64,000 nucleotides of DNA from Candidatus Nomurabacteria bacterium RIFCSPHIGHO2_12_FULL_42_19. Its GTDB lineage: Bacteria; Patescibacteriota; Minisyncoccia; Phycocordibacterales; UBA9973. Positions 1 through 64,000 of the stretch are shown piece by piece (the stretch's first letter is position 1; each line of letters starts with the position of its first letter). Location: NCBI GenBank assembly GCA_001786955.1, contig MFUM01000004.1:4457-68456 (forward strand), read 5' to 3'. Below the pieces are notes generated by a model that was not told where the DNA came from, did not search any database, and worked only from the letters and a program-made list of their open reading frames with translations. The position numbers and the translations under genes are program-made.

Positions 1-431
1 AGCTGGCCGCGAAAATCGGAAATATACGGCAGGCGGTCCCGGTCAAGCACATTAACAAATATTATGACTTTGCCCGGCCCGAAAATGTCGGACGGCAGGA
101 AACGGATACTGCCCCAGTCAATAAGCAGGCGCAGGTCGGATTCATGCTGCTGGCTGAAACCGCGGATAGAGGAGCCGTCAAAGGTCAGATTATTCGCCGA
201 GCCAAGCAGAAATTTTTTATCATAATCAAGCATATGAAAGCGGCCTTCCAGGTCCGTAAAGCAAAGCGTCACCGCCTTGATTCGTTTTTCTTTTTGCAGG
301 TATGCGCGATATTCTTTTTCAAGTTCCGCCGAGCTGGCCTTCTCCGCTCTATCTTGAGCGCGCAGGTTCATGGCCTCAAGCTCCCCGTAAGGAATTTCCA
401 AAAAGTTTTTCAATGCTTTATTATTTTCCAT
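1..431 (-). CDS. glnA: glutamine synthetase, N-terminal part (continues beyond window start)
   Basis: Own minus-strand translation from ATG 431-429: MENNKALKNF...CFTDLEGRFHMLDYDKKF...LTFDGSSIRGFSQQHESDLRLLIDW. FDGSSIRGF and ESD are typical of the GS N-terminal domain. Absent from the ORF track because it runs off the edge. Confidence 0.7.
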   Translation of the reverse strand, partial: MENNKALKNFLEIPYGELEAMNLRAQDRAEKASSAELEKEYRAYLQKEKRIKAVTLCFTDLEGRFHMLDYDKKFLLGSANNLTFDGSSIRGFSQQHESDLRLLIDWGSIRFLPSDIFGPGKVIIFVNVLDRDRLPYISDFRGQ

Positions 432-477
432 TGATTTTGCAAAATCACGTCGCGCAAACTCAATTAAAGCGCGACGC
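432..477 (-). promoter_or_regulatory. two-hairpin leader motif, copy L1, abutting the glnA ATG
   Basis: Perfect 16-bp palindrome TGATTTTGCAAAATCA (432-447). GC hairpin CGTCGCGC (448-455) / GCGCGACG (469-476). Same architecture at 4339-4418, 12259-12303 and 63274-63325. Confidence 0.55.
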
Positions 478-592
478 TCTTTTATATTAATTTAATAAAT
501 ATTTAATATAATTAAATACTAAATTAAACTAATTATATACTATTTTTATATAATAGCTGTGGATAACCCCTCACATACGTGCACGTGAGGGG

Positions 593-676
593 AAAATAAA
601 CAAAACCCCGCCTTACGGCGGGGTTTTGCGGCACATATACTGTCTATATAAAAATGTGAGAACACCTCACACTCAC
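593..676 (-). ncRNA. candidate short transcript or leader (promoter + hairpin + intrinsic terminator)
   Basis: Lies downstream of the minus-strand promoter TTGCAA-17-TGcTATACT. Hairpin TGTGAG/CTCACA (655-671), then CCCCGCC/GGCGGGG stem and a U-run. No homology identified. Confidence 0.3.
602..627 (-). terminator. intrinsic terminator hairpin (A-run/T-run flanked, bidirectional shape)
   Basis: aaaaCCCCGCCttacGGCGGGGtttt. A second hairpin CCCCTCAC...GTGAGGGG follows at 567-592. Confidence 0.55.
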
Positions 677-682
677 AAAAAG

Positions 683-711
683 AGTATAGCATACTTGTCA
701 GAAAATTGCAA
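683..711 (-). promoter_or_regulatory. sigma70-like promoter TTGCAA-17-TGcTATACT (minus strand)
   Basis: -35 at 711-706 and -10 at 688-683, read on the minus strand. The -35 hexamer is palindromic and shared with the rnpB promoter. Confidence 0.45.
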
Positions 712-734
712 GTAAAAAGCAAATAGTGTAGAAT
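706..734 (+). promoter_or_regulatory. sigma70-like promoter TTGCAA-17-TAGAAT for rnpB
   Basis: -35 at 706-711, 17-nt spacer, -10 at 729-734. The P1 stem of RNase P RNA starts 7 nt downstream. Confidence 0.6.
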
Positions 735-740
735 ATCGGG

Positions 741-1141
741 GCAGGCATCGGGTAGCTACCCAGCTCCACTTTCAATACTGAAAGTAAAATTAGGTAAAAA
801 ATAGGTTGCTTATTTTACACAAAGTGATGAAATTGATTGAGTGTTGAAAGTGGGGCTGGGAGGAAAGTCCGAACACAGACCAGTTTAGTCTAGGAAAGTA
901 GAGGGTAACGCCCTCCCATAGCGATATGGAGTTGCGAACAGAAACGACCCGGTTAAGTCCGGCTGAAACGGCTAAATACTTACTCCTGTGCAAGATCGTG
1001 TCCAGCCCCACTTTTCAAAAAGTGGAGCTGGGAGAATCGCTTGAGCCTATCAGTAATGACGGGCCTAGATAAATTGCTATCCCTCTCGTATGCTTAATCG
1101 CATGTAAGGGGCACAGAATTCGGCTTATAGATGCCTGCAAA
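741..1141 (+). ncRNA. rnpB: RNase P RNA (bacterial)
   Basis: Universal P4 strands GGAGGAAAGTCCGAACAC and ACAGAATTCGGCTTATAG. Terminal P1 pairing GCAGGCATC (741-749) / GATGCCTGC (1130-1138). GGTAACGCC element present. Own promoter and terminator. Confidence 0.85.
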
Positions 1142-1151
1142 AAAACGAGAG

Positions 1152-1176
1152 TCCCCCGCCCAAAGCGGGGGATTTT
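1152..1176 (+). terminator. intrinsic terminator after rnpB (bidirectional; also ends the DUF192 gene)
   Basis: TCCCCCGCccaaaGCGGGGGAtttt. Confidence 0.7.
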
Positions 1177-1179
1177 CTA

Positions 1180-1647
1180 TTAATATACAAATAAAACCCT
1201 GTCCCCTTCCTTTAAATTATTTTTATCTGAAAATCCGGCATTAATCTCCAAAATATATTTCGCATTAATATCCGGTCCAAAAGTTTCCGGATAGGACTCT
1301 GGCCACGCGTCTTTTTTTATATATATCACTTTCATATCTTCAGTAATCCAAACGATGTCTATTGGAAAATTCATTCCCTTCATCCAAAAATAATATTTGC
1401 CGGGATGTTCAAAAACAAACAGCATACCCTCGTTTGTTTTTAATTCATTCCGTCCTCCGAGACCTTTTTGCCGTTCGGCGTCAGTCAAAGCCAAATCAAC
1501 TTTAATATTGGCCCCCGTCAATCTCACATACTTTATATTTTCCGGACTAAGGTTCTTGACAGGCTGATTGATTAGAAAAAATCCTATTACAAAAAAAACA
1601 ATAACCAAGGCGAAGCTAGAGAAAGAAGAAATATTTTTTTTATTCAT
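1180..1647 (-). CDS. DUF192 domain protein with N-terminal membrane anchor
   Basis: GLGGRNEL..GMLFVF......FWMKGMNFPIDIVW pattern typical of DUF192. Confidence 0.75.
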   Translation of the reverse strand: MNKKNISSFSSFALVIVFFVIGFFLINQPVKNLSPENIKYVRLTGANIKVDLALTDAERQKGLGGRNELKTNEGMLFVFEHPGKYYFWMKGMNFPIDIVWITEDMKVIYIKKDAWPESYPETFGPDINAKYILEINAGFSDKNNLKEGDRVLFVY

Positions 1648-1656
1648 AATTCAGGG

Positions 1657-3060
1657 CTATTTAGGATCTCCGTTCCAGCCGAAAAGTTTCCCAATAGAAT
1701 CCGCGCTCTCGCGTTTGCGGGCGATTTTAATCATCCCGTCCCGGGCAATAATTTTTAGCGGTGTCGCCAGAAGACAATGATGCGAAGCCAGGCCGTCTTG
1801 ATACGCACCGGTATCCAAGACCGCCACAAACTGGTCCTGGTTGTCATGAAGCTTCGGCAAAAGAATATAATTTCCCCCAGCTGTGTATTTATCATCTGAA
1901 TCGCAAGTGCTCCCCGCTAGCCAGGTTGTTTTCAGGGCGCCATGCATATTGTTTGCCGGAATGACGTGGAACTTTTGGTGTATAGCCCAAGTATCCTTAA
2001 TGTCGTTCATAAAAGATCCGTCAATAATATACCAGGCTTTGGCATTCGCTTTCGGTATAAATTTTTTGGAAAGCACTTTGTAAATCGTCATTTCTGCCGG
2101 AGCCACGATGTATTGCCCCCACTCTACTATAAGATTTGGATGCCTGATTCCCGCTTTGTCTGATAAATTTTTAAGTATTTTGATAATCTTACTGGAAACT
2201 CCTTTAGCGGTATAAAATTTTTTCTTTTCATAAGGAATGCCAAATCCGCCGCCAATGTCCAGCGTATCAAGCGAAGGATGGATTTTTTGCAATTGTATAT
2301 ACATACTAAAAGCATGCTTTATGCCGTTTAAAATACTTTTTTGTGTTTTAATCTGCGACCCCAGATGGTAATGCATCACTTTAAGGTTTTTCATTTTGTT
2401 TAATTCAAGAGCATCTTTTTCTGAAAGTCCGAAACGGTCAAATTTTTTATCCCAATGCGAATCGGTTTTAATATTCAAATCTATCCGAGCTCCGATGTCG
2501 CCTTTATATTTTGAAAGCCTTTCAATTTCATCCAGACTTTCTATAATCGGCACAATATTCATACCTTTAGCGCGAAGTTCTTCTATTAAATCCAAATACT
2601 GGTCGGTTTTCGGGCCGTTGCAAAGTACGCGGATTTTGCTGTTGAATTTCTCTCCTTCCCAAAGTTTCTTTACAATCCAAAGCTCGTTGGCGGATGTCGC
2701 TTCCAGATTGGCGCCCTCGGAAAGGAGTGAAAGGATAAATTCCTTATTTTGATTCACTTTCATTGGATAGTGATAGAAAAATTTCCCCCGATAGCCGTAT
2801 ATTTTCATATAGGCTTGAAAATAGCCAATCAAGTCTTTTAATCTGTCTTCAATGATAAAAGGGAAAATTACCTGCAGTGGCGTGCCATATTTATACGCCA
2901 GGTCGCTTAAATTATAAATGTGATGGCCTTCAGTGGCTGTCAGTTCGCCGTCCTTATTGACACCGAAAAACTGGGTGTTGAATTCATCCGCTCCGAGCTT
3001 CCAAAATTTCTTCCAATTTTTCTGCGGTCTTTTGGGCTTTTTGGGTTTTTTCTTCGGCAT
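1657..3060 (-). CDS. speA: PLP-dependent fold-III decarboxylase, arginine decarboxylase-like
   Basis: YPMKVNQ, HLGSQI, LDIGGGFGIPY and GSTCDSDD motifs resemble biosynthetic arginine decarboxylase. Lys-rich N-terminus. Confidence 0.6.
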   Translation of the reverse strand: MPKKKPKKPKRPQKNWKKFWKLGADEFNTQFFGVNKDGELTATEGHHIYNLSDLAYKYGTPLQVIFPFIIEDRLKDLIGYFQAYMKIYGYRGKFFYHYPMKVNQNKEFILSLLSEGANLEATSANELWIVKKLWEGEKFNSKIRVLCNGPKTDQYLDLIEELRAKGMNIVPIIESLDEIERLSKYKGDIGARIDLNIKTDSHWDKKFDRFGLSEKDALELNKMKNLKVMHYHLGSQIKTQKSILNGIKHAFSMYIQLQKIHPSLDTLDIGGGFGIPYEKKKFYTAKGVSSKIIKILKNLSDKAGIRHPNLIVEWGQYIVAPAEMTIYKVLSKKFIPKANAKAWYIIDGSFMNDIKDTWAIHQKFHVIPANNMHGALKTTWLAGSTCDSDDKYTAGGNYILLPKLHDNQDQFVAVLDTGAYQDGLASHHCLLATPLKIIARDGMIKIARKRESADSIGKLFGWNGDPK

Positions 3061-3100
3061 CTAAGTAAAAATAATTATAGCAAGTGCTGATAAAATGTAA

Positions 3101-3130
3101 ACCCCCACATCTATATATAAGTGTGGGGGT
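3101..3130 (-). terminator. intrinsic terminator after tgt
   Basis: ACCCCCACAt...GTGTGGGGGT hairpin followed by a U-rich tract on the minus strand. Confidence 0.6.
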
Positions 3131-3138
3131 AAAGGATT

Positions 3139-4338
3139 TTAGGATTTTAAATACCCTTTTAAAAATTCCTTCTTGAATTCAAAGAAGTTGTCGTCCAGGA
3201 TTGACTGCCGGATTTTTTTAACTAAATTAATAATGAAATACAAATTATGTATTGAAGCAAGAGTTGCGGCCAGTATTTCTTTACCATGAAAGAGATGGGC
3301 GAGGTAAGCGCGGGAATAGTTCGCGCATAAATAGCATTTACAATTCTCTTCAACCGCATTAAAGTCATTTTTATATTTAGCATTCATTATATTTATTTTC
3401 CCATTTTTGGTATAGAGTGAGCCATTGCGGGCATTGCGCGTCGGCGCAACGCAATCAAACAAATCCACGCCGTTTTCTATGCCCATAAACAAATCCTCCG
3501 GCTCGCCGATGCCGAGCAGATGCCGAGGCTTTTCTTCCGGCAATATTTCATTTACCCATCGGACCGCTGTCTGCATATCTTCCTTGGCAAAAGAGCCGCC
3601 GATACCAAAACCGTCAAAATCTAAACTCTTTAGAAAGTTTGCCGATTTTTTTCGGAGCGTTTCGTCTCTTCCGCCTTGCACAATACCGAACAATGCAATG
3701 TTGTTTTTTTTATTTAATTTATCATGTTCTTCTAAACTTCTTTTTGCCCAATTATGAGTTCGTTCCAACGCCTCTGTCTGATATCTAAAATCTTCCGCCG
3801 GGCTGGTGCACTCGTCAAAAGCAAAAATTATATCTGCGCCCAGGTTGTGCTGGATTTGGATTGATTTTTCCGGAGTGATGTAATGGATGCTGCCGTCCAA
3901 GTGCGATTTAAAAGAAACCCCGTCCTGTCCGATTTTAGCCAAACGAGGAGCACCAGAGTCATCAAAGCGTTCCGGAATCAACAAGGACGAATCGGTAATT
4001 TTTGTGATTTTAGAAACCTGCTTACCATAAGCTGCGCCCAGGGAAAAAACCTGAAAGCCGCCGGAATCGGTAATTATAGGGCTATTCCAATTCATAAATT
4101 TATGCAGACCGCCCGCTTTGGCTACCAACTCATCACCAGGCTGTAAATATAAATGATAGGTATTGGCTAAAATTACTTCAGCTCCCAGATCCCTAGCCTG
4201 CTCGGGGGTCAGAGCTTTCACGCTGGCTTTCGTGCCGACCGGCACAAAAGCCGGAGTCTGAATAACTCCATGCGCTGTAGTGATGACTCCCACCCTTCCT
4301 AAACAATTTTCCAATTTTTTCTCTATTTTGAAATGCAT
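3139..4338 (-). CDS. tgt: queuine tRNA-ribosyltransferase (tRNA-guanine transglycosylase)
   Basis: TPAFVPVGT, ILANTYHL, TDSGGFQVFSL, FAFDECT, LFGIVQGG and a CxCxxC zinc site (CKCYLC). Confidence 0.9.
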   Translation of the reverse strand: MHFKIEKKLENCLGRVGVITTAHGVIQTPAFVPVGTKASVKALTPEQARDLGAEVILANTYHLYLQPGDELVAKAGGLHKFMNWNSPIITDSGGFQVFSLGAAYGKQVSKITKITDSSLLIPERFDDSGAPRLAKIGQDGVSFKSHLDGSIHYITPEKSIQIQHNLGADIIFAFDECTSPAEDFRYQTEALERTHNWAKRSLEEHDKLNKKNNIALFGIVQGGRDETLRKKSANFLKSLDFDGFGIGGSFAKEDMQTAVRWVNEILPEEKPRHLLGIGEPEDLFMGIENGVDLFDCVAPTRNARNGSLYTKNGKINIMNAKYKNDFNAVEENCKCYLCANYSRAYLAHLFHGKEILAATLASIHNLYFIINLVKKIRQSILDDNFFEFKKEFLKGYLKS

Positions 4339-4418
4339 TGATTTTGCGAAATCACGTCACGCAAGTTAATTCTGATGAATTATGTCGTGTTCTCCTTTAA
4401 AACACGACCGGCGCGACG
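4339..4418 (-). promoter_or_regulatory. two-hairpin leader motif, copy L2, abutting the tgt ATG (with an extra internal hairpin)
   Basis: TGATTTTGCGAAATCA (4339-4354). CGTCACGC (4355-4362) pairs with GCGCGACG (4411-4418). Inserted hairpin GTCGTGTT/AACACGAC at 4384-4408. Confidence 0.5.
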
Positions 4419-4421
4419 CTT

Positions 4422-5252
4422 CTATATTTCCACTTCCACGAATTTTAACTCCTGAATATTGACCGGGCTGGAAAGCAACGCTTTGGCAAAAGGATTGCGT
4501 GGGTCAGAGATTATCTTTTCAACAACAGCCAAAAGCAGAGAATTAATGCCGGGCAAAACCACCTGATCTCCTTTTTGCAAGATAAAATCTTTAGGCATTG
4601 TCATTTCAAAATTTCCCCCGCCCCGCCCGACAACTTCCATAAAAACATCCCCGCCTGCGTGAGCAGACCGACCCGCAATTATAGCCTGCGTTCTTTCTCC
4701 TGCATTTGAAAACAAAATTACTTTGGAAGAATTGTCATAAGCAAGGCTCACGCGCCCAATCGGCACATTACCTAGGGCAAAAACTATATTCCCCGTTTTT
4801 ACTCCCCTGTTCGTGCCCGTATCAATGATAAGCGTATCATAAGGAGATTGATTCGGTTTGGACAAAATAGCGGATAAAATCATCTTAACCTTTTCGTTTT
4901 TCCCTGCCTTGCCGACAGGCAGACGTCCTAAAATTTCCTTGATTTTTAAATTCTCATCCAAAATAGAATTGTAATTCGCTGTTCTTGCTTCTTGTTCGTT
5001 CAGTCTCAATTTCAAATCTTCATTTTCCCAAAGAAGAGATTTTTTGGAATAAAAATAGGAACCGGCATCTGATAATTTTCCATTTATGTTATTTCCTAAA
5101 ATTAAAACCGGGCGGAAAAGCCATCCGCTCATATAGGACAGCCCGTTAAAAATTCCCGTTCTGAAATAAAATAAAACAATCAAAACAAAAGCGCTAAGCG
5201 CAATATTTAAAAATTTTTTTCTTTTATTTTTTTTATCTAGGAGGTAGCTCAT
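4422..5252 (-). CDS. mreC: rod shape-determining protein MreC
   Basis: N-terminal TM, coiled coil and beta-rich C-terminus, immediately after mreB. The ATG at 5252 is preferred over the TTG at 5264. Confidence 0.7.
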   Translation of the reverse strand: MSYLLDKKNKRKKFLNIALSAFVLIVLFYFRTGIFNGLSYMSGWLFRPVLILGNNINGKLSDAGSYFYSKKSLLWENEDLKLRLNEQEARTANYNSILDENLKIKEILGRLPVGKAGKNEKVKMILSAILSKPNQSPYDTLIIDTGTNRGVKTGNIVFALGNVPIGRVSLAYDNSSKVILFSNAGERTQAIIAGRSAHAGGDVFMEVVGRGGGNFEMTMPKDFILQKGDQVVLPGINSLLLAVVEKIISDPRNPFAKALLSSPVNIQELKFVEVEI

Positions 5253-6279
5253 CTTGGTTGCCAATCAGAATTTCTTTATAAAGAGGAAGATTGTCCAGAA
5301 TTACCCCCGTCCCGCGAGCCACGGCCGAGAGCGGATCTTCCACTACATAAACCGGAATTTTAAGAACTCTTTGTAAAAGCTGGTCAAGCCCCGGAAGCAA
5401 AGCCCCGCCGCCGGACAAAGTAATCCCCCGATGCATTATGTCGGATAAAATTTCCGGCGGTGTCGTTTCCAGCATGTCTTTCACGCCTTCTACCAGACTT
5501 TTGATTGAAGATGAAAGCGCTTCACGAATATCGGAATCCGTCACCACTACTTCGCGCGGCAATCCGGTAAGAAGGTCCCGTCCGTGGACTTCTGTTTCCA
5601 TGTATTCTCCCTGGACAACGGAACCGATGGCAATCTTGACCATCTCGGCTGTCCGCTCTCCAATCAGTATTTTAAATTCATCGCGCATATAAGTGATAAT
5701 GTCATTATTCAGCCGGTCGCCGGCTATTTTCAGATTTTTTGACTTGACGATTCCGCCCAAGGAAATTACCGCAACATCTGTCGTTCCGCCGCCGACGTCT
5801 ATAATCATGGAACCAACGGGGTCTTTGATTGGAAGCCGGATGCCGATGGCGGCCGCCATCGGTTCTTCTACCAGGAAAACTTCCCTGGCGCCGGCGGAGC
5901 GCGCCGCATCGTAGACTGCCCGCGTTTCAACGTTAGTCGTGCCGGATGGCACGCCGACCAGGACTCTCGGCCGCGCCAACTTTTTGGACATTTTGTCGGC
6001 TTTGTTTATCAGATAGGAGAGCATTTCTTCGGTTACTTCAAAATCGGAAATAACGCCATCCACCAGCGGACGGATAGCTTTGATGTGCCCGGGAGTGCGC
6101 CCGAGCATTTCTTTGGCCTGCACGCCAACTGCCAGGATTTGATTGGTTTTGATGTTGACTGCCACGACTGAAGGCTCGTTGATTACGATACCGTGGCCTT
6201 TCAAATACACCAAGGTATTGGAAGTGCCCAGATCTATGCCGATGTCGTTGGAGATTAATTTGTAGAATTTTTCAAACAT
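5233..6279 (-). CDS. mreB: rod shape-determining actin-like protein MreB
   Basis: DLGTSNTLVY, DVGGGTTDVAVISLGG and LSGGGALL motifs. Confidence 0.95.
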   Translation of the reverse strand: MFEKFYKLISNDIGIDLGTSNTLVYLKGHGIVINEPSVVAVNIKTNQILAVGVQAKEMLGRTPGHIKAIRPLVDGVISDFEVTEEMLSYLINKADKMSKKLARPRVLVGVPSGTTNVETRAVYDAARSAGAREVFLVEEPMAAAIGIRLPIKDPVGSMIIDVGGGTTDVAVISLGGIVKSKNLKIAGDRLNNDIITYMRDEFKILIGERTAEMVKIAIGSVVQGEYMETEVHGRDLLTGLPREVVVTDSDIREALSSSIKSLVEGVKDMLETTPPEILSDIMHRGITLSGGGALLPGLDQLLQRVLKIPVYVVEDPLSAVARGTGVILDNLPLYKEILIGNQDELPPR

Positions 6280-6281
6280 AA

Positions 6282-6323
6282 TTAAGAACGGTTCTTAAGA
6301 AGTTTCCCCAAGAACCGTTCTTG
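6282..6323. repeat. two copies of the palindrome AAGAACsGTTCTT
   Basis: TTAAGAACGGTTCTTAA (6282-6298) and CAAGAACCGTTCTTG (6309-6323). Third copy at 49213-49225. Confidence 0.6.
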
Positions 6324-7551
6324 TTAATTCTTCTAAAGAAACAATTTTTCCTTTCTCTTCAGCACGTTTTTTTAATTCTATTCCTTTTTCTTTTATACTC
6401 CGTAGAGATACAACCGCGCGAAATGGTATTCCAAGTAAATCCGCATCAGAAAACTTTTCTCCAGCCGATATGTTCATTCGGTCATCGAACAGGACTTCAA
6501 TACCCGCTTTCGATAAGCTTTTATAAACTCTATCAGCTTCTGCCGAAGTTGTTTCATCGTCCCCAAGCGCAAGCAAATGCACCTGAAATGGCGCTATAGA
6601 TTCCGGCCAAATTATACCTTTATCGTCGGCCAGAACCTCTACCACCGTGCCCAAGAGACGCCCCAGCCCTATGCCATAACAACCCATTAAAACAGGGTGT
6701 TTTTCCCCTTTTTCGTCTGTAAAGGATAAATCAAACGGCGCTGAGTATTTTGTTTTTAAGTCAAAAATATTCCCAACCTCAATAGCTCTTTGCTCGACTA
6801 ATTTTTCCTTTTTCAGATTAAGCTGGTTTAAAATCTCATCACTTAAAACCTCCTTATTCACGGCAACACCGCTCGCTTCATCAACATAGATAACATCTTC
6901 GCCCACGGGAGTAATGGTTTGAAATTCATGCGAATATTTTGCAAAAGTCCCGCCTGAAGCGAAAGTCATATAAGTCAGGTGCCCAATACCGACTCTGGAA
7001 AAAATAGTTTTATAAGCATCTTGCATTTTGCTGTAAAAATTTTCAAAGTCCCCAGCCGAAGTGTGAAAAGAATACATGTCTTTCATGATAAATTCCCTAC
7101 CACGCAACATTCCGGACTTGGCGCGAAGTTCCATTCTAAACTTATTTTGAATTTGATAAATATAGAGCGGAAAATCTTTATGCGAGGAAATATAATTTTT
7201 TAAAATTGGAACAACTATTTCTTCATGGGTGGGTCCCAGGGCAACTTCCCGACCGGAAGAATCTCCGACTTTGTATAAATCATCCATTGCCTGCCACCGG
7301 CCGGTTTTTTCCCAATTTTCTTTCGGCTGCATTGTGGACATCAGGACTTCCTGCCCACCGACTTTATCCATCTCTTCCCTGATTATATTTTCAATTTTCC
7401 TTAAAACCCGAAGCCCCAGCGGCAGGTAGCTATAAACTCCGGCCATTTCTTTGTGAACAAAACCCCCGCGAATAAGCAATTCGGCGTTTCTGGAAACTTC
7501 ATCCGCCGGACTCTCTTTTCTGGTCCTGGTAAAAAGCTTAGATTGTCTCAT
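6295..7551 (-). CDS. proS: prolyl-tRNA synthetase, short form apparently lacking the INS editing domain
   Basis: MRQSKLFTRTRKESPADEVSRNAELLIRGG N-terminus, class II motifs and a C-terminal anticodon-binding domain. About 418 aa. Confidence 0.9.
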   Translation of the reverse strand: MRQSKLFTRTRKESPADEVSRNAELLIRGGFVHKEMAGVYSYLPLGLRVLRKIENIIREEMDKVGGQEVLMSTMQPKENWEKTGRWQAMDDLYKVGDSSGREVALGPTHEEIVVPILKNYISSHKDFPLYIYQIQNKFRMELRAKSGMLRGREFIMKDMYSFHTSAGDFENFYSKMQDAYKTIFSRVGIGHLTYMTFASGGTFAKYSHEFQTITPVGEDVIYVDEASGVAVNKEVLSDEILNQLNLKKEKLVEQRAIEVGNIFDLKTKYSAPFDLSFTDEKGEKHPVLMGCYGIGLGRLLGTVVEVLADDKGIIWPESIAPFQVHLLALGDDETTSAEADRVYKSLSKAGIEVLFDDRMNISAGEKFSDADLLGIPFRAVVSLRSIKEKGIELKKRAEEKGKIVSLEELTRTVLGETS

Positions 7552-7631
7552 GCTGTTAATCATACTTGCATCTTACCCGAAAAAAGTCTTTTGGTCAAAG
7601 CAAAAACTCTTCCATAAAATAGAAGAAAAAT

Positions 7632-7660
7632 TTGCAAAAAAGAGAGTTTTCTGCTATATT
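7632..7660 (+). promoter_or_regulatory. promoter TTGCAA-17-TGcTATATT, 6 nt before the rpsB ATG (leaderless-type)
   Basis: -35 at 7632-7637, -10 at 7655-7660, ATG at 7667. Confidence 0.55.
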
Positions 7661-7666
7661 ATTCGT

Positions 7667-8392
7667 ATGCAAAAAACAGATATTAGGAAAGATTCAGATA
7701 CAATAATAGAAAAAATGTTCAAAGCCGGAGCGCATTACGGCTACAGCAAGACCAGAAGACACCCTTCTGTTTCTTCGTATATATACGCCACAAAAAATAA
7801 CGGAGACATCATAAATCTTGAAAAAACAGGTGTGATGCTGGATGAAGCCGTGAAATTTGTAAAAAACCTGGGAGCTCAGGGTAAAGTTGTCCTTTTCGTC
7901 GGCACAAAACCTGAAGCCAAAGAAACAATCAAAAATGTTGCGGAATCCCTGAATATGCCCTACGTCATGGAAAGATGGATAGGGGGCACCCTCTCTAATT
8001 TCATAGAGATAAAAAAAAGGATTGCCGAACTGGAAAATTACCATAAAGACAGCCTTGAGGGCGGACTGGATAAGTACACAAAAAAAGAACGAGTGATAAT
8101 GGCTAAAAAAATAGAAAAACTCACAAGATATTATTCCGGACTGATTGGCTTAAAAAAAACTCCGGATGCTTTATTTATTATAGACGGAAAAGCGGAGCAT
8201 ATTGCCCTAACTGAGGCAAAAAAAGGAAATGTGCCTATCGTTGCTTTGGTAAACTCTGATTCAAATATTAAAGGTATTGATTATCCGATTATTGCCAATG
8301 ATTCCGGAATTCCATCCATCAAATTTTTTGCCGCCGCTATTGCCGATGCTTATAGAGAAGGTCAAAATTCCGCGCCGGTTAAAACATTTTAA
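7667..8392 (+). CDS. rpsB: 30S ribosomal protein S2
   Basis: MFKAGAHYGYSKTRRHP and VLFVGTK motifs. The start at 7667 fits the promoter; the 7550 extension looks spurious. Confidence 0.9.
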   Translation: MQKTDIRKDSDTIIEKMFKAGAHYGYSKTRRHPSVSSYIYATKNNGDIINLEKTGVMLDEAVKFVKNLGAQGKVVLFVGTKPEAKETIKNVAESLNMPYVMERWIGGTLSNFIEIKKRIAELENYHKDSLEGGLDKYTKKERVIMAKKIEKLTRYYSGLIGLKKTPDALFIIDGKAEHIALTEAKKGNVPIVALVNSDSNIKGIDYPIIANDSGIPSIKFFAAAIADAYREGQNSAPVKTF

Positions 8393-8398
8393 ATCCAC

Positions 8399-9214
8399 AT
8401 GTCTATTCAAATCACCACAGAGCAAATAAAAGGGCTCCGCGATATGACTGGCATTTCGGTAATGCAATGTAAGCGCGCCTTGGAAGAAGCCGAAGGCGAT
8501 ATAAAAAAAGCGCTGGCTATCTTAAAAAAAACAAGCTCGGATATTGCGCTTAAAAAAGTTAATCGTGAAGTTAAAGACGGAAAAGTTTGCATTAAAACAG
8601 GAAACCTGCCTCCTGCCCGCGCAGGCGGGGCGCAGGCAGGTAAAAAAGCAGTCTTGGTGTCTTTGCGCTGTGAGACCGATTTTGTCGCCAGAAATGAAGA
8701 CTTCGCTAAGCTGCTGGAAAATCTTGCGGAAAAAGCGATAAAAGTCGGAGTAGAAGAAATGAAAAAGGAGGCCAAAGACATGATTGATGCTATAATCCAG
8801 AAAACCGGAGAAAATATCCAGCTTGGCGACACATATGAAGTAAATGGAGGTATTTTGGGAAATTACGTGCATAATAATAAGACTGGAGTTATCGTAAGCT
8901 TGACAGGGGGTGATGCGGAACTTGCAAAAGATATAGCCATGCACATAACTGCCATGAAGCCGGAATATATTTCGCAAGACGAAATAACAGAAGATGCCAG
9001 AAAAATAATGAAAGAAATTTTCGAAAAAGAAATAGCCAGTATGGACAAGCCTGCGGAAATAAAAGAGAAAATGCTTCTCGGAAAAATGGCGGCCTATTTC
9101 AAAGAAAAAACCCTGCTTGACCAGGCATTCATAAAAAACGGGGAAGAAACAGTGGGCCAGCTCCTGGAAAAAGCCAAGGCAAAAATAAAAGAAGTAAAAG
9201 CTTGCTTAATATAA
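8399..9214 (+). CDS. tsf: elongation factor Ts
   Basis: LRDMTGISVMQCKRALEEAEGDIKKA (UBA-like N-terminus), CETDFVARNEDF, HITAMKPEY. Confidence 0.9.
   Translation: MSIQITTEQIKGLRDMTGISVMQCKRALEEAEGDIKKALAILKKTSSDIALKKVNREVKDGKVCIKTGNLPPARAGGAQAGKKAVLVSLRCETDFVARNEDFAKLLENLAEKAIKVGVEEMKKEAKDMIDAIIQKTGENIQLGDTYEVNGGILGNYVHNNKTGVIVSLTGGDAELAKDIAMHITAMKPEYISQDEITEDARKIMKEIFEKEIASMDKPAEIKEKMLLGKMAAYFKEKTLLDQAFIKNGEETVGQLLEKAKAKIKEVKACLI
8605..8640. repeat. family B GC-rich palindromic insert (in frame in tsf)
   Basis: CCTGCCTCCTGCCCGCGCAGGCGGGGCGCAGGCAGG encodes LPPARAGGAQAG. It shares the GCGCAGGCAGG core with 35110-35131, 39984-40020 and 49558-49585. Confidence 0.7.
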
Positions 9215-9224
9215 GAATTAAAAT

Positions 9225-9626
9225 ATGTATTTTCTTTTAATTTTATTTTTTACATCGCTTCTCGGAATCATTTTTATGATCGGGAAAAAGTTGGTTTTAC
9301 TGAAAAACGGGCAGATATTGAGCAGAGAAGAAACTTTTTTAAAAGCCCCTTATTTGGAAGAATGGAAGCATTTGACCGTTAAAAACATAAAAAAGCACGG
9401 TTATACGGGGCTCGTAGCCACAATCAGACTCTATGTCCGATCTTCCAATCTTTTAAAAAATAAATATCAAGAAGTAAAAATTAGAATAAAAAATGTGCGC
9501 GAAAAGAGCCAAAACGGCGGCTTATCAGAAAAAAAGGAAGCCAGTAAGTTTTTAAAAATGATTTCGGAATACAAACATAAAATCAGAGAAATAAAGCATA
9601 AAATACACGAGGAAGAAAATTTGTAA
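9225..9626 (+). CDS. hypothetical membrane-anchored Lys-rich protein
   Basis: Single N-terminal TM helix and a charged tail. No family recognised. Confidence 0.4.
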   Translation: MYFLLILFFTSLLGIIFMIGKKLVLLKNGQILSREETFLKAPYLEEWKHLTVKNIKKHGYTGLVATIRLYVRSSNLLKNKYQEVKIRIKNVREKSQNGGLSEKKEASKFLKMISEYKHKIREIKHKIHEEENL

Positions 9627-9658
9627 ATGTGTTAGTATATTGAAGTTAAAATAATATT

Positions 9659-9731
9659 GCCGGCATAGCTCAGTTGGTAGAGCACTTCTTTTGTAAAGAA
9701 GATGTCCGGGGTTCGATCCCTCGTGCCGGCT
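9659..9731 (+). tRNA. tRNA-Thr (anticodon UGU)
   Basis: Manual cloverleaf: acceptor GCCGGCA/TGCCGGC, anticodon stem CTTCT/AGAAG, loop TTTGTAA, T-loop TTCGATC. Confidence 0.9.
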
Positions 9732-9741
9732 CAATAGATAA

Positions 9742-10431
9742 TTAAGGACTTGTTTTATTGTTCCCTGCGGATGTTGTTCCCTGAAGCTTGAAAGATTCCC
9801 TGACCCGGGATGAAAGCTCGTCTATGTCATGGAAACCGGTCAATACATCATCGTCAATCACCAGCGCCGGAAGCACAGTATCTTTTATCTTGTAAATTTG
9901 CAGCATGGATTTTACAGCTGAAAGGTCGGTACTATAATCAAAAGAATAAACGCGAAGCTCCGGATATTCCGTGCGCAGGCTTGAAAGCACTAGACTTTCC
10001 CGCTCACACAAGCCGCAATTTGCCGCTGTTGTATAAAAATAAAGAATAAATGCGGATTTTACCCCGCAGCGCGCGGAAATCTTTTTTGCCAGCAGATAAT
10101 CCTTAATCTGCAGCAATGAATAATATTTTTTCAAATAAGACACCTCATCCGTAGCGCCTAAATTTTTTTGGCTCCATTCCAGCTTATTGCCCAATTCGCC
10201 AAGCTCGTCAGAAAATACTGAATCGGAAATATTCTTGCAAGAAAGTTCGGAAAGCAGGGAAAATTGGGTTTCCGAGGAAAGAATATCTATGGCTATTTTA
10301 TCTTGAATCGCTTTCAGTTGATTGATTTTTTGACTGCCAAAATAATTGCTGAGATAGCTGGCACTGGCGAAAAGACCCACGGTAATCAAAAACACGATTA
10401 AATATTTTTTCCAGTCAATATTATTATCCAT
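9742..10431 (-). CDS. membrane-anchored thioredoxin-fold protein (CGLC motif)
   Basis: N-terminal TM and a C-terminal domain with a CxxC (CGLC) motif. Confidence 0.45.
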   Translation of the reverse strand: MDNNIDWKKYLIVFLITVGLFASASYLSNYFGSQKINQLKAIQDKIAIDILSSETQFSLLSELSCKNISDSVFSDELGELGNKLEWSQKNLGATDEVSYLKKYYSLLQIKDYLLAKKISARCGVKSAFILYFYTTAANCGLCERESLVLSSLRTEYPELRVYSFDYSTDLSAVKSMLQIYKIKDTVLPALVIDDDVLTGFHDIDELSSRVRESFKLQGTTSAGNNKTSP

Positions 10432-10435
10432 ATAT

Positions 10436-11686
10436 TTATCTCCAAGTCGGTTTTTTGGATAAAATGGTATTGTAAACTCCTTTTATAAGCCAAAATGGAG
10501 CGATAATGCTAAAAACGGGAAAGAAATAAAGCATATTAAGGGAAAAAAGAGTTTTCTCTTCGGTCATTTTCCGCCCAAAAATTATTGCAAAAATTACCAA
10601 AAAATATATGACGAACACAAGAAACATAAAAGACCGGGTATTTATAAAAAAGGTATCAAAATAAAGACTTTTGATGGAGAAATAGAATCCGATAGTATTC
10701 AAAACTATAATCTTTGAATATAAAAAATTTCCCAAGTTATATATAATCTGGCCGAAAAGGTAGCTGACCGAAAAAATGGAGATAATTCCCATAGGCAGGG
10801 TAAAAGTGGCGAAATTACCGTATTTTTTTCTGAATAAAACATCGCGGTAATCAATCGTGTTATTTATAAAACCATAAATCCAGCGCACTCTTTGGCGGTA
10901 AAGCTTTCCGATTGTCGGCGGCGTATTGGTATAAACATACGCATCATTGCAATGCTCTATTTTATAGCGATTTTTCTGCATGCGATAAGCAATTTCCATA
11001 TCTTCCGTGTTGTGGCCATGGCGATATGGTCCTAGTTCATCAAATACTCTTTTCCTGAAAATTGTCAGAGGTCCCGGAGTTACATTGATAGCTCCCAAAA
11101 AACCGAGCATCTTTTTAAGATAAACTCCCATATTGTACTCGGCTTTCTGCGCGTATTGGATAAAGTTTTTCGGATTATGCACAATCACTGAGGGGGCTAC
11201 AGCCATGATACTGGGATTTTTTTCAAAATAACCCATAATTCGGACAAGCGACTCCGGATCTGTCACGGAATCCGCATCAAGACAGCCAAAAAAATCAGTC
11301 TCTAGATTTTCCAGTCCCAGATTCAGCGCGGTATATTTTCCCCCATTTTTCTTGTAAAAAACTTTTATGTTGGGATATCCCGAAAATTTATTTATTACAT
11401 TCCAAGTGCCGTCGGTAGACCCGTCATCCACGAGAAAGATTTGAATCCTATCTTGGGGGTAATTCAAATCAAGCAGAGAGCGTACTGTTTTATAGACAGT
11501 TTTTTCTTCGTTCCAGCAAGGCACGGTAATCGTCACCTTTGGATAAAAGCTGAGCTTAATTTTTTCATTTCTTTTTCTGGTGACTATCTTTTTCCTGTTC
11601 TCAAAAAAAGTGACGAAAAAAAAGACCTGCACGTAAACAGAAAAAAAGACCAAGATATAAAATATAACATCCGAAATTGAAGTCAT
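10436..11686 (-). CDS. family 2 glycosyltransferase, processive type with C-terminal TM helices
   Basis: DDGSTDGT, CLDADS, TEDMEIAY and QRVRW (QxxRW) motifs. Confidence 0.85.
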   Translation of the reverse strand: MTSISDVIFYILVFFSVYVQVFFFVTFFENRKKIVTRKRNEKIKLSFYPKVTITVPCWNEEKTVYKTVRSLLDLNYPQDRIQIFLVDDGSTDGTWNVINKFSGYPNIKVFYKKNGGKYTALNLGLENLETDFFGCLDADSVTDPESLVRIMGYFEKNPSIMAVAPSVIVHNPKNFIQYAQKAEYNMGVYLKKMLGFLGAINVTPGPLTIFRKRVFDELGPYRHGHNTEDMEIAYRMQKNRYKIEHCNDAYVYTNTPPTIGKLYRQRVRWIYGFINNTIDYRDVLFRKKYGNFATFTLPMGIISIFSVSYLFGQIIYNLGNFLYSKIIVLNTIGFYFSIKSLYFDTFFINTRSFMFLVFVIYFLVIFAIIFGRKMTEEKTLFSLNMLYFFPVFSIIAPFWLIKGVYNTILSKKPTWR

Positions 11687-11726
11687 GCGCTTACTGCCAA
11701 TATAGCATTTTAGAAGTTAGATGTAA

Positions 11727-11796
11727 ACCCGTCACACTTACTTTTATGACACAACTAAATTAAATTATTACATATCGTTAAAGTAAGTGTGCGGGT
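11727..11796 (-). terminator. long hairpin (17-18 bp stem) downstream of the DUF378 gene
   Basis: ACCCGtCACACTTACTTT (11727-11744) pairs with AAAGTAAGTGTGCGGGT (11780-11796). Confidence 0.4.
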
Positions 11797-11813
11797 AAAT
11801 GAAAAAACAAAAA

Positions 11814-12107
11814 TTACATTTTCTTGTCCATACCCCCCGCTTCACAAGAAGCACAAGCTTCCATGCATTTCTTGCACCTGCAGCCAAAAATCTTCATAAC
11901 TGCGGCGAGACCCACAAGAACATAGACGACTCCTTCAGCAACCGGCCAAGAGCCGAGAAGTAGATTGACAACATTCCAATTGCTGCCATTGCCCATCAAC
12001 AATGCCACGCCTACCAAACCCCAATTCAAGCCTCCTATAATCAATAAGGGCTTCCTGACTTTCCTTACAACACACCCACTTTTACAACAACCTTTTCCAT
12101 TACACAT
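11814..12107 (-). CDS. DUF378-like membrane protein with Cys-rich N- and C-terminal tails
   Basis: Core LLIIGGLNWGLVGV...YVLVGLAAV resembles DUF378. Tails are MCNGKGCCKSGC and CRCKKCMEACASCE. Confidence 0.55.
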   Translation of the reverse strand: MCNGKGCCKSGCVVRKVRKPLLIIGGLNWGLVGVALLMGNGSNWNVVNLLLGSWPVAEGVVYVLVGLAAVMKIFGCRCKKCMEACASCEAGGMDKKM

Positions 12108-12121
12108 ATATTTTTCTTAAA

Positions 12122-12170
12122 TTAATCCCAACGCTCTCGGGTCGGGACTCCGACTTTACATCGGGGTTAA
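12122..12170 (-). repeat. family F hairpin element, intergenic copy (5' UTR side of the DUF378 gene)
   Basis: The minus strand reads TTAACCCCGATGTAAAGTCGGAGTCCCGACCCGAGAGCGTTGGGATTAA. The 17-mer AGTCGGAGTCCCGACCC is identical to gyrB 36541-36557. Confidence 0.6.
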
Positions 12171-12258
12171 TAAAAAAGACCTTTATGTTAATACAGTTAT
12201 TATATCATATTCTTAAAATATGCTACAATGGTATATTACAAGTTAAATAGCAGAAGAA

Positions 12259-12303
12259 GTCGCGCTTCAATGGACAATTGCGCGACACGATTCTGCAGAA
12301 TCG
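12259..12303 (+). promoter_or_regulatory. two-hairpin leader motif, copy L3, 4 nt before the dsbA-like ATG
   Basis: GTCGCGC (12259-12265) / GCGCGAC (12280-12286), then the palindrome GATTCTGCAGAATC (12289-12302). An upstream TGcTACAAT is a possible -10. Confidence 0.55.
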
Positions 12304-12307
12304 AAAT

Positions 12308-12991
12308 ATGCAAAACAATGACCAAAAACCGATAGCCGGGGCAATCCTTATCGTAGGGGTTCTCATCGCCGGAGCAATTCTGTTAAAAGACAGCAAGGCG
12401 CCAATAGTAAATGCACCAGCTGCAAACAATGAAAAAAATCCGACAACCGGAAGACCGGTCTCATCGGCTGACCATATAATAGGAAGCCTGAATGCAAGAT
12501 TAGTTATAGTAGAATATTCGGATCTTGAATGTCCGTTTTGCAAAGTATTTCACGACACAATGCATAAAGTGGTAGATAACAGCAACGGCAAGGTTGCTTG
12601 GGTGTTTAGGCATTACCCGATTCCCCAACTTCATTCAAAAGCTTTTCGCGAAGCCGAGGCCACGGAATGCGCTTGGGAGCAGGGCGAAAATGACGCTTTT
12701 TGGAAATATACAGACAGGTTGTTTGAGATTACTCCATCCAATAACGGCCTGGATGCGGCTTTACTGCCTGAGATTGCCGAATATGCCGGATTGAATGTCG
12801 CGTCTTTTAATGATTGTCTGGTTAGCGGAAAATTCACAAATAAAGTTCAAGCTGATATTGATGATGGAATCAAGGCAGGCGTAAATGGAACCCCGTCTTC
12901 TTTCATCCTGCAAAAGGGTTCCCGCGTTGATACTATCCCGGGTGCCCAGCCGTATGAATCGGTGATGCAAAGATTAAGCGAGATAAAATAA
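12308..12991 (+). CDS. DsbA-family thiol:disulfide oxidoreductase, membrane anchored
   Basis: The CPFC active site follows EYSDLE, and GVNGTPSF is DsbA-like. The ATG at 12308 is preferred because it follows the leader motif. Confidence 0.75.
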   Translation: MQNNDQKPIAGAILIVGVLIAGAILLKDSKAPIVNAPAANNEKNPTTGRPVSSADHIIGSLNARLVIVEYSDLECPFCKVFHDTMHKVVDNSNGKVAWVFRHYPIPQLHSKAFREAEATECAWEQGENDAFWKYTDRLFEITPSNNGLDAALLPEIAEYAGLNVASFNDCLVSGKFTNKVQADIDDGIKAGVNGTPSSFILQKGSRVDTIPGAQPYESVMQRLSEIK

Positions 12992-12997
12992 ATAAAA

Positions 12998-14206
12998 CTA
13001 GTCAAAATAATTTTTCAGACGGGAAATTTTGTCGTGTTGGCGAAGTTTTTCGTGAACCTTGGCTTCAATTTGGCGAATACGCTCGCGGGTAACACCGAAT
13101 TCTTCCCCTACTCTTTCCAGCGTATGCTGAATGCCGTCAAGCAGGCCATAGCGCATTTCAAGAATTTTCCGCTCTTTCGGGTTAAGTTCATCCAAAACTT
13201 CGCGAATCTGGTCGGAGAGAATCCGGCGGGAAGATTCCTGGTCGGGACGCAAGATTTTATCGTCCGGAATAAAGTTTTCCAGGGTTGACTTGTCGTCATC
13301 GTCCCCCACCGGCTGTTCCAGGGATACAGTCTCCTGGCTGATATTTTCAATAACATGGATTTTTTCAACCGGGATGCCCATCTCGGTCGCAATTTCTTCG
13401 GCTAGCGGTTCCCGGCCTAAATCCTGGCTGAGCCTCCGGTGTGTCTGCTTATATTTGGAAATTGTTTCCACCATATGCACCGGTATGCGAATAGTTCTGC
13501 TCTGATCAGCCAAGGCACGGGTAATGGATTGGCGAATCCACCAAGTAGCGTAAGTAGAAAATTTATATCCTTTGGTCCAATCAAATTTTTCCACCGCCTT
13601 GAACAAGCCCAAATTCCCCTCCTGAATCAGGTCAAGCAGAGTTAAATTCGCGCTCCGGCCGACGTATTTTTTTGCGATTGAAACCACCAGACGCAAATTA
13701 GCGCGGGCCAATAAATTCTTTGCTTCCATATCCCCGCGCTCGATGCGCTTGGCAAGATCCTTCTCGTCACCCGCACGAATGAGAGGATATTGCCCTATTT
13801 CTTTCAGATACATTTGAATTGAATCATGCAAGCTTGATTTATTTAAATCTTTATCATTAAGGTCAAGGTCGAGATTAAGCAAATTTCCGCCTTCCAACAC
13901 ATCAATCGAGGCTGCAGAAAATTTCTCATAAAGCTCGTCTAAAAACAAAATATTGTTTTCGATGTCCGGAAAAGTTTTTAATATCTCGTCATAAGTGATA
14001 AACCCGCGCTTTCTTCCTTTTTCTATAAGAATATTTGCCAAATGAGCTAGGTTTTCGGCTTTCTTTTCAGCATAAGATAATTTTTTGGTTTTCGGGGCTT
14101 TTTTAACTATTTTACGGGGCTTTTTTTTGATTTTTTTTACCTTTTTGCTTTTTCTCTTTTTCGCAACTTTCGCTTTTTTATTTAATTTTCTGTTTTTCTT
14201 TTTCAT
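12998..14206 (-). CDS. rpoD: RNA polymerase sigma factor RpoD (sigma-70) with a Lys-rich N-terminus
   Basis: Regions 2-4 present: [31 protein letters not shown]. Confidence 0.95.
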
Positions 14207-14213
14207 TAATTTT

Positions 14214-15950
14214 TTATTTACGATTATTTTTAATATTCTCTTTTTTCTTATTCAATTCATTTATTTCCTTCAAAATCTTTTTACCTATTTCCTCATTAGA
14301 CGTTTGTCTTAATTCCAGCATTTTCTTGCTTAACTCTTCATTAATATTTTCTTCTTCAAGATTCAGAAACATCTCCGTTATGCTATTTTCTAATTTTTCG
14401 TTGTTCGTATAAAATACTTCTGCTTCGAATATAAGATCTTGTTTGACAACTTCATACTTTTTATAAACTTCTCCTAATTTTTCAAAAATTGCCTTAAAGT
14501 CTATAGCGGACGTTGGACGTCCGAGTTCCGGACGTCCAACGTCCGCTAAGCTTTGCTGCCAAAGAGCGATGCCCAAGAGTTTTCGCTCTATGTAATCTTT
14601 TCTGTACATCTTGGTTAAGCTCTCTCCCGCTTCCTTAATTTCTTCTTTTTCATATCTGAACTCTTGCTCAATTTTTTTTAAATCATCCTGTAATGCATTT
14701 TGAGATATGCCCGAAAGGTCGCTAATCTTTTTTATAAAATGCATTTTTTCTATCGAGCTTTCGAGCGCATTTACAAACGGTAATATTGTGCCTTTTATTT
14801 CCCTACCGGCCTTACGGGTGTCATTGCTATAATTTTTTAAAACTTTACTTAAAAGAAATTCTATAACGTGTTTAGAGTTTTTAATGGCTTCGCGCCAGGC
14901 ATCCGAACCCGTCTTCCCAATCAAATCCGCCGGATCGACACCATCAGGCATATCCACCACTTTTACATCCATCCCCAAAGAAAGAGCGATTTTGCCGGCA
15001 CGAATGGTCGCACTTGCCCCCGCCTTATCAGCATCAAAAGCAAGCACTAGATTCTCCGATAGGCGCCGCACCAGTCCTAAATTGCTTACAACATTTTCTT
15101 TTGAAACAGTAGAATCCGATAAAGCTGTGCCGGATGTCGCGATTGTGTTTTTATATCCCGCTTGATGCGATAATATCAAATCCATCTGACCTTCCACTAA
15201 AACAGAGAAGTTGTTCTTGCGGATGGAATCCTTAGCCTTATCAATTCCGTAAAGCACCGCATTTTTGCTGAAAATGGGCGTCTCGGGAGAGTTTAAATAT
15301 TTCGGTTCTCCTTCCCCTGTAATTCTTCCCGAAAACGCTATAACTCTTCCGCTTGAATCATTCATGGGAAACATAATTCTATTGCGAAAACGATCATAGT
15401 ATCCTTTCTCCGTTTTTTTAATTAGCCCGGCACGCTCTATTTCTAAATCACTAAAACCTGTCAACTTCAAGTGTTCATAAAGCGTCCGCCAGTCATCCTT
15501 CGCAAATCCAATACCAAAATCTTTGATTGTTTTTTCGCTCAGTCCTCGAGATTTTAAATATTCTATTTGTTTCGTTTCTAAGTTAGAAATAAAGAACTTC
15601 TCTGCTTTCTCCATCGCCCTGTATAATTTTTCTTTTTCGCTTTCCGCTTCTTTCATTTCTTTGCTGTAAGCCTTAAGAGGCACTCCGGCCCTATCTGCAA
15701 GAAGTTTTAATGCGCCTTTAAAATCAAGCCCTTCAAATTCCTCGACAAAGGTAAAAATATCACCCGACGCCCCGCAGCCAAAACAGTAATAAGTGCCGCG
15801 GTCGGGAGAAATGAAAAACGAAGGGGTTTTTTCATTGTGGAACGGGCATTTCGCCTTCAGGTTTACGCCTGTCTTCTCGAGCTTTATATAGGAAGAGACT
15901 ACTTCTTCAATCGATAGCCTCTCCTTAATTTTTTGTACGGGGGAATTCAT
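14214..15950 (-). CDS. dnaG: DNA primase
   Basis: Zinc finger [11 protein letters not shown]...CFGCG and a TOPRIM domain ([16 protein letters not shown]). Confidence 0.95.
14506..14546. repeat. family D perfect 18-bp inverted repeat, in frame in dnaG
   Basis: GCGGACGTTGGACGTCCG-agttc-CGGACGTCCAACGTCCGC encodes [14 protein letters not shown]. Confidence 0.7.
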
Positions 15951-16044
15951 GAATCTTTATCTTTGGTTGTTTTTAAAATTTTCATAAATAAGCTTATAAA
16001 TTATAGATAATCTGGGTTTGATATACATGTTTCTAATAACTGCC

Positions 16045-16072
16045 TTGACACATATTTCATATTTGCTATACT
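16045..16072 (+). promoter_or_regulatory. near-consensus promoter TTGACA-16-TGcTATACT facing the 3' end of the MazF-like gene
   Basis: -35 at 16045-16050, extended -10 at 16064-16072. A terminator lies about 30 nt downstream. Confidence 0.45.
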
Positions 16073-16100
16073 TCGGTAGTAAATGGCTTCGGCCTCCGAG

Positions 16101-16128
16101 AAACCCCCGCAAGGGGGTTTCGTCTTTT
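16101..16128. terminator. bidirectional intrinsic terminator
   Basis: aaaCCCCCgcaaGGGGGtttcgtctttt. Confidence 0.65.
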
Positions 16129-16513
16129 ATGGAAGAATATTATGTATTTTCTTAATTATCGTACCAAAGTCATTCTCTTTTATCATACCAATTTTTCTTG
16201 AAAGCCTTCTACTATCCAAAAGTCTTATCTGTGATAAAATACCGGCATAAGTCTTTCCACTGAACTCATATTGGTGATAATAGTTATTGTTTTTCTTGGA
16301 GCTTGTTAATGGTATCGCTAAAAATATACTGTTATTGAATTTTCTAATAATAAGGATAGGTCTTTCAAATAATTCATTTTTCCCATCTTCTTCATAACCT
16401 ATATTTTTACCAAGTGAACAAAACCATATTTCTCTTTCGTGGAAAAAGACATTAGATTTCTTGGTTGATAAACTTTTTTTTAATTTATTCCAATCGTCAT
16501 ATTCTTTTTCCAT
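16127..16513 (-). CDS. PemK/MazF-family toxin-like protein, with no adjacent antitoxin ORF
   Basis: EREIWFCSLGKNIGYEEDGKNELFERPILIIRKFN...AIPLTS...IRLLDSRRL matches the MazF/PemK fold pattern. The ATG at 16513 avoids overlap with rpoC. Confidence 0.6.
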   Translation of the reverse strand: MEKEYDDWNKLKKSLSTKKSNVFFHEREIWFCSLGKNIGYEEDGKNELFERPILIIRKFNNSIFLAIPLTSSKKNNNYYHQYEFSGKTYAGILSQIRLLDSRRLSRKIGMIKENDFGTIIKKIHNILP

Positions 16514-16520
16514 ATTTTTA

Positions 16521-19500
16521 TTATTCTTTTTTAGAAACAACTTCTCTATTTTTAAATCCGGTTCCGGCCGGAATCAGTCGTCCAATAATGACATTTTCTT
16601 TAAGCCCCCGCAGAAAATCCACTCCGCCTTTAATGGCATTTTCAATCAGGACGCGATTGGTGTTTTGGAATGAAGCGGCCGAGAGCCAGCTCTTGGTGCG
16701 GAGTGATACTTCGGTAATGCCGAGCACTACTGTTTCGGCTTTTGCTTCTTTTCCGTTTAAGTCGGCGACTCTTTGATTTTCTTCTATAAAGGCCGTATTC
16801 TCAACGATATCGCCGATTGAAAAATTAGTTTCACCTGCATCTTTTATTTTTCGCCGAGAAAACATCTGACGAATAATTATTTCCGTATGCTTTCTGGATA
16901 TTGAGGCACTTTGAAGCTCATAAACTTTGTTTATTTCAGTAATGATATATTCTTCAACCAATTCTTTATTGCCCAATTTAAACATTTCGGCAATATCGGC
17001 CGATCCATCGGTCAAAAGCTGTCCTTTTTTTACCTGCTCCCCTATTTTTACGATTGGCATTCTACGGAAAGCCACAGTGTATTCCATCTCGTTTTTCTTG
17101 CCGTCAACCTTGCTGTCAGATAGAATTTTAATTATTTTCTCTTTCCCGTCTTTAGCTTTGATTTCTATTATCTCGCCATCGGTCTCGGAAATAACTGCGG
17201 GATTTTTTGGAATCCTTCTTTCAAATATTTCCTCAACACGCGGCAGACCGGTCGTGATATCGGTTCCCGCCACGCCTCCGGCATGAAAGGTGCGAAGCGT
17301 AAGCTGCGTGCCGGGCTCACCGATAGCTTGAGCCGCGATAATGCCGACAGCCTCGCCTTGTTCCACCAGATGATTGCGCCCCAAATCAAGCCCGTAACAC
17401 ATCACGCAAAGACCGTGCACCGTTTTGCACGTAAGCGGAGAACGGACGAATACTTCCGCAAAACCCGCTCCTTCAATATTGTATGCTTCTTCTTTGGTAA
17501 TCAAAAATCCTTTCTTGTAGATGACCTTGCCGTTTTTGTCTTTAAGGTCGCCTGCGAGTATGCGTCCCCGGATGTTTTTTGAAAGCGGAATTTCAATTCC
17601 GGAAATATTTTCCCTGGTAACTATTTTTCCTTCTTTCGTGCCGCAATCCTCTTCGGTAATCACAACATCCTGCGCCACATCCACCAATCTTCGAGTCAAA
17701 TACCCGGCTTTCGCGGTGTTAAGCGCCGTGTCGGAAGCGCCTTTTCTGGCGCCATGAGTGATAACGAAATATTCAATCGGGGAAAGTCCTTCTTGATAGC
17801 AAGGAATAATCGGAAATTCCAGTGTCTTGCCCTGGTTATTTTGAATAAGACCAATCATGCCTATCATTTGTACTAGAGAACTCATCGTACCGCGGGCTCC
17901 GGAAGTAACCAAGTCAAAGGTAGAGCCATTCTGGTCAAGAGTGCCTGGCAGGACTTTTTCCAAATCTCTCTTGGTATGGGTCCAGATTTCAATAATTTTC
18001 TGGTATTTTTCTTCTTCGGAAAGCAAACCTTCGCTCCATTGGGCCAATACTGCTTCTTCCAGTTTTTTACCTTGTTCTATAATCTTCGGCTTTAAGGGAG
18101 AAACCTCCACATTGTCCAATCCCCAAGTAGTGCCGGAAACTGTCGAGTATTTGAAGCCGAATTCCTTGATTTTATCCAGAATAGGAGGAGTATTGTCCAC
18201 GCCGCAGTGTATGATAAGCTCGTCCAAGAGCGAGGATAATCTTTTTTGGTTCATTTCATCGTTCACGTAGGTAAAATCGTTAGGCAAAATGCTGTTGAAA
18301 AGAAGTTTCCCCACAGAGGTCTCAAAAATTCCCCCGTCAAACTTTCTATATTTGTGCGTATCGGTCGCGAGAACTTTTATTTTGGCGCGCAGAGACACAA
18401 CTCCGTAATCATGGGCGGTAATAGCGGTATTCGGACTGGAAAAATATTTTCCTTCTCCTTTTTCCCCATCGACAGATTTGGTCATCCAATAAGCCCCTAG
18501 GACAATATCCCGGCTTGAATGTACTATCGGGTCTCCATTTTGCGGCTTGAGCAGGTTTTTATTGGCTGCCATTAATTCTCTGGCTTCCCATTGCGCTTCC
18601 TCAAGAAGCGGAACATAGACAGCCATCTGGTCTCCATCGAAGTCAGCGTTGAAAGCCTGGCAAACCAGGGGATGCACCTGAATAGCGTTGCCTTCAATTA
18701 AAATCGGATTAAAAGCCTGAATACCCAAGCGATGCAGGGTCGGCGCGCGGTTGAGCAGCACATATTTTCCCTGAATGACTTCTTCCAACATCGCCCAGAC
18801 TTCTCCGGTCCTCTCTTCTATAAGCTTGTTGGCTCCGCGGATATTGAATGCAAGTTCCGCCTGTAGAATTTTTGAAATTACGAATGGCCGGAAAAGCTCG
18901 AGCGCCATATGCTTCGGCAATCCGCATTGGTTGAGCTTGAGCTGGGGACCGACGACGATAACCGAGCGTCCCGAATAGTCTACGCGCTTTCCCAGCAAAT
19001 TCTGGCGAAAGAGGCCTTGTTTTGACTTTAGATTATCCGACAGGGATTTCAAGGGGCGTTTTTGGGACTGACTCATCGCCGCCGAATCGTTCTGCTTGGC
19101 AATCGAGTTGTCAATCAATGCGTCAACGGCTTCCTGAATGATTCTTTTTTCGTTTCGTAAAATTACATCCGGGGCATTAATTTCTTTCAATTTTTTCAAG
19201 CGATTGTTTCTATTTATCACCCGGCGATAAAGATCGTTCAAATCGGAAGTTGCGTGCCTGCCCCCGTCGAGAGCCACCATCGGGCGAAGTACCGGCGGAA
19301 TAACCGGAATAACCGTTAGAAACATCCATTCCGGCCTGATTCCCGCGTAAGTCATCGCGCGGATAAGGGAGAGCCTTTTTTGCAGTTTTTCTTTTTCAGC
19401 CGCGCTCGCTTTTTCCGCCATCTTCTCCGTGAGATGTTTTAATTTGTTTAAATCAAGATTCTTAAAAATAGAATAAATCGCCTCGGCACCGATATTGGCT

Positions 19501-20129
19501 TCAAAACAAGTACCGTATTTCAAAGAGTAATGATGGAAGGAAATTTCGTTCAATACTTTACCTTCGTAAATTTCTCCGATTTCTTTCTTGGTGATGGAAA
19601 GCAAAGTTTTCAGCTTCTCGCGGATGTCGTCATCAGCCGAATTTTTTAATTTGGTTTTATATTCCTTGTCCAGACCCGACAGAATATTTTCTTTTTCCTC
19701 TTCGTGAACCTTGGTAATGATATATCCGGCAAAATAGATTACTTTTTCAAGATCGGAAACGGAAATATTCAGGAGAATGCTCATGCGGGAAGGCACTCCG
19801 CGCAGAAACCAAATATGCGAGACCGGAGTGGAGAGCTCAATGTGTCCCATGCGCTCCCGGCGCACGATAGAGCGCGTAACTTCGACTCCGCATTTTTCGC
19901 AAATGATGTCTTTGTAGCGAATTCGGCGGTATTTTCCGCAGTAACATTCATAATCTTTTTCCGGTCCGAAGATTTTCTCATCAAAAAGGCCTCCGCGCTC
20001 GGACCGTCCGGTGCGGTAATTTATTGTTTCCGGTTTGGTAACTTCCCCAAAAGACCATTCTTTTATCTGCTCCGGAGACGCGAGCCGGAGCGCGATGCGG
20101 TCAAATTCAGTTGTGTTGAGAGTTTTCAT
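16521..20129 (-). CDS. rpoC: DNA-directed RNA polymerase subunit beta'
   Basis: NADFDGDQM catalytic motif, zinc-binding CxCGK, and [14 protein letters not shown]. Confidence 0.97.
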
Positions 20130-20135
20130 ATTTTT

Positions 20136-23100
20136 TTATTTATCTCCGGATTTTTTTAAATCGACATCAAGCGCAAGACCTCGCAGATAATTCAAGAGCA
20201 CATTGAAGGACGCGGGAGAATTTGGCGGCCTAATTTTTTCATTTTTGATAATGGAATCAAATGTCTGAGAACGGCCTAAGATATCGTCGGATTTGATGGT
20301 AAGCATTTCGCGCAAAGTATAAGCCGCGCCATAGCCTTCAAGCGCCCAGACTTCCATTTCTCCGAATCTCTGTCCCCCGCCCTGAGCTTTTCCGCCCAAA
20401 GGCTGCTGAGTAATAAGCGAATAAGGTCCGATGGAACGCATGTGAATCTTGTCTTCCACCATGTGGTGCAATTTGAGCATATACATATAGCCCACAGCCA
20501 CATCCTGCTGGAAAGCCTCTCCGGTACGGCCGTCAAAAAGTTTTAATTTCCCATTCTCCGGCAACCCGGCTTTAATCAATTCTTCTTTTATTTCTTCATG
20601 CCGCGCCCCCAAGAATGGCGGAACAATAGCCTGATAGCCGAGACTGTTGGCAGCCATGCCTAAGTGCATTTCCAAAATCTGCCCCAAATTCATGCGGGAA
20701 GGAACGCCGAGTGGAGTCAGGATAATATCAATCGGGGTTCCGTCTTCCGCGTAAGGCATGTCTTCTTCGGGAAGAATGGTTGAAATGACTCCTTTATTCC
20801 CGTGCCTTCCGGAAAGCTTGTCCCCGACTGAAATATTCCTGATCTGCGCGACTTCAACCACGATTTTTTTGATGATTCCGGCTTCAAGCGCATGCCCTAA
20901 ATCACGGGAGAAAATCTTTACGCCAATAATGCGCCCGCGCTTGCCATGTTCCATACGGAGCGACGTATCTTTCACGTCGCGCGCTTTCTCGGCAAAAATT
21001 GAACGAAGGAGCCGCTCTTCCGGGGTAAGCTCGGTCTCGCCTTTGGGGGTAATCTTGCCAACCAAAATATCATTTTCCCGGACTTCCGCGCCGATGCGGA
21101 CAATGCCGTCTTCGTCGAGATCTTTCAATTTTAATTCGCCGACATTCGGTATGTCGCGGGTGGTTATTTCGGGCCCGAGCTTGGTATCGCGGACCACGCA
21201 GGTAAATTCTTCAACATAAACGGAAGTGAATTTGCTATTTTTAACCAGGCGCTCGGAAACAATTATCGCGTCTTCGTAGTTGGATCCGGACCAGGACAAA
21301 AAAGCCACAAAAATATTTTGCCCGAGAGAAATCTGCCCATTTACCGTGCTGCTGGTATCTGCCAATATATCGCCTTTCTTCACTTTATCGCCTACGTTCG
21401 GGAGTGGGCGTTGATGAAAGACTGCAAAATTGTTATTTCTCAGAAAATTAATCAAGTTGTAAATTTTTTCTGTTTTTCCCTTGACGACTATTTTTTTTGC
21501 ATCTAAATAAGAAACAACCCCGTCTTCCAGGCAGATAACCAGCCGGCCTGAATCGCGCGAGGCCGATTCTTCAACGCCGGTTGCTACAAGTGGAGCCTCC
21601 GGAAGAACGCAGGGCACAGCCTGTTTCTGCATATTGGATCCCATCAGGGCACGGTTCGCGTTATTGTGTTCTAGAAATGGAATCATTGAGGTCGCGATAG
21701 AGAAAGCCTGGTTGGGGGCAACGTCGATAAAATCAATCTGGTCGCGGGAAACTCGTCCTGGTTCGGTTTTAATTCTGGCTTCCACTTTTTCCTCGGTTAT
21801 TTTCCCATTTTCGTCATAAGGAATTCCGGCGTGCGCGATGTTGTACTTTTCTTCTTCCAGCGCGTTCAAATACACAATCTCGCTGGTAATCTTCCCGTTT
21901 TTAACTTTTGCATAAGGGGTTTCAATAATTCCGAAATCATTTATTTTGGCATAGGTGGAAAGATGAAGAATAAGCCCGATGTTCGGGCCTTCCGGAGTAT
22001 GAATCGGACAGACTCTTCCGTAGTGCGAAGGATGCACATCGCGCACCTCCAGTCCGGCGCGCTCACGAGTAAGACCTCCGGGTCCCAGGGCGGAGAGAGT
22101 GCGCAAATGCTCTATTTCATAAAGTACATTTTCCTGCGCCATGAATTGCGAAAGCTGGTTAGTGGTAAAAAATTCCTTGATGCGGGCCTGTAGCGGCCGC
22201 TGGTTGATAATCTGAATCGGCATTGCCGTGTCAACGTCAATAATGGACATGCGGTCTTGAATATTCCTTTTAATCTGCATCATGCCGGTGCGCACTTTTT
22301 GCTGAAGTATTTCTCCGACAAAACGCACGCGTCTCTGGCCTAAATGATCTATGTCGTCGGCTTTTGCTCCGGGAGTATTGTTTAAAATAATGATATTAGA
22401 AATTACGGTCACTAAATCTTCCTTGGAAATAGTTCGGCGGGCGAGTTCCATTTCGTCCATCGATTTTAGAAAACGCTGATTAAATCTGAACCGTCCAACC
22501 GGGGAAAGGTCATAACGTTCCGCGGTAAACAAGGAATTGATAAATTCTTTGGCATTGTCAGCGGTTGCCATGTCGCCGTCCCGGAGACGCTTGTAGATTT
22601 CAATATATGCATCATTCAAGCTTCCTTCTTTATCTTTGGAAAGAGAATCTTTAATAGTTTTTTCCGCAACAGAATTTTTCTCAAATGCTTTTAGAATCAT
22701 TTCGTTCGTTTCATAACCCATAGTGCGCAAAAACGTTGTCGCAGGAAATTTTCTCTTTTTGTCTATTCTTATATAAATTCCCCCATCCGCTTCCGATTCT
22801 ATTTCAATCCAAACTCCGCGAGCCGGAATAATTTTTGCGCCGAAATATTTTTGACCCTTGCTTTCAGATTCGGTGAAAAAAACTCCGAAGGACCGTGCGA
22901 GTTGCGGCACGATAACGCGCTCTACTCCGTTTATAATGAAAGTCCCGTGCGAAGTCATCAAAGGAAGCTCTGACATGAAAATCTCCTGCTCTTTAACAGT
23001 ACCTAAAATTTTATTGGTCAGTCGGACCCGCGCTTTAAGCAATCCTTGATGGGAAAGCTTGTTTATTTTAGAATTATTTTCGTCGGATTTGGACTCACTA

Positions 23101-23303
23101 AGAGAAAAAGAAGTGAATTCCAGTTGAAACTTTTTTCCGGAGTAATCTGCGATTGGAGAAAATTCTTTAAAAACTTCCCCGATACCCTGTTCAATCAGCC
23201 ATTTGAAACTTTTTAACTGAGCTTCAATCAAATTCGGAAATTCCACCAAGGGTTTTTTGTATCTGGAAAAGTACTTTTTGGGACGCTTTGTTTCTACGTG
23301 CAT
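20136..23303 (-). CDS. rpoB: DNA-directed RNA polymerase subunit beta
   Basis: Conserved RpoB blocks GRHGNKGV, NLGQILE and GGQRFGEMEVWALE. The ATG at 23303 is preferred over the TTG at 23318. Confidence 0.97.
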   Translation of the reverse strand: MHVETKRPKKYFSRYKKPLVEFPNLIEAQLKSFKWLIEQGIGEVFKEFSPIADYSGKKFQLEFTSFSLSESKSDENNSKINKLSHQGLLKARVRLTNKILGTVKEQEIFMSELPLMTSHGTFIINGVERVIVPQLARSFGVFFTESESKGQKYFGAKIIPARGVWIEIESEADGGIYIRIDKKRKFPATTFLRTMGYETNEMILKAFEKNSVAEKTIKDSLSKDKEGSLNDAYIEIYKRLRDGDMATADNAKEFINSLFTAERYDLSPVGRFRFNQRFLKSMDEMELARRTISKEDLVTVISNIIILNNTPGAKADDIDHLGQRRVRFVGEILQQKVRTGMMQIKRNIQDRMSIIDVDTAMPIQIINQRPLQARIKEFFTTNQLSQFMAQENVLYEIEHLRTLSALGPGGLTRERAGLEVRDVHPSHYGRVCPIHTPEGPNIGLILHLSTYAKINDFGIIETPYAKVKNGKITSEIVYLNALEEEKYNIAHAGIPYDENGKITEEKVEARIKTEPGRVSRDQIDFIDVAPNQAFSIATSMIPFLEHNNANRALMGSNMQKQAVPCVLPEAPLVATGVEESASRDSGRLVICLEDGVVSYLDAKKIVVKGKTEKIYNLINFLRNNNFAVFHQRPLPNVGDKVKKGDILADTSSTVNGQISLGQNIFVAFLSWSGSNYEDAIIVSERLVKNSKFTSVYVEEFTCVVRDTKLGPEITTRDIPNVGELKLKDLDEDGIVRIGAEVRENDILVGKITPKGETELTPEERLLRSIFAEKARDVKDTSLRMEHGKRGRIIGVKIFSRDLGHALEAGIIKKIVVEVAQIRNISVGDKLSGRHGNKGVISTILPEEDMPYAEDGTPIDIILTPLGVPSRMNLGQILEMHLGMAANSLGYQAIVPPFLGARHEEIKEELIKAGLPENGKLKLFDGRTGEAFQQDVAVGYMYMLKLHHMVEDKIHMRSIGPYSLITQQPLGGKAQGGGQRFGEMEVWALEGYGAAYTLREMLTIKSDDILGRSQTFDSIIKNEKIRPPNSPASFNVLLNYLRGLALDVDLKKSGDK

Positions 23304-23501
23304 ATTGATTGAGTCCAAATAAAAGAAAATAAACGAAAGAAAAACATACGAGGAAATGCTTTTCTCTAGCTTCTTTAGATTTATTTAGATATGATTAAGT
23401 TAAAACCTTGTAATATATACACAGGATTGCATCCGATACTCAATCAATGAATCTCAGCCACCTTACTCCTTTTCAACTTTTTTGTCAACTAAAACTGGGG
23501 A

Positions 23502-24236
23502 TTATCTATTTTTCTTCCATTCCTCTATTTTTTTGTGGTTTCCAGAGAGTAAAACTTTCGGAACTTTGTAATTTTTATTCTTATATTTTAAAACTTCCGG
23601 GCGGGTGTAAACTTCACTACTAGAGACTCGTTCTTCTTCTAGTGATTCATATTTACCCAAAACCCTGGGAATCTGGCGAGAAATTGAGTCTATTAAAACC
23701 ATCGCCGGTAATTCGCCTCCGGTTAAGACATAATCCCCTATTGAAATATCTTCTGCCTTAAATATCTTTTTGACCCGCATATCTATGCCTTCATAACGGC
23801 CGGAAATCAAAATAATATCGGTGTATTTTTTTACGGAATTTTTTGCATATGCCGTATTAAATTTTTTACCGGATGGAGAAAAATTTATTATTTTAATTCT
23901 AGAGCGTTTAGAAAGTGTTCTTGCGAATGGTTGACGTTGCGTAGTAGGAAATCCTGAGCGAGAACACTTTCTAAGAGCGTATTCAATAGCCTTTAGCATC
24001 GGCTCGGCTCTCATCACCATTCCCGGCCCTCCGCCGTAAGGCTTATCATCTACCGGGCGATACCCATTGTCTTTAACCCTCCTCCGCTTAAAAGCTTCGG
24101 ACGGGCGAGTAAAATCCCGCGGATTGTAAAATTTCACTTCTATCAGCTTGTTCTTCAGAGCCCGTCCGACAATAGACTCATTTAGGTATGAACTGAACAT
24201 TTCTGGGAATATGGTAATAATGTGAAATTTAATCAT
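23502..24236 (-). CDS. trmD: tRNA (guanine37-N1)-methyltransferase
   Basis: ITIFPEMF, YGGGPGMVM, GRYEGID, IGDYVLTGGELPA. Confidence 0.9.
   Translation of the reverse strand: MIKFHIITIFPEMFSSYLNESIVGRALKNKLIEVKFYNPRDFTRPSEAFKRRRVKDNGYRPVDDKPYGGGPGMVMRAEPMLKAIEYALRKCSRSGFPTTQRQPFARTLSKRSRIKIINFSPSGKKFNTAYAKNSVKKYTDIILISGRYEGIDMRVKKIFKAEDISIGDYVLTGGELPAMVLIDSISRQIPRVLGKYESLEEERVSSSEVYTRPEVLKYKNKNYKVPKVLLSGNHKKIEEWKKNR
23908..23974. repeat. family E hairpin element, in frame in trmD
   Basis: 14-bp inverted repeat TTAGAAAGTGTTCT / AGAACACTTTCTAA around the core TGCGAATGGTTGACGTTGCGTAGTAGGAAATCCTGAGCG. Flanked by the direct repeat AGAGCGT. Sister copy at 38708-38769. Confidence 0.7.
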
Positions 24237-24250
24237 AAAAAATTGCTTTG

Positions 24251-24277
24251 CCCGTCCGTAGCTTTAGCGAAGGAGGG
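24251..24277. repeat. family G hairpin element, intergenic copy
   Basis: The reverse complement CCCTCCTTCGCTAAAGCTACGGACGGG is similar to CCCGCCTTCGCTAAAGCTTCGGCGG at 59673-59697. Confidence 0.5.
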
Positions 24278-24312
24278 TAATTATATGAAAACGCATTTTT
24301 ATATTATATTAC

Positions 24313-24337
24313 AAAACCCCGCTTTAGGCGGGGTTTT
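24313..24337 (-). terminator. intrinsic terminator after the KH-domain gene (bidirectional shape)
   Basis: aaaaCCCCGCtttagGCGGGGtttt. Confidence 0.7.
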
Positions 24338-24347
24338 GTTTCAAAAA

Positions 24348-24689
24348 CTAGATTCCCTTAAGGTCTTCCATTGCTTGGTCCACAGTCTTGAGCGTTGGGG
24401 CGGAACTCATTGATCCCGCGGGTCTCTCGGGTCTCATACTCCCCGCCGGTTCGTTGATTTTCAGATTCACACGGGCATTGTTCTTCATGCCAATAATGCG
24501 GAGCAAGGTGCGGATAGCCTTCGCAGTATTACCCATCCTTCCGATAATCTTGCCCATGTCGGCAGGATTTACGGTAAGACTGATGAGCACACCCATTTCA
24601 TCCACCGTGCGATCGATTTTTACATCGTTCGGATTGTCTACGAGAGCTTTTACTACATACTCTAGAAATATCTTGTCGGCTTCTTCCAT
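24348..24689 (-). CDS. KH-domain RNA-binding protein (YlqC/UPF0109-like) with a repeat-containing tail
   Basis: GKIIGRMGNTAKAIRTLL KH motif, in the rpsP-trmD operon context. The tail carries a PAGSM duplication. Confidence 0.8.
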   Translation of the reverse strand: MEEADKIFLEYVVKALVDNPNDVKIDRTVDEMGVLISLTVNPADMGKIIGRMGNTAKAIRTLLRIIGMKNNARVNLKINEPAGSMRPERPAGSMSSAPTLKTVDQAMEDLKGI

Positions 24690-24771
24690 ATGTGTTTCAG
24701 AATTTTATATTTTTAATCTAACTTTGCAGTGTTACGACCTGACATGCTGCCATACCTGTAATTATACGAAA

Positions 24772-25080
24772 TTATTTTTTCATTTTCAACTCCTTTCTCT
24801 TTAGTGTCGGCTTCTTTTTCGGCAGCACATTAACTTTTTTCCCTTCAATGACCTTGTCGTGCACCAAGAAATTATGCATCGTGTCAGAACATTTCGCGCC
24901 TTGGGAAATCCAATACTTTATCCGGTCAGCTATCAAGTTTTTCTCCCCGGCTTTTGGATTATAGGTGCCGAGTATTTCCAAAAACTTTCCACTCTTGGTG
25001 CTATTTTTTGAATCGGTCAAAACAGCCCGAAATGACGGATCATTTTTCCTGCCTATTCTCTGAAGCCTTATCTTTAACAT
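24772..25080 (-). CDS. rpsP: 30S ribosomal protein S16
   Basis: MLKIRLQRIGRKNDPSFRAVLTDS N-terminus. Confidence 0.9.
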   Translation of the reverse strand: MLKIRLQRIGRKNDPSFRAVLTDSKNSTKSGKFLEILGTYNPKAGEKNLIADRIKYWISQGAKCSDTMHNFLVHDKVIEGKKVNVLPKKKPTLKRKELKMKK

Positions 25081-25109
25081 GCAGTGAGTCTAACATAAAT
25101 TATATAAAA

Positions 25110-25138
25110 TGCAATCCGCCCCTATTTTATGCTATATT
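25110..25138 (+). promoter_or_regulatory. promoter TGCAAT-17-TGcTATATT, 7 nt before the rnr ATG (leaderless-type)
   Basis: -10 at 25133-25138, ATG at 25146. Confidence 0.45.
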
Positions 25139-25145
25139 TAAAAGA

Positions 25146-27167
25146 ATGAAGGAATCTAAAAACAAATTGCAAGGTATTATTTCCATCTCTTCAAAAGGCA
25201 CAGGCTATGTGGCAACCGGAGAAGTGAAGAATAAGGGCCAGGACCCGGAAATTGATTTCCAGCATTTAAATACCGCCCTGCACGGAGATATGGTAGAGAT
25301 AATCTTGCACCCGAAAGGTAAAAATCGCCAAACTGCTGAAGTTTCAAAAATAATATCGCGCGCAAAAATGAATTTCGCGGGAGTTCTGGAAGAAGAAAAC
25401 AAAATGTTCTTCCTGAAACCGGACGATACAAAAATGTATACAGATATTCTAATCCCAACCAAGTTTTTAAATAATGCGAAAGTTGGACAAAAGGTTTTTG
25501 TGGAAATAATTTCATGGAAAGATCCCCACAAGGCTCCGGAAGGAAAAGTAATAAAAGTTTTAGGCCGTCCGGGAGACAATGATACTGAAATGGAAAGTAT
25601 TGCGATAGAAAAAGGCTTTGATGCGAAACTTCCGCATAAAGTGGAAGAAGAAGCAAGGAAAATAAAGCAAAACGGCATTAAAGAAACCGACTATGCCGGA
25701 CGCAGAGATTTTCGCAAAACCCTGACCTTCACTATTGACCCCTCGGATGCGAAAGATTTTGATGATGCGATATCTTTCAGATTCCTCCCCTCCTTAAATA
25801 AGGAGGGGGCAGGGGGTGGTAATTCAAAAGACCACCCCGCCTCCGGCACCCCTCCTAAAAAAGGAGGGGAAGAGCAATATGAAGTCGGCATACACATCGC
25901 CGATGTCTCGCATTATGTAAAAATCGGCAGTGCTTTAGATGAAGAAGCGCGAGAAAGAGGAACTTCGGTATATTTGGTAGATAGGACGATACCAATGCTG
26001 CCGGAAACGCTTTCTAATGATTTGTGCTCTCTGGTGCCAAATAAAGACCGGCTTACTATGAGCGCAGTATTTATCATAGATAAAAATGCTCATGTAAAAA
26101 GCAAATGGTTCGGGCGCACGGTTATACATTCAAAAAAAAGATTTACTTACGAAGAAGCCGAGGAGTTAATAAAAAAATCCGCTGCGCCGTTCCATAAAGA
26201 ACTTTTTATCTTGAACAGCTTGGCAAAAAAATTAACCGGGGAAAGATTTGCGCAGGGCGCAATATCGCTTGACCAGGAAGAAGTAAAATTTGTTTTGGAT
26301 AAAAATGGAGTGCCGTTGAAAGTAATAAAAAAAGAGCGCGGCGATTCAAACAGGCTGATTGAGGAATTTATGCTCCTGGCAAATAAAAAAGTGGCGGAGG
26401 TCTTGTCTCCAAAAAATATAAAGGGTGTGAAAGATGAAGGCGTATCCATATACCGAGTGCACGATCTGCCGAGTAAGGAAAAAATGGCCGATCTGGCGTT
26501 TTTTTTGCGAAGTTTGGGACATAGAGTCTCCTTGCAGAACGGCCTTATCCCGACATATGAAATAAATAAGCTTCTAGAGAGTTTGGCCGGCAAAAATGAA
26601 GAAGATACGGTGCATCGCGCAGTTATCCGTTCTATGGCTAAAGCGCTTTATTCCACCAAAAATATCGGGCATTACGGTCTGGCTTTTCAATATTATACTC
26701 ACTTCACTTCCCCGATTAGGCGCTATCCGGACATCATGGTGCACAGACTTCTGGAAAAATTCCTCTCTGGCAAAAAAATAAAAAAGGAGGATTTAAAAGA
26801 GAAATTAATCGAATATGAAAAAATCGCCCTAAATGCATCCGAACAGGAAAAACGCGCCGCAGATGCCGAACGAGCTTCCATAAAATATAAACAAGTGGAA
26901 TATATGTCCAGATATCTGGGAAAAAGCTTCGACGGGGTAATCAGCGGGATAACCGAGTGGGGCATGTATGTGGAAGAACTAGAGACAAAATGCGAAGGTT
27001 TGGTGCGGGTACGTGATATGAATGACGATTTTTATATTTTCAATGAAAAAAAATTGGAATTAACCGGACAAAAAAAGAAAAAAAAGTACAGGCTCGGCGG
27101 CCGTGTCAAAATAAAAGTAAAATCGGTTGATTTGGAGAGAAAAACGATAGATTATATATTGACATGA
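25146..27167 (+). CDS. rnr: ribonuclease R
   Basis: RNB domain motifs (TIDPSDAKDFDDAIS, HIADVSHYV, YSTKNIGHYGLA..YTHFTSPIRRYPD) and a C-terminal S1 domain. The 24954 extension is rejected. Confidence 0.9.
   Translation: MKESKNKLQGIISISSKGTGYVATGEVKNKGQDPEIDFQHLNTALHGDMVEIILHPKGKNRQTAEVSKIISRAKMNFAGVLEEENKMFFLKPDDTKMYTDILIPTKFLNNAKVGQKVFVEIISWKDPHKAPEGKVIKVLGRPGDNDTEMESIAIEKGFDAKLPHKVEEEARKIKQNGIKETDYAGRRDFRKTLTFTIDPSDAKDFDDAISFRFLPSLNKEGAGGGNSKDHPASGTPPKKGGEEQYEVGIHIADVSHYVKIGSALDEEARERGTSVYLVDRTIPMLPETLSNDLCSLVPNKDRLTMSAVFIIDKNAHVKSKWFGRTVIHSKKRFTYEEAEELIKKSAAPFHKELFILNSLAKKLTGERFAQGAISLDQEEVKFVLDKNGVPLKVIKKERGDSNRLIEEFMLLANKKVAEVLSPKNIKGVKDEGVSIYRVHDLPSKEKMADLAFFLRSLGHRVSLQNGLIPTYEINKLLESLAGKNEEDTVHRAVIRSMAKALYSTKNIGHYGLAFQYYTHFTSPIRRYPDIMVHRLLEKFLSGKKIKKEDLKEKLIEYEKIALNASEQEKRAADAERASIKYKQVEYMSRYLGKSFDGVISGITEWGMYVEELETKCEGLVRVRDMNDDFYIFNEKKLELTGQKKKKKYRLGGRVKIKVKSVDLERKTIDYILT
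25784..25870 (+). repeat. family A element (modules Y then X), in frame in rnr
   Basis: CCTCCCCTCCTTaaatAAGGAGGGGGCAGGGGGTGGTaattcaaaagACCACCCCGCCTCCGGCACCCCTCCTaaaaaAGGAGGGG. A 30-nt stretch is identical to pheS 40782-40826. Confidence 0.8.
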
Positions 27168-29068
27168 ACTTTGTTTTTAATTCAAAAATAAAATTGTGGA
27201 AATGGATTTTAGCCGCTATTTTTGTAGGATTTTTTTTGACGTCATTATTTTTTAAAAATACGGAAAAAGAAGGAATATTCCGGCCGCAAAATAATAAAGC
27301 TTCGGTAATACAACTTATCGCCCCGGAACCAAAAACAATAAAACCCCGGTATTTTTACGTCAATAAAGACGCAAACGGACAACCTAAAGTCTCCGCCACG
27401 GCATATTTGGTCGGTGATTTGAATACCGGAGAAGTCGTTTTGGCAAAAAATCAAGACCAGAAATTCCCGATTGCTTCCATATCCAAGCTGATGACGGCAC
27501 TTGTTGCTAGAAAAATAACAACTTTGGACGATACGGCGCGGGTAAGCAAAACAGCTTTGGCAACTTACGGCAAAAACGGCGAATTAAGGTTGGGAGAAAA
27601 AATAAAAATCGCCGACCTGATATATCCTCTTCTTTTGGAATCAAGCAATGATGCGGCGGAAGTACTCGCCCTGCATTTTGACAGAAATAATTTTATTTCA
27701 AAAATGAACCAGGAGGCGGAAAAATTAAAGATGTCCGGAACGTTATACGAAGATCCGAGTGGGCTTTCTCCCAATAACCAGTCGACCGCTTCCGACATAT
27801 TTAAGTTGACAGGATATTTGATGCAGCAACAGCCGGATCTGCTGAAAATCACGACAAAACGAAGTTATTCCGATAAAAAACATTCTTGGTCAAATATCAG
27901 CCAGTTTCTGGGCAAAGACGGTTATTTGGGAGGAAAAAGCGGATATACGGATGAAGCGAAACAAACAGCTGTTTCTATTTTTTCTTTGCCTCTCGGGGAA
28001 AATAGCTACCGCCCTGTTGCTATTGCCTTATTGCAAAGCTCTGACCGCTACAAAGACGTAGAAAATATCCTAAATTATCTGAAGAAAAACATATACTACG
28101 GGGGAGAAGCAGATGCAAATACCAATTGGGTGCAGGAAAAAATCGGAGTGCCGGATATTAAAGATCCTAATTTTATAACTATTGTTTTCGCCGGCGACGT
28201 AATGCTTGGACGCGGAGTCCGAAATTCAGTTATAAAAAATTTCAATAATGATTATTCCGCGCTGTTTGGAAAATCAAAAGAACTGTCGGAATTATTAAAA
28301 AAATCCGATATTGTTTTTGCTAATTTGGAAGGTACCGCTTCGGACCAGGGCATTGACCAGAAAAATTTATATTCTTTTAGAATGGACCCGGCCGTCATTC
28401 CGGCCTTAAGGGGCGCGGGCATCAGCATTTTATCTATGGCTAATAACCATATTGCGGACTGGGGACGCCTGGCATATATTGATACGCTTTCGCGCTTGAA
28501 AGAAAATGAAATACTCTACACCGGTGGAGGAAATAATAAAACAGAAGCCGAAACGCCGGCAGTTATTGAAAAATACGGAATGAAAATCGGTTTTCTCGGT
28601 TTCTCCGATAAAGGACCGGACTATATGGCGGCAGACGCCGATAAAGCAGGCGTTCTTCTGGCCAACGATCCGGATTTTGATGAAATAGTTAAAAAAGCCA
28701 GCGCCAAAGTTGACTATTTGATAGTTTCGTTTCACTTCGGTGATGAATACCAGGCGAAGCATAATGCCAGGCAGGAATATTTAGCGCACAGGGCGGTTGA
28801 TGACGGCGCGAAAATTATTATTGGAAACCATCCGCATGTCATAGAAGATACGGAAGTTTATAAAAACAGCTTCATCGCCTACTCGCTCGGCAACTTTATC
28901 TTTGACCAGTCTTGGAGCAAGGACACGATGAAAGGCATGCTTCTGGAAATTAAATTAAACAGAGACGGTTCTATGACAGTCAAGAAAAATATTGTCCAAT
29001 TAAATTCCGCTTTCCAGCCGGATAAAATAATTAAAGGCAAAGAGGAGAAAGTGATTTTCGGGAAGTAA
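27164..29068 (+). CDS. fusion protein: D-alanyl-D-alanine carboxypeptidase (S11, SxxK) + CapA/PGA_cap metallophosphatase-like domain
   Basis: N-terminal half: IASISKLMT, ESSNDAA, KSGYT. C-terminal half: FAGDVMLGRG, NLEG, MANNHIADWG, FHFGDEY, GNHPHV, YSLGNFIFDQ. The ATGA overlap with the rnr stop suggests coupling. Confidence 0.75.
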   Translation: MNFVFNSKIKLWKWILAAIFVGFFLTSLFFKNTEKEGIFRPQNNKASVIQLIAPEPKTIKPRYFYVNKDANGQPKVSATAYLVGDLNTGEVVLAKNQDQKFPIASISKLMTALVARKITTLDDTARVSKTALATYGKNGELRLGEKIKIADLIYPLLLESSNDAAEVLALHFDRNNFISKMNQEAEKLKMSGTLYEDPSGLSPNNQSTASDIFKLTGYLMQQQPDLLKITTKRSYSDKKHSWSNISQFLGKDGYLGGKSGYTDEAKQTAVSIFSLPLGENSYRPVAIALLQSSDRYKDVENILNYLKKNIYYGGEADANTNWVQEKIGVPDIKDPNFITIVFAGDVMLGRGVRNSVIKNFNNDYSALFGKSKELSELLKKSDIVFANLEGTASDQGIDQKNLYSFRMDPAVIPALRGAGISILSMANNHIADWGRLAYIDTLSRLKENEILYTGGGNNKTEAETPAVIEKYGMKIGFLGFSDKGPDYMAADADKAGVLLANDPDFDEIVKKASAKVDYLIVSFHFGDEYQAKHNARQEYLAHRAVDDGAKIIIGNHPHVIEDTEVYKNSFIAYSLGNFIFDQSWSKDTMKGMLLEIKLNRDGSMTVKKNIVQLNSAFQPDKIIKGKEEKVIFGK

Positions 29069-29100
29069 AAACAATTGAAATAGATAAAACTAATTAATTT

Positions 29101-31374
29101 TTATTTCGCAATTTGAGTAGCTTCTTCGAATTTTACCGAGAGAAGTTTGGAAGCTTCGTTGGAGCCGATGGTGACGCCGTAAAGAATTCCGGCTCTGGAC
29201 ATCGTTTCGCGGTTGTGGGTAACGACGATAAGCTGGGATTGCTTGGAGAGCTTCTCCAGCATATCCCCGTATTTTCGGGAGTTTGCTTCATCCAGCGCCG
29301 CATCCGTTTCGTCCAGCACCAAAAAAGGCGGCGGATTGACTTGCGACATAGCGAAAAGAAGGGCAATGGAAGTAAGCGACCTTTCTCCCCCGGAGAAAGC
29401 GTGAAGTTCCTTGACTTTCTTGCGCGGCAAAGAGACATTGATTTCTATTCCTTTTTCAATAACGATGTTCTCATCATCTTCTGATTCCCCCATTTCATCG
29501 TCATCTTCATTGATTTCATCAACTTTTTTCTTCTTAGTTTCAATAATAGAAATAGATCCGTGTCCGCCGCCAAACATTAATGAAAAGAATTCTTGAAACT
29601 CTACGTTGATTTTTTTGACACCTTCCTTGAATTCCGTATCTATTTTTTCCTTCAAATCAGCAATAAGTATAACCAGAGATTCAATGCTTTTGGATAAATC
29701 TTCCATTTCTTTCGTTAAAAATTGATCCCGCCCGGAAACTTCTTTATATTCCTTTATCAATTCCGCTCCGTTGCCCAGGCCCGTATCTTCTAATTTTATT
29801 TTTATGCGCTCAATTTTTTTCTTTTGGTCTTCTTGGTTATGCAATTCCCCGTTGTTTTCAATTTTATAGTCCTTATAAGAAAAAACTTCCCGTCCAATCA
29901 GGATTTCCCCTTCTTTTATCTCATTTTCAAAAGATTCGGCCCTATTTTTCAAATTCCCTTCTTTGATAGCCACAAGTTCCAGAGCGGAAGACAATTCTTG
30001 TTGTCTGACTCTCCAGGCAAATTTCTCCCGTTCAAGATCGCGTAAGGCCTCCATTTCCTTGTTTATTTCTTGTTTCAGTATCTCTATTGATTTGGCAATT
30101 TCTTTTTCTTTGCTTTCAATCCCTTTCATTTCTTCCAAGATTGCCTGCTGGGTTTTTTTTAGTTTTTCAATTTCTAAATTGTGGCTGGATTCATCCTTGT
30201 CATTTTGAGAGAATTTTTTCAAAATATTCTTAATACTCTCCAAAACGGGCCTAATCTCCTCAATACTTTCTTTTAAAAAAGCCAAATCTATAGAATTATT
30301 TATCTCACTGATTATGGCTTTGATTTCTTCCTGTGAAATTTCTATAAATAGGGATTTCTGTTCTTTCCTGCGTTCTTCCATTTCAACCATTCCCTCTATC
30401 CGCCCAAGCTTGCGTTCTATTTCACTTTTTACTCCGCGAAGGGAGTTGAGGCCTTCCTCAATTTTTCTCAATTCTTCTATTTTACCCCCACCCATCCTCC
30501 CCCTTATTAAGGGGGAGGTGTCAGAATGACGGAGGGGGTCGTTGTTTTCAACAATAGAAATTTTACCAGTTACATTTTTAAGTTCATTTGAAAGCTTGTT
30601 CCTTTCAGATGATAAATCGGCTTTCTCTTTCTCCAAAAAGATGCTTTCTTTCTTCAGATATTCCCCGTAAAGAGCCGTCAGCTCTGTTTGCATTTCTTTT
30701 GTTTTTTCAAATTTTTCCACCTGTTTCTTGAGAAAGTTAAGATGTGGGGCATTTTCCCGCCGCATTAAGGAAACCTCTTTCATGTTTTCATTCGTCCGTT
30801 CAAGTTTTCTCTCGCTTTCTTTTATCTTATATTGATAAATTTTAAGTCCCAAGGCATCTTCTACCATTTCTTTTTTTTCTCTTGCATTGGCGCTCAAAAT
30901 CCTGTCTGTCTCGCCCTGAGAAATAATGTGATGCCCGGAAGAACCTATGTTGACCGAGGCCAGCAAATTGTGAATATCCTTCAGTCTGACTTCTGTGCCA
31001 TTTAAAATATATTTATTCAACCCATCGGAAAAAACCTCGCGGGAAATTGAAATAACATCATAATTCAAATTAATATTCTCTCCCCCGTCATTGGAAAGCT
31101 TGAAAATTTTGTCGGAATTATTGAAATAGATGGTGACGGACGCCCGTGAGGCTTTTGGCAGATTTTTAGAACCTTTAAAAATGAGATCCGAACCGCCTTT
31201 TCCGCGCATGGATTTCATGGATTGTTCGCCCAAAACAAAGCGGATGGATTCCACCACATTGGATTTTCCGGATCCGTTCGGGCCGACAATGGAAACAATG
31301 GGATTTTCAAACTCTAAAACAGTTTTTTGGGCAAAAGACTTAAAACCATTTAGCTGGAGTGTTTTGAGCCGCAT
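29101..31374 (-). CDS. smc: SMC-like chromosome segregation ATPase, short (757 aa), no recognisable hinge
   Basis: Walker A GPNGSGKSN, signature LSGGERSL and Walker B LVLDETDAALD. The middle is coiled-coil. Confidence 0.8.
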   Translation of the reverse strand: MRLKTLQLNGFKSFAQKTVLEFENPIVSIVGPNGSGKSNVVESIRFVLGEQSMKSMRGKGGSDLIFKGSKNLPKASRASVTIYFNNSDKIFKLSNDGGENINLNYDVISISREVFSDGLNKYILNGTEVRLKDIHNLLASVNIGSSGHHIISQGETDRILSANAREKKEMVEDALGLKIYQYKIKESERKLERTNENMKEVSLMRRENAPHLNFLKKQVEKFEKTKEMQTELTALYGEYLKKESIFLEKEKADLSSERNKLSNELKNVTGKISIVENNDPLRHSDTSPLIRGRMGGGKIEELRKIEEGLNSLRGVKSEIERKLGRIEGMVEMEERRKEQKSLFIEISQEEIKAIISEINNSIDLAFLKESIEEIRPVLESIKNILKKFSQNDKDESSHNLEIEKLKKTQQAILEEMKGIESKEKEIAKSIEILKQEINKEMEALRDLEREKFAWRVRQQELSSALELVAIKEGNLKNRAESFENEIKEGEILIGREVFSYKDYKIENNGELHNQEDQKKKIERIKIKLEDTGLGNGAELIKEYKEVSGRDQFLTKEMEDLSKSIESLVILIADLKEKIDTEFKEGVKKINVEFQEFFSLMFGGGHGSISIIETKKKKVDEINEDDDEMGESEDDENIVIEKGIEINVSLPRKKVKELHAFSGGERSLTSIALLFAMSQVNPPPFLVLDETDAALDEANSRKYGDMLEKLSKQSQLIVVTHNRETMSRAGILYGVTIGSNEASKLLSVKFEEATQIAK
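30484..30540 (-). repeat. family A module X copy, in frame in smc
   Basis: The coding strand GACCCCCTCCGTCATTCTGACACCTCCCCCTTAATAAGGGGGAGGATGGGTGGGGG encodes DPLRHSDTSPLIRGRMGGG. Confidence 0.65.
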
Positions 31375-31381
31375 ATTATTT

Positions 31382-32110
31382 TTAATCCAGCCAATTTTTT
31401 ATTTTTAATGCGGCTTCAGCCGCTTTCTGTTCGGCTTCTTGTTTTGATTTGCCCTTGCCCTCGGCAATCAAGTCCGGTCCGAAATAAATACCCACGGTAA
31501 AATGCTTGTCGTGGTCCGGGCCCGACTGATGCAAAACCTTATAGGCGGGAGTAACCAACACGAATTCCTGCGCTTTTTCCTGCACCAGGGACTTTGCATC
31601 GCGCCAAAGTTTTTTATTTACTATTTCTTCTGTCTTGGGCAGAAGAGTTTCAGCCACGAATTTATCTGCCGCATCATATCCTCTATCCAGATACATAGCT
31701 CCGACAAATGCCTCATAAGTATTCGCCAAAATATATTGCCTGGCTTTGCCGTAATCTTTGGCTTCGCCTTTGGACAAAAGTAAATAGTCGTTCATTCCTA
31801 TTTTTAAAGCAATTTCAGAAATAATAACGGCATTCACAAGAGCGGAACGAAGCGCGGTCAATTCTCCTTCCGTATAGTGCGGATATTTTTTATAAAGAAA
31901 ATCGGTGACAATGAGCTCGAGCACGGCATCGCCTAAAAATTCCAAACGTTCATTGTGGGAAAGAGAAGCCGCCGGATTTTCGTTTATATAAGAACGGTGC
32001 GTAAAAGCCTGTTTAAGCAAATCCTTATTCTTAAAAATTACTTTTATTTTTTTCTCAAAATTTGAAAAATGTGTCATGTTATCTGTTTGTTTTTTGTGAA
32101 ATAATTTCAA
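31382..32110 (-). CDS. rnc: ribonuclease III
   Basis: [13 protein letters not shown] signature and a C-terminal dsRBD (GPDHDKHF...[13 protein letters not shown]). Confidence 0.9.
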
Positions 32111-33041
32111 CCGCCTTGCTAATTAACGGGATAATGTCGTTATAAATACGGAGTTCCGGGATTGCGGAAAGCTCAAACCATCTTGCCCCATCCAGTCCGC
32201 CGGATTTTTCCAAGGCAAGTTCTCTGTATTCGCTCTTGGCTAAAAAATAAACCACCTTTTTCAGGCTTTTTCCTTTTTCTGGATGCGTTGCCACATATTC
32301 GTTTTCCCCCAATTTTTCTTCCATTTTAATATCAAGCCCGATTTCTTCCTTTATTTCTCTGATTGTCGCTTCTTCTTCGTTTTCTCCCTTTTCAATACTG
32401 CCCTTGGAAATAGTCCAATAGCCGAAAACATCATGCACTAATGCAAAAAAGACTTTGTTATTCTTTTTCGCATAAACAAGCGCTCCGCCTTTTTTCTCAA
32501 CTGGCAATTTTGCAGTATCCGGCACTTCTTCGTGTTTTTTCTTTCTGCTGACTTGTTCTTTTCCGGGCTCGCCTATTTCTTTATAAACCGCGCCTAAGAC
32601 GCCGTTGACGAATTTACCGGAATTCTCTCCGCCGAAAGTTTTTGCCAGTTCTATCGCTTCATTGATAGCCACTTTCGGAGGCACTTCCTTCCTGTCGCCA
32701 AAAAGGAGCTCCGTTAGGCCGATTCTCAGAATATTCCTGTCAACAACAGAAATCTTATCTATCGGCCAATCAGGCGCGGCCTTTTCTATGATTTCGTCAA
32801 TCATTGCGCGCTTCTTTAACACTTTATCCATAAGCGAGAACACAAAAACATCATCCTCCAACCCTGGGGCAAATTCTTTTAAATTTCTTTTGAGAATATT
32901 ATTTATCTCTCCGGAAATATCGGAATTGCTGATTTTCTTATCATCGGACCCGCCTGCGCTCGACTGTGGCGAGGCGAGCAGGAAATCCCACTCAAAAAGC
33001 GTCTGAAGAACTATTGATCTGGAAAGGTGCCTATTTGCCAT
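32079..33041 (-). CDS. nusB: NusB - NUDIX hydrolase fusion protein
   Basis: The N-terminal NusB fold ([13 protein letters not shown]...[27 protein letters not shown]) is followed by a Nudix box [23 protein letters not shown]. Confidence 0.8.
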
Positions 33042-33075
33042 AAAATAATGAACGGGGTGAACAATTTGTCAATTC

Positions 33076-33133
33076 ACCTCACCCCCGACCCCTCTCCTTA
33101 TCAAGGAGAGGGGTGCCAAAGGCGGGGTGAGGT
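33076..33133 (-). repeat. family A module Y-like nested hairpin, intergenic (between rpmF and nusB)
   Basis: Outer stem ACCTCACCCC/GGGGTGAGGT. Inner stem CCCCTCTCC-ttatcaa-GGAGAGGGG. Confidence 0.65.
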
Positions 33134-33357
33134 TATTTCTCCGCTTTTTTTGCTTTTGCTTTCTTTTGTCTCTTTTCCGTCTTTTTGACTAAATCCAAAA
33201 TCTTTTTCCCGCGGTAAAAACCGCAAGATGAGCACACTGTATGGCGTCTTTTTAGGGCTTTACAATTTTCACACTTGGAAAAACTCGTAGTTTCCAAGGC
33301 GTGGTGCGAGCGACGGTTTTTTGTATGCGATTTTGTATGCCTCATTCGTACTACCAT
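33133..33357 (-). CDS. rpmF: 50S ribosomal protein L32
   Basis: MRHTKSHTKNRRSHHAL and CxxC...CxxC (CENC, CSSCG). Confidence 0.9.
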   Translation of the reverse strand: MVVRMRHTKSHTKNRRSHHALETTSFSKCENCKALKRRHTVCSSCGFYRGKKILDLVKKTEKRQKKAKAKKAEK

Positions 33358-33432
33358 AATGAATACATCCTAGCATATTAAGGCCGAAAAGCAATTTTCA
33401 TATTGAAAATAATATGTTATTATAAACGAATT

Positions 33433-35208
33433 ATGGAAAAGACTGAAAAACTAGGCAATTTAAGGCATACTCTGGCTCACCTGCTCGCATCGGCCATCGG
33501 AGAGATTTATAAATTTGATAAAATCAAACTTACCCTCGGTCCGGCCATAGATAATGGCTTTTATTATGATATTGATTTTTGCGGCGAAAAAATGACCGAT
33601 GCGGATTTGAAAAAAATTGAAGATAAAATGCGGAAAAATTTGCCTAAATGGACAGAATGGGAACATAAAGAAATAAGCAAGGACGAAGCGTTAGAATTTT
33701 TCAAAAACGAATACAAGGCGGAATTAATAAATGAAATCGCCCTACGCGGAGAGAAAATTACTACTTATACTTGCGGAGGATTTACTGATTTATGCCGTGG
33801 TGGACACTTGGCGCATCCGTCTAAAGAAATAGATCCGGATTCTTTCAAGCTGGACCGCGTGGCCGGCGCTTACTGGCGAGGAGATGAGAAGAACAAAATG
33901 CTCACCCGAATTTACGGATTGGCTTTTGAGACCAAAGAAGAACTGGATGCATATTTAACACAAAGAGAGGAAGCAGAAAAAAGAGACCATCGAAAGCTCG
34001 GACAAGAGCTTGATATTTTTATTTTTGATGACGATGTCGGCCCGGGACTTCCGCTTTGGTTGCCAAATGGCGCCGTGATTATTGAAGAACTGGAAAAATT
34101 AGCAAAAGAAACGGAAGAAAAAGCCGGATATGTTCGTGTGCGCACTCCCCATATTGCCAAAGAATCAATGTATAAAAAAAGCGGGCATTTGCCTTATTAT
34201 GCAGACAGCATGTATTCGCCGATGGACTGTGAAGGAGAAAATTACTATCTCAAAGCGATGAATTGCCCGCACCATCATAAAATTTTTGCCGCGCGGCCAA
34301 AAAGCTATCGTGATTTGCCCCTGCGGCTTGCCGAATATGGCACAGTCTATCGTTATGAAAAATCCGGAGAACTTTTCGGGCTTATGCGCGTACGCTCCCT
34401 CTCAATGAATGACGCGCATATTTATTGTTCGGAAAAACAATTCGCGAATGAATTTCGCGCAGTTAATGAAATGTATCTTAAATATTTTAAAATTTTCGGA
34501 GTTGAAAAGTATATAATGCGATTCTCTACCCATGATCCGAAAGAACTTGGAAAAAAATATGTGGACGAACCGGAGCTCTGGCTGAAAACGGAAAAAATGG
34601 TCCGTGATGTTCTGATTGAATCAAAAATTCCATATGTTGAGGTGCCGAATGAAGCGGCTTTTTATGGGCCAAAAATAGATGTGCAAGTCTGGAGTGCTAT
34701 TGGGAAAGAGTTTACTCTGGCCACCAACCAGGTTGATTTTGCAGTGCCTAAGCGTTTTGATTTAACATTCACAAATAAAGAAGGCAAGGCAGAAACTCCG
34801 CTTTGTATCCATCGTGCGCCGCTCGGCACCCATGAAAGATTTATCGGCTTCTTGATTGAGCATTATGCCGGCATCTTCCCTCTTTGGCTCTCGCCAGTGC
34901 AGGTAAAAGTAATTCCTGTCCGCACAAATCATAATGAATATGCGAAGCAGATTTTTGAATTATTAAAAGAAAATAACATCCGTGCGGAATTGGATGATAG
35001 CGATGAAAACCTCGGCACAAAAGTCCGCGATGCAAAAAATAAAAAAATGCCTTACTGGATAGTCATCGGCGACAAAGAAATAGAAGCAAAAAAAGTAACT
35101 CTTGAATCCCGCCTGCCTGCGCAGGCAGGCGACGCTGGACAATTAGGACAAATTTCAAAAGAAGAACTCGTCGCAAAACTTGTGGCCGAGGTCAAAATTA
35201 AAATATAA
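33433..35208 (+). CDS. thrS: threonyl-tRNA synthetase lacking the N-terminal TGS domain
   Basis: Starts at the editing-domain HTLAHLL motif. Class II core and a C-terminal anticodon-binding domain. TATAAA lies 6 nt before the ATG at 33433. Confidence 0.93.
   Translation: MEKTEKLGNLRHTLAHLLASAIGEIYKFDKIKLTLGPAIDNGFYYDIDFCGEKMTDADLKKIEDKMRKNLPKWTEWEHKEISKDEALEFFKNEYKAELINEIALRGEKITTYTCGGFTDLCRGGHLAHPSKEIDPDSFKLDRVAGAYWRGDEKNKMLTRIYGLAFETKEELDAYLTQREEAEKRDHRKLGQELDIFIFDDDVGPGLPLWLPNGAVIIEELEKLAKETEEKAGYVRVRTPHIAKESMYKKSGHLPYYADSMYSPMDCEGENYYLKAMNCPHHHKIFAARPKSYRDLPLRLAEYGTVYRYEKSGELFGLMRVRSLSMNDAHIYCSEKQFANEFRAVNEMYLKYFKIFGVEKYIMRFSTHDPKELGKKYVDEPELWLKTEKMVRDVLIESKIPYVEVPNEAAFYGPKIDVQVWSAIGKEFTLATNQVDFAVPKRFDLTFTNKEGKAETPLCIHRAPLGTHERFIGFLIEHYAGIFPLWLSPVQVKVIPVRTNHNEYAKQIFELLKENNIRAELDDSDENLGTKVRDAKNKKMPYWIVIGDKEIEAKKVTLESRLPAQAGDAGQLGQISKEELVAKLVAEVKIKI
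35110..35131. repeat. family B perfect 22-bp palindrome, in frame in thrS
   Basis: CGCCTGCCTGCGCAGGCAGGCG encodes RLPAQAGD. Confidence 0.7.
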
Positions 35209-35217
35209 ACCCCCAAC

Positions 35218-35430
35218 CTAAAGTTCAAGTACCTCTTTCACAATTTGGTGTGCAACGATTTGAGCTTGTTTTCTACCCAACGCAGGAGTCATCTCCTCAA
35301 TTGCCTTTGCAATCAAAGAATCTCTTTCCTCTGGTTTGCTATCTGTCCTTTTAAGCCCCGTCATTAGCTCTACTCGCGCATCACGCAATCGCAAGTCTGG
35401 TGATTTTTGGTTTAGATCTGATTCTCTCAT
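35218..35430 (-). CDS. hypothetical 70-aa protein
   Basis: ORF only. A 25-nt segment (SKPEER region) resembles the 3' part of the neighbouring doc gene. Confidence 0.3.
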   Translation of the reverse strand: MRESDLNQKSPDLRLRDARVELMTGLKRTDSKPEERDSLIAKAIEEMTPALGRKQAQIVAHQIVKEVLEL

Positions 35431-35480
35431 TTTATATAAACTATTAAGCTAATAATGATCTAATCATACAAGTTAAGAAC

Positions 35481-35513
35481 TTATATATCAATCTCCGCCA
35501 GCTTGGCGTTGGA
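35481..35513 (-). pseudogene. displaced duplicate of the gyrB 3' end ([10 protein letters not shown]-stop)
   Basis: The minus strand tcc aac gcc aag ctg gcg gag att gat ata taa encodes the same 10 residues as the true gyrB end (36292-36324). A 14-nt core is identical. Confidence 0.7.
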
Positions 35514-35957
35514 TTATTTTGTTGCATCGTAATCTTCAATATTCTCTTCAATAAAAGAATTTATTATATTCATAATATTATGTCTTTCTTCTGGTTTGCT
35601 TTCAGCAACTTTACAGGCAAATTGATAGATATCTTGGTTGGGAGTAGAGAGCCATTTGCCATTTTGAACAAGAAAAAATAGCAGTGTTGTAACTGCAATT
35701 CTTTTATTGCCGTTTTGAAAGGGGTGATTTTTTACCATCAAATAAAAGAGTATTGCTGATTTCCCGATAAGGCCTTCGTATAAACTTTTTCTATCAAAAG
35801 TTTGAAATGGTGTTGCAATACAACTTTCCAATTTATCTGGAAAACGCGTTTCAAAGTCAGGAATTGGTTCATTCCATTCCATAAATTCCTTGGCGAGTTG
35901 AAAAGCGATATATTCCACATCTGCCAGATTAATACGTTTAATCGTTTGACGTGCCAT
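35514..35957 (-). CDS. doc: Doc (death-on-curing, Fic-fold) toxin
   Basis: HPFQNGNKRIAV matches the Fic/Doc motif HxFx(D/N)(A/G)NKR. Confidence 0.85.
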   Translation of the reverse strand: MARQTIKRINLADVEYIAFQLAKEFMEWNEPIPDFETRFPDKLESCIATPFQTFDRKSLYEGLIGKSAILFYLMVKNHPFQNGNKRIAVTTLLFFLVQNGKWLSTPNQDIYQFACKVAESKPEERHNIMNIINSFIEENIEDYDATK

Positions 35958-35967
35958 AAAATTTTAA

Positions 35968-36252
35968 TTATTCTTTTCCGAGTTTTCGCAATGCGGGACC
36001 ATATTTCTTTACCACACGCTTAACAACATCTTCTATATCCTTTTTGCGACGATCTGGCACAAAAACGCCTAAAATGGTCTCATATTCTTCTCTTGGAATA
36101 ATATAATTTCTTCCAATTTTTTCAGCATGTATTTGGCCTGACCGAATCTTCTTAAAAATAGCAACTCTGGAAACACCAAGAAGTTTCGCTATTTCCGGCG
36201 CAGAAAAGTACTTTTTGCTCTCTCCTTCAAAAATATGCTTATTTTTCAACAT
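35968..36252 (-). CDS. excisionase-type HTH DNA-binding protein, putative antitoxin of Doc
   Basis: SAPEIAKLLGVSRVAIFKKIRSGQIHAEKIG helix-turn-helix. Lies 10 nt upstream of doc. Confidence 0.65.
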   Translation of the reverse strand: MLKNKHIFEGESKKYFSAPEIAKLLGVSRVAIFKKIRSGQIHAEKIGRNYIIPREEYETILGVFVPDRRKKDIEDVVKRVVKKYGPALRKLGKE

Positions 36253-36290
36253 ATATATAGGTTAACATATGTTAACTCATAAATCAATGG
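36253..36290 (-). promoter_or_regulatory. putative cassette promoter with a palindromic operator
   Basis: TTGATT (36287-36282)-17-TAACCT (36264-36259), 6 nt before the ATG. The perfect 16-bp palindrome GTTAACATATGTTAAC (36261-36276) overlaps the -10. Confidence 0.35.
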
Positions 36291-36291
36291 G

Positions 36292-38397
<2,106 letters not shown>

Positions 38398-38412
38398 CTA
38401 TTATAGCAAATT

Positions 38413-40269
38413 TTACCGCACTTGCCAACCATTATTCTCCTTGATTTTATTGGTTATTTGAGTCATAACTGCATTTATTTCCGCATCTGTAAGAGTCCTA
38501 TCAAAAGACTGGAAAACTACCCTAAAAGCATAAGAGATTTTATCGTCCTTTTTAAACTCATCAAAGAGTTCCGGGCCACGAATTGCAAGACTTCCGGCAT
38601 TATTTTTTATAATTTTTTCTACATCTTTACTTTTAACTCCCTCCGGCACCCAGACGGCAATATCGCGTGCGATAAAAGGAAACAAGGACCACATCTTAAA
38701 AGCTCCGCCTGTGTGCTTTTGCGAACGGTGACGTTGCGAAGCAGGATATTCCTGAGCAAAAGCATCAGGCGAGGCTGATTTACAAAATTCTTCAAGACTC
38801 ATTTCTTTTACTTCTTTTTTATTTCCATAAGCCACATTCATTTCTTCCCCGCTCTTTTTAAACACCGTTCCAATTTCAAAAATTTTTATTTCGTCCATCC
38901 CCAACAAAGGCACGTTGAGTTGGTTTAATTTCAAACTTTCCTTCAGTCCGTCAGTCAGATTCGTCCGCAAAAATTTTTTATCCGAAGCGCTCTGCATCAC
39001 TTCCACTTCCCCACTATTACAAAAAGTATAAGTCATTACTTCACTATATCCTTCGCCGAGCAATTTATTTCTCGCCCAGGAAATCTTCGCATAAGTTTCA
39101 TTTACTTTTGTTTTAAAATTAATTTTTGGTATTTTTCCTTTTACTTTGTCATAGCCAATAATCCTTCCGATTTCTTCTGCCATATCTTCCTCAATTACTA
39201 AATCAAGCCGCATCGGTGGCACGGTGATTACGTATTCTTCTCCCCCTGCTAAGGGGGAGTGCCCATCGGGCGAGGGGGTCTTTGTATATTCAAAGTTATA
39301 TCTTTTCAAAATATCTTCCACTTGAGACACAGAAATGTCCAAACCAAGAATTTTTGAAATTTTTTCCACCGAGAAAGAAAGCTTTCTGATCTCCTGTTTT
39401 TGGGGATAGACATCGACAATGTTTTCAAAAATAGCTTCCGGACACATTTCTAAAATAAGCGCCGATAATTCCAGCATAGCGTGCGGGCCAAGTTCCGGAG
39501 ATAAATCGTTTTCAAAGCGCTTGCGTGCGTCCGTAAATATATTCAAAGCCTGCGCGGTTTTTCTTACGGAAGTTGGATTAAAATTAGCAACTTCCAGAAT
39601 TATATCTTTTGTATTATTATCTACTTCCGCAATTTTCCCGCCCTTGATGCCAGCAATGGCTAAGACATTCTTATCGTCCGAAATGACCATATTTGAAGAT
39701 TTGAACTTTATTTCTTTATTGTCCAGGGTGGTCATCTCCTCGCCGTCTTTACCGTTTCGGACAATTATGTCGCCCTGTATTTTATCCAAATCAAAAGCAT
39801 GTGCGGGCTGACCGCAATCAAACATCACAATATTCGCCGCATCTACCACATTATTTATGCTTCTCTGCCCTATTGACTCCAGATGCTTTATGACCCATTC
39901 CGGACTGGTGCCAATTTTAATATTCTTTACAATTCTCCCCATATATCTTCTACATTTATCTGATTGGACATCAATTTTTAATTCTGCCTGCCCCGCCGGA
40001 GCCTTGGGCGCAGGCGGGGGAATTTTATACTTCGGAGCAGGATCAACATACTTTATATTTAAAAGTGAAGCGAGTTCACGCGCCACGCCCTGGTGGCTAA
40101 GTAAATCATGCGCGCGGTTTGGCAAGATTTTCAAATCAAAAATATTATCATCCCCTTTTTTCTCTAAACTCTCAACTTCACAAAGATGGTAATTAAAAAC
40201 ATCCACAAATTTTTCTGCATCAGGTGCTTCCGGTATATACCATTTGAGCCAATTGTAAGAAATCAACAT
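38413..40269 (-). CDS. pheT: phenylalanyl-tRNA synthetase beta subunit (short form)
   Basis: B3/4, B5 and FDX-ACB-like C-terminal regions. Directly downstream of pheS. Confidence 0.9.
   Translation of the reverse strand: MLISYNWLKWYIPEAPDAEKFVDVFNYHLCEVESLEKKGDDNIFDLKILPNRAHDLLSHQGVARELASLLNIKYVDPAPKYKIPPPAPKAPAGQAELKIDVQSDKCRRYMGRIVKNIKIGTSPEWVIKHLESIGQRSINNVVDAANIVMFDCGQPAHAFDLDKIQGDIIVRNGKDGEEMTTLDNKEIKFKSSNMVISDDKNVLAIAGIKGGKIAEVDNNTKDIILEVANFNPTSVRKTAQALNIFTDARKRFENDLSPELGPHAMLELSALILEMCPEAIFENIVDVYPQKQEIRKLSFSVEKISKILGLDISVSQVEDILKRYNFEYTKTPSPDGHSPLAGGEEYVITVPPMRLDLVIEEDMAEEIGRIIGYDKVKGKIPKINFKTKVNETYAKISWARNKLLGEGYSEVMTYTFCNSGEVEVMQSASDKKFLRTNLTDGLKESLKLNQLNVPLLGMDEIKIFEIGTVFKKSGEEMNVAYGNKKEVKEMSLEEFCKSASPDAFAQEYPASQRHRSQKHTGGAFKMWSLFPFIARDIAVWVPEGVKSKDVEKIIKNNAGSLAIRGPELFDEFKKDDKISYAFRVVFQSFDRTLTDAEINAVMTQITNKIKENNGWQVR
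38708..38769. repeat. family E hairpin element, in frame in pheT
   Basis: TGCTTTTGC / GCAAAAGCA arms around the core TGCGAACGGTGACGTTGCGAAGCAGGATATTCCTGAGC. Compare trmD 23908-23974. Confidence 0.65.
39237..39280 (-). repeat. family A module X copy, in frame in pheT
   Basis: The coding strand GACCCCCTCGCCCGATGGGCACTCCCCCTTAGCAGGGGGAGAAG encodes TPSPDGHSPLAGGEE. Confidence 0.65.
39984..40020. repeat. family B-like GC-rich insert, in frame in pheT
   Basis: CTGCCTGCCCCGCCggagccttgggcgcaGGCGGGGG encodes PPPAPKAPAGQAE. Confidence 0.55.
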
Positions 40270-40280
40270 AAATTAAGTTA

Positions 40281-41072
40281 TTAAAACTGATTGAGGCGTA
40301 AATCTCCCTGATAAAAAAGTCTAACATCCGGAATACCCCATTTAATCATAGCAATACGGTCCAATCCTCCGCCGAAAGCAAAACCTTGGTATTTTTTAGG
40401 GTCCAAGCCGCAATTTTTGAGTACATTTGGGTGTAAAACACCTGAACCCATCATCTCAAGCCACTTCCCTTTGAACTTGGCGAAAACTTCCAGAGATGGT
40501 TCGGTAAAAGGGAAAAAACTGGGGCGAAATTCTACCTCCACATCATCACTCAACATTTTTTTGTAAAAATGGGTTAATACGCCCTTCAAATCAGCAAGGG
40601 AAACATTTTCTCCCACCATTGCTCCGTCTATCTGATAAAATTGCATTTCGTGCGTTGCATCCGTAGCTTCGTTGCGGAAAACTTTTCCGATGGAAATAAA
40701 AGCGGCTGGCAATCTGCCGTCTTTGCCCGCTTGCTCAATCGCGCGGGCGGTTACGGTCGTCGTATGTGTTCGCAACACAGATTTTGAATTACCACCCCCT
40801 GCCCCCTCCTTATCAAGGCGGGGAGGATTCTTTTCTCCTCCTGCCTGAGGAGGAGTGCCCGAAGGACGAGGTGGTTCTTTTATCCAAAATGTATCCTGCA
40901 TATCCAGCGCCGGATGGTCTTTCGAAAAATTCAAGGCGTAAAAGTTATACCAGTCGCTCTCCAGCTCCGGCCCGGTCGCGATTTCAAAACCAAGCTCCGA
41001 AAAAGCCCGATAAGCCTCCTCGGCTAACAGAGAAAGCGGATGTATTGTGCCCTTTTTTATGTCTTCGTTCAT
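40281..41072 (-). CDS. pheS: phenylalanyl-tRNA synthetase alpha subunit (catalytic core only)
   Basis: Class II motifs (LRTHTT, FRNEATDATH, GFAFGGGLDRIAM). The N-terminal coiled coil is absent. Confidence 0.9.
   Translation of the reverse strand: MNEDIKKGTIHPLSLLAEEAYRAFSELGFEIATGPELESDWYNFYALNFSKDHPALDMQDTFWIKEPPRPSGTPPQAGGEKNPPRLDKEGAGGGNSKSVLRTHTTTVTARAIEQAGKDGRLPAAFISIGKVFRNEATDATHEMQFYQIDGAMVGENVSLADLKGVLTHFYKKMLSDDVEVEFRPSFFPFTEPSLEVFAKFKGKWLEMMGSGVLHPNVLKNCGLDPKKYQGFAFGGGLDRIAMIKWGIPDVRLFYQGDLRLNQF
40782..40875 (-). repeat. family A element (modules X then Y), in frame in pheS
   Basis: The coding strand ACCACCTCGTCCTTCGGGCACTCCTCCTCAGGCAGGAGGAGAAAAGAATCCTCCCCGCCTTGATAAGGAGGGGGCAGGGGGTGGTAATTCAAAA encodes PPRPSGTPPQAGGEKNPPRLDKEGAGGGNSK. 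Confidence 0.8.
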
Positions 41073-41075
41073 TGA

Positions 41076-41297
41076 TTAATGATGCGGGTGAATGGAGCCA
41101 TCATGTCCTAATTTATATTCAACCGTTTTGCCATTAACATGAGCAGAAAAAACACCACTTTGATGATTTTCAACATGTTTAAATAATTGATCTCTTAGCT
41201 CATCACTCATGCCTGCTAGGGCAGCATACGCGTGAGGGTGATTAGTAGCGTTAATATCATGCTCACCTATTTTTAGTCTTACATTTTCGTCTGACAT
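41076..41297 (-). CDS. hypothetical His-rich 73-aa protein
   Basis: ORF ending 4 nt upstream of pheS. No family recognised. Confidence 0.35.
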   Translation of the reverse strand: MSDENVRLKIGEHDINATNHPHAYAALAGMSDELRDQLFKHVENHQSGVFSAHVNGKTVEYKLGHDGSIHPHH

Positions 41298-41358
41298 ATA
41301 TTTAATAAAAATTAACTTATAATAAACAGATTATACCAAAAAATACCTATTTTACCAG

Positions 41359-44256
41359 TCATTTTTTCTTATAAATTTCTGCCATCCGGCAGTATTCGCA
41401 TTCGGTATTTTTGCCGTAAGAATTGTAGCGGCACTCCCGCTCCAACCAACGTCCGTTTTTCACCGACTCATCGTAATCAGCAATATCTTTTTTTAGCAGT
41501 CTAATTTCTTTTTCGGTGATTATTCTCTCATAAAAACTTTCTTTTTCATCTTTCGCTTCTAGAAATTCTAGCCGGCTTTCACTGACACTTACTTTCCACT
41601 CGGGGCTTTGATTAATTAAAAAAGAATACATCGCAAGCTGCCGTAAATTTCCACTCATCCTTCCTTCTTCGTCAAGCTTCTCAATTTCGAACTTTTTTCT
41701 TACTCCTCCGGTCTTAAAGTCCGTCACCCGCACCTCTTTGCCGTTTAAGTTTTCAATAAGGTCGATTTTCCCGTAAATCTTCAGGTGCGGATAATCGTTG
41801 TCTTTTATGGCAATGCTTTCTTCGGTCTTGCGGCTGAATTTTATTTCTTTCAGGCGGTTCTCTGTCCAGGATAAAACTACGCTTAAAATTTCTTTTCCTA
41901 TTCGCATACGTTCTCTGGAATCTTCAAACTCCCGCTTCAAAACCTCTTCGGTAACGATATCCTCGACTTCGCCCGGAGTTGGAATATTTTTCATCTTCAA
42001 AATCCTGTCTATTGACGCATGGACGGCAATACCGAATTCCAAAACTTCAATTTTATCTTTAGGCAGCTGCAATAAATTTTCAAAATACCATTTCCACGGG
42101 CATTCAAAGAAATTATTAAGCAACGAGACAGAAACATACCTGTCTTTGTATTTGTCTTTCACCAGCTTCGCCAGATGTGAAAGGTTCGTATTTTTATGAA
42201 TTTTTTTCTTTAGGGCCTGAGCCTTCTCTTTTTTAAAGACTTGGGGAGGCAAATCCGCTATAACCCTAGCAAGCTCCTGACTTCCTCCTTTCAAAGATTC
42301 TTTGGAATAAGAAAGGGTGCAGAATCTTTTGGCCCGGGTTATGGCCACATAGAGTTTGCGTTTTATGGCATCTATGTCTCGTTCTTCAACCCCCTCCGCT
42401 ATACTCTCGGATAATGTAAAGCCCATATGCCTGCCACCCACCAGTGATTTCTCATCCATGTGCGCAATCCAAACATAATCGAATTCCAACCCCTTCGAAG
42501 AATGCATAGTAAGAACTTTCACCCCCTCAGAAGAAGTAGTGAGAATTGGTATATGTTCATTATAAAATTCCAATTTTTCCAAATACGAAACGAACTGTGT
42601 GAATGTGATGTTGGGATTCTTTTCTTCTTCCCGAATCAAAAGTCCTAAAACGGTATCTAAAATTTCTTTGCCTGAAATAATTTTTTTCTCCCTGTTTTCG
42701 TTCTCAAATAGTTCTTGTCCGATTATTTGAATTAATGATTTCAAATCATTATCTTTAGAATCATCTTTCCATTTAATAAGTTCCCTAATCCACTTCTCTA
42801 CATTATTGTCAGCGGAAAAAAGAGTCGGAACTTTTTCGGAGATTTTTTCGAAAGAAAATTCTCGCATATTTTGAGAAACTATAAAAGCATGAGCCGAAAG
42901 TGGTTCGATGCCTGATATCTTGTCAAAAAAAGACAGGGCTAGAGACGTAATATCTCCATTATTAATTATTTTCAAAACTCGGATGAGTGCCTGCGTTTCC
43001 TCCTGGTCGAAAAGGCTTAGAGCTTCAAGGGTTCCGACTGGCACTCCCCCTTCATGTAATAATTCAAGTGCTCTGCGGACTTGTCTGTTCTTTGGCACCA
43101 GTATCGCGCAATCGTTAGAGTTTATCCCCTTTTTTATTTTTTCTTTTATATCAATTAAGGCGGCATAAATTTCCTCTTCCGGATTATCGGCCTCAAATAG
43201 TCTTATTATATGTTTTTCTTTATTTTGGCTTTTCAGTTTCTGGTCGGATAATACACTTTGCAGGAGTGCATGAGAAGCATCCAAGATCACCTGCGTAGAG
43301 CGATAATTGTCTACCAAGGTGATAAGCTTGGCGTCCGGAAATGTCTTCTTGAAACCGGCAAAGTATTCTATCGAAGCTCCGCTAAATCCATAAATGAGCT
43401 GCCTATCGTCGCCGACCACAAAAATGTCCGGCCTTTCAACAGCAGCCCAAACGCTGGTTAAAAATTCATTTTGCACGCGGGAAGAATCCTGATGCTCGTC
43501 TATGAGAATATACAAATATCTTTCTCGGATGAGTGAAGCGGCTTCATTGGAAACTTCCACAATCTTTAACAGAGATTCCAAAATGTCGTCATAATCCAAC
43601 ACATTTTTTTCCTTCTTTTTTTTCTCATATAAATCAATAAATATAATAACCTCCTTGGTCCGTTCCAGGCTTTCACTTCTTTTGGCGTCTTTTTTAAATT
43701 TGCTTTCGCCCAAATCTGCAACTTCTTTATCGATGCTCTTTGAAAATTCTTTGAGTGTTATACGCCCCCTTTTTAAAAGTGAGATGAGAGACTTTAGGTC
43801 TTGAAAATACCGCATAGGATTACCCCGCGGGCGAAGGTATTCCCAATCATTGTCCCGTAATATTTGGTCGAAAAATATCGCCCGGTCGGTGTCTTCCAAA
43901 AGTTTCGGCGCTGCCGTGAGCCTAAGAACCTTAAAATGTTCTTCTATTATTTTCATACCAAAGCTATGGAAGGTAAAAATATTTACTTTTTCTCCCGATT
44001 TACCGATATAACGATTCAAGCGCTCTTTCATGGCATCCACTCCGGAATTTGTAAAAGTGAGACATAAAATCCCGTCTGCCTTGATGTCGGTTTTCTGTAA
44101 GATATTAGCAATGCGAAGCGCCAGAATCTGCGTTTTGCCCGTCCCGGGGCCTGCCACCACCATTACCGGACCGTCTATAGTGTCCACGGCCTCTTTTTGA
44201 GCCTTGTTTAGATTTTTATATTTCTCGCCAAAAACATCACTATCGCCCATAGACAC
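41359..44256 (-). CDS. UvrD/PcrA-type helicase fused to a C-terminal PD-(D/E)XK (RecB/Cas4-like) nuclease with a Cys cluster
   Basis: Walker A GPGTGKT, DEHQDS, and helicase motifs through VAITRAK. C-terminus: FECPWKWY...GKIDLIE..VTDFKTG...QLAMY...CRYNSYGKNTECEYC. Confidence 0.8.
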   Translation of the reverse strand: MSMGDSDVFGEKYKNLNKAQKEAVDTIDGPVMVVAGPGTGKTQILALRIANILQKTDIKADGILCLTFTNSGVDAMKERLNRYIGKSGEKVNIFTFHSFGMKIIEEHFKVLRLTAAPKLLEDTDRAIFFDQILRDNDWEYLRPRGNPMRYFQDLKSLISLLKRGRITLKEFSKSIDKEVADLGESKFKKDAKRSESLERTKEVIIFIDLYEKKKKEKNVLDYDDILESLLKIVEVSNEAASLIRERYLYILIDEHQDSSRVQNEFLTSVWAAVERPDIFVVGDDRQLIYGFSGASIEYFAGFKKTFPDAKLITLVDNYRSTQVILDASHALLQSVLSDQKLKSQNKEKHIIRLFEADNPEEEIYAALIDIKEKIKKGINSNDCAILVPKNRQVRRALELLHEGGVPVGTLEALSLFDQEETQALIRVLKIINNGDITSLALSFFDKISGIEPLSAHAFIVSQNMREFSFEKISEKVPTLFSADNNVEKWIRELIKWKDDSKDNDLKSLIQIIGQELFENENREKKIISGKEILDTVLGLLIREEEKNPNITFTQFVSYLEKLEFYNEHIPILTTSSEGVKVLTMHSSKGLEFDYVWIAHMDEKSLVGGRHMGFTLSESIAEGVEERDIDAIKRKLYVAITRAKRFCTLSYSKESLKGGSQELARVIADLPPQVFKKEKAQALKKKIHKNTNLSHLAKLVKDKYKDRYVSVSLLNNFFECPWKWYFENLLQLPKDKIEVLEFGIAVHASIDRILKMKNIPTPGEVEDIVTEEVLKREFEDSRERMRIGKEILSVVLSWTENRLKEIKFSRKTEESIAIKDNDYPHLKIYGKIDLIENLNGKEVRVTDFKTGGVRKKFEIEKLDEEGRMSGNLRQLAMYSFLINQSPEWKVSVSESRLEFLEAKDEKESFYERIITEKEIRLLKKDIADYDESVKNGRWLERECRYNSYGKNTECEYCRMAEIYKKK

Positions 44257-44366
44257 ATTTTAACACCTTAAGAGACTTTCTCCATCTGCATTATATAACC
44301 AAATTATGTGTCAAATAAACGGTAAAATGCTTTCTTTTTATTGGAAATAATGTAAATTAGAGACAA

Positions 44367-44392
44367 GGAGGATTCGCATAGCGGTCTAGTGC
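44367..44392 (+). pseudogene. 5' fragment (acceptor + D arm) duplicate of tRNA-Ser(GGA)
   Basis: GGAGGATTCGCATAGCGGTCTAGTGC matches GGAGGGTTCGCATAGCGGTCTAGTGC at 44452-44477 (25/26). CTTGGAAAGCG is also repeated (44408-44418 and 44483-44493). No T arm. Confidence 0.6.
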
Positions 44393-44451
44393 CGAAGGAA
44401 ATATAGACTTGGAAAGCGCTTTTTTGTTTGTTAGTATTTGAATTGAAAAAT

Positions 44452-44536
44452 GGAGGGTTCGCATAGCGGTCTAGTGCGCACGCTTGGAAAGCGTGTGTGG
44501 AGCAATCCACCAGGAGTTCGAATCTCCTACCCTCCG
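44452..44536 (+). tRNA. tRNA-Ser (anticodon GGA), long variable arm
   Basis: Manual cloverleaf: acceptor GGAGGGT/ACCCTCC, anticodon stem CACGC/GCGTG, loop TTGGAAA, T-loop TTCGAAT, discriminator G. Confidence 0.9.
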
Positions 44537-44561
44537 CCTTCGATTGCCGAAAATAATTTAT

Positions 44562-44783
44562 TTAGGCGGGGATATCTATTCGCTCTGATCGGTCTTCTTG
44601 ATCGGCTTTTTGTCTGGCACGAACAACTTCTTCCATGTGAGTAAGTTCCGTCCTGGCCTGCGTTTCATTTTTGCCTTGCGTCATAAGTTTTTTCATCTCT
44701 TCCTCCCATTCTTCCGGAAGATATTTAAAGCCAGAACCTTGATAACCCGAATTATTTAAATTTTTTGGTTTTTCTATTTTCAT
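44562..44783 (-). CDS. hypothetical charged 73-aa protein
   Basis: ORF only. Confidence 0.3.
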   Translation of the reverse strand: MKIEKPKNLNNSGYQGSGFKYLPEEWEEEMKKLMTQGKNETQARTELTHMEEVVRARQKADQEDRSERIDIPA

Positions 44784-44818
44784 AAATTTATTTACTTTTT
44801 ACACCTCTAATAAAGGCA

Positions 44819-47014
44819 TTATAACATACTTAAAAATTCTTTCTCGCTTAATATTTTTACACCCAGCTTTTCGGCAACTTTAAGCTTGGAGCCCGGGTCC
44901 GCTCCGGCTACGATATAGGAAGTATTTTTTGAGACGGAACCCGCGACTTTCCCTCCGAGAGCCAGGATTCTTTCTTTAGCAATTTCTCGGGACATTTGGG
45001 AAAGCGTCCCGGTCAAAACGAAATGTAATTCGGTAAATTTGTCGGCTTTCTTTTTTTCCGCTCTTTCCACGATTACGCCATTTCTTTGCAATTTTTTTAT
45101 GAAATTCAAATTATTTTTATTATTAAAAAAATCATAAACGCTTTTTGATACAGCCGGGCCGATGTTTTCTATACTATCTATCTCAGCAAGGACTCCCCTT
45201 GCTGAAGTTATTAATTTTTCCAGAGTGCCAAAGTGTAGCGCTAAATCTCTTGCTGTTTCCTCCCCCACATGCAGGATTCCGAGCGCCCACAGAAAGCGTG
45301 AAAAAGGGATTTTCTTTTTATTTTTTATTTCATTGATTATGTTTTCCGCCGATTTTTCCCCAAAGCGTTCCAGGAGCGCTATATCTTCTTTTTTAAGGGT
45401 GAAAATGTCGGCTGCGTCGGTAATGAGCCCTTCGTCCTTGAATCTTCTCAGTATTTTCGGGCCTAATTCATAAATTTCAAAGACAGAAACAAAATGCTCT
45501 AAATACCTTTCGTTTTTTGCCGGGCATTTAGGATTGCTGCAATAATGAGCGACAGAGATATTCTCCAGCTCGCAAGATTTCTGAGTCGCGTAAGTCCCAC
45601 CCGGTACCCCGGGAAGGGTCAAGCGCGAAGAAATCTCGTGAGCCGAAGAATCCCCCATCTTTTTCTTCCTAACTTTTCCTCCGCAGGCCGGGCATTTGTC
45701 CGGCATTTTGAATTTTTTTTCTTTGCCTGTCCGCATCCGAATCAGCACCTCCACTACTTTCGGTATCACATCGCCGGCTTTTTCTATCACGACCGTATCC
45801 CCGATACGCAAATCAAGGCGCTCTATCTGGTCCATATTATGGAGAGTAGCCTTGGACACCCGGGAACCCGCCACCAGCGTCGGCTCAAAAAGAGCGAGCG
45901 GTGTCAATACACCGGTACGCCCGACATTTACCTTTATATCCTTTACTATTGTTGTCGCTCTTTCCGCCGGATATTTGAATGCCACCATAAAGCGCGGCGC
46001 CTTGCCGACCACCCCTAGTGTCTCCTGTAATTTCAAATCGTCCACCGAGACAACGACGCCGTCCGTGCCGTAGAGAAAATCGGGCCTGATTTTTTCAAAT
46101 TTCTTTATGAAAGTAAACACTTCATTCATATTAGCGCACAGAGCCTCCAATTTCTCAACTTTAAATCCAATCCTGCGGAGCATTTGATGTTTTTCGGAGT
46201 GGGTTTGCATAGCCGAATCATGAATTTTCTGAGTCGCGTAAGTCCCACCCCGTACTCGGGGAAGGGTCAAGCGCGAAGAAAATTCATGATTCGGCGTAGC
46301 CTCGGCTATATCGTAAGCAAAAAAATCCAATTCCCTTTTGGCGGCTAATTTTGGATCCAGCTGCCGCAAACTTCCTGCCGCGGCATTTCGGGTATTGGCA
46401 AAAAGGGGTTTTCCTTTTTTCTCATTTTCTTTATTCAATTTAACGAGCATTTCTTTGCTCAAAAGCGCTTCTCCGCGGATTTCCAGGTGCGGAAGGTATG
46501 GTTTTTGGAGAAGAAGTGGAATTGAATGTATGGTTTTGAGATTTTGGGTTATGTCTTCCCCAATTAATCCGTCTCCTCTCGTTGCGCCGCGCATAAACTT
46601 GCCATTTTCATAAACAAGCGAAACTGCCAACCCGTCAAACTTGACTTCGCAAAAATAATTAAATTTCGCGCGCGCAGGTAAAAGCTTTTTGATTCTTGTT
46701 TCCCACTCATATAATTCTGTCTCACTAAAAGCATCATTAAGAGAAAGCATGCGGGTTTTGTGCTGAACTTTTACAAATTTATTAAGCGGTTTGCCGGCTA
46801 CTCTGTTTTCCGGAGCATTTAAATCGTTAAATTCGGGGTATTTTTTCAAAAGCTCTTTAAGCTCGTGAGTGAGAGAATCGTAAACATCGTCGGTTACACC
46901 GGGGGCGTTTTGGGTATGATATAAATCACGCAAACGCGCGATTTCTTTTCGTAATTTTTTTACCCGCTTGGATTCGGCGAGGCTGGTTCTTTTTTTATCT
47001 TCCACCTCTTTCAT
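44819..47014 (-). CDS. ligA: NAD-dependent DNA ligase
   Basis: Adenylation motif CEVKFDGLA, OB fold, Zn finger CPACG...CSNPKCPAK, HhH and BRCT domains. About 60 aa longer than usual because of two inserts. Confidence 0.95.
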   Translation of the reverse strand: MKEVEDKKRTSLAESKRVKKLRKEIARLRDLYHTQNAPGVTDDVYDSLTHELKELLKKYPEFNDLNAPENRVAGKPLNKFVKVQHKTRMLSLNDAFSETELYEWETRIKKLLPARAKFNYFCEVKFDGLAVSLVYENGKFMRGATRGDGLIGEDITQNLKTIHSIPLLLQKPYLPHLEIRGEALLSKEMLVKLNKENEKKGKPLFANTRNAAAGSLRQLDPKLAAKRELDFFAYDIAEATPNHEFSSRLTLPRVRGGTYATQKIHDSAMQTHSEKHQMLRRIGFKVEKLEALCANMNEVFTFIKKFEKIRPDFLYGTDGVVVSVDDLKLQETLGVVGKAPRFMVAFKYPAERATTIVKDIKVNVGRTGVLTPLALFEPTLVAGSRVSKATLHNMDQIERLDLRIGDTVVIEKAGDVIPKVVEVLIRMRTGKEKKFKMPDKCPACGGKVRKKKMGDSSAHEISSRLTLPGVPGGTYATQKSCELENISVAHYCSNPKCPAKNERYLEHFVSVFEIYELGPKILRRFKDEGLITDAADIFTLKKEDIALLERFGEKSAENIINEIKNKKKIPFSRFLWALGILHVGEETARDLALHFGTLEKLITSARGVLAEIDSIENIGPAVSKSVYDFFNNKNNLNFIKKLQRNGVIVERAEKKKADKFTELHFVLTGTLSQMSREIAKERILALGGKVAGSVSKNTSYIVAGADPGSKLKVAEKLGVKILSEKEFLSML
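45568..45642 (-). repeat. family C hairpin element copy 1, in frame in the ligA Zn finger (75 nt)
   Basis: Outer arms GCTCGCAAGATTTC/GAAATCTCGTGAGC. Core TTCTGAGTCGCGTAAGTCCCACCCGGTACCCCGGGAAGGGTCAAGCGCGAAGAAA. Confidence 0.8.
46212..46295 (-). repeat. family C hairpin element copy 2, in frame in the ligA adenylation region (84 nt)
   Basis: Perfect 17-bp arms GCCGAATCATGAATTTT/AAAATTCATGATTCGGC. The core differs from copy 1 at 3 positions. Confidence 0.8.
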
Positions 47015-47017
47015 ATA

Positions 47018-47509
47018 TTAATAAGATACTCTGATTTCACGTTCAATGCGATTCGGATTAGAGGGTAAACATCCGGAATCGCCAATATTATATCCCTTTG
47101 AGGTAACTGTCGTGATTATTGACGGTGCTTTAGTGATATTATCTTTAAAAACAGTCACATTGGCACAACCAAGCTCGCTATTACCCAGTCTGGAAACGAC
47201 AAAATTCCAGGATGGGAAAATGCCATTCAGGGTAATATTGCCACCGAGACACTGCACTGTGCCTGATCCTCCGCTCTGCACGAAAGAATTACTGGAAGGT
47301 TTGTCATTGTTGAGTGCGCATTCGGCGCCGGTATCAGCGGCAAAAAAAGCTTCATTGGTGTCTTTGGCGGAAGTGCCAAATCTGATTTCTTTCAAAGCAA
47401 TATTAGCAACACCCAGAGCGATGGCTAAAAGAATACTTGAAAGAGTAACTGCAAAAAGTATTACAAATCCCCTATTTTTTTTTATTTTTTTTATAATCAT
47501 TGCGTCCAA
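47018..47509 (-). CDS. pilus-cluster protein with a hydrophobic N-terminal segment (PilX-like?)
   Basis: NRGFVILFAVTLSSILLAIALGV N-terminus. Last gene of the pilin operon. Confidence 0.4.
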   Translation of the reverse strand: MDAMIIKKIKKNRGFVILFAVTLSSILLAIALGVANIALKEIRFGTSAKDTNEAFFAADTGAECALNNDKPSSNSFVQSGGSGTVQCLGGNITLNGIFPSWNFVVSRLGNSELGCANVTVFKDNITKAPSIITTVTSKGYNIGDSGCLPSNPNRIEREIRVSY

Positions 47510-47955
47510 TTAAATAAATTTTCTGAAAAAGTTATGCTGTAATTCCCTGAACCTTGAGTCCAGGAAACGGTTGAGAAAATTTTAACTTCCTCCGAATTTA
47601 CTATAGTTTTTTGAATTGTGCGGCTAAAACTAGAATCGGCAGGAGAGGAAGGAGTTATGTCGGCTATGTTGGCATCTCTGAAATTACTCCAATTTTTTCC
47701 TGTCGTTTCGGTATATAAAACATAAGTGTCACGCACATTCCTGGCATACTCGATGCCTTCTTGGGTCAAATAGGCGGCAATTATTTTCTTTTTGGCATAA
47801 TTGGTATCGGCAATTCCCTGAGACAAAATTATCAGCAGGCCTAAAATTGACACGGAGAAAATGGAAACAGCAACAAGCGTCTCTATTAAAGTGAATCCCC
47901 TCGGCAAGTTTGGAACTTTTTGATTTTTATTTTTTTGTTTAAAAAAATTTCTCAT
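47497..47955 (-). CDS. prepilin-type N-terminal cleavage/methylation domain protein (minor pilin)
   Basis: GFTLIETLVAVSIFSV class III signal. Confidence 0.7.
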   Translation of the reverse strand: MRNFFKQKNKNQKVPNLPRGFTLIETLVAVSIFSVSILGLLIILSQGIADTNYAKKKIIAAYLTQEGIEYARNVRDTYVLYTETTGKNWSNFRDANIADITPSSPADSSFSRTIQKTIVNSEEVKIFSTVSWTQGSGNYSITFSENLFNWTQ

Positions 47956-47959
47956 AATT

Positions 47960-48607
47960 TTAAATATCTATCAGTCTTTGGGACACTGAAGTCTGCAGAG
48001 AAAAGGGCGTGGCAACATTTTTAAAAGTTATCGTTCCAGTCAGTTTGATAGTAATAAAAGGTTGCTGCTGGTCGCCGGGAGGAGAAGTATAATTAGGGGG
48101 TTCGGCGCCCAATACTGAAAATCCGGAAACCGCCGAATCAATTACAACTTCGTCGGGAGTCAGTTGGATAAAATTAGATGCGCTATAAGGACCCGCCGTT
48201 GATTTGAAAATCTTGCCGCTGTCCAGATAGTAAATCCATTGATCGTCGTGATTAATCGGATCGCCGTCTGCAGCAGTAGAATCGCCATCGGCAGATTCAA
48301 AGGCTATGGCCCAGCCATTTATGCAACTCTTTGGAACGCTCACAATCGGAGAAGTAGTAGAAGGAATCGTGTCTCCGGCTGTAAAACAGTGATAATTATA
48401 TCCTGTTCTTAAATTTCTGGACATATCTTCCAGAATAAAACTTAAATTGTCTATTATTGAGCGCATGCTTTGCGATTTTTGGTGAAGCAGGTTGGCATTC
48501 AGGAGAGCGCCCATGCCGGCCATAATAATAATTATAAAAATAGACACGGCAATCATTGTTTCAATTATCGTATAACCGCCTTTAATTTTAAAATCTTTTT
48601 TAAGCAT
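47960..48607 (-). CDS. prepilin-type N-terminal cleavage/methylation domain protein (minor pilin)
   Basis: GGYTIIETMIAVSIFIII class III signal. Confidence 0.7.
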   Translation of the reverse strand: MLKKDFKIKGGYTIIETMIAVSIFIIIIMAGMGALLNANLLHQKSQSMRSIIDNLSFILEDMSRNLRTGYNYHCFTAGDTIPSTTSPIVSVPKSCINGWAIAFESADGDSTAADGDPINHDDQWIYYLDSGKIFKSTAGPYSASNFIQLTPDEVVIDSAVSGFSVLGAEPPNYTSPPGDQQQPFITIKLTGTITFKNVATPFSLQTSVSQRLIDI

Positions 48608-48608
48608 A

Positions 48609-49202
48609 TTAATTTATCTGCACTCTGCCGGAAGGGTATAATTTAATTACAGCCGTCATTGATTGGGGTGATTTAATGGTAATTTGAATATAATCAAAAT
48701 TATTAGTTAATGTTGTACCACTTGAATCTTTAAAAATTGCGCCGGAATCTGTCCGTTTAAAAATAATAGATAGGGGGCTAATTGGAACACTCGGAACACA
48801 AGCAACACCGGTGCATCTGTCTATTCCAAATATGTAATTATTTTTTTGAATATCTATAGTGTTTAATGCTTCTCCGGCTTCGTAACCATTAAGATTATTA
48901 AAATCAGCAAAATAAATAAAACTTTTATTATTACTGAGGTCAAAATAAGTTCCATAAGACGGCTTCCAGGGCGAAACGGTTGGCGCCTGGGTCGGCAATA
49001 AGCCGGATAGGGATGATTTCTGCGCCTGAACGATTTGCAAAGCAATATCGCTGGCAAGATTTTTTATGTCAACTTTTGCCTGAAAACCCCCGTAGTTAAA
49101 CATCACAATAGAAGACATGGCCGAAAAAATGCTCAGAACAACAATGAGTTCTACATAACTCATTCCCGCATTTGTTCTATTTTTTTTGTTTAATTTTTTC
49201 AT
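48609..49202 (-). CDS. prepilin-type N-terminal cleavage/methylation domain protein (minor pilin)
   Basis: AGMSYVELIVVLSIFSA class III signal. Confidence 0.65.
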   Translation of the reverse strand: MKKLNKKNRTNAGMSYVELIVVLSIFSAMSSIVMFNYGGFQAKVDIKNLASDIALQIVQAQKSSLSGLLPTQAPTVSPWKPSYGTYFDLSNNKSFIYFADFNNLNGYEAGEALNTIDIQKNNYIFGIDRCTGVACVPSVPISPLSIIFKRTDSGAIFKDSSGTTLTNNFDYIQITIKSPQSMTAVIKLYPSGRVQIN

Positions 49203-49212
49203 TTTTTAAAGA

Positions 49213-49225
49213 AAGAACCGTTCTT
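49213..49225. repeat. third copy of the palindrome AAGAACCGTTCTT
   Basis: Lies 11-23 nt upstream of the minor pilin ATG (49202). Compare 6282-6323. Confidence 0.5.
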
Positions 49226-49238
49226 GCTTAAAACTTGC

Positions 49239-50063
49239 CTAAAAAAGACGCAATTCAAAAAGAAACGCCAAGAGCGCGCCTAAAACCAGATATGGAGCAA
49301 AGGGAATTTCGCTTTTTATTCCGTATTTTTTAGAAAAAACAACAAGAGAAAGACCGACAATGGCCCCAAGCCAGAAAGCGACCACAAGGCCGGAGAATGC
49401 GCGCGCGAGCCCAAGCAGCCATCCCAAGCCGACTGCCAGTTTGGCATCCCCCAGCCCCATCCAAGTTCCGGAAGACACGAGCCAAAATAAATAAAAAGGT
49501 AAAGCAATCAAGAAGCCGGACAAAAATTCCAAAATTGAAGGCATGTGCGGATAAAAACCTGCCTGCGCCCAGCCTGCGCTGGCAGAAGACAGGCCAGAAT
49601 TGTTAAAAAAGAATAAGCCGATAAAACCAAGAGCGCCTAAGGCAAAAGCGAGCGAGTCGGGGATTATTTTATGCCGGAGGTCGTAGACGGCAATAACCAC
49701 CAGAAGCGCGAATATCGCGGCATAATAAGCATAAGCGATAATAAATGCGGGAGTAAAAAAACTAAACTGTCCGCCCAGGGCGGAAAACTTTAAAAAGAGC
49801 GCCGCAAAAATCAGGCCGGTCGCCAGCTCGACCAAAGGATAGGAAATTGAGATTCTTGTTTTGCAGGTTCGGCATCTACCTCCCAAAACAAAAAAACTTG
49901 CGAGCGGGACAAGCTCATACCAGCAAAGAGTATTCTGACAGGACATACAGGCGCTTCTCCCGCCGAAGGATCTCTCGGTGTTCAGCCGGGCAATGACAAC
50001 ATTTAAAAAACTTCCGATAATCAGGCCAAAAAAAAAGAAAATAATTGTAACTACAATGATCAT
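49239..50063 (-). CDS. pilD: prepilin peptidase (A24 family)
   Basis: N-terminal Cys motif CMSC...CRTC and a catalytic Asp context (GLGDAKL). Confidence 0.9.
   Translation of the reverse strand: MIIVVTIIFFFFGLIIGSFLNVVIARLNTERSFGGRSACMSCQNTLCWYELVPLASFFVLGGRCRTCKTRISISYPLVELATGLIFAALFLKFSALGGQFSFFTPAFIIAYAYYAAIFALLVVIAVYDLRHKIIPDSLAFALGALGFIGLFFFNNSGLSSASAGWAQAGFYPHMPSILEFLSGFLIALPFYLFWLVSSGTWMGLGDAKLAVGLGWLLGLARAFSGLVVAFWLGAIVGLSLVVFSKKYGIKSEIPFAPYLVLGALLAFLFELRLF
49558..49585. repeat. family B GC-rich insert, in frame in pilD
   Basis: CCTGCCTGCGCCCAGCCTGCGCTGGCAG. pilD peptide SASAGWAQAG. Confidence 0.55.
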
Positions 50064-50084
50064 ATTAATTAAAACTATCCGTAA

Positions 50085-50543
50085 TTAATCACAAATCGGG
50101 CCGGAAATATTACCTATTTCCCCTTTGGCGTTGCCTTGAGAATCAATACACCAATAATTGAAATTTCCTTCTTTGCTTTTTAGTAAAGCCGAAACCACAT
50201 AGGCTGAGGGATTAGCAGCACAGGTTGGCATTGTCCCGCCACTTTGTTTTTGCGCTTCCAGTATCGCTGCCCAAATTACAGTATTGCTAAATGGCGTACC
50301 GGCAGTCTGAGCGCAAGGTCCGATACTATGAGAATCAGTCCCATAAGCATTCGGAATATTATTCAAATACAACAACTCCGTTTGCTGCATTACGGTCCTA
50401 AGATTTGTTTTAACTCCGGCATTTGCCCCTTTGGCTCTTGAAGCGGAAGTGGAAGTTAGTATTACTCCGGTCAAAATAGCAATAATCGCGACAACGACCA
50501 ATAATTCAATTAACGTGAAACCTCGTTTAAAATTAGTTTTCAT
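50085..50543 (-). CDS. type IV pilin (second paralogue)
   Basis: [24 protein letters not shown]. The ATG at 50543 is preferred over the upstream extension. Confidence 0.8.
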   Translation of the reverse strand: MKTNFKRGFTLIELLVVVAIIAILTGVILTSTSASRAKGANAGVKTNLRTVMQQTELLYLNNIPNAYGTDSHSIGPCAQTAGTPFSNTVIWAAILEAQKQSGGTMPTCAANPSAYVVSALLKSKEGNFNYWCIDSQGNAKGEIGNISGPICD

Positions 50544-50604
50544 AAATTTATCTTTCCTATTAAAAGGACTTTCTAATCCATTTATTATACCAAACCAAAC
50601 AAGC

Positions 50605-50641
50605 AAAAACCACCCTGAGTTTTCTTGGAGGGTGGTTTTTG
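50605..50641 (-). terminator. strong intrinsic terminator after the first pilin gene (bidirectional shape)
   Basis: aaaaACCACCCTgagttttcttggAGGGTGGTtttt. Confidence 0.7.
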
Positions 50642-50665
50642 TTTGTTGTAATCTTTAAACAGATG

Positions 50666-51112
50666 TTATGAACATACGCCAACTGTTGGTACGGTGTTAT
50701 AGGCCTTTACCCATCCAGAGTTATCTACGCACCATGTTCCAGTGCCTTTTAACGCAGGAACACTCATAGACCACTTTTGTCCACTTGAACCAACAGAACA
50801 AGATGCGGTGCTGCCAGATTGAGTATTAACTTGAACAATTGCTGCTGCAATAACAGGATCAGCAAACATACCAGTAGCTGTGGTACATGCGGTAGCGCCA
50901 AAATCAGAAGCAGCATATTTATTACCACCAGTGACACTATCATAATAAAGTTCTGCTTGTGCACGAACATTTGCCATATTCGCTTTTACCGCCGCATCCG
51001 CGCCCTTGGAACGCGCCGAGTTCAATGATGCAAGCACGACTGATGCCAATATGCCGATAATCGCCACGACCACCAAAAGTTCAATTAACGTGAAACCTTT
51101 ATTCATTTTCAT
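50666..51112 (-). CDS. pilA: type IV major pilin
   Basis: [30 protein letters not shown] class III signal and N-terminal helix. Confidence 0.85.
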
Positions 51113-51163
51113 AATCTTAATTTCTAAACTAAATTAATAATAATTAATAATGCAATTTCGACT

Positions 51164-51190
51164 CCCGCCTGCTCCCATAGGGCGGGCAGG
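51164..51190. repeat. family B-like hairpin, intergenic between pilC and pilA
   Basis: CCCGCCtgctcccatagGGCGGGcagg. Confidence 0.45.
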
Positions 51191-51241
51191 TATTTTTAAT
51201 ACGTTCATTATAACATATATGCAAAAAAGTTATCCACACCC

Positions 51242-52450
51242 CTAACTTATCCCTCCCGCTAGATTGTAAATAGGCATTAATACGGAAACCAAAAGTACAC
51301 CTACTCCCAAGCCCAAGACCACAATCATTACAGGCTCTATCATGCCGACTAATGTATCAACCGCATCGTCCACTTCCCGCTTATAAAAATCGGTCAGAGT
51401 TTTTAAAATAGCGCCGAGAGAGCCTGTTTCTTCGCCGACTAAGACCATTTGCACCATAATTCCGGGTATTTGTTCTCCGTGCTTTTCAAGCGCCGCCGAG
51501 AAAGCCAATCCTGATTTTACTCCGTCTGCCACTTCTGCCAGCAGGTTTTTATATACCAGACTGCCTACGACTTGCCCGGTAATGTCTATTGCCCGAACTA
51601 TCGGGACACCCGACAGAAGCATAGTGTTCAAATTGTCCGTTATTCTGGAAAGATAAAGTTTTTTATATAAATTGCCTACAACCGGAGTGGAAAGACGCAA
51701 ACCATCAAGATATACTTTCCCTCTCTCCGTAGAAGCCAGCCGCCAAACCCAGATTCCTAAAAGCACGAGAAAAATCAGCGCAAAAAGACCGTAGTGAACA
51801 AAAAAATTAGAAACGGCAATCACTATTTTAGTATAAAAAGGCACGGCTTGGCCGGAATCCAGAATAATTGTGGAAAGTTTCGGGATTACAATCACGAACA
51901 TCAAACTCATCACGATAAAAAAGGTGGCAATAACAAAAGCCGGGTAAATAAGCGCGTTCCTGGTCTTGGAAGTAAGGGCGTATTGGCGATCCAGGTAGTC
52001 TGCCAAATGCAAAAACGTTTGGTTGAGTTTTCCCGTCTCTTCACCCACCTTAACCATATTTATATAAAAATCGGAAAAAACATCCGGATGATGGGAGAGA
52101 GAGCCAGAAATGGAAACCCCCGCCTGAAGATCGTCGCCAACTTGGGTAAGCTTATGCCCAAGAAGTTTGTTTTCGGTGTTCGCCGCAAGCATCGTAAAAG
52201 CTTTCAAGGCAGAAACCTGCGCTTCAAATAAAGTGGAAATCTGGCGTGAAAGAATCACTATGTCTTTCGGCTTTACTCTTTCAAAAAAGGAAAGCTGGAA
52301 AATCGATTTATTTTCTCCCTCTTCTTTGATAGAAATAACAACCAAGCCCCTGCGCTGAAGCCCGCTTATTGCTATGTCGCGGTTAGGCGCATCAATTTCT
52401 CCCTCTTTGTTTATACCCTTATCATCTATTGCCTTGTATTTAAATAACAT
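51242..52450 (-). CDS. pilC: type IV pilus platform protein PilC (GspF family)
   Basis: Two T2SS-F repeats and three TM segments. Confidence 0.9.
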   Translation of the reverse strand: MLFKYKAIDDKGINKEGEIDAPNRDIAISGLQRRGLVVISIKEEGENKSIFQLSFFERVKPKDIVILSRQISTLFEAQVSALKAFTMLAANTENKLLGHKLTQVGDDLQAGVSISGSLSHHPDVFSDFYINMVKVGEETGKLNQTFLHLADYLDRQYALTSKTRNALIYPAFVIATFFIVMSLMFVIVIPKLSTIILDSGQAVPFYTKIVIAVSNFFVHYGLFALIFLVLLGIWVWRLASTERGKVYLDGLRLSTPVVGNLYKKLYLSRITDNLNTMLLSGVPIVRAIDITGQVVGSLVYKNLLAEVADGVKSGLAFSAALEKHGEQIPGIMVQMVLVGEETGSLGAILKTLTDFYKREVDDAVDTLVGMIEPVMIVVLGLGVGVLLVSVLMPIYNLAGGIS

Positions 52451-52473
52451 AGAAATTTAAATTAACTTTTTGA

Positions 52474-52516
52474 CCACAGGTCGGACCTGTGGGTTTCCCA
52501 TAGGTCTGATCTGTGG
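52474..52516. repeat. two tandem 19-bp palindromes between pilT and pilC
   Basis: CCACAGGTCgGACCTGTGG (52474-52492) and CCATAGGTCtGATCTGTGG (52498-52516). Confidence 0.55.
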
Positions 52517-52521
52517 TCCTA

Positions 52522-53580
52522 TTATATCAAGCGCTCAAGCCCTTTTGGATTAAGCGAATATTGATAAGCGTTATCTATGGAAATTTCCCCGGCGCGCACA
52601 AGCTCTATCAATGAATGATTCAAATCCACCATTCCGGATTCCATTCCCGTTTCAATAACCACATCTATTTCGTGCGTGCGTTTTTCGCGGATTAAGTTGG
52701 CAACCGCATTATTATTCAAAAGAAGCTCATAAGCCGGAATAAGCCCGCCCGCAATTCTGGGAATAAGCCTCTGGGAAAAAATACCGAGCAGGCTGGCTGC
52801 AAGCTGGGCGCGGATTTGGTCCTGCTGGTCGCCCGGAAAAGAGTCAATTATCCTGTCAATGGTCTGGGAGGCGTTATTGGTATGTAGGGTTGAAAGCACG
52901 AGATGCCCCGTCTCAGCCGCCGTTACAGCGGTTGCAATGGTTTCCGGATTGCGCATCTCACCTACCATTATTACGTTCATATCTTCGCGAAAAGCCGATT
53001 TTAGCGCCGTATGAAAATCTTTCGTATCAATACCGACTTCACGCTGACTAACAATAGATTTGTCGGGCGTGTATACATGTTCAATCGGATCTTCTATGGT
53101 TATTATATTACGCGCTTGTTCATTGTTAATTACATTAATCATTGCCGATAAAGTGGTTGACTTGCCTTGTCCGACAGGACCAACAACCAGAAAAAAACCC
53201 TGTTTCTTGCGGGCTAAATCGGCCAAAATGGGAGGCAGACGCAATTCTGTCATAGTCTGAACTTTAGGCACTAGTCTGAAAACTATATTAATCAAGCCTT
53301 TTTGGTAAAAGGCATTGCCGCGCAGTCTCGCTTTGCCGCGAAAATCATAAGAAAAATCGGCTTCTTGGTTTTCCTTAAATCTGTCAATTTTTTCTTTTTC
53401 CAGTATTTCGCCCAAAAATCCCAACATATCTTCTTGGGTCAAGACCGGATGCTTGGCAAGAAAAATAAGTTCTCCGGATACGCGGATAGCCGGCGCGCGC
53501 CCGGCGCCCAAATGCAAATCCGAGCCATTTTCGTGAATAACATTCAAAACAAGTTCTTCAAGTTCTTTTTTATAATCCAT
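52522..53580 (-). CDS. pilT: twitching motility ATPase PilT
   Basis: GPVGQGKSTT, ITIEDPIE and TGHLVLSTLHTNNA, in 352 aa. Confidence 0.9.
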   Translation of the reverse strand: MDYKKELEELVLNVIHENGSDLHLGAGRAPAIRVSGELIFLAKHPVLTQEDMLGFLGEILEKEKIDRFKENQEADFSYDFRGKARLRGNAFYQKGLINIVFRLVPKVQTMTELRLPPILADLARKKQGFFLVVGPVGQGKSTTLSAMINVINNEQARNIITIEDPIEHVYTPDKSIVSQREVGIDTKDFHTALKSAFREDMNVIMVGEMRNPETIATAVTAAETGHLVLSTLHTNNASQTIDRIIDSFPGDQQDQIRAQLAASLLGIFSQRLIPRIAGGLIPAYELLLNNNAVANLIREKRTHEIDVVIETGMESGMVDLNHSLIELVRAGEISIDNAYQYSLNPKGLERLI

Positions 53581-53586
53581 GATTTT

Positions 53587-53988
53587 TTATTTTGGAATAA
53601 TAACTTTTTTTTCTAAAATTTTTATCACTTGGTCAATTACTTCTGCCGGAGTAGAATTCGCCTTCACGATATATCCGGCTACTCCCAGCCGATTGCCTTC
53701 GTCAATATCTGATTGCTGGCTTTTATTGGATAAAACTATTTTCAAGCAATTCGGACACAATTTTTGCATATTTATTTTCGCCAGCATCTCAAAACCGTCC
53801 ATCTCCGGCATAATGATATCCATCAGCATGACATCAGGGCTTAATCCGCCTTTAAGTTTTTCTAGAGCCTGTCCGCCGCTTGGCGCCGTATAAACCTCAA
53901 AATTATTTTGGCTGAATTTAAGCGCATACATATCCAAAAGAAAGCTATCGTCATCAACTATTAAAATTTTTCTTTTTTCGCCTTCCAT
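53587..53988 (-). CDS. single-domain response regulator (receiver only)
   Basis: KILIVDDD...LMDIIMPEMDG...VLSNK receiver motifs. ATG at 53988. Confidence 0.8.
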   Translation of the reverse strand: MEGEKRKILIVDDDSFLLDMYALKFSQNNFEVYTAPSGGQALEKLKGGLSPDVMLMDIIMPEMDGFEMLAKINMQKLCPNCLKIVLSNKSQQSDIDEGNRLGVAGYIVKANSTPAEVIDQVIKILEKKVIIPK

Positions 53989-54065
53989 ATAATATTCCTT
54001 CTTTAAGCCAACATCCCCAATTATACTATAAAACAGCCACCAAGAGAAATTCATTGTTGCACATT

Positions 54066-55808
54066 CTATTCGCTCTCATTGCTGAAATTGTAGACTTCCG
54101 TGAAAGGAATTATGCCTTGCAGGGACTTTAACATGGCATCTTCTCTCATCATCAGCATTCCTTTACTGCGGGCCAATTTGTAAATTGCCGCATTGGTGGG
54201 ATTTTTCAGTATTATAGCCTGCATTTCCTTGTCAATTTTAAACATTTCAAAAACAGCAATACGGCCGCGTGTTCCGGAAGGACATTCGGGAGACGGTACG
54301 GTATCGTACATCTTGTCGCCTATTTTCGGCTTGAATTCAGCCGGTAAATCTTTCATTTGCTCTTCAATCTGCATCCTGACGCTTTGATCCATCGGCATCT
54401 CTTTGCGTGAAGACGGAAAGGTCATCCGAGCCAGACGCTGGGCAATAGAAACAATCAATGTCGGCGCAATCAAATATGGGTCAACTCCCATGTCCACAAG
54501 GCGAGGGACCGCGCCAATCGCGTTATTGGTATGAAGCGTAGAGAGCACGAGGTGTCCGGTCAAAGCCGCCTGAATCGCGAGCTGGGCCGTCTCCTTGTCG
54601 CGGATTTCTCCAACCATGATTATGTCCGGGTCCTGGCGCAGGATTGAACGAAGTCCTGAAGCAAACGTATAGCCAATCTCGGGCATCATTTGCGACTGAT
54701 TAATATCCGGCATATGATACTCCACCGGATCCTCCAAAGACACAATATTGCTTTTTTCCTTATCCAGCTCATTCATCATTGAATACAGAGTAGTTGATTT
54801 TCCGGATCCTGTCGGGCCGGTAATCAGGATAAGCCCATACGGCTTTTTTATCGCTTCTCTGATTATGTTCAGATTTGTTTCCGATAGGCCTAATTGGTCC
54901 AGCGGCTTGACTCCTTTTTCGGAATCCAGAATACGCATGACAACTTTTTCGCCATAATATGCCGGCATGGTGGAAACGCGAAAATCAATCTTGCGCCCGT
55001 CAATATTAGCGCTAAAAGACCCGTCTTGAGGCTTACGTTTCTCGTCCAATCGCAGCTTGGAAAGAATTTTTATACGCGCTACAATCCCGCCATAAACATT
55101 CGGCGGCAATACTATTGTGGTATGAAGCGCGCCATCCACCCGAAAACGTACTTTTACTTTTTCCCCCGTGTATTCAATGTGTATATCCGAAGCGCCTCCT
55201 TCAATGGCGTTGCGAAGTATGACGGCGACAATTTTTATAACCGGCGCGTCTTCCACTATTTTTGCTTCTTCGCCCGGTTTTATATTTTTAATTTCTTTGC
55301 TTAAATTTTCCTCGCTCAAGCTTTTAACATTGGCCATCTCCTCCTGACTCAATTCTTTAAGAGCTTCTTCAACTTGGCTTCCTATGCCCTTGTAAGTTTC
55401 CATAATGCCTTCATAATCGCTTTTGGAAATAAGAAAAATTTTGAAGGGAATGCCGATTTTGGTGGAAATAAACTGCAACGCATCCATCGCCTGTATATTT
55501 TCCGGGTCCATTACTCCCACTTCCAATACTCCGTCTTTCAACTCAATCGGGGCAAAATGATAATGGGTCGCCGAGTCTTCCGAAATATATTTCAGGGCAT
55601 CAAAAGATGTTTCTGCCGGATTTATATTTTTCACCGGTATGCCCAAATATTCTCCTTTTAGTTCAAGAATTTTTTCTTCCGGAACGCCGGACTCAATCAG
55701 CACTTCGTCAACATCACCGTCATAATCCCGGCTTGCACGGCTTTTAATCTCGCTTATTTGGCCTTCTTTGATTACGCCTCTTTTAGCTAATTCTTCTAAA
55801 AAGCTCAT
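54066..55808 (-). CDS. pilB: type IV pilus assembly ATPase PilB (GspE family)
   Basis: GPTGSGKSTT, the Asp and His boxes, and the tetracysteine-position region. Confidence 0.9.
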   Translation of the reverse strand: MSFLEELAKRGVIKEGQISEIKSRASRDYDGDVDEVLIESGVPEEKILELKGEYLGIPVKNINPAETSFDALKYISEDSATHYHFAPIELKDGVLEVGVMDPENIQAMDALQFISTKIGIPFKIFLISKSDYEGIMETYKGIGSQVEEALKELSQEEMANVKSLSEENLSKEIKNIKPGEEAKIVEDAPVIKIVAVILRNAIEGGASDIHIEYTGEKVKVRFRVDGALHTTIVLPPNVYGGIVARIKILSKLRLDEKRKPQDGSFSANIDGRKIDFRVSTMPAYYGEKVVMRILDSEKGVKPLDQLGLSETNLNIIREAIKKPYGLILITGPTGSGKSTTLYSMMNELDKEKSNIVSLEDPVEYHMPDINQSQMMPEIGYTFASGLRSILRQDPDIIMVGEIRDKETAQLAIQAALTGHLVLSTLHTNNAIGAVPRLVDMGVDPYLIAPTLIVSIAQRLARMTFPSSRKEMPMDQSVRMQIEEQMKDLPAEFKPKIGDKMYDTVPSPECPSGTRGRIAVFEMFKIDKEMQAIILKNPTNAAIYKLARSKGMLMMREDAMLKSLQGIIPFTEVYNFSNESE

Positions 55809-55817
55809 AAATTAAAA

Positions 55818-56243
55818 TTAAGGAACGATTGGCGTCTGATTGTTTGGGATCGTATTTGGAACATTTGAGACATCGAGAGGCGCGGATATATTTTCAGCGC
55901 CAAATTGGGCAAAAGGATTTGGTCTGCCTTCGGTGCCATCCGGTATAAGATTTATTGGAGTATCGTGTAAATTAATAAACGCCGGATCGGAAAAAACAGC
56001 ATCATTCAATTTTATATTCTTGACATTCAATAGCAAGGTAAGAAAATCCCTGGCAACCAAAGAGGTCGGGTTTTGAATATTTATATCCGCAGGTAAATTA
56101 TTCGCGTCCGGCAATGAAGTATTGGAAGGCGATAAAACCAAACTACCTTGATCGGGGGATGATTTTATGAAAAAAACATAAATCAAAACAAAAATCCCGG
56201 CGATTATTACAAATATTATGATGTTTCTGATTTTGGGAATCAT
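55818..56243 (-). CDS. hypothetical membrane-anchored pilus-cluster protein
   Basis: N-terminal TM and a Pro/Asn-rich ectodomain. Confidence 0.4.
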   Translation of the reverse strand: MIPKIRNIIIFVIIAGIFVLIYVFFIKSSPDQGSLVLSPSNTSLPDANNLPADINIQNPTSLVARDFLTLLLNVKNIKLNDAVFSDPAFINLHDTPINLIPDGTEGRPNPFAQFGAENISAPLDVSNVPNTIPNNQTPIVP

Positions 56244-56244
56244 T

Positions 56245-56850
56245 TTAATTTTTTAGCCAATAAGTTCTAATGTGAAAATTATATTTGTAAACTTCGGAAG
56301 AAGAAGCCGATTTTGTATTGATGTTCACGCCCGTATCGGATGAAAAGGCAATTGATGATATGTCCACAATCCTGAGATTACTTTCCAGGTTCTTGGTAAA
56401 ATTAATAAAATTATGATAAGTTCCCGATGTGGAAAATTCCAAATCAAAAATTCCATAATCCTTGTGCGCCGGCTTGGCAATTCCGCCCTGGACCACCGCT
56501 GTTGTTGTAGTCGCCACGGCATTTGTATCCGTTGTGTTATATTTTACATCTTTCAAAACCATTCCATAAGGCGACGCCATTTGTTCTATTTCAAGAATCA
56601 GACGGATATTGTCAACATTCTCAGGCAGGAGTTTTTTAATTTTTATTAAATTTTCCGGATCAACAGCATTGTATTTGGCGGTCAATTTATCCCGTTCGTT
56701 TTCAAGCATTTTAGAATTGTCAAGCGCTTCATTATAAGCTGTGGCCTGGATTTTTAATGCGGACACATCTTCATAAAGGGGATTAGCAAATACGAAAAAG
56801 ACAGAGACTGCGATTCCTATCAAGATAATTGGCATGATAAATCTCATCAT
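56245..56850 (-). CDS. pilO: PilO-like pilus biogenesis protein
   Basis: N-terminal TM plus coiled coil, in the position after the pilN-like gene. Confidence 0.5.
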   Translation of the reverse strand: MMRFIMPIILIGIAVSVFFVFANPLYEDVSALKIQATAYNEALDNSKMLENERDKLTAKYNAVDPENLIKIKKLLPENVDNIRLILEIEQMASPYGMVLKDVKYNTTDTNAVATTTTAVVQGGIAKPAHKDYGIFDLEFSTSGTYHNFINFTKNLESNLRIVDISSIAFSSDTGVNINTKSASSSEVYKYNFHIRTYWLKN

Positions 56851-56856
56851 AAAAAT

Positions 56857-57447
56857 TTAACTCTGGAGTGTCTGTTTATAATTGACAAAACTCGGATCGA
56901 CCGAAAATTCCAAATCAAAAAGAACACTGCCTTTGTCGTCCAGGGTTAGGTTGGAAAAAATAGGATCAATCAAATTTTTATTTTTAGCGAACAAGTCAGA
57001 TTGAAGCGCCACCGAACTATAGCCGATTGCCTGTCCGGATATTTTAATGCTTATCCTGGTATTTTTATCCGTTTCAAGATTATAGCCGAATTTGGTATAG
57101 CGGATGGTTTTCATGGTAATGCTATCCAGCGTATTGAAAACGGGAGTAATGGCAATATGTTTGGATAAAATTTCGCTTGCTGCGCGCAGACGCCTGTCTA
57201 AAGTTTGCAATTCGGTTATTTTAGAAGGCTCAAAACGATTTTTGGCCAAGTTAAGGGTGTTCTCCATTTTCGTAATGTTTTTTATTACGATTCCTTTATA
57301 AAAATAAAGGCCTCCGGTTGCTAAAAGCACGGCGAATAAAACAAAAATAGAAGCAATAAGCAAAATACCGACAGGCCGCGCGGAAACAGCGCGCTCCCTG
57401 ACTATGGGTTTTTTGGGTATAAATGATGTTTGAAAATTTTGATCCAT
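56857..57447 (-). CDS. pilN: PilN-like pilus biogenesis protein
   Basis: Short cytoplasmic N-terminus, single TM and coiled coil. Follows pilM. Confidence 0.5.
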   Translation of the reverse strand: MDQNFQTSFIPKKPIVRERAVSARPVGILLIASIFVLFAVLLATGGLYFYKGIVIKNITKMENTLNLAKNRFEPSKITELQTLDRRLRAASEILSKHIAITPVFNTLDSITMKTIRYTKFGYNLETDKNTRISIKISGQAIGYSSVALQSDLFAKNKNLIDPIFSNLTLDDKGSVLFDLEFSVDPSFVNYKQTLQS

Positions 57448-57474
57448 CTTCTTTTCCTTGCTTTATTATCGCAC

Positions 57475-58602
57475 TTATTGTAATTTTCGCAATGCCAAAC
57501 CCAAGGCAACCGCGAATTCAGGGCCCATAGTTTCAAGAACTTTTTCCAGAAACGCCGGCGCACTTACCTTGGAAAAAGGACGGCCAATTTCTATTTCCGC
57601 CCGGAAATTATTTACCGCCACCTCTTTCAGTCCTTTCAAAAGGGACCCGCCACCGGTAAATATTACCTTGCTGATAGTCCGATTATACTTCTTTTCGTAT
57701 CCCAACAACACATTATTAATCTCGGAAAAGATATAATCAATATGAACTTTAATAATATCAGCCAAGCTTTTTTCTGCCGGGTTTCCAAAAAGGCCGAATT
57801 CCTTCTTTATTTTTTCCGCTTCCGAAAAAGAAATGCTCAAAGACTTGGAAATGGAATTGGAAATGTCCGCTCCTCCCCTGTCTATCGTGTGATAACCCTT
57901 AACCATGCCGAATTCAACGATAGAAAGCTTGGTATGCGACGCGCCGAAATCTATCAGTAAAACCGGGGAAAGCTCGTGTTCAAAGTTTGCCCGGATGGAA
58001 GAAAATATTTCAATCTCAAAAAAAGAAGCCGAGAGACTGCACTGGGAAACAATTGAACGGTACTTGGCAACCGCATCGTTTTGCGTGGCGACGACCAGCA
58101 CGTTTATCTTGTCTGCCGGCTGGGGCGGCAAATCGGCATTGTTCGCTTCCTCAAAAGAAGCTTCTCTTTTCGGCAATATGAAATAATCAATGGAAACCTC
58201 GGTAATCGGCACCGGGATATATTTGCGGGCTTCGGTAGGAATAATCGCGGCTATTTCGGCGTCTTGTATCTGAGCCGGGAGCTCAATGGTAAAAATCAGG
58301 CTTGATTGAACCGGAATGGAAAGGGCTGGAGAGGCGCCGGTCACGCCGGATTGCTTGAGAACTTCCTGCAGAGCCAGCACGATTTTTTCAATGGGAAGAT
58401 TGGTAACGCGCCCTGCATCAAGATCGGCGTAAGGACCAAGCGCTATCGCTCCATAAGTTTCAAGTACTGCTTTGCCTCCTTTTCTTTTAATTTCAACCAC
58501 CTTAATCGCCGAAGAACCGATGTCAACACCAACAGCGCTGTTTCCATCGCTGCCCTGAAGCCTGCTGAAACTTGAAAAAAGATTTTTTAATAAATTATTC
58601 AT
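57475..58602 (-). CDS. pilM: type IV pilus assembly protein PilM (actin-like ATPase fold)
   Basis: VGVDIGSSAIKVVE, DFGASHT and FTGGGSLLKGL. Confidence 0.85.
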   Translation of the reverse strand: MNNLLKNLFSSFSRLQGSDGNSAVGVDIGSSAIKVVEIKRKGGKAVLETYGAIALGPYADLDAGRVTNLPIEKIVLALQEVLKQSGVTGASPALSIPVQSSLIFTIELPAQIQDAEIAAIIPTEARKYIPVPITEVSIDYFILPKREASFEEANNADLPPQPADKINVLVVATQNDAVAKYRSIVSQCSLSASFFEIEIFSSIRANFEHELSPVLLIDFGASHTKLSIVEFGMVKGYHTIDRGGADISNSISKSLSISFSEAEKIKKEFGLFGNPAEKSLADIIKVHIDYIFSEINNVLLGYEKKYNRTISKVIFTGGGSLLKGLKEVAVNNFRAEIEIGRPFSKVSAPAFLEKVLETMGPEFAVALGLALRKLQ

Positions 58603-58641
58603 CCTTAATTTATGCTAAAATACCCCTTAAGTATAACATAT

Positions 58642-59292
58642 ATGAGTTTTTTAAACACCATATTAGGCATAGTTTTTCCCGTAAAATGCATATTGTGCGG
58701 CAAAACCGGGGTGGATTTATGCCTTGAATGCCTTAAAGACGCTCCGGCAGCCGAACGCGAGAGCGCAAGATGGATTTTCCCCCTTTATGATTATCGCCAC
58801 CCGGGCATCAAAAAGGCATTATGGTTCCTAAAATATAAAGGCAGGAAAAGATTGGCGGACGTTTTTGCGGAAATTATTTATGGCAGGATTTTGGAAGAAT
58901 TGTCCGATTTGTCCGTAATGGAAAACTTTAACAATGCTATTTTGGTCCCGATTCCCCTTTCGCCGAAAAGATACCGCGAACGGGGATTTAATCAGGCAGA
59001 ATTAATTTGCAAAAAGCTTATTGAGATAGATCAAGATGAAAATTTCAGATTGGAAGAAAATGTCTTGATAAAAATAAAAAATACCGAGCACCAGGTGCGT
59101 ATACAGGATCGGCGCGCCAGGTTAAAAAATCTAATTGGCTCGTTTGCGGTAAAAAATGAAGCATTGGTAAAAAATAAAAATATAATCCTGATAGACGATG
59201 TCACGACCACCGGCGCGACCTTAAACGAAGCGCGGAAAACTTTAAAGCAGGCGGGCGCACGAAAAATAATTGCTTTCACGATTGCGCATTAA
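58642..59292 (+). CDS. comF: ComF family phosphoribosyltransferase-domain protein
   Basis: N-terminal CxxC...CxxC and a C-terminal PRT motif ILIDDVTTTGATL. Confidence 0.8.
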   Translation: MSFLNTILGIVFPVKCILCGKTGVDLCLECLKDAPAAERESARWIFPLYDYRHPGIKKALWFLKYKGRKRLADVFAEIIYGRILEELSDLSVMENFNNAILVPIPLSPKRYRERGFNQAELICKKLIEIDQDENFRLEENVLIKIKNTEHQVRIQDRRARLKNLIGSFAVKNEALVKNKNIILIDDVTTTGATLNEARKTLKQAGARKIIAFTIAH

Positions 59293-59330
59293 GACATCTA
59301 TTTAAAAAATTTTATATTCTCATATTTTAT

Positions 59331-59339
59331 TGCTATAAT
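59331..59339 (+). promoter_or_regulatory. extended -10 TGcTATAAT, 7 nt before the ATG at 59347 (leaderless-type)
   Basis: The track start at 59338 lies inside the -10 hexamer. Confidence 0.45.
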
Positions 59340-59346
59340 GATTTTC

Positions 59347-60564
59347 ATGAAACACTGCAAGGATTGCGAGCCGGCGCAGGAGAGCCATTTCGTGGCATAT
59401 ACTTCCGTTGTTCTGAGCTGGATAGACGAGCCGTTTTTCGACCTGATGGAAAGAATTTTCAAAAATATCGCCGAGACGTTGGCGGATGAAATTACCCTGC
59501 CTTTTTTTAAATTAATGGTTTTTTTAAAGCTCGGGCATTGGAGCGACAAGCCTGACGGCAAAGATACTTGGCGCACGAAGTGCTTCTGGGAAGAAGCGGA
59601 ACGGCGCGGGATAAAGATGCGCGAATTCCATTTGGGCCCTATTAAAGACGCTTTCATCGCGGAATATAAAGGCCCGCCTTCGCTAAAGCTTCGGCGGACA
59701 AGCAAAACAATACTCTTTGACGGTCTGCCCCGCCCCGGTTTTAAAGAATCCCCGGCGCTCAAATGGATGGACAATAAAGGCATAATGAAAGTAAAATTCC
59801 TGAAAGAAGGCTTGCCAATCGCGAATGGCGGAGTGGCTTTTACTAAAAGAGGCGCATTAAAAATTTTTAATAGCATAGCAAAACCGGTTATCACTAAGCC
59901 GAATCTAGGTTCCAGGAGCCGACACACGATGATACACATAAATACCGGAGAAGGCCTGATTGCCGGCTTTAAAAAAGCGAAAAAGTTGTCTCCGCTTGTC
60001 GTGATTGAAGAAGAATTGCGCGGATATTTATTCAGAGGCACTTTAATCGGCGGGAAATTAGCCGGAGTGGTCCGGCGCGACCAACCGGAAGTCACCGGCG
60101 ATGGCATGCATACTTTGAAGGAATTAATGGAAGAAGAAAATAAAAGACCGGAACGCAACGGCCCGATTTTTCATAAAATAATCGTGGATAAAGAAATGGA
60201 AATAGAATTAAAAAGAGAAAATATAACCATGGATGATGTTCCGGAAACGGGAAAAGTCGTGACTTTTTCCCAAAAGACAAGCCGGAGCTGCGGCGGGACC
60301 ACGACTGAAGTTACGGACATTGTGCATCTCGAGAATGTGGAAATGCTGGAGCATGTTGCCAGATTTTTGGACGACCCGCTCATCGGTGTAGATTTTATAA
60401 TTGAAGATATTACCAAGTCGTGGAAAGAAGAACAGCATTGCGGAATAATTGAATGCAACAGCTTGCCTTTCATAGATTTGCACCACTATCCTCTTTTTGG
60501 GAAACCGAACAATGTCGCCGGCAAGCTTTGGGATTTGGTATTGCCGGAATCAAAAATAGATTAA
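59347..60564 (+). CDS. stand-alone ATP-grasp protein resembling the N-terminal module of cyanophycin synthetase
   Basis: PVITKPNLGSRSRH, VVIEEELRGYLFR, VTGDGMHTLKELMEEEN..RPE, and GGTTTEVTD..H.EN...IGVDFI..D all resemble the CphA ATP-grasp domain. No Mur-ligase part. Confidence 0.6.
   Translation: MKHCKDCEPAQESHFVAYTSVVLSWIDEPFFDLMERIFKNIAETLADEITLPFFKLMVFLKLGHWSDKPDGKDTWRTKCFWEEAERRGIKMREFHLGPIKDAFIAEYKGPPSLKLRRTSKTILFDGLPRPGFKESPALKWMDNKGIMKVKFLKEGLPIANGGVAFTKRGALKIFNSIAKPVITKPNLGSRSRHTMIHINTGEGLIAGFKKAKKLSPLVVIEEELRGYLFRGTLIGGKLAGVVRRDQPEVTGDGMHTLKELMEEENKRPERNGPIFHKIIVDKEMEIELKRENITMDDVPETGKVVTFSQKTSRSCGGTTTEVTDIVHLENVEMLEHVARFLDDPLIGVDFIIEDITKSWKEEQHCGIIECNSLPFIDLHHYPLFGKPNNVAGKLWDLVLPESKID
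59673..59697. repeat. family G hairpin element, in frame in the cphA-like gene
   Basis: CCCGCCTTCGCTAAAGCTTCGGCGG encodes PPSLKLRR. Confidence 0.5.
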
Positions 60565-61064
60565 ATTCGTTTTAGTGTTTCTATGGAAATCTCTGATTTA
60601 GGGTCAAAAGCGTCTGGATCCATTTTAAGATGCGATACATATTTTCTCTCAACAGCAAATTCGCCTAAGAATTTTAAAAAATCTTCTTTGGTTTCCCTCT
60701 CTCCTTTTTCCTCCAGGTGTTCAAGAGGATGCGCTTCCGGGGTAAATTCAAAATGCCCGCATATTTCTCCGTCTTTATAAACTCGTAAATGATACTGGTC
60801 TTGGAAATCCGTTAATTTCCTCCAGCTCAAAACTTGGTCCTCATCCACCCAAGCGATAAAGTGATTGCCGAAACCCCATTCATCGTGGAGATGCTGTTTA
60901 AGCCCTTCCAGAGTCTTTCCGGGCGTCAACCAGCCAATATGGTATTTTTGCCTGCCTTTCTTGTGCCAAATAAGACCGGCTTTTAAAAGAATTTTGCGAA
61001 AGGGCAGGAAAAAACTATATATAAAATCCCAAATTTTTTGCTTTAGTTTGTCTTCCGGAGTCAT
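60561..61064 (-). CDS. hypothetical protein (167 aa)
   Basis: ORF only. Confidence 0.4.
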   Translation of the reverse strand: MTPEDKLKQKIWDFIYSFFLPFRKILLKAGLIWHKKGRQKYHIGWLTPGKTLEGLKQHLHDEWGFGNHFIAWVDEDQVLSWRKLTDFQDQYHLRVYKDGEICGHFEFTPEAHPLEHLEEKGERETKEDFLKFLGEFAVERKYVSHLKMDPDAFDPKSEISIETLKRI

Positions 61065-61085
61065 AAAAACAATATAGCACGAAAA

Positions 61086-61487
61086 CTATTCGGTAGTCAC
61101 CCCGTCAAATTCCGGGCTATCGGCTTCTGCTTCGGCGCGAGTCGCCCGCATTACGCCGTCCTTGTGGTGCGCCGGGGAATAAATCGTGTAAAGTTTCAAG
61201 GCTTCGGTCTGTGAAATATTAACTACATTATGCTCCGCGCCAGCCGGCACGATGACCGCATCGCCGTCACCGACCGCGTATTCATTGCCGTCGATAAATA
61301 CCTTTCCTTCTCCTTTTTCAAAGCGGAAAAATTGGTCGTTGTCTTTGTGAATTTCAAGGCCGATTTCTTCGCCGGGCTTGAGGGCCATCAGCACAAGTTG
61401 GTTGTGCGCTCCGGTATATAAAACTTTCCGAAAATTATTATTTTCAAGAGTCAGTTTTTCTATATTATTTTTATATCCTTTTTTCAT
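61086..61487 (-). CDS. cupin domain protein
   Basis: GEEIGLEIH...GDAVIVPAGAEHNV two-motif cupin pattern. Confidence 0.75.
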   Translation of the reverse strand: MKKGYKNNIEKLTLENNNFRKVLYTGAHNQLVLMALKPGEEIGLEIHKDNDQFFRFEKGEGKVFIDGNEYAVGDGDAVIVPAGAEHNVVNISQTEALKLYTIYSPAHHKDGVMRATRAEAEADSPEFDGVTTE

Positions 61488-61553
61488 AAATATATTATAT
61501 CACTTTTTTAATTTTGGGCGGGACACTCGGATCGGCATGGCAGTCTGTTTATT

Positions 61554-62120
61554 TTAAAGATTTTTGCTCAACTGTTCTACAACCTTCCCTAACTCAATCC
61601 AAGATGTTTTACGCCCTCCGTTTTGTTCCAGCCAGGAGCTTTCCAAATCAATAAGTCGAACACTGTTTTTGCTTCCAAGAGATTTTTCAGGAACTACATA
61701 GAATAACCACTGTAAGGGATTTCGCTGATCACACGTTTTGTTGAAAATTCCATGCCACGCGAATATAAATAATTCGCAGAATCTTCCTTGTTCCTCAATC
61801 TGTTCATCTAGGTGATCTCGTTTAAAATAAGACGGTTTGTTTTTTATTTGTGTAGAAAAAGCGTGAATAGCTTTACTACGGGGCGTCCATAATTGTTTTG
61901 CCGCAGATTGTTTAAGCTGTATGCGAATCCGCTTTATTCCGTTGCCTTTCTGAAAATCCCACGGATGCCAACCTGCAGCCACCCACTCCCATGCAGGATC
62001 GGTGATGAAAAGTGCTTGCCATACCATAGCTTCTGCGTAACTGCCTCGCTCACGATTATCCATAATTTTTTGATTATAGAGATGGTCAATAAGTCTTTTT
62101 ATGATTTCTTTATTGGACAT
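61554..62120 (-). CDS. hypothetical protein, possibly PD-(D/E)XK-like
   Basis: GSYAE...WDF...IQLKQS spacing is reminiscent of restriction-endonuclease-fold motifs. Weak. Confidence 0.3.
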   Translation of the reverse strand: MSNKEIIKRLIDHLYNQKIMDNRERGSYAEAMVWQALFITDPAWEWVAAGWHPWDFQKGNGIKRIRIQLKQSAAKQLWTPRSKAIHAFSTQIKNKPSYFKRDHLDEQIEEQGRFCELFIFAWHGIFNKTCDQRNPLQWLFYVVPEKSLGSKNSVRLIDLESSWLEQNGGRKTSWIELGKVVEQLSKNL

Positions 62121-62148
62121 GTTTGGTTTAAGATTAAGGCAGCGGAGT

Positions 62149-62391
62149 CTACCGATAATAAATTAAATGCTTTTTTAAAAACGCTCGACCGGAGCCAGAT
62201 TTTAAATATTTTTCAAAATTAAAAGCCTTGTATTTGTCTTTTGTTGCAAAGTAAAAATCTAATTCCACTGGCAAACGAGTCGAGGTAGCGGGCACGTTAC
62301 CTTTTTTGTGTCTACTCAATCTGTCTTTCAAATTGTCAGTACAACCAATATAAAAACCATCTTTACATTTTAAACTGTACACATAATACAT
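62149..62391 (-). CDS. GIY-YIG nuclease superfamily protein (80 aa)
   Basis: YYVYSLKC.DGFYIGCTDNLKDRLSRH matches the GIY-YIG N-terminal motif. Confidence 0.8.
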   Translation of the reverse strand: MYYVYSLKCKDGFYIGCTDNLKDRLSRHKKGNVPATSTRLPVELDFYFATKDKYKAFNFEKYLKSGSGRAFLKKHLIYYR

Positions 62392-62476
62392 TGATAAAGT
62401 ATAACAGCGAAGGTCGCCTTCGCAAATCTCCTGGCGGATTTCATCACGCCGAAGGTTTGCTACTGCGAACCGAAGG

Positions 62477-62563
62477 CGGATGAGGTGGGATTCGAACCCA
62501 CGGTCCTTTTAAGGGGACGGCGGTTTAGTAAACCGCTACCTTAAACCACTCGGTCACTCATCC
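62477..62563 (-). tRNA. type II (long variable arm) Ser-like tRNA with anticodon ACU
   Basis: Manual fold: acceptor GGATGAG/CTCATCC, D stem ACC/GGT, anticodon stem GCGGT/ACCGC, loop TTACTAA, T arm GTGGG-TTCGAAT-CCCAC, discriminator G. Confidence 0.7.
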
Positions 62564-62568
62564 AATTT

Positions 62569-62596
62569 TTTATAATAACATAAGGGAGTATAGCAA
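62569..62596 (-). promoter_or_regulatory. promoter TTGCTA-16-TATAAA ending 5 nt before the tRNA(ACU) 5' end
   Basis: -35 at 62596-62591 and -10 at 62574-62569, read on the minus strand. Confidence 0.45.
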
Positions 62597-62610
62597 AAAA
62601 AATGGAAAAA

Positions 62611-62653
62611 TAGCATTAATATGCTAGAGTAATTACGTAATTGATTACGTAAT
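62611..62653. promoter_or_regulatory. cluster of palindromes between the divergent tRNA genes
   Basis: TAGCATtaatATGCTA (62611-62626), AATTACGTAATT (62631-62642) and ATTACGTAAT (62644-62653). Confidence 0.4.
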
Positions 62654-62661
62654 TAATTACA

Positions 62662-62677
62662 TAAAGGAGCCGTGTCT
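62662..62677 (+). repeat. 16-nt direct repeat of the tRNA-Ser(GCU) 5' end plus 4 upstream nt
   Basis: TAAAGGAGCCGTGTCT occurs at 62662-62677 and at 62797-62812. Confidence 0.7.
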
Positions 62678-62800
62678 ATGAAATATAAACTGCTTTATAT
62701 TTCATCTGTTTCGCCAAAGCGAATAGGATTATGCGCCAAAGGCGCAATCCTAAGGGAAGAGCCCGAGAGGGCGCGAAGACACGTGACTGAACGAAGTAAA

Positions 62801-62889
62801 GGAGCCGTGTCTGAGCGGTCTAAGGTACATCTTTGCTAAAGATGCAGGGGCTTTATACCCCCTCGCGAGTTCGAATCTCGCCGGCTCCG
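62801..62889 (+). tRNA. tRNA-Ser (anticodon GCU), long variable arm
   Basis: Manual cloverleaf: acceptor GGAGCCG/CGGCTCC, anticodon stem CATCT/AGATG, loop TTGCTAA, T-loop TTCGAAT, discriminator G. Confidence 0.9.
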
Positions 62890-62907
62890 CATTGGGAAAA
62901 TAAAATT

Positions 62908-63273
62908 TTAGGCTCTTTTCTTTTTTAAACTTTTAACTGCTTTGTTTGTAATTCCTTTCCACTCGCTTTTTAATTTTTTGGCTAGAGCTTTGATGTCTTT
63001 CTCATGTAATTTATACTGCTTGGCATAATTTTCGGTTACAACATCTACCGCTTTGTGATAAACAGGAGCGCTGACTTTTTTAGCCTTTTTAACTTCACTT
63101 ATTACCTCTTTCTTTATTTTATCCATCAAGACTTTCGCTTTCTTTTGATGCGCCTTAGCCTTAGGACCAAATAAATAATACGCTCCGGCACCAAGCGCCG
63201 CTACTCCCGCTCCCACTGCCGCCATTTCACCCCCCGACATCCCCTTTTTTTTATTTGTATTATTTTTTTTCAT
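62908..63273 (-). CDS. small Lys-rich protein with a Gly/Ala-rich N-terminal helix (YtxH-like?)
   Basis: GGEMAAVGAGVAALGAGAYYLFGPKA followed by a charged helical region. Confidence 0.4.
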   Translation of the reverse strand: MKKNNTNKKKGMSGGEMAAVGAGVAALGAGAYYLFGPKAKAHQKKAKVLMDKIKKEVISEVKKAKKVSAPVYHKAVDVVTENYAKQYKLHEKDIKALAKKLKSEWKGITNKAVKSLKKKRA

Positions 63274-63325
63274 TTGATTTGATTTTGCGAAATCATGCCG
63301 CGCAACCGTCCGTTTTAGCGTAGCG
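63274..63325 (-). promoter_or_regulatory. two-hairpin leader motif, copy L4, near the ATG of the YtxH-like gene
   Basis: TGATTTTGCGAAATCA (63280-63295). TGCCGCGC (63296-63303) partially pairs with GCGTAGCG (63318-63325). Confidence 0.45.
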
Positions 63326-63335
63326 TTAATAATTT

Positions 63336-63587
63336 TTAATCTTTTCGACTTTTTCTCTTTTTTCTAAAAAGAAAATTGAACACCGCGCTGTCCCTCACGT
63401 CTTCCAGCAATTCTTTCGTCGTATCACCCACATTGTCTATATTTTTTTCTATCTTGTCCATAATCCTTGAAAATGTGTTGGTGGCGCGGATAAGGTAAAA
63501 TAAAAATATCGCCGTTAAAATCCACAGCATAACAAAGCCGACGGATGATATAAAAAAGAAAACTTGTGATTGTAAAACGAGATCCAT
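63336..63587 (-). CDS. small membrane protein (DUF948-like)
   Basis: N-terminal TM followed by a charged helix (IDNVGDTTKELLEDV). Confidence 0.45.
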   Translation of the reverse strand: MDLVLQSQVFFFISSVGFVMLWILTAIFLFYLIRATNTFSRIMDKIEKNIDNVGDTTKELLEDVRDSAVFNFLFRKKRKSRKD

Positions 63588-63612
63588 AACTGCATTATAG
63601 TATATTTAGTTA

Positions 63613-63618
63613 TATAAT
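63613..63618 (+). promoter_or_regulatory. -10 TATAAT, 6 nt before the recG ATG (leaderless-type)
   Basis: ttaTATAATtcaaacATG. Confidence 0.4.
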
Positions 63619-63624
63619 TCAAAC

Positions 63625-64000
63625 ATGGAATTGAGCAACCAGTTAGAAATAAAATTCCGCCTGGATATAAATCAAAAGAAAGCTCTGCGTCGGCTGAAGA
63701 TTTTCTCGGTAGCCGATTTGCTGTTTCATTTCCCTGTCCGTTATAGCGATATCAGCGAAGTAAAAAAAATCGCGGAACTGATTCCGGGAGACATAGCAAC
63801 GGTATACGGTAAAGTTTCAAAACTGAAAACCAAAAAAGCTTTCCGCTCAAGAATACCGATGGCTGAGGGAGAGATTGAGGATTTGTCCGGAAAAATAAAA
63901 ATCATCTGGTTCAACCAGGCCTACCTCGCCAAGATGATTAAAAATGGCGAAAATGTAAAATTAACCGGAAAAATAACATTGGGGAAAAAAGGCATCTACC
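63625..64000 (+). CDS. recG: ATP-dependent DNA helicase RecG, N-terminal wedge domain (partial; runs past window end)
   Basis: Own translation: MELSNQLEIKFRLDINQKKALRRLKIFSVADLLFHFPVRYSD...GKIKIIWFNQAYLAKMIKNGENVKLTGK. This matches the typical RecG N-terminus. Confidence 0.8.
   Translation, partial: MELSNQLEIKFRLDINQKKALRRLKIFSVADLLFHFPVRYSDISEVKKIAELIPGDIATVYGKVSKLKTKKAFRSRIPMAEGEIEDLSGKIKIIWFNQAYLAKMIKNGENVKLTGKITLGKKGIY

Follow-up and report, generated by a model that had tools for sequence, protein, structure and literature searches.

The 64,000-nucleotide stretch of DNA analysed here (the window) carries on its minus strand a gene for a serine tRNA with the anticodon ACU, and this gene belongs to a large family of tRNA-Ser(ACU) that occurs in Patescibacteria (CPR), in some Planctomycetota and Verrucomicrobiota and in many uncultivated phages. 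We propose, with a probability of roughly 0.6, that the gene encodes a functional and vertically inherited member of this family, which would be charged by SerRS and would act as a dedicated reader of AGU with an unmodified adenosine at position 34. A34 in cellular tRNAs is usually converted to inosine (I34) (PMC11066159, PMC8007984). In the Ser/Arg split box it has been described as 'universally missing' (PMC8007984), tRNAs with an unmodified A34 are held to be essentially absent from bacteria (PMC11066159), and a 2026 experimental study describes A-starting anticodons other than ACG as essentially absent in bacteria, the reason being an open mystery (bioRxiv 10.64898/2026.05.15.725136). An earlier reading of the window from its sequence only, which had picked out this gene, stated that bacterial A34 is normally restricted to tRNA-Arg(ACG), and on this point the literature agrees (PMC8007984, PMC11066159).

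ARAGORN places a tRNA-Ser(act) on the minus strand at 62475-62563, one of four tRNA genes that it finds in the window, and the Rfam model RF00005 matches 62477-62563 of the same strand over its entire length (model positions 1-71 of 71) with 56.2 bits and E = 9e-11, where the gathering score is 29. This score exceeds that of the neighbouring tRNA-Ser(GCU) (45.4 bits). Along the minus strand, from 5' to 3', the tRNA-Ser(ACU) gene reads GGATGAG-TG-ACC-GAGTGGTTTAA-GGT-A-GCGGT-TTACTAA-ACCGC-CGTCCCCTTAAAAGGACC-GTGGG-TTCGAAT-CCCAC-CTCATCC-G, running from G1 at 62563 to the discriminator G73 at 62477; the bases that follow G73 are CCT, and CCA is not encoded. It comprises a 7-bp acceptor stem (GGATGAG/CTCATCC), U8 and A14, a 3-bp D stem (ACC/GGT), an anticodon stem GCGGT/ACCGC, a variable region of 18 nt with a 5-bp stem, and the T arm GTGGG-TTCGAAT-CCCAC. 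The features of a class II tRNA-Ser are all present, namely a long stemmed variable arm, a 3-bp D stem, G73 and the pairs G1-C72/G2-C71/A3-U70. The sequence-only reading had described a regular Ser-type cloverleaf, and all of its anatomical statements hold by ARAGORN, Rfam and direct reading, neither program assigning a different fold. Its derivation of A34 and anticodon ACU from the canonical loop TTACTAA was likewise borne out, the strand, which it had left unstated, being minus: the anticodon ACT lies at 62529-62527, and A34 is the complement of plus-strand T62529. Rfam also reports a plus-strand match to 'Plastid-psbI-rps4', which is merely the antisense of a tRNA-Ser, and a CRISPR-DR22 match below threshold. 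Table 1 lists the features of the locus.

Table 1. Features at and around the tRNA-Ser(ACU) gene (positions within the window).
Feature	Position	Strand	Basis
tRNA-Ser(ACU) gene, class II with long variable arm	62477..62563	-	ARAGORN, Rfam RF00005, direct reading
Anticodon loop UUACUAA, 7 nt	62525..62531	-	ARAGORN, Rfam, direct reading
tRNA-Ser(GCU), divergent partner	62801..62889	+	ARAGORN; Rfam 45.4 bits
Spacer insertion of ~135 bp with flanking 16-nt direct repeat	62662..62812	+	Repeat search
Putative promoter-like motif, TTGCTA (62596-62591)-16-TATAAA (62574-62569)	62569..62596	-	Direct reading
GC-rich hairpin GCGAAGGCGACCTTCGC followed by a T-rich tail, terminator-like, between the tRNA and the GIY-YIG ORF	62407..62423	-	Sequence
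Small GIY-YIG ORF, 80 aa, 85 nt downstream of tRNA-Ser(ACU)	62149..62391	-	Pfam PF01541

Through a look-up of the adjacent GIY-YIG protein we recovered assemblies of the same locus. The anticodon is ACT, and the loop unchanged, in 8/8 of the independent assemblies that include the tRNA (JGI, NCBI and ENA; different samples), none having G at position 34, and one of them is a strain variant (L008) whose upstream sequence differs and whose anticodon is still ACT. The agreement of eight independent assemblies rules out a sequencing error at position 34, which the sequence-only reading had raised as a possible flaw.

We next addressed how widespread such genes are by scanning for the pattern TTACTAA-N20-29-GGGTTCGAATCCC and testing the hits with ARAGORN for a class II tRNA-Ser(ACU). 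In species-dereplicated genomes at least 111 loci with an ARAGORN-confirmed tRNA-Ser(ACU) were found among the 120 matches listed, and in IMG/VR viral contigs at least 115 among the 120 matches listed. Among the genome matches listed, 66 are labelled Patescibacteria, 63 of them with the tRNA, and these labels cover Paceibacterota, Nomura-, Zambryski-, Taylor-, Magasanik-, Collier-, Roizman-, Woese- and Levyibacteria, Microgenomates and Saccharibacteria. Another 25 matches listed are TPA MAGs labelled 'uncultured Gammaproteobacteria' or 'Pseudomonadales'; with a G+C of 0.35-0.49 and ACU tRNAs that for the most part are 0.8-1.0 identical to those of CPR, these MAGs look mislabelled. Thirteen are Planctomycetota or Verrucomicrobiota of 50-69% G+C, and the remaining matches listed are 8 unlabelled genomes, 3 others and 5 chance matches without a tRNA. 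At two of the Planctomycetota loci the neighbouring genes are of an ordinary chromosomal kind, among them genes for molybdopterin enzymes, pyruvate kinase and an ABC transporter.

The company that the gene keeps differs between cells and viruses. Among the matches listed, 60 of the 111 cellular loci also contain a tRNA-Ser(GCU) inside the 8 kb fetched. The viral ACU genes lie mostly in tRNA arrays, together with Asn(GUU), Thr(UGU), Arg(UCU), Gln(UUG), Glu(UUC), Leu(UAA), Lys(UUU) and Ile(UAU), and Ser(GCU) makes up only 3 of the 738 tRNAs in the ACU-selected viral loci among the matches listed. Two samples with less bias serve as calibration. Among bulk metagenome contigs that match one shared anticodon arm with N at position 34, G was found 117 times and A 3 times, and a viral scan with position 34 left free gave 70 Ser(GCU) and 16 Ser(ACU); the resulting phage figure of ~19%, which refers to AGY Ser tRNAs with this T arm, and the metagenome figure of 2.5% stem from scans with different patterns. 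From limited BLAST searches of 50,697 GenBank phage records (INPHARED), a method poorly suited to a single-base question, six hits were checked with ARAGORN (XacN1, ZC08, S-PM2, RHph_Y65, S-CBWM1 and TSW001), and these are Ser(UGA) or Ser(GCU), with no ACU among them.

An alignment of 65 diverse ACU genes was folded with RNAalifold, which recovered a class II cloverleaf that is kept in all 65. Double compensatory changes were seen in 20 of the 27 stem pairs, G1 and G2 never vary, and at least 90% of the members retain A3; this pattern points to purifying selection acting on the cloverleaf of the family. The window copy shares the defining features of the family, a UUACUAA loop on a class II Ser body that recurs across species with compensatory changes in its stems. 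The ACU and GCU loops are the same except at position 34, and identities were compared with the columns of the search pattern masked. Across genomes the mean identity between ACU genes was 0.675, against 0.54 between ACU and GCU genes, and at 55 of 60 loci the ACU gene is closer to the ACU genes of other genomes than to the GCU gene of its own locus. The CPR, PVC and viral ACU genes are 0.61-0.66 identical to one another and 0.53-0.61 to any GCU class; the nearest GCU is about 0.75 identical, whereas the nearest ACU is at least 0.92 identical. A recent G34A mutation of the neighbouring GCU gene was ruled out, as the pair shares only 52-59% identity. From the pattern of identities, the ACU genes therefore form an old, separate isoacceptor lineage and are not the product of repeated point mutation, while the deeper history of the family is beyond the resolving power of an 87-nt molecule.

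All loci from the pattern scan had been selected for ACT, and for this reason we also sampled relatives by homology to PilM (80-89% identity, long contigs), without reference to the tRNA, and fetched 10 kb on each side. The PilM of the window is itself 100% identical to a protein of Candidatus Nomurabacteria bacterium RIFCSPLOWO2_12_FULL_41_10 (Patescibacteria (CPR), class Paceibacteria). A divergent Ser(ACU)/Ser(GCU) pair occupies the same neighbourhood in 6 of the 9 PilM-anchored loci with DNA (L486, L488, L489, L490, L491 and L492), so that the gene was indeed found in relatives chosen independently of it. The other three have no tRNA at all in the DNA examined: L493 stops short of the expected spot, L494 has a restriction-modification insertion and L487 is rearranged. 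In none of the nine does the GCU gene stand by itself, and in none does the ACU backbone carry G34. The ACU orthologs of these relatives are 83-99% identical to the window copy, with compensatory changes in all four stems, and the adjacent GCU gene is nearly invariant among Nomurabacteria relatives, whereas the ACU gene changes much faster. Among the pattern-selected loci, synteny of the pil genes, comF and the tRNA pair reaches Zambryskibacteria and other Paceibacteria at 30-60% protein identity, and overall, in relatives whose proteins are 30-89% identical, the pair is found in a core position that is syntenic.

In the window, the order with decreasing coordinate is recG, two small ORFs, tRNA-Ser(GCU) on the plus strand, the spacer, tRNA-Ser(ACU) on the minus strand, the GIY-YIG ORF, a 188-aa ORF without a family match, a cupin, a 167-aa ORF, a 408-aa ORF, comF and the type IV pilus cluster. 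The sequence-only reading had placed a standard tRNA-Ser(GCU) 240 bp from the ACU gene; it is there, 238 bp away on the opposite strand (spacer ~237-238 nt). The spacer, of 237 nt in the window against about 80-200 nt in relatives, owes its greater length to the repeat-flanked insertion of ~135 bp, and the 16-nt direct repeat (TAAAGGAGCCGTGTCT, at 62662 and 62797) duplicates the 5' end of tRNA-Ser(GCU). The gene had also been credited with a promoter of its own, TTGCTA-16-TATAAA, and this was borne out only in part. The motif is present, with TATAAA ending 5 nt before G1, and in the strain variant with the different upstream sequence the corresponding position, 4 nt ahead of the tRNA, is occupied by TATAAT. 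A -10-like box immediately before the gene is plausible. As a whole promoter it found less support, since the consensus promoter scan, which demands T at position 6 of the -10 hexamer, did not list it, and upstream of 108 genome and 112 viral family members sigma-70-like sites were marginally in excess with no fixed position, giving no family-wide sigma-70 signal.

What the tRNA would read depends on the meaning of the AGN codons and on the state of A34. In the window, 52 ORFs contain 121 AGT, 198 AGC, 208 AGA and 109 AGG codons, AGA being the most used Arg codon, as it also is in the ACU-bearing phage contigs. When the proteins of the window were aligned to their homologs in the fetched loci and the codons compared, AGA was found opposite CGN 39 times, AGR 32 times, Lys codons 65 times and Ser codons just 8 times; AGG pairs similarly, and AGT and AGC pair with Ser codons. 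The AGN code is thus standard in this genome, AGA and AGG remain Arg, and reassignment of AGA or AGG to Ser was ruled out.

The anticodon loop also differs from that of a known deaminase substrate. The natural substrate of TadA, tRNA-Arg(ACG), has G36 and reads U33-A34-C35-G36, whereas the tRNA here reads U33-A34-C35-U36. In CPR relatives tRNA-Arg(GCG) was found in 9 of the loci listed and tRNA-Arg(ACG) in none, which hints that the I34 system may not be used in these organisms. A tblastn search with E. coli TadA as the query gave no match in the 64-kb window or in ~2 Mb of fetched loci, which are small fractions of the genomes. Published work bears directly on the anticodon: a tRNA with anticodon ACU in E. 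coli read AGU (9.4%), with AGC and AGA below detection and AGG at 0.36%, and contained no inosine (PMC11066159), and an E. coli Ser-tRNA(ACU) is among the few two-fold-box ANN tRNAs that improve growth (bioRxiv 10.64898/2026.05.15.725136). The standard code, U36, the tRNA-Arg(GCG) of relatives and the published data on ACU tRNAs together favour an AGU-specific reader with adenosine at position 34.

According to this proposal the gene would be expressed and its product charged by SerRS through the long variable arm, G73 and G1-C72/G2-C71/A3-U70, as these identity elements suggest; SerRS does not read the anticodon. A34 would most likely remain adenosine and form a Watson-Crick pair with the U of AGU, giving a dedicated AGU reader beside tRNA-Ser(GCU), which would read AGC and, by wobble, AGU. 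The genetic code would be unaltered, with AGA and AGG still arginine. We put even odds on the broader claim that tRNA-Ser(ACU) with an unmodified A34 is a conserved core component of translation across Patescibacteria, is present in some PVC bacteria and is common cargo of phage arrays.

Demand for AGU reading was considered as a reason for the tRNA and is unsupported. AGU is not enriched in the window, where it makes up 38% of AGY. In ACU-bearing phage contigs AGU is the top Ser codon (19.3 per 1000), and its share is 0.67 in ACU carriers against 0.58 in GCU carriers, but this difference is fully explained by G+C: with G+C accounted for, ACU carriers among the phage contigs show no extra AGU preference (OLS coefficient -0.004, t = -0.2). 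The tRNA also occurs in Planctomycetota of 58-69% G+C, where AGU should be rare. Given the minority of AGU in the window, the null regression and the G+C-rich Planctomycetota, codon supply alone fails to explain why A34 is retained.

The alternatives can be weighed against these data. The sequence-only reading had suggested that, if A34 were deaminated to inosine, the tRNA could read AGA as Ser. In its fuller form, TadA or another deaminase would convert A34 so that Ser(ICU) reads AGU, AGC and partly AGA, with Arg-to-Ser ambiguity or recoding as the result. The usual fate of A34 in cells agrees with this, and deamination may depend on the tRNA backbone here, since conversion to I34 has been inferred for a native-backbone Phe-tRNA(AAA), of a two-fold box, in E. 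coli. The near-replacement of GCU by ACU in phage arrays (115 against 3 in the ACU-selected matches listed) would be easier to understand if both AGY codons were read, and the tRNA-Arg(UCU) that often accompanies it there (47 copies in the matches listed) could out-compete misreading of AGA. The heavy use of AGA and its alignment with CGN, AGR and Lys codons argue against a Ser reading, however, as heavy Ser insertion at the commonest Arg codon would harm the proteome; U36, the E. coli results, the tRNA-Arg(GCG) of CPR relatives and the lack of a TadA-like ORF in the window or the fetched loci, a small sample of each genome, argue in the same direction, and we consider inosine at this position unlikely. 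A specialised role, in which the tRNA is an AGY back-up spared by an anticodon nuclease or toxin that recognises G34 of tRNA-Ser(GCU), or a Ser donor for a non-ribosomal tRNA-dependent reaction, is similarly improbable, although it would account for several observations: the redundancy with an adjacent GCU gene in cells (60 of the 111 loci listed), a codon usage that offers no explanation, loops that differ from GCU at position 34 only, an over-representation in phages (~19%, against 2.5% in bulk metagenomes with a different scan pattern) and a rate of change in Nomurabacteria relatives such as a lightly used tRNA would have. On the other side, this analysis identified no nuclease specific for tRNA-Ser(GCU), no conserved partner gene adjoins the tRNA, its T arm and acceptor stem resemble those of an ordinary elongator tRNA, and its location in phage arrays of decoding tRNAs suggests a use in translation.

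That the window copy is accessory DNA brought by a mobile element or a phage, as had also been suggested, seems very unlikely. The GIY-YIG ORF invoked in its favour is real (PF01541, 46.7 bits against a cut-off of 22.6) and close by, in four other species (L246, L190, L139 and L151) a small GIY-YIG homolog is found no more than ~175 nt from the ACU gene, the tRNA family is abundant in phage contigs, and the spacer contains repeats and the ~135-bp insertion. But these four are the only other species with such a homolog among the 111 loci listed (five including the window), the ORF is not at the syntenic spot in L231, L204, L211 or L486-L492, and the tRNA pair keeps its place between recG and the 167-aa gene, comF and the pil cluster in many relatives that lack it. 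The nearest relatives of the tRNA are all cellular Patescibacteria (L486 99%, L231 97.8% and L226 96.6% identical), and there is no G+C break at the locus. Between the tRNA and the conserved 167-aa gene lies a variable segment made up of the GIY-YIG ORF, the 188-aa ORF and the cupin; the tRNA is core, and the GIY-YIG ORF is a variable insertion, not the vehicle of the tRNA. The idea that the gene is a pseudogene, a duplicate in decay or an artefact of assembly or sequencing would fit the reported absence of split-box A34 from all genomes (PMC8007984), but the identical sequence in the eight assemblies, an Rfam score above that of the neighbouring GCU gene and conservation with compensatory changes across many genomes leave it effectively refuted. 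We therefore retain the proposal of a functional tRNA that reads AGU with A34 unmodified.

A full-text literature search, incomplete in its coverage, turned up no account of a tRNA-Ser(ACU) in bacteria or phages, and the text of a 2026 paper on Patescibacteria tRNA genes does not mention it; the genes are surely already present in public annotations as unremarked 'tRNA-Ser' lines. With members in many CPR genomes, in some Planctomycetota and Verrucomicrobiota and in about one fifth of phage AGY Ser tRNAs, the family is a direct counter-example to the reported absence of such anticodons. If the proposal is correct, the Ser/Arg split box could no longer be regarded as universally closed to A34, and the puzzle of the 'missing ANN tRNAs' would gain a natural test system; the finding may also indicate that A34 is favoured over G34 for AGY by a selective force that has gone unrecognised, for instance decoding fidelity or the evasion of an anticodon nuclease. 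The decoding by A34, and the means by which AGA and AGG escape misreading, can be studied on natural members of the family, for which a GCU gene at a distance of 80-240 bp serves as a paired control. The family is relevant to tRNA-based codon-adaptation indices and to gene annotation in CPR and phage genomes, with the caution that such a gene is not evidence of codon reassignment.

Among known systems, the bacterial tRNA-Ser(GCU) is like tRNA-Ser(ACU) in being a class II tRNA with a long variable arm, G73, a GGA.../...UCC acceptor stem and a UU-N-CUAA loop with A37, and presumably shares its synthetase; the anticodon arm GGU-UUNCUAA-ACC is likewise frequent among the standard GCU tRNAs of bacteria rich in G+C. 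It differs in having G34 where the ACU tRNA has A34, and the ACU genes form a sequence family of their own that coexists with the GCU gene in cells. The tRNA-Thr(AGU) of Mollicutes/Mycoplasma, as cited in PMC11066159, is another natural tRNA of reduced genomes with an encoded A34 that stays adenosine, but it serves a four-fold box, in which reading several codons is harmless, whereas ACU belongs to a split box shared with Arg. In tRNA-Arg(ACG) and tRNA-Leu(AAG) A34 is likewise encoded in the gene, yet these serve four-fold boxes and are deaminated to I34 by TadA, whose natural substrate has G36 and not the U36 found here; I34 in tRNA-Ser(ACU) would misread AGA, plainly an Arg codon in this genome.

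The engineered ACU tRNAs of E. coli (an orthogonal M. jannaschii tRNA and a G34A Ser-tRNA) have the same anticodon; they read AGU specifically, contained no inosine, were not toxic and even improved growth. They are artificial and use another backbone or host, whereas the gene described here is natural and conserved. The phage tRNA arrays of IMG/VR carry the same tRNA species, beside Asn(GUU), Thr(UGU), Arg(UCU), Gln(UUG), Glu(UUC), Lys(UUU) and Ile(UAU). The copy in the window differs from these in its setting, a cellular core locus in which its only partner is tRNA-Ser(GCU).

The tRNA-Ser(ACU) gene and the divergently transcribed tRNA-Ser(GCU) gene beside it differ in how well they are conserved. 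When the window region spanning both genes (62477–62889) was compared with the loci of Nomurabacteria relatives chosen by PilM homology (L486–L492), the ACU gene proved variable, with 83–99% identity and numerous compensatory changes, and the adjoining GCU gene was near-invariant among the relatives. The window's own GCU gene has diverged from theirs in the D stem and anticodon stem, and Rfam marks one of its D-stem pairs as non-standard.

The spacer between the two genes is 237 nt in the window versus approximately 80–200 nt in the relatives. A 16-nt direct repeat, TAAAGGAGCCGTGTCT, occurs twice in this region and copies the opening 12 nt of tRNA-Ser(GCU). Judged from this arrangement, a short piece of DNA appears to have inserted between the copies, duplicating its target site at the 5' end of tRNA-Ser(GCU). 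The tandem 12-nt units TAATTACGTAA, which are also found in the spacer and form palindromes there, may serve as a protein-binding site.

Coordinates of features in the window and of further RNAs at the fetched loci (L numbers)
Feature	Location	Strand	Remark
16-nt direct repeat TAAAGGAGCCGTGTCT	window 62662 and 62797 (span 62662–62812)		bounds ~135 bp
Tandem array of three 12-nt units, TAATTACGTAA and its variants	window 62630–62664		overlapping palindromes in the ACU–GCU spacer
188-aa ORF	window 61554–62120	(-)	between GIY-YIG ORF and cupin
CTA-anticodon tRNA	L016:2704–2774
tmRNA	L031:374–766
Other A34 tRNAs	L147:5911–5984; L021:5753–5827; other viral loci

On the other side of the ACU gene lies a small GIY-YIG ORF. 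Small GIY-YIG ORFs with 38–75% identity to that of the window are found within approximately 175 nt of tRNA-Ser(ACU) at L246, L190, L139 and L151. The association is recurrent, in at least four other species, yet confined to a minority; ORFs of this kind may favour positions adjoining tRNA genes. The neighbouring 188-aa ORF has no Pfam match. In the locus as given by the NCBI assembly (L002) a 169-aa product stands in its place, and the relatives lack it; it belongs to the variable segment.

Across all ORFs of the window, third-position bias reverses with the middle base of the codon. NAT is preferred over NAC (AAT 691 vs AAC 276; TAT 443 vs TAC 165), whereas NGC is preferred over NGT (AGC 198 vs AGT 121; CGC 243 vs CGT 108; GGC 439 vs GGT 203; TGC 85 vs TGT 49).

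At least 25 of the matching genome loci come from TPA MAGs whose record titles read 'uncultured Gammaproteobacteria' or 'Pseudomonadales' (for example L137, L141, L149, L159, L163, L173, L174, L180, L182, L185, L193, L194, L201–L203, L207, L210 and L212). Their G+C content is 35–49%, most of their ACU tRNAs are 0.8–1.0 identical to Patescibacteria ACU, and several share the Ser/Arg tRNA cluster of Microgenomates. From these sequence features, the organism names look wrong.

Among viral contigs bearing the ACU gene, one has in addition a tRNA with a CTA anticodon, resembling an amber suppressor, and a tmRNA is encoded on another. Further A34 tRNAs were seen in viral tRNA arrays, namely tRNA-Gly(ACC) (n = 3) and tRNA-Phe(AAA) (n = 1), and a Saccharibacteria MAG has tRNA-Ala(AGC).

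No tRNA-Arg(ACG) was present among the 120 genome loci listed in the scan of species-dereplicated genomes. At the Patescibacteria loci L140, L149, L154, L158, L159, L207 and L241, tRNA-Arg(GCG) adjoins tRNA-Arg(CCG) and Ser tRNAs. Reading CGY with a G34 tRNA is how archaea solve the problem, and its occurrence here suggests that these lineages manage without TadA and I34.
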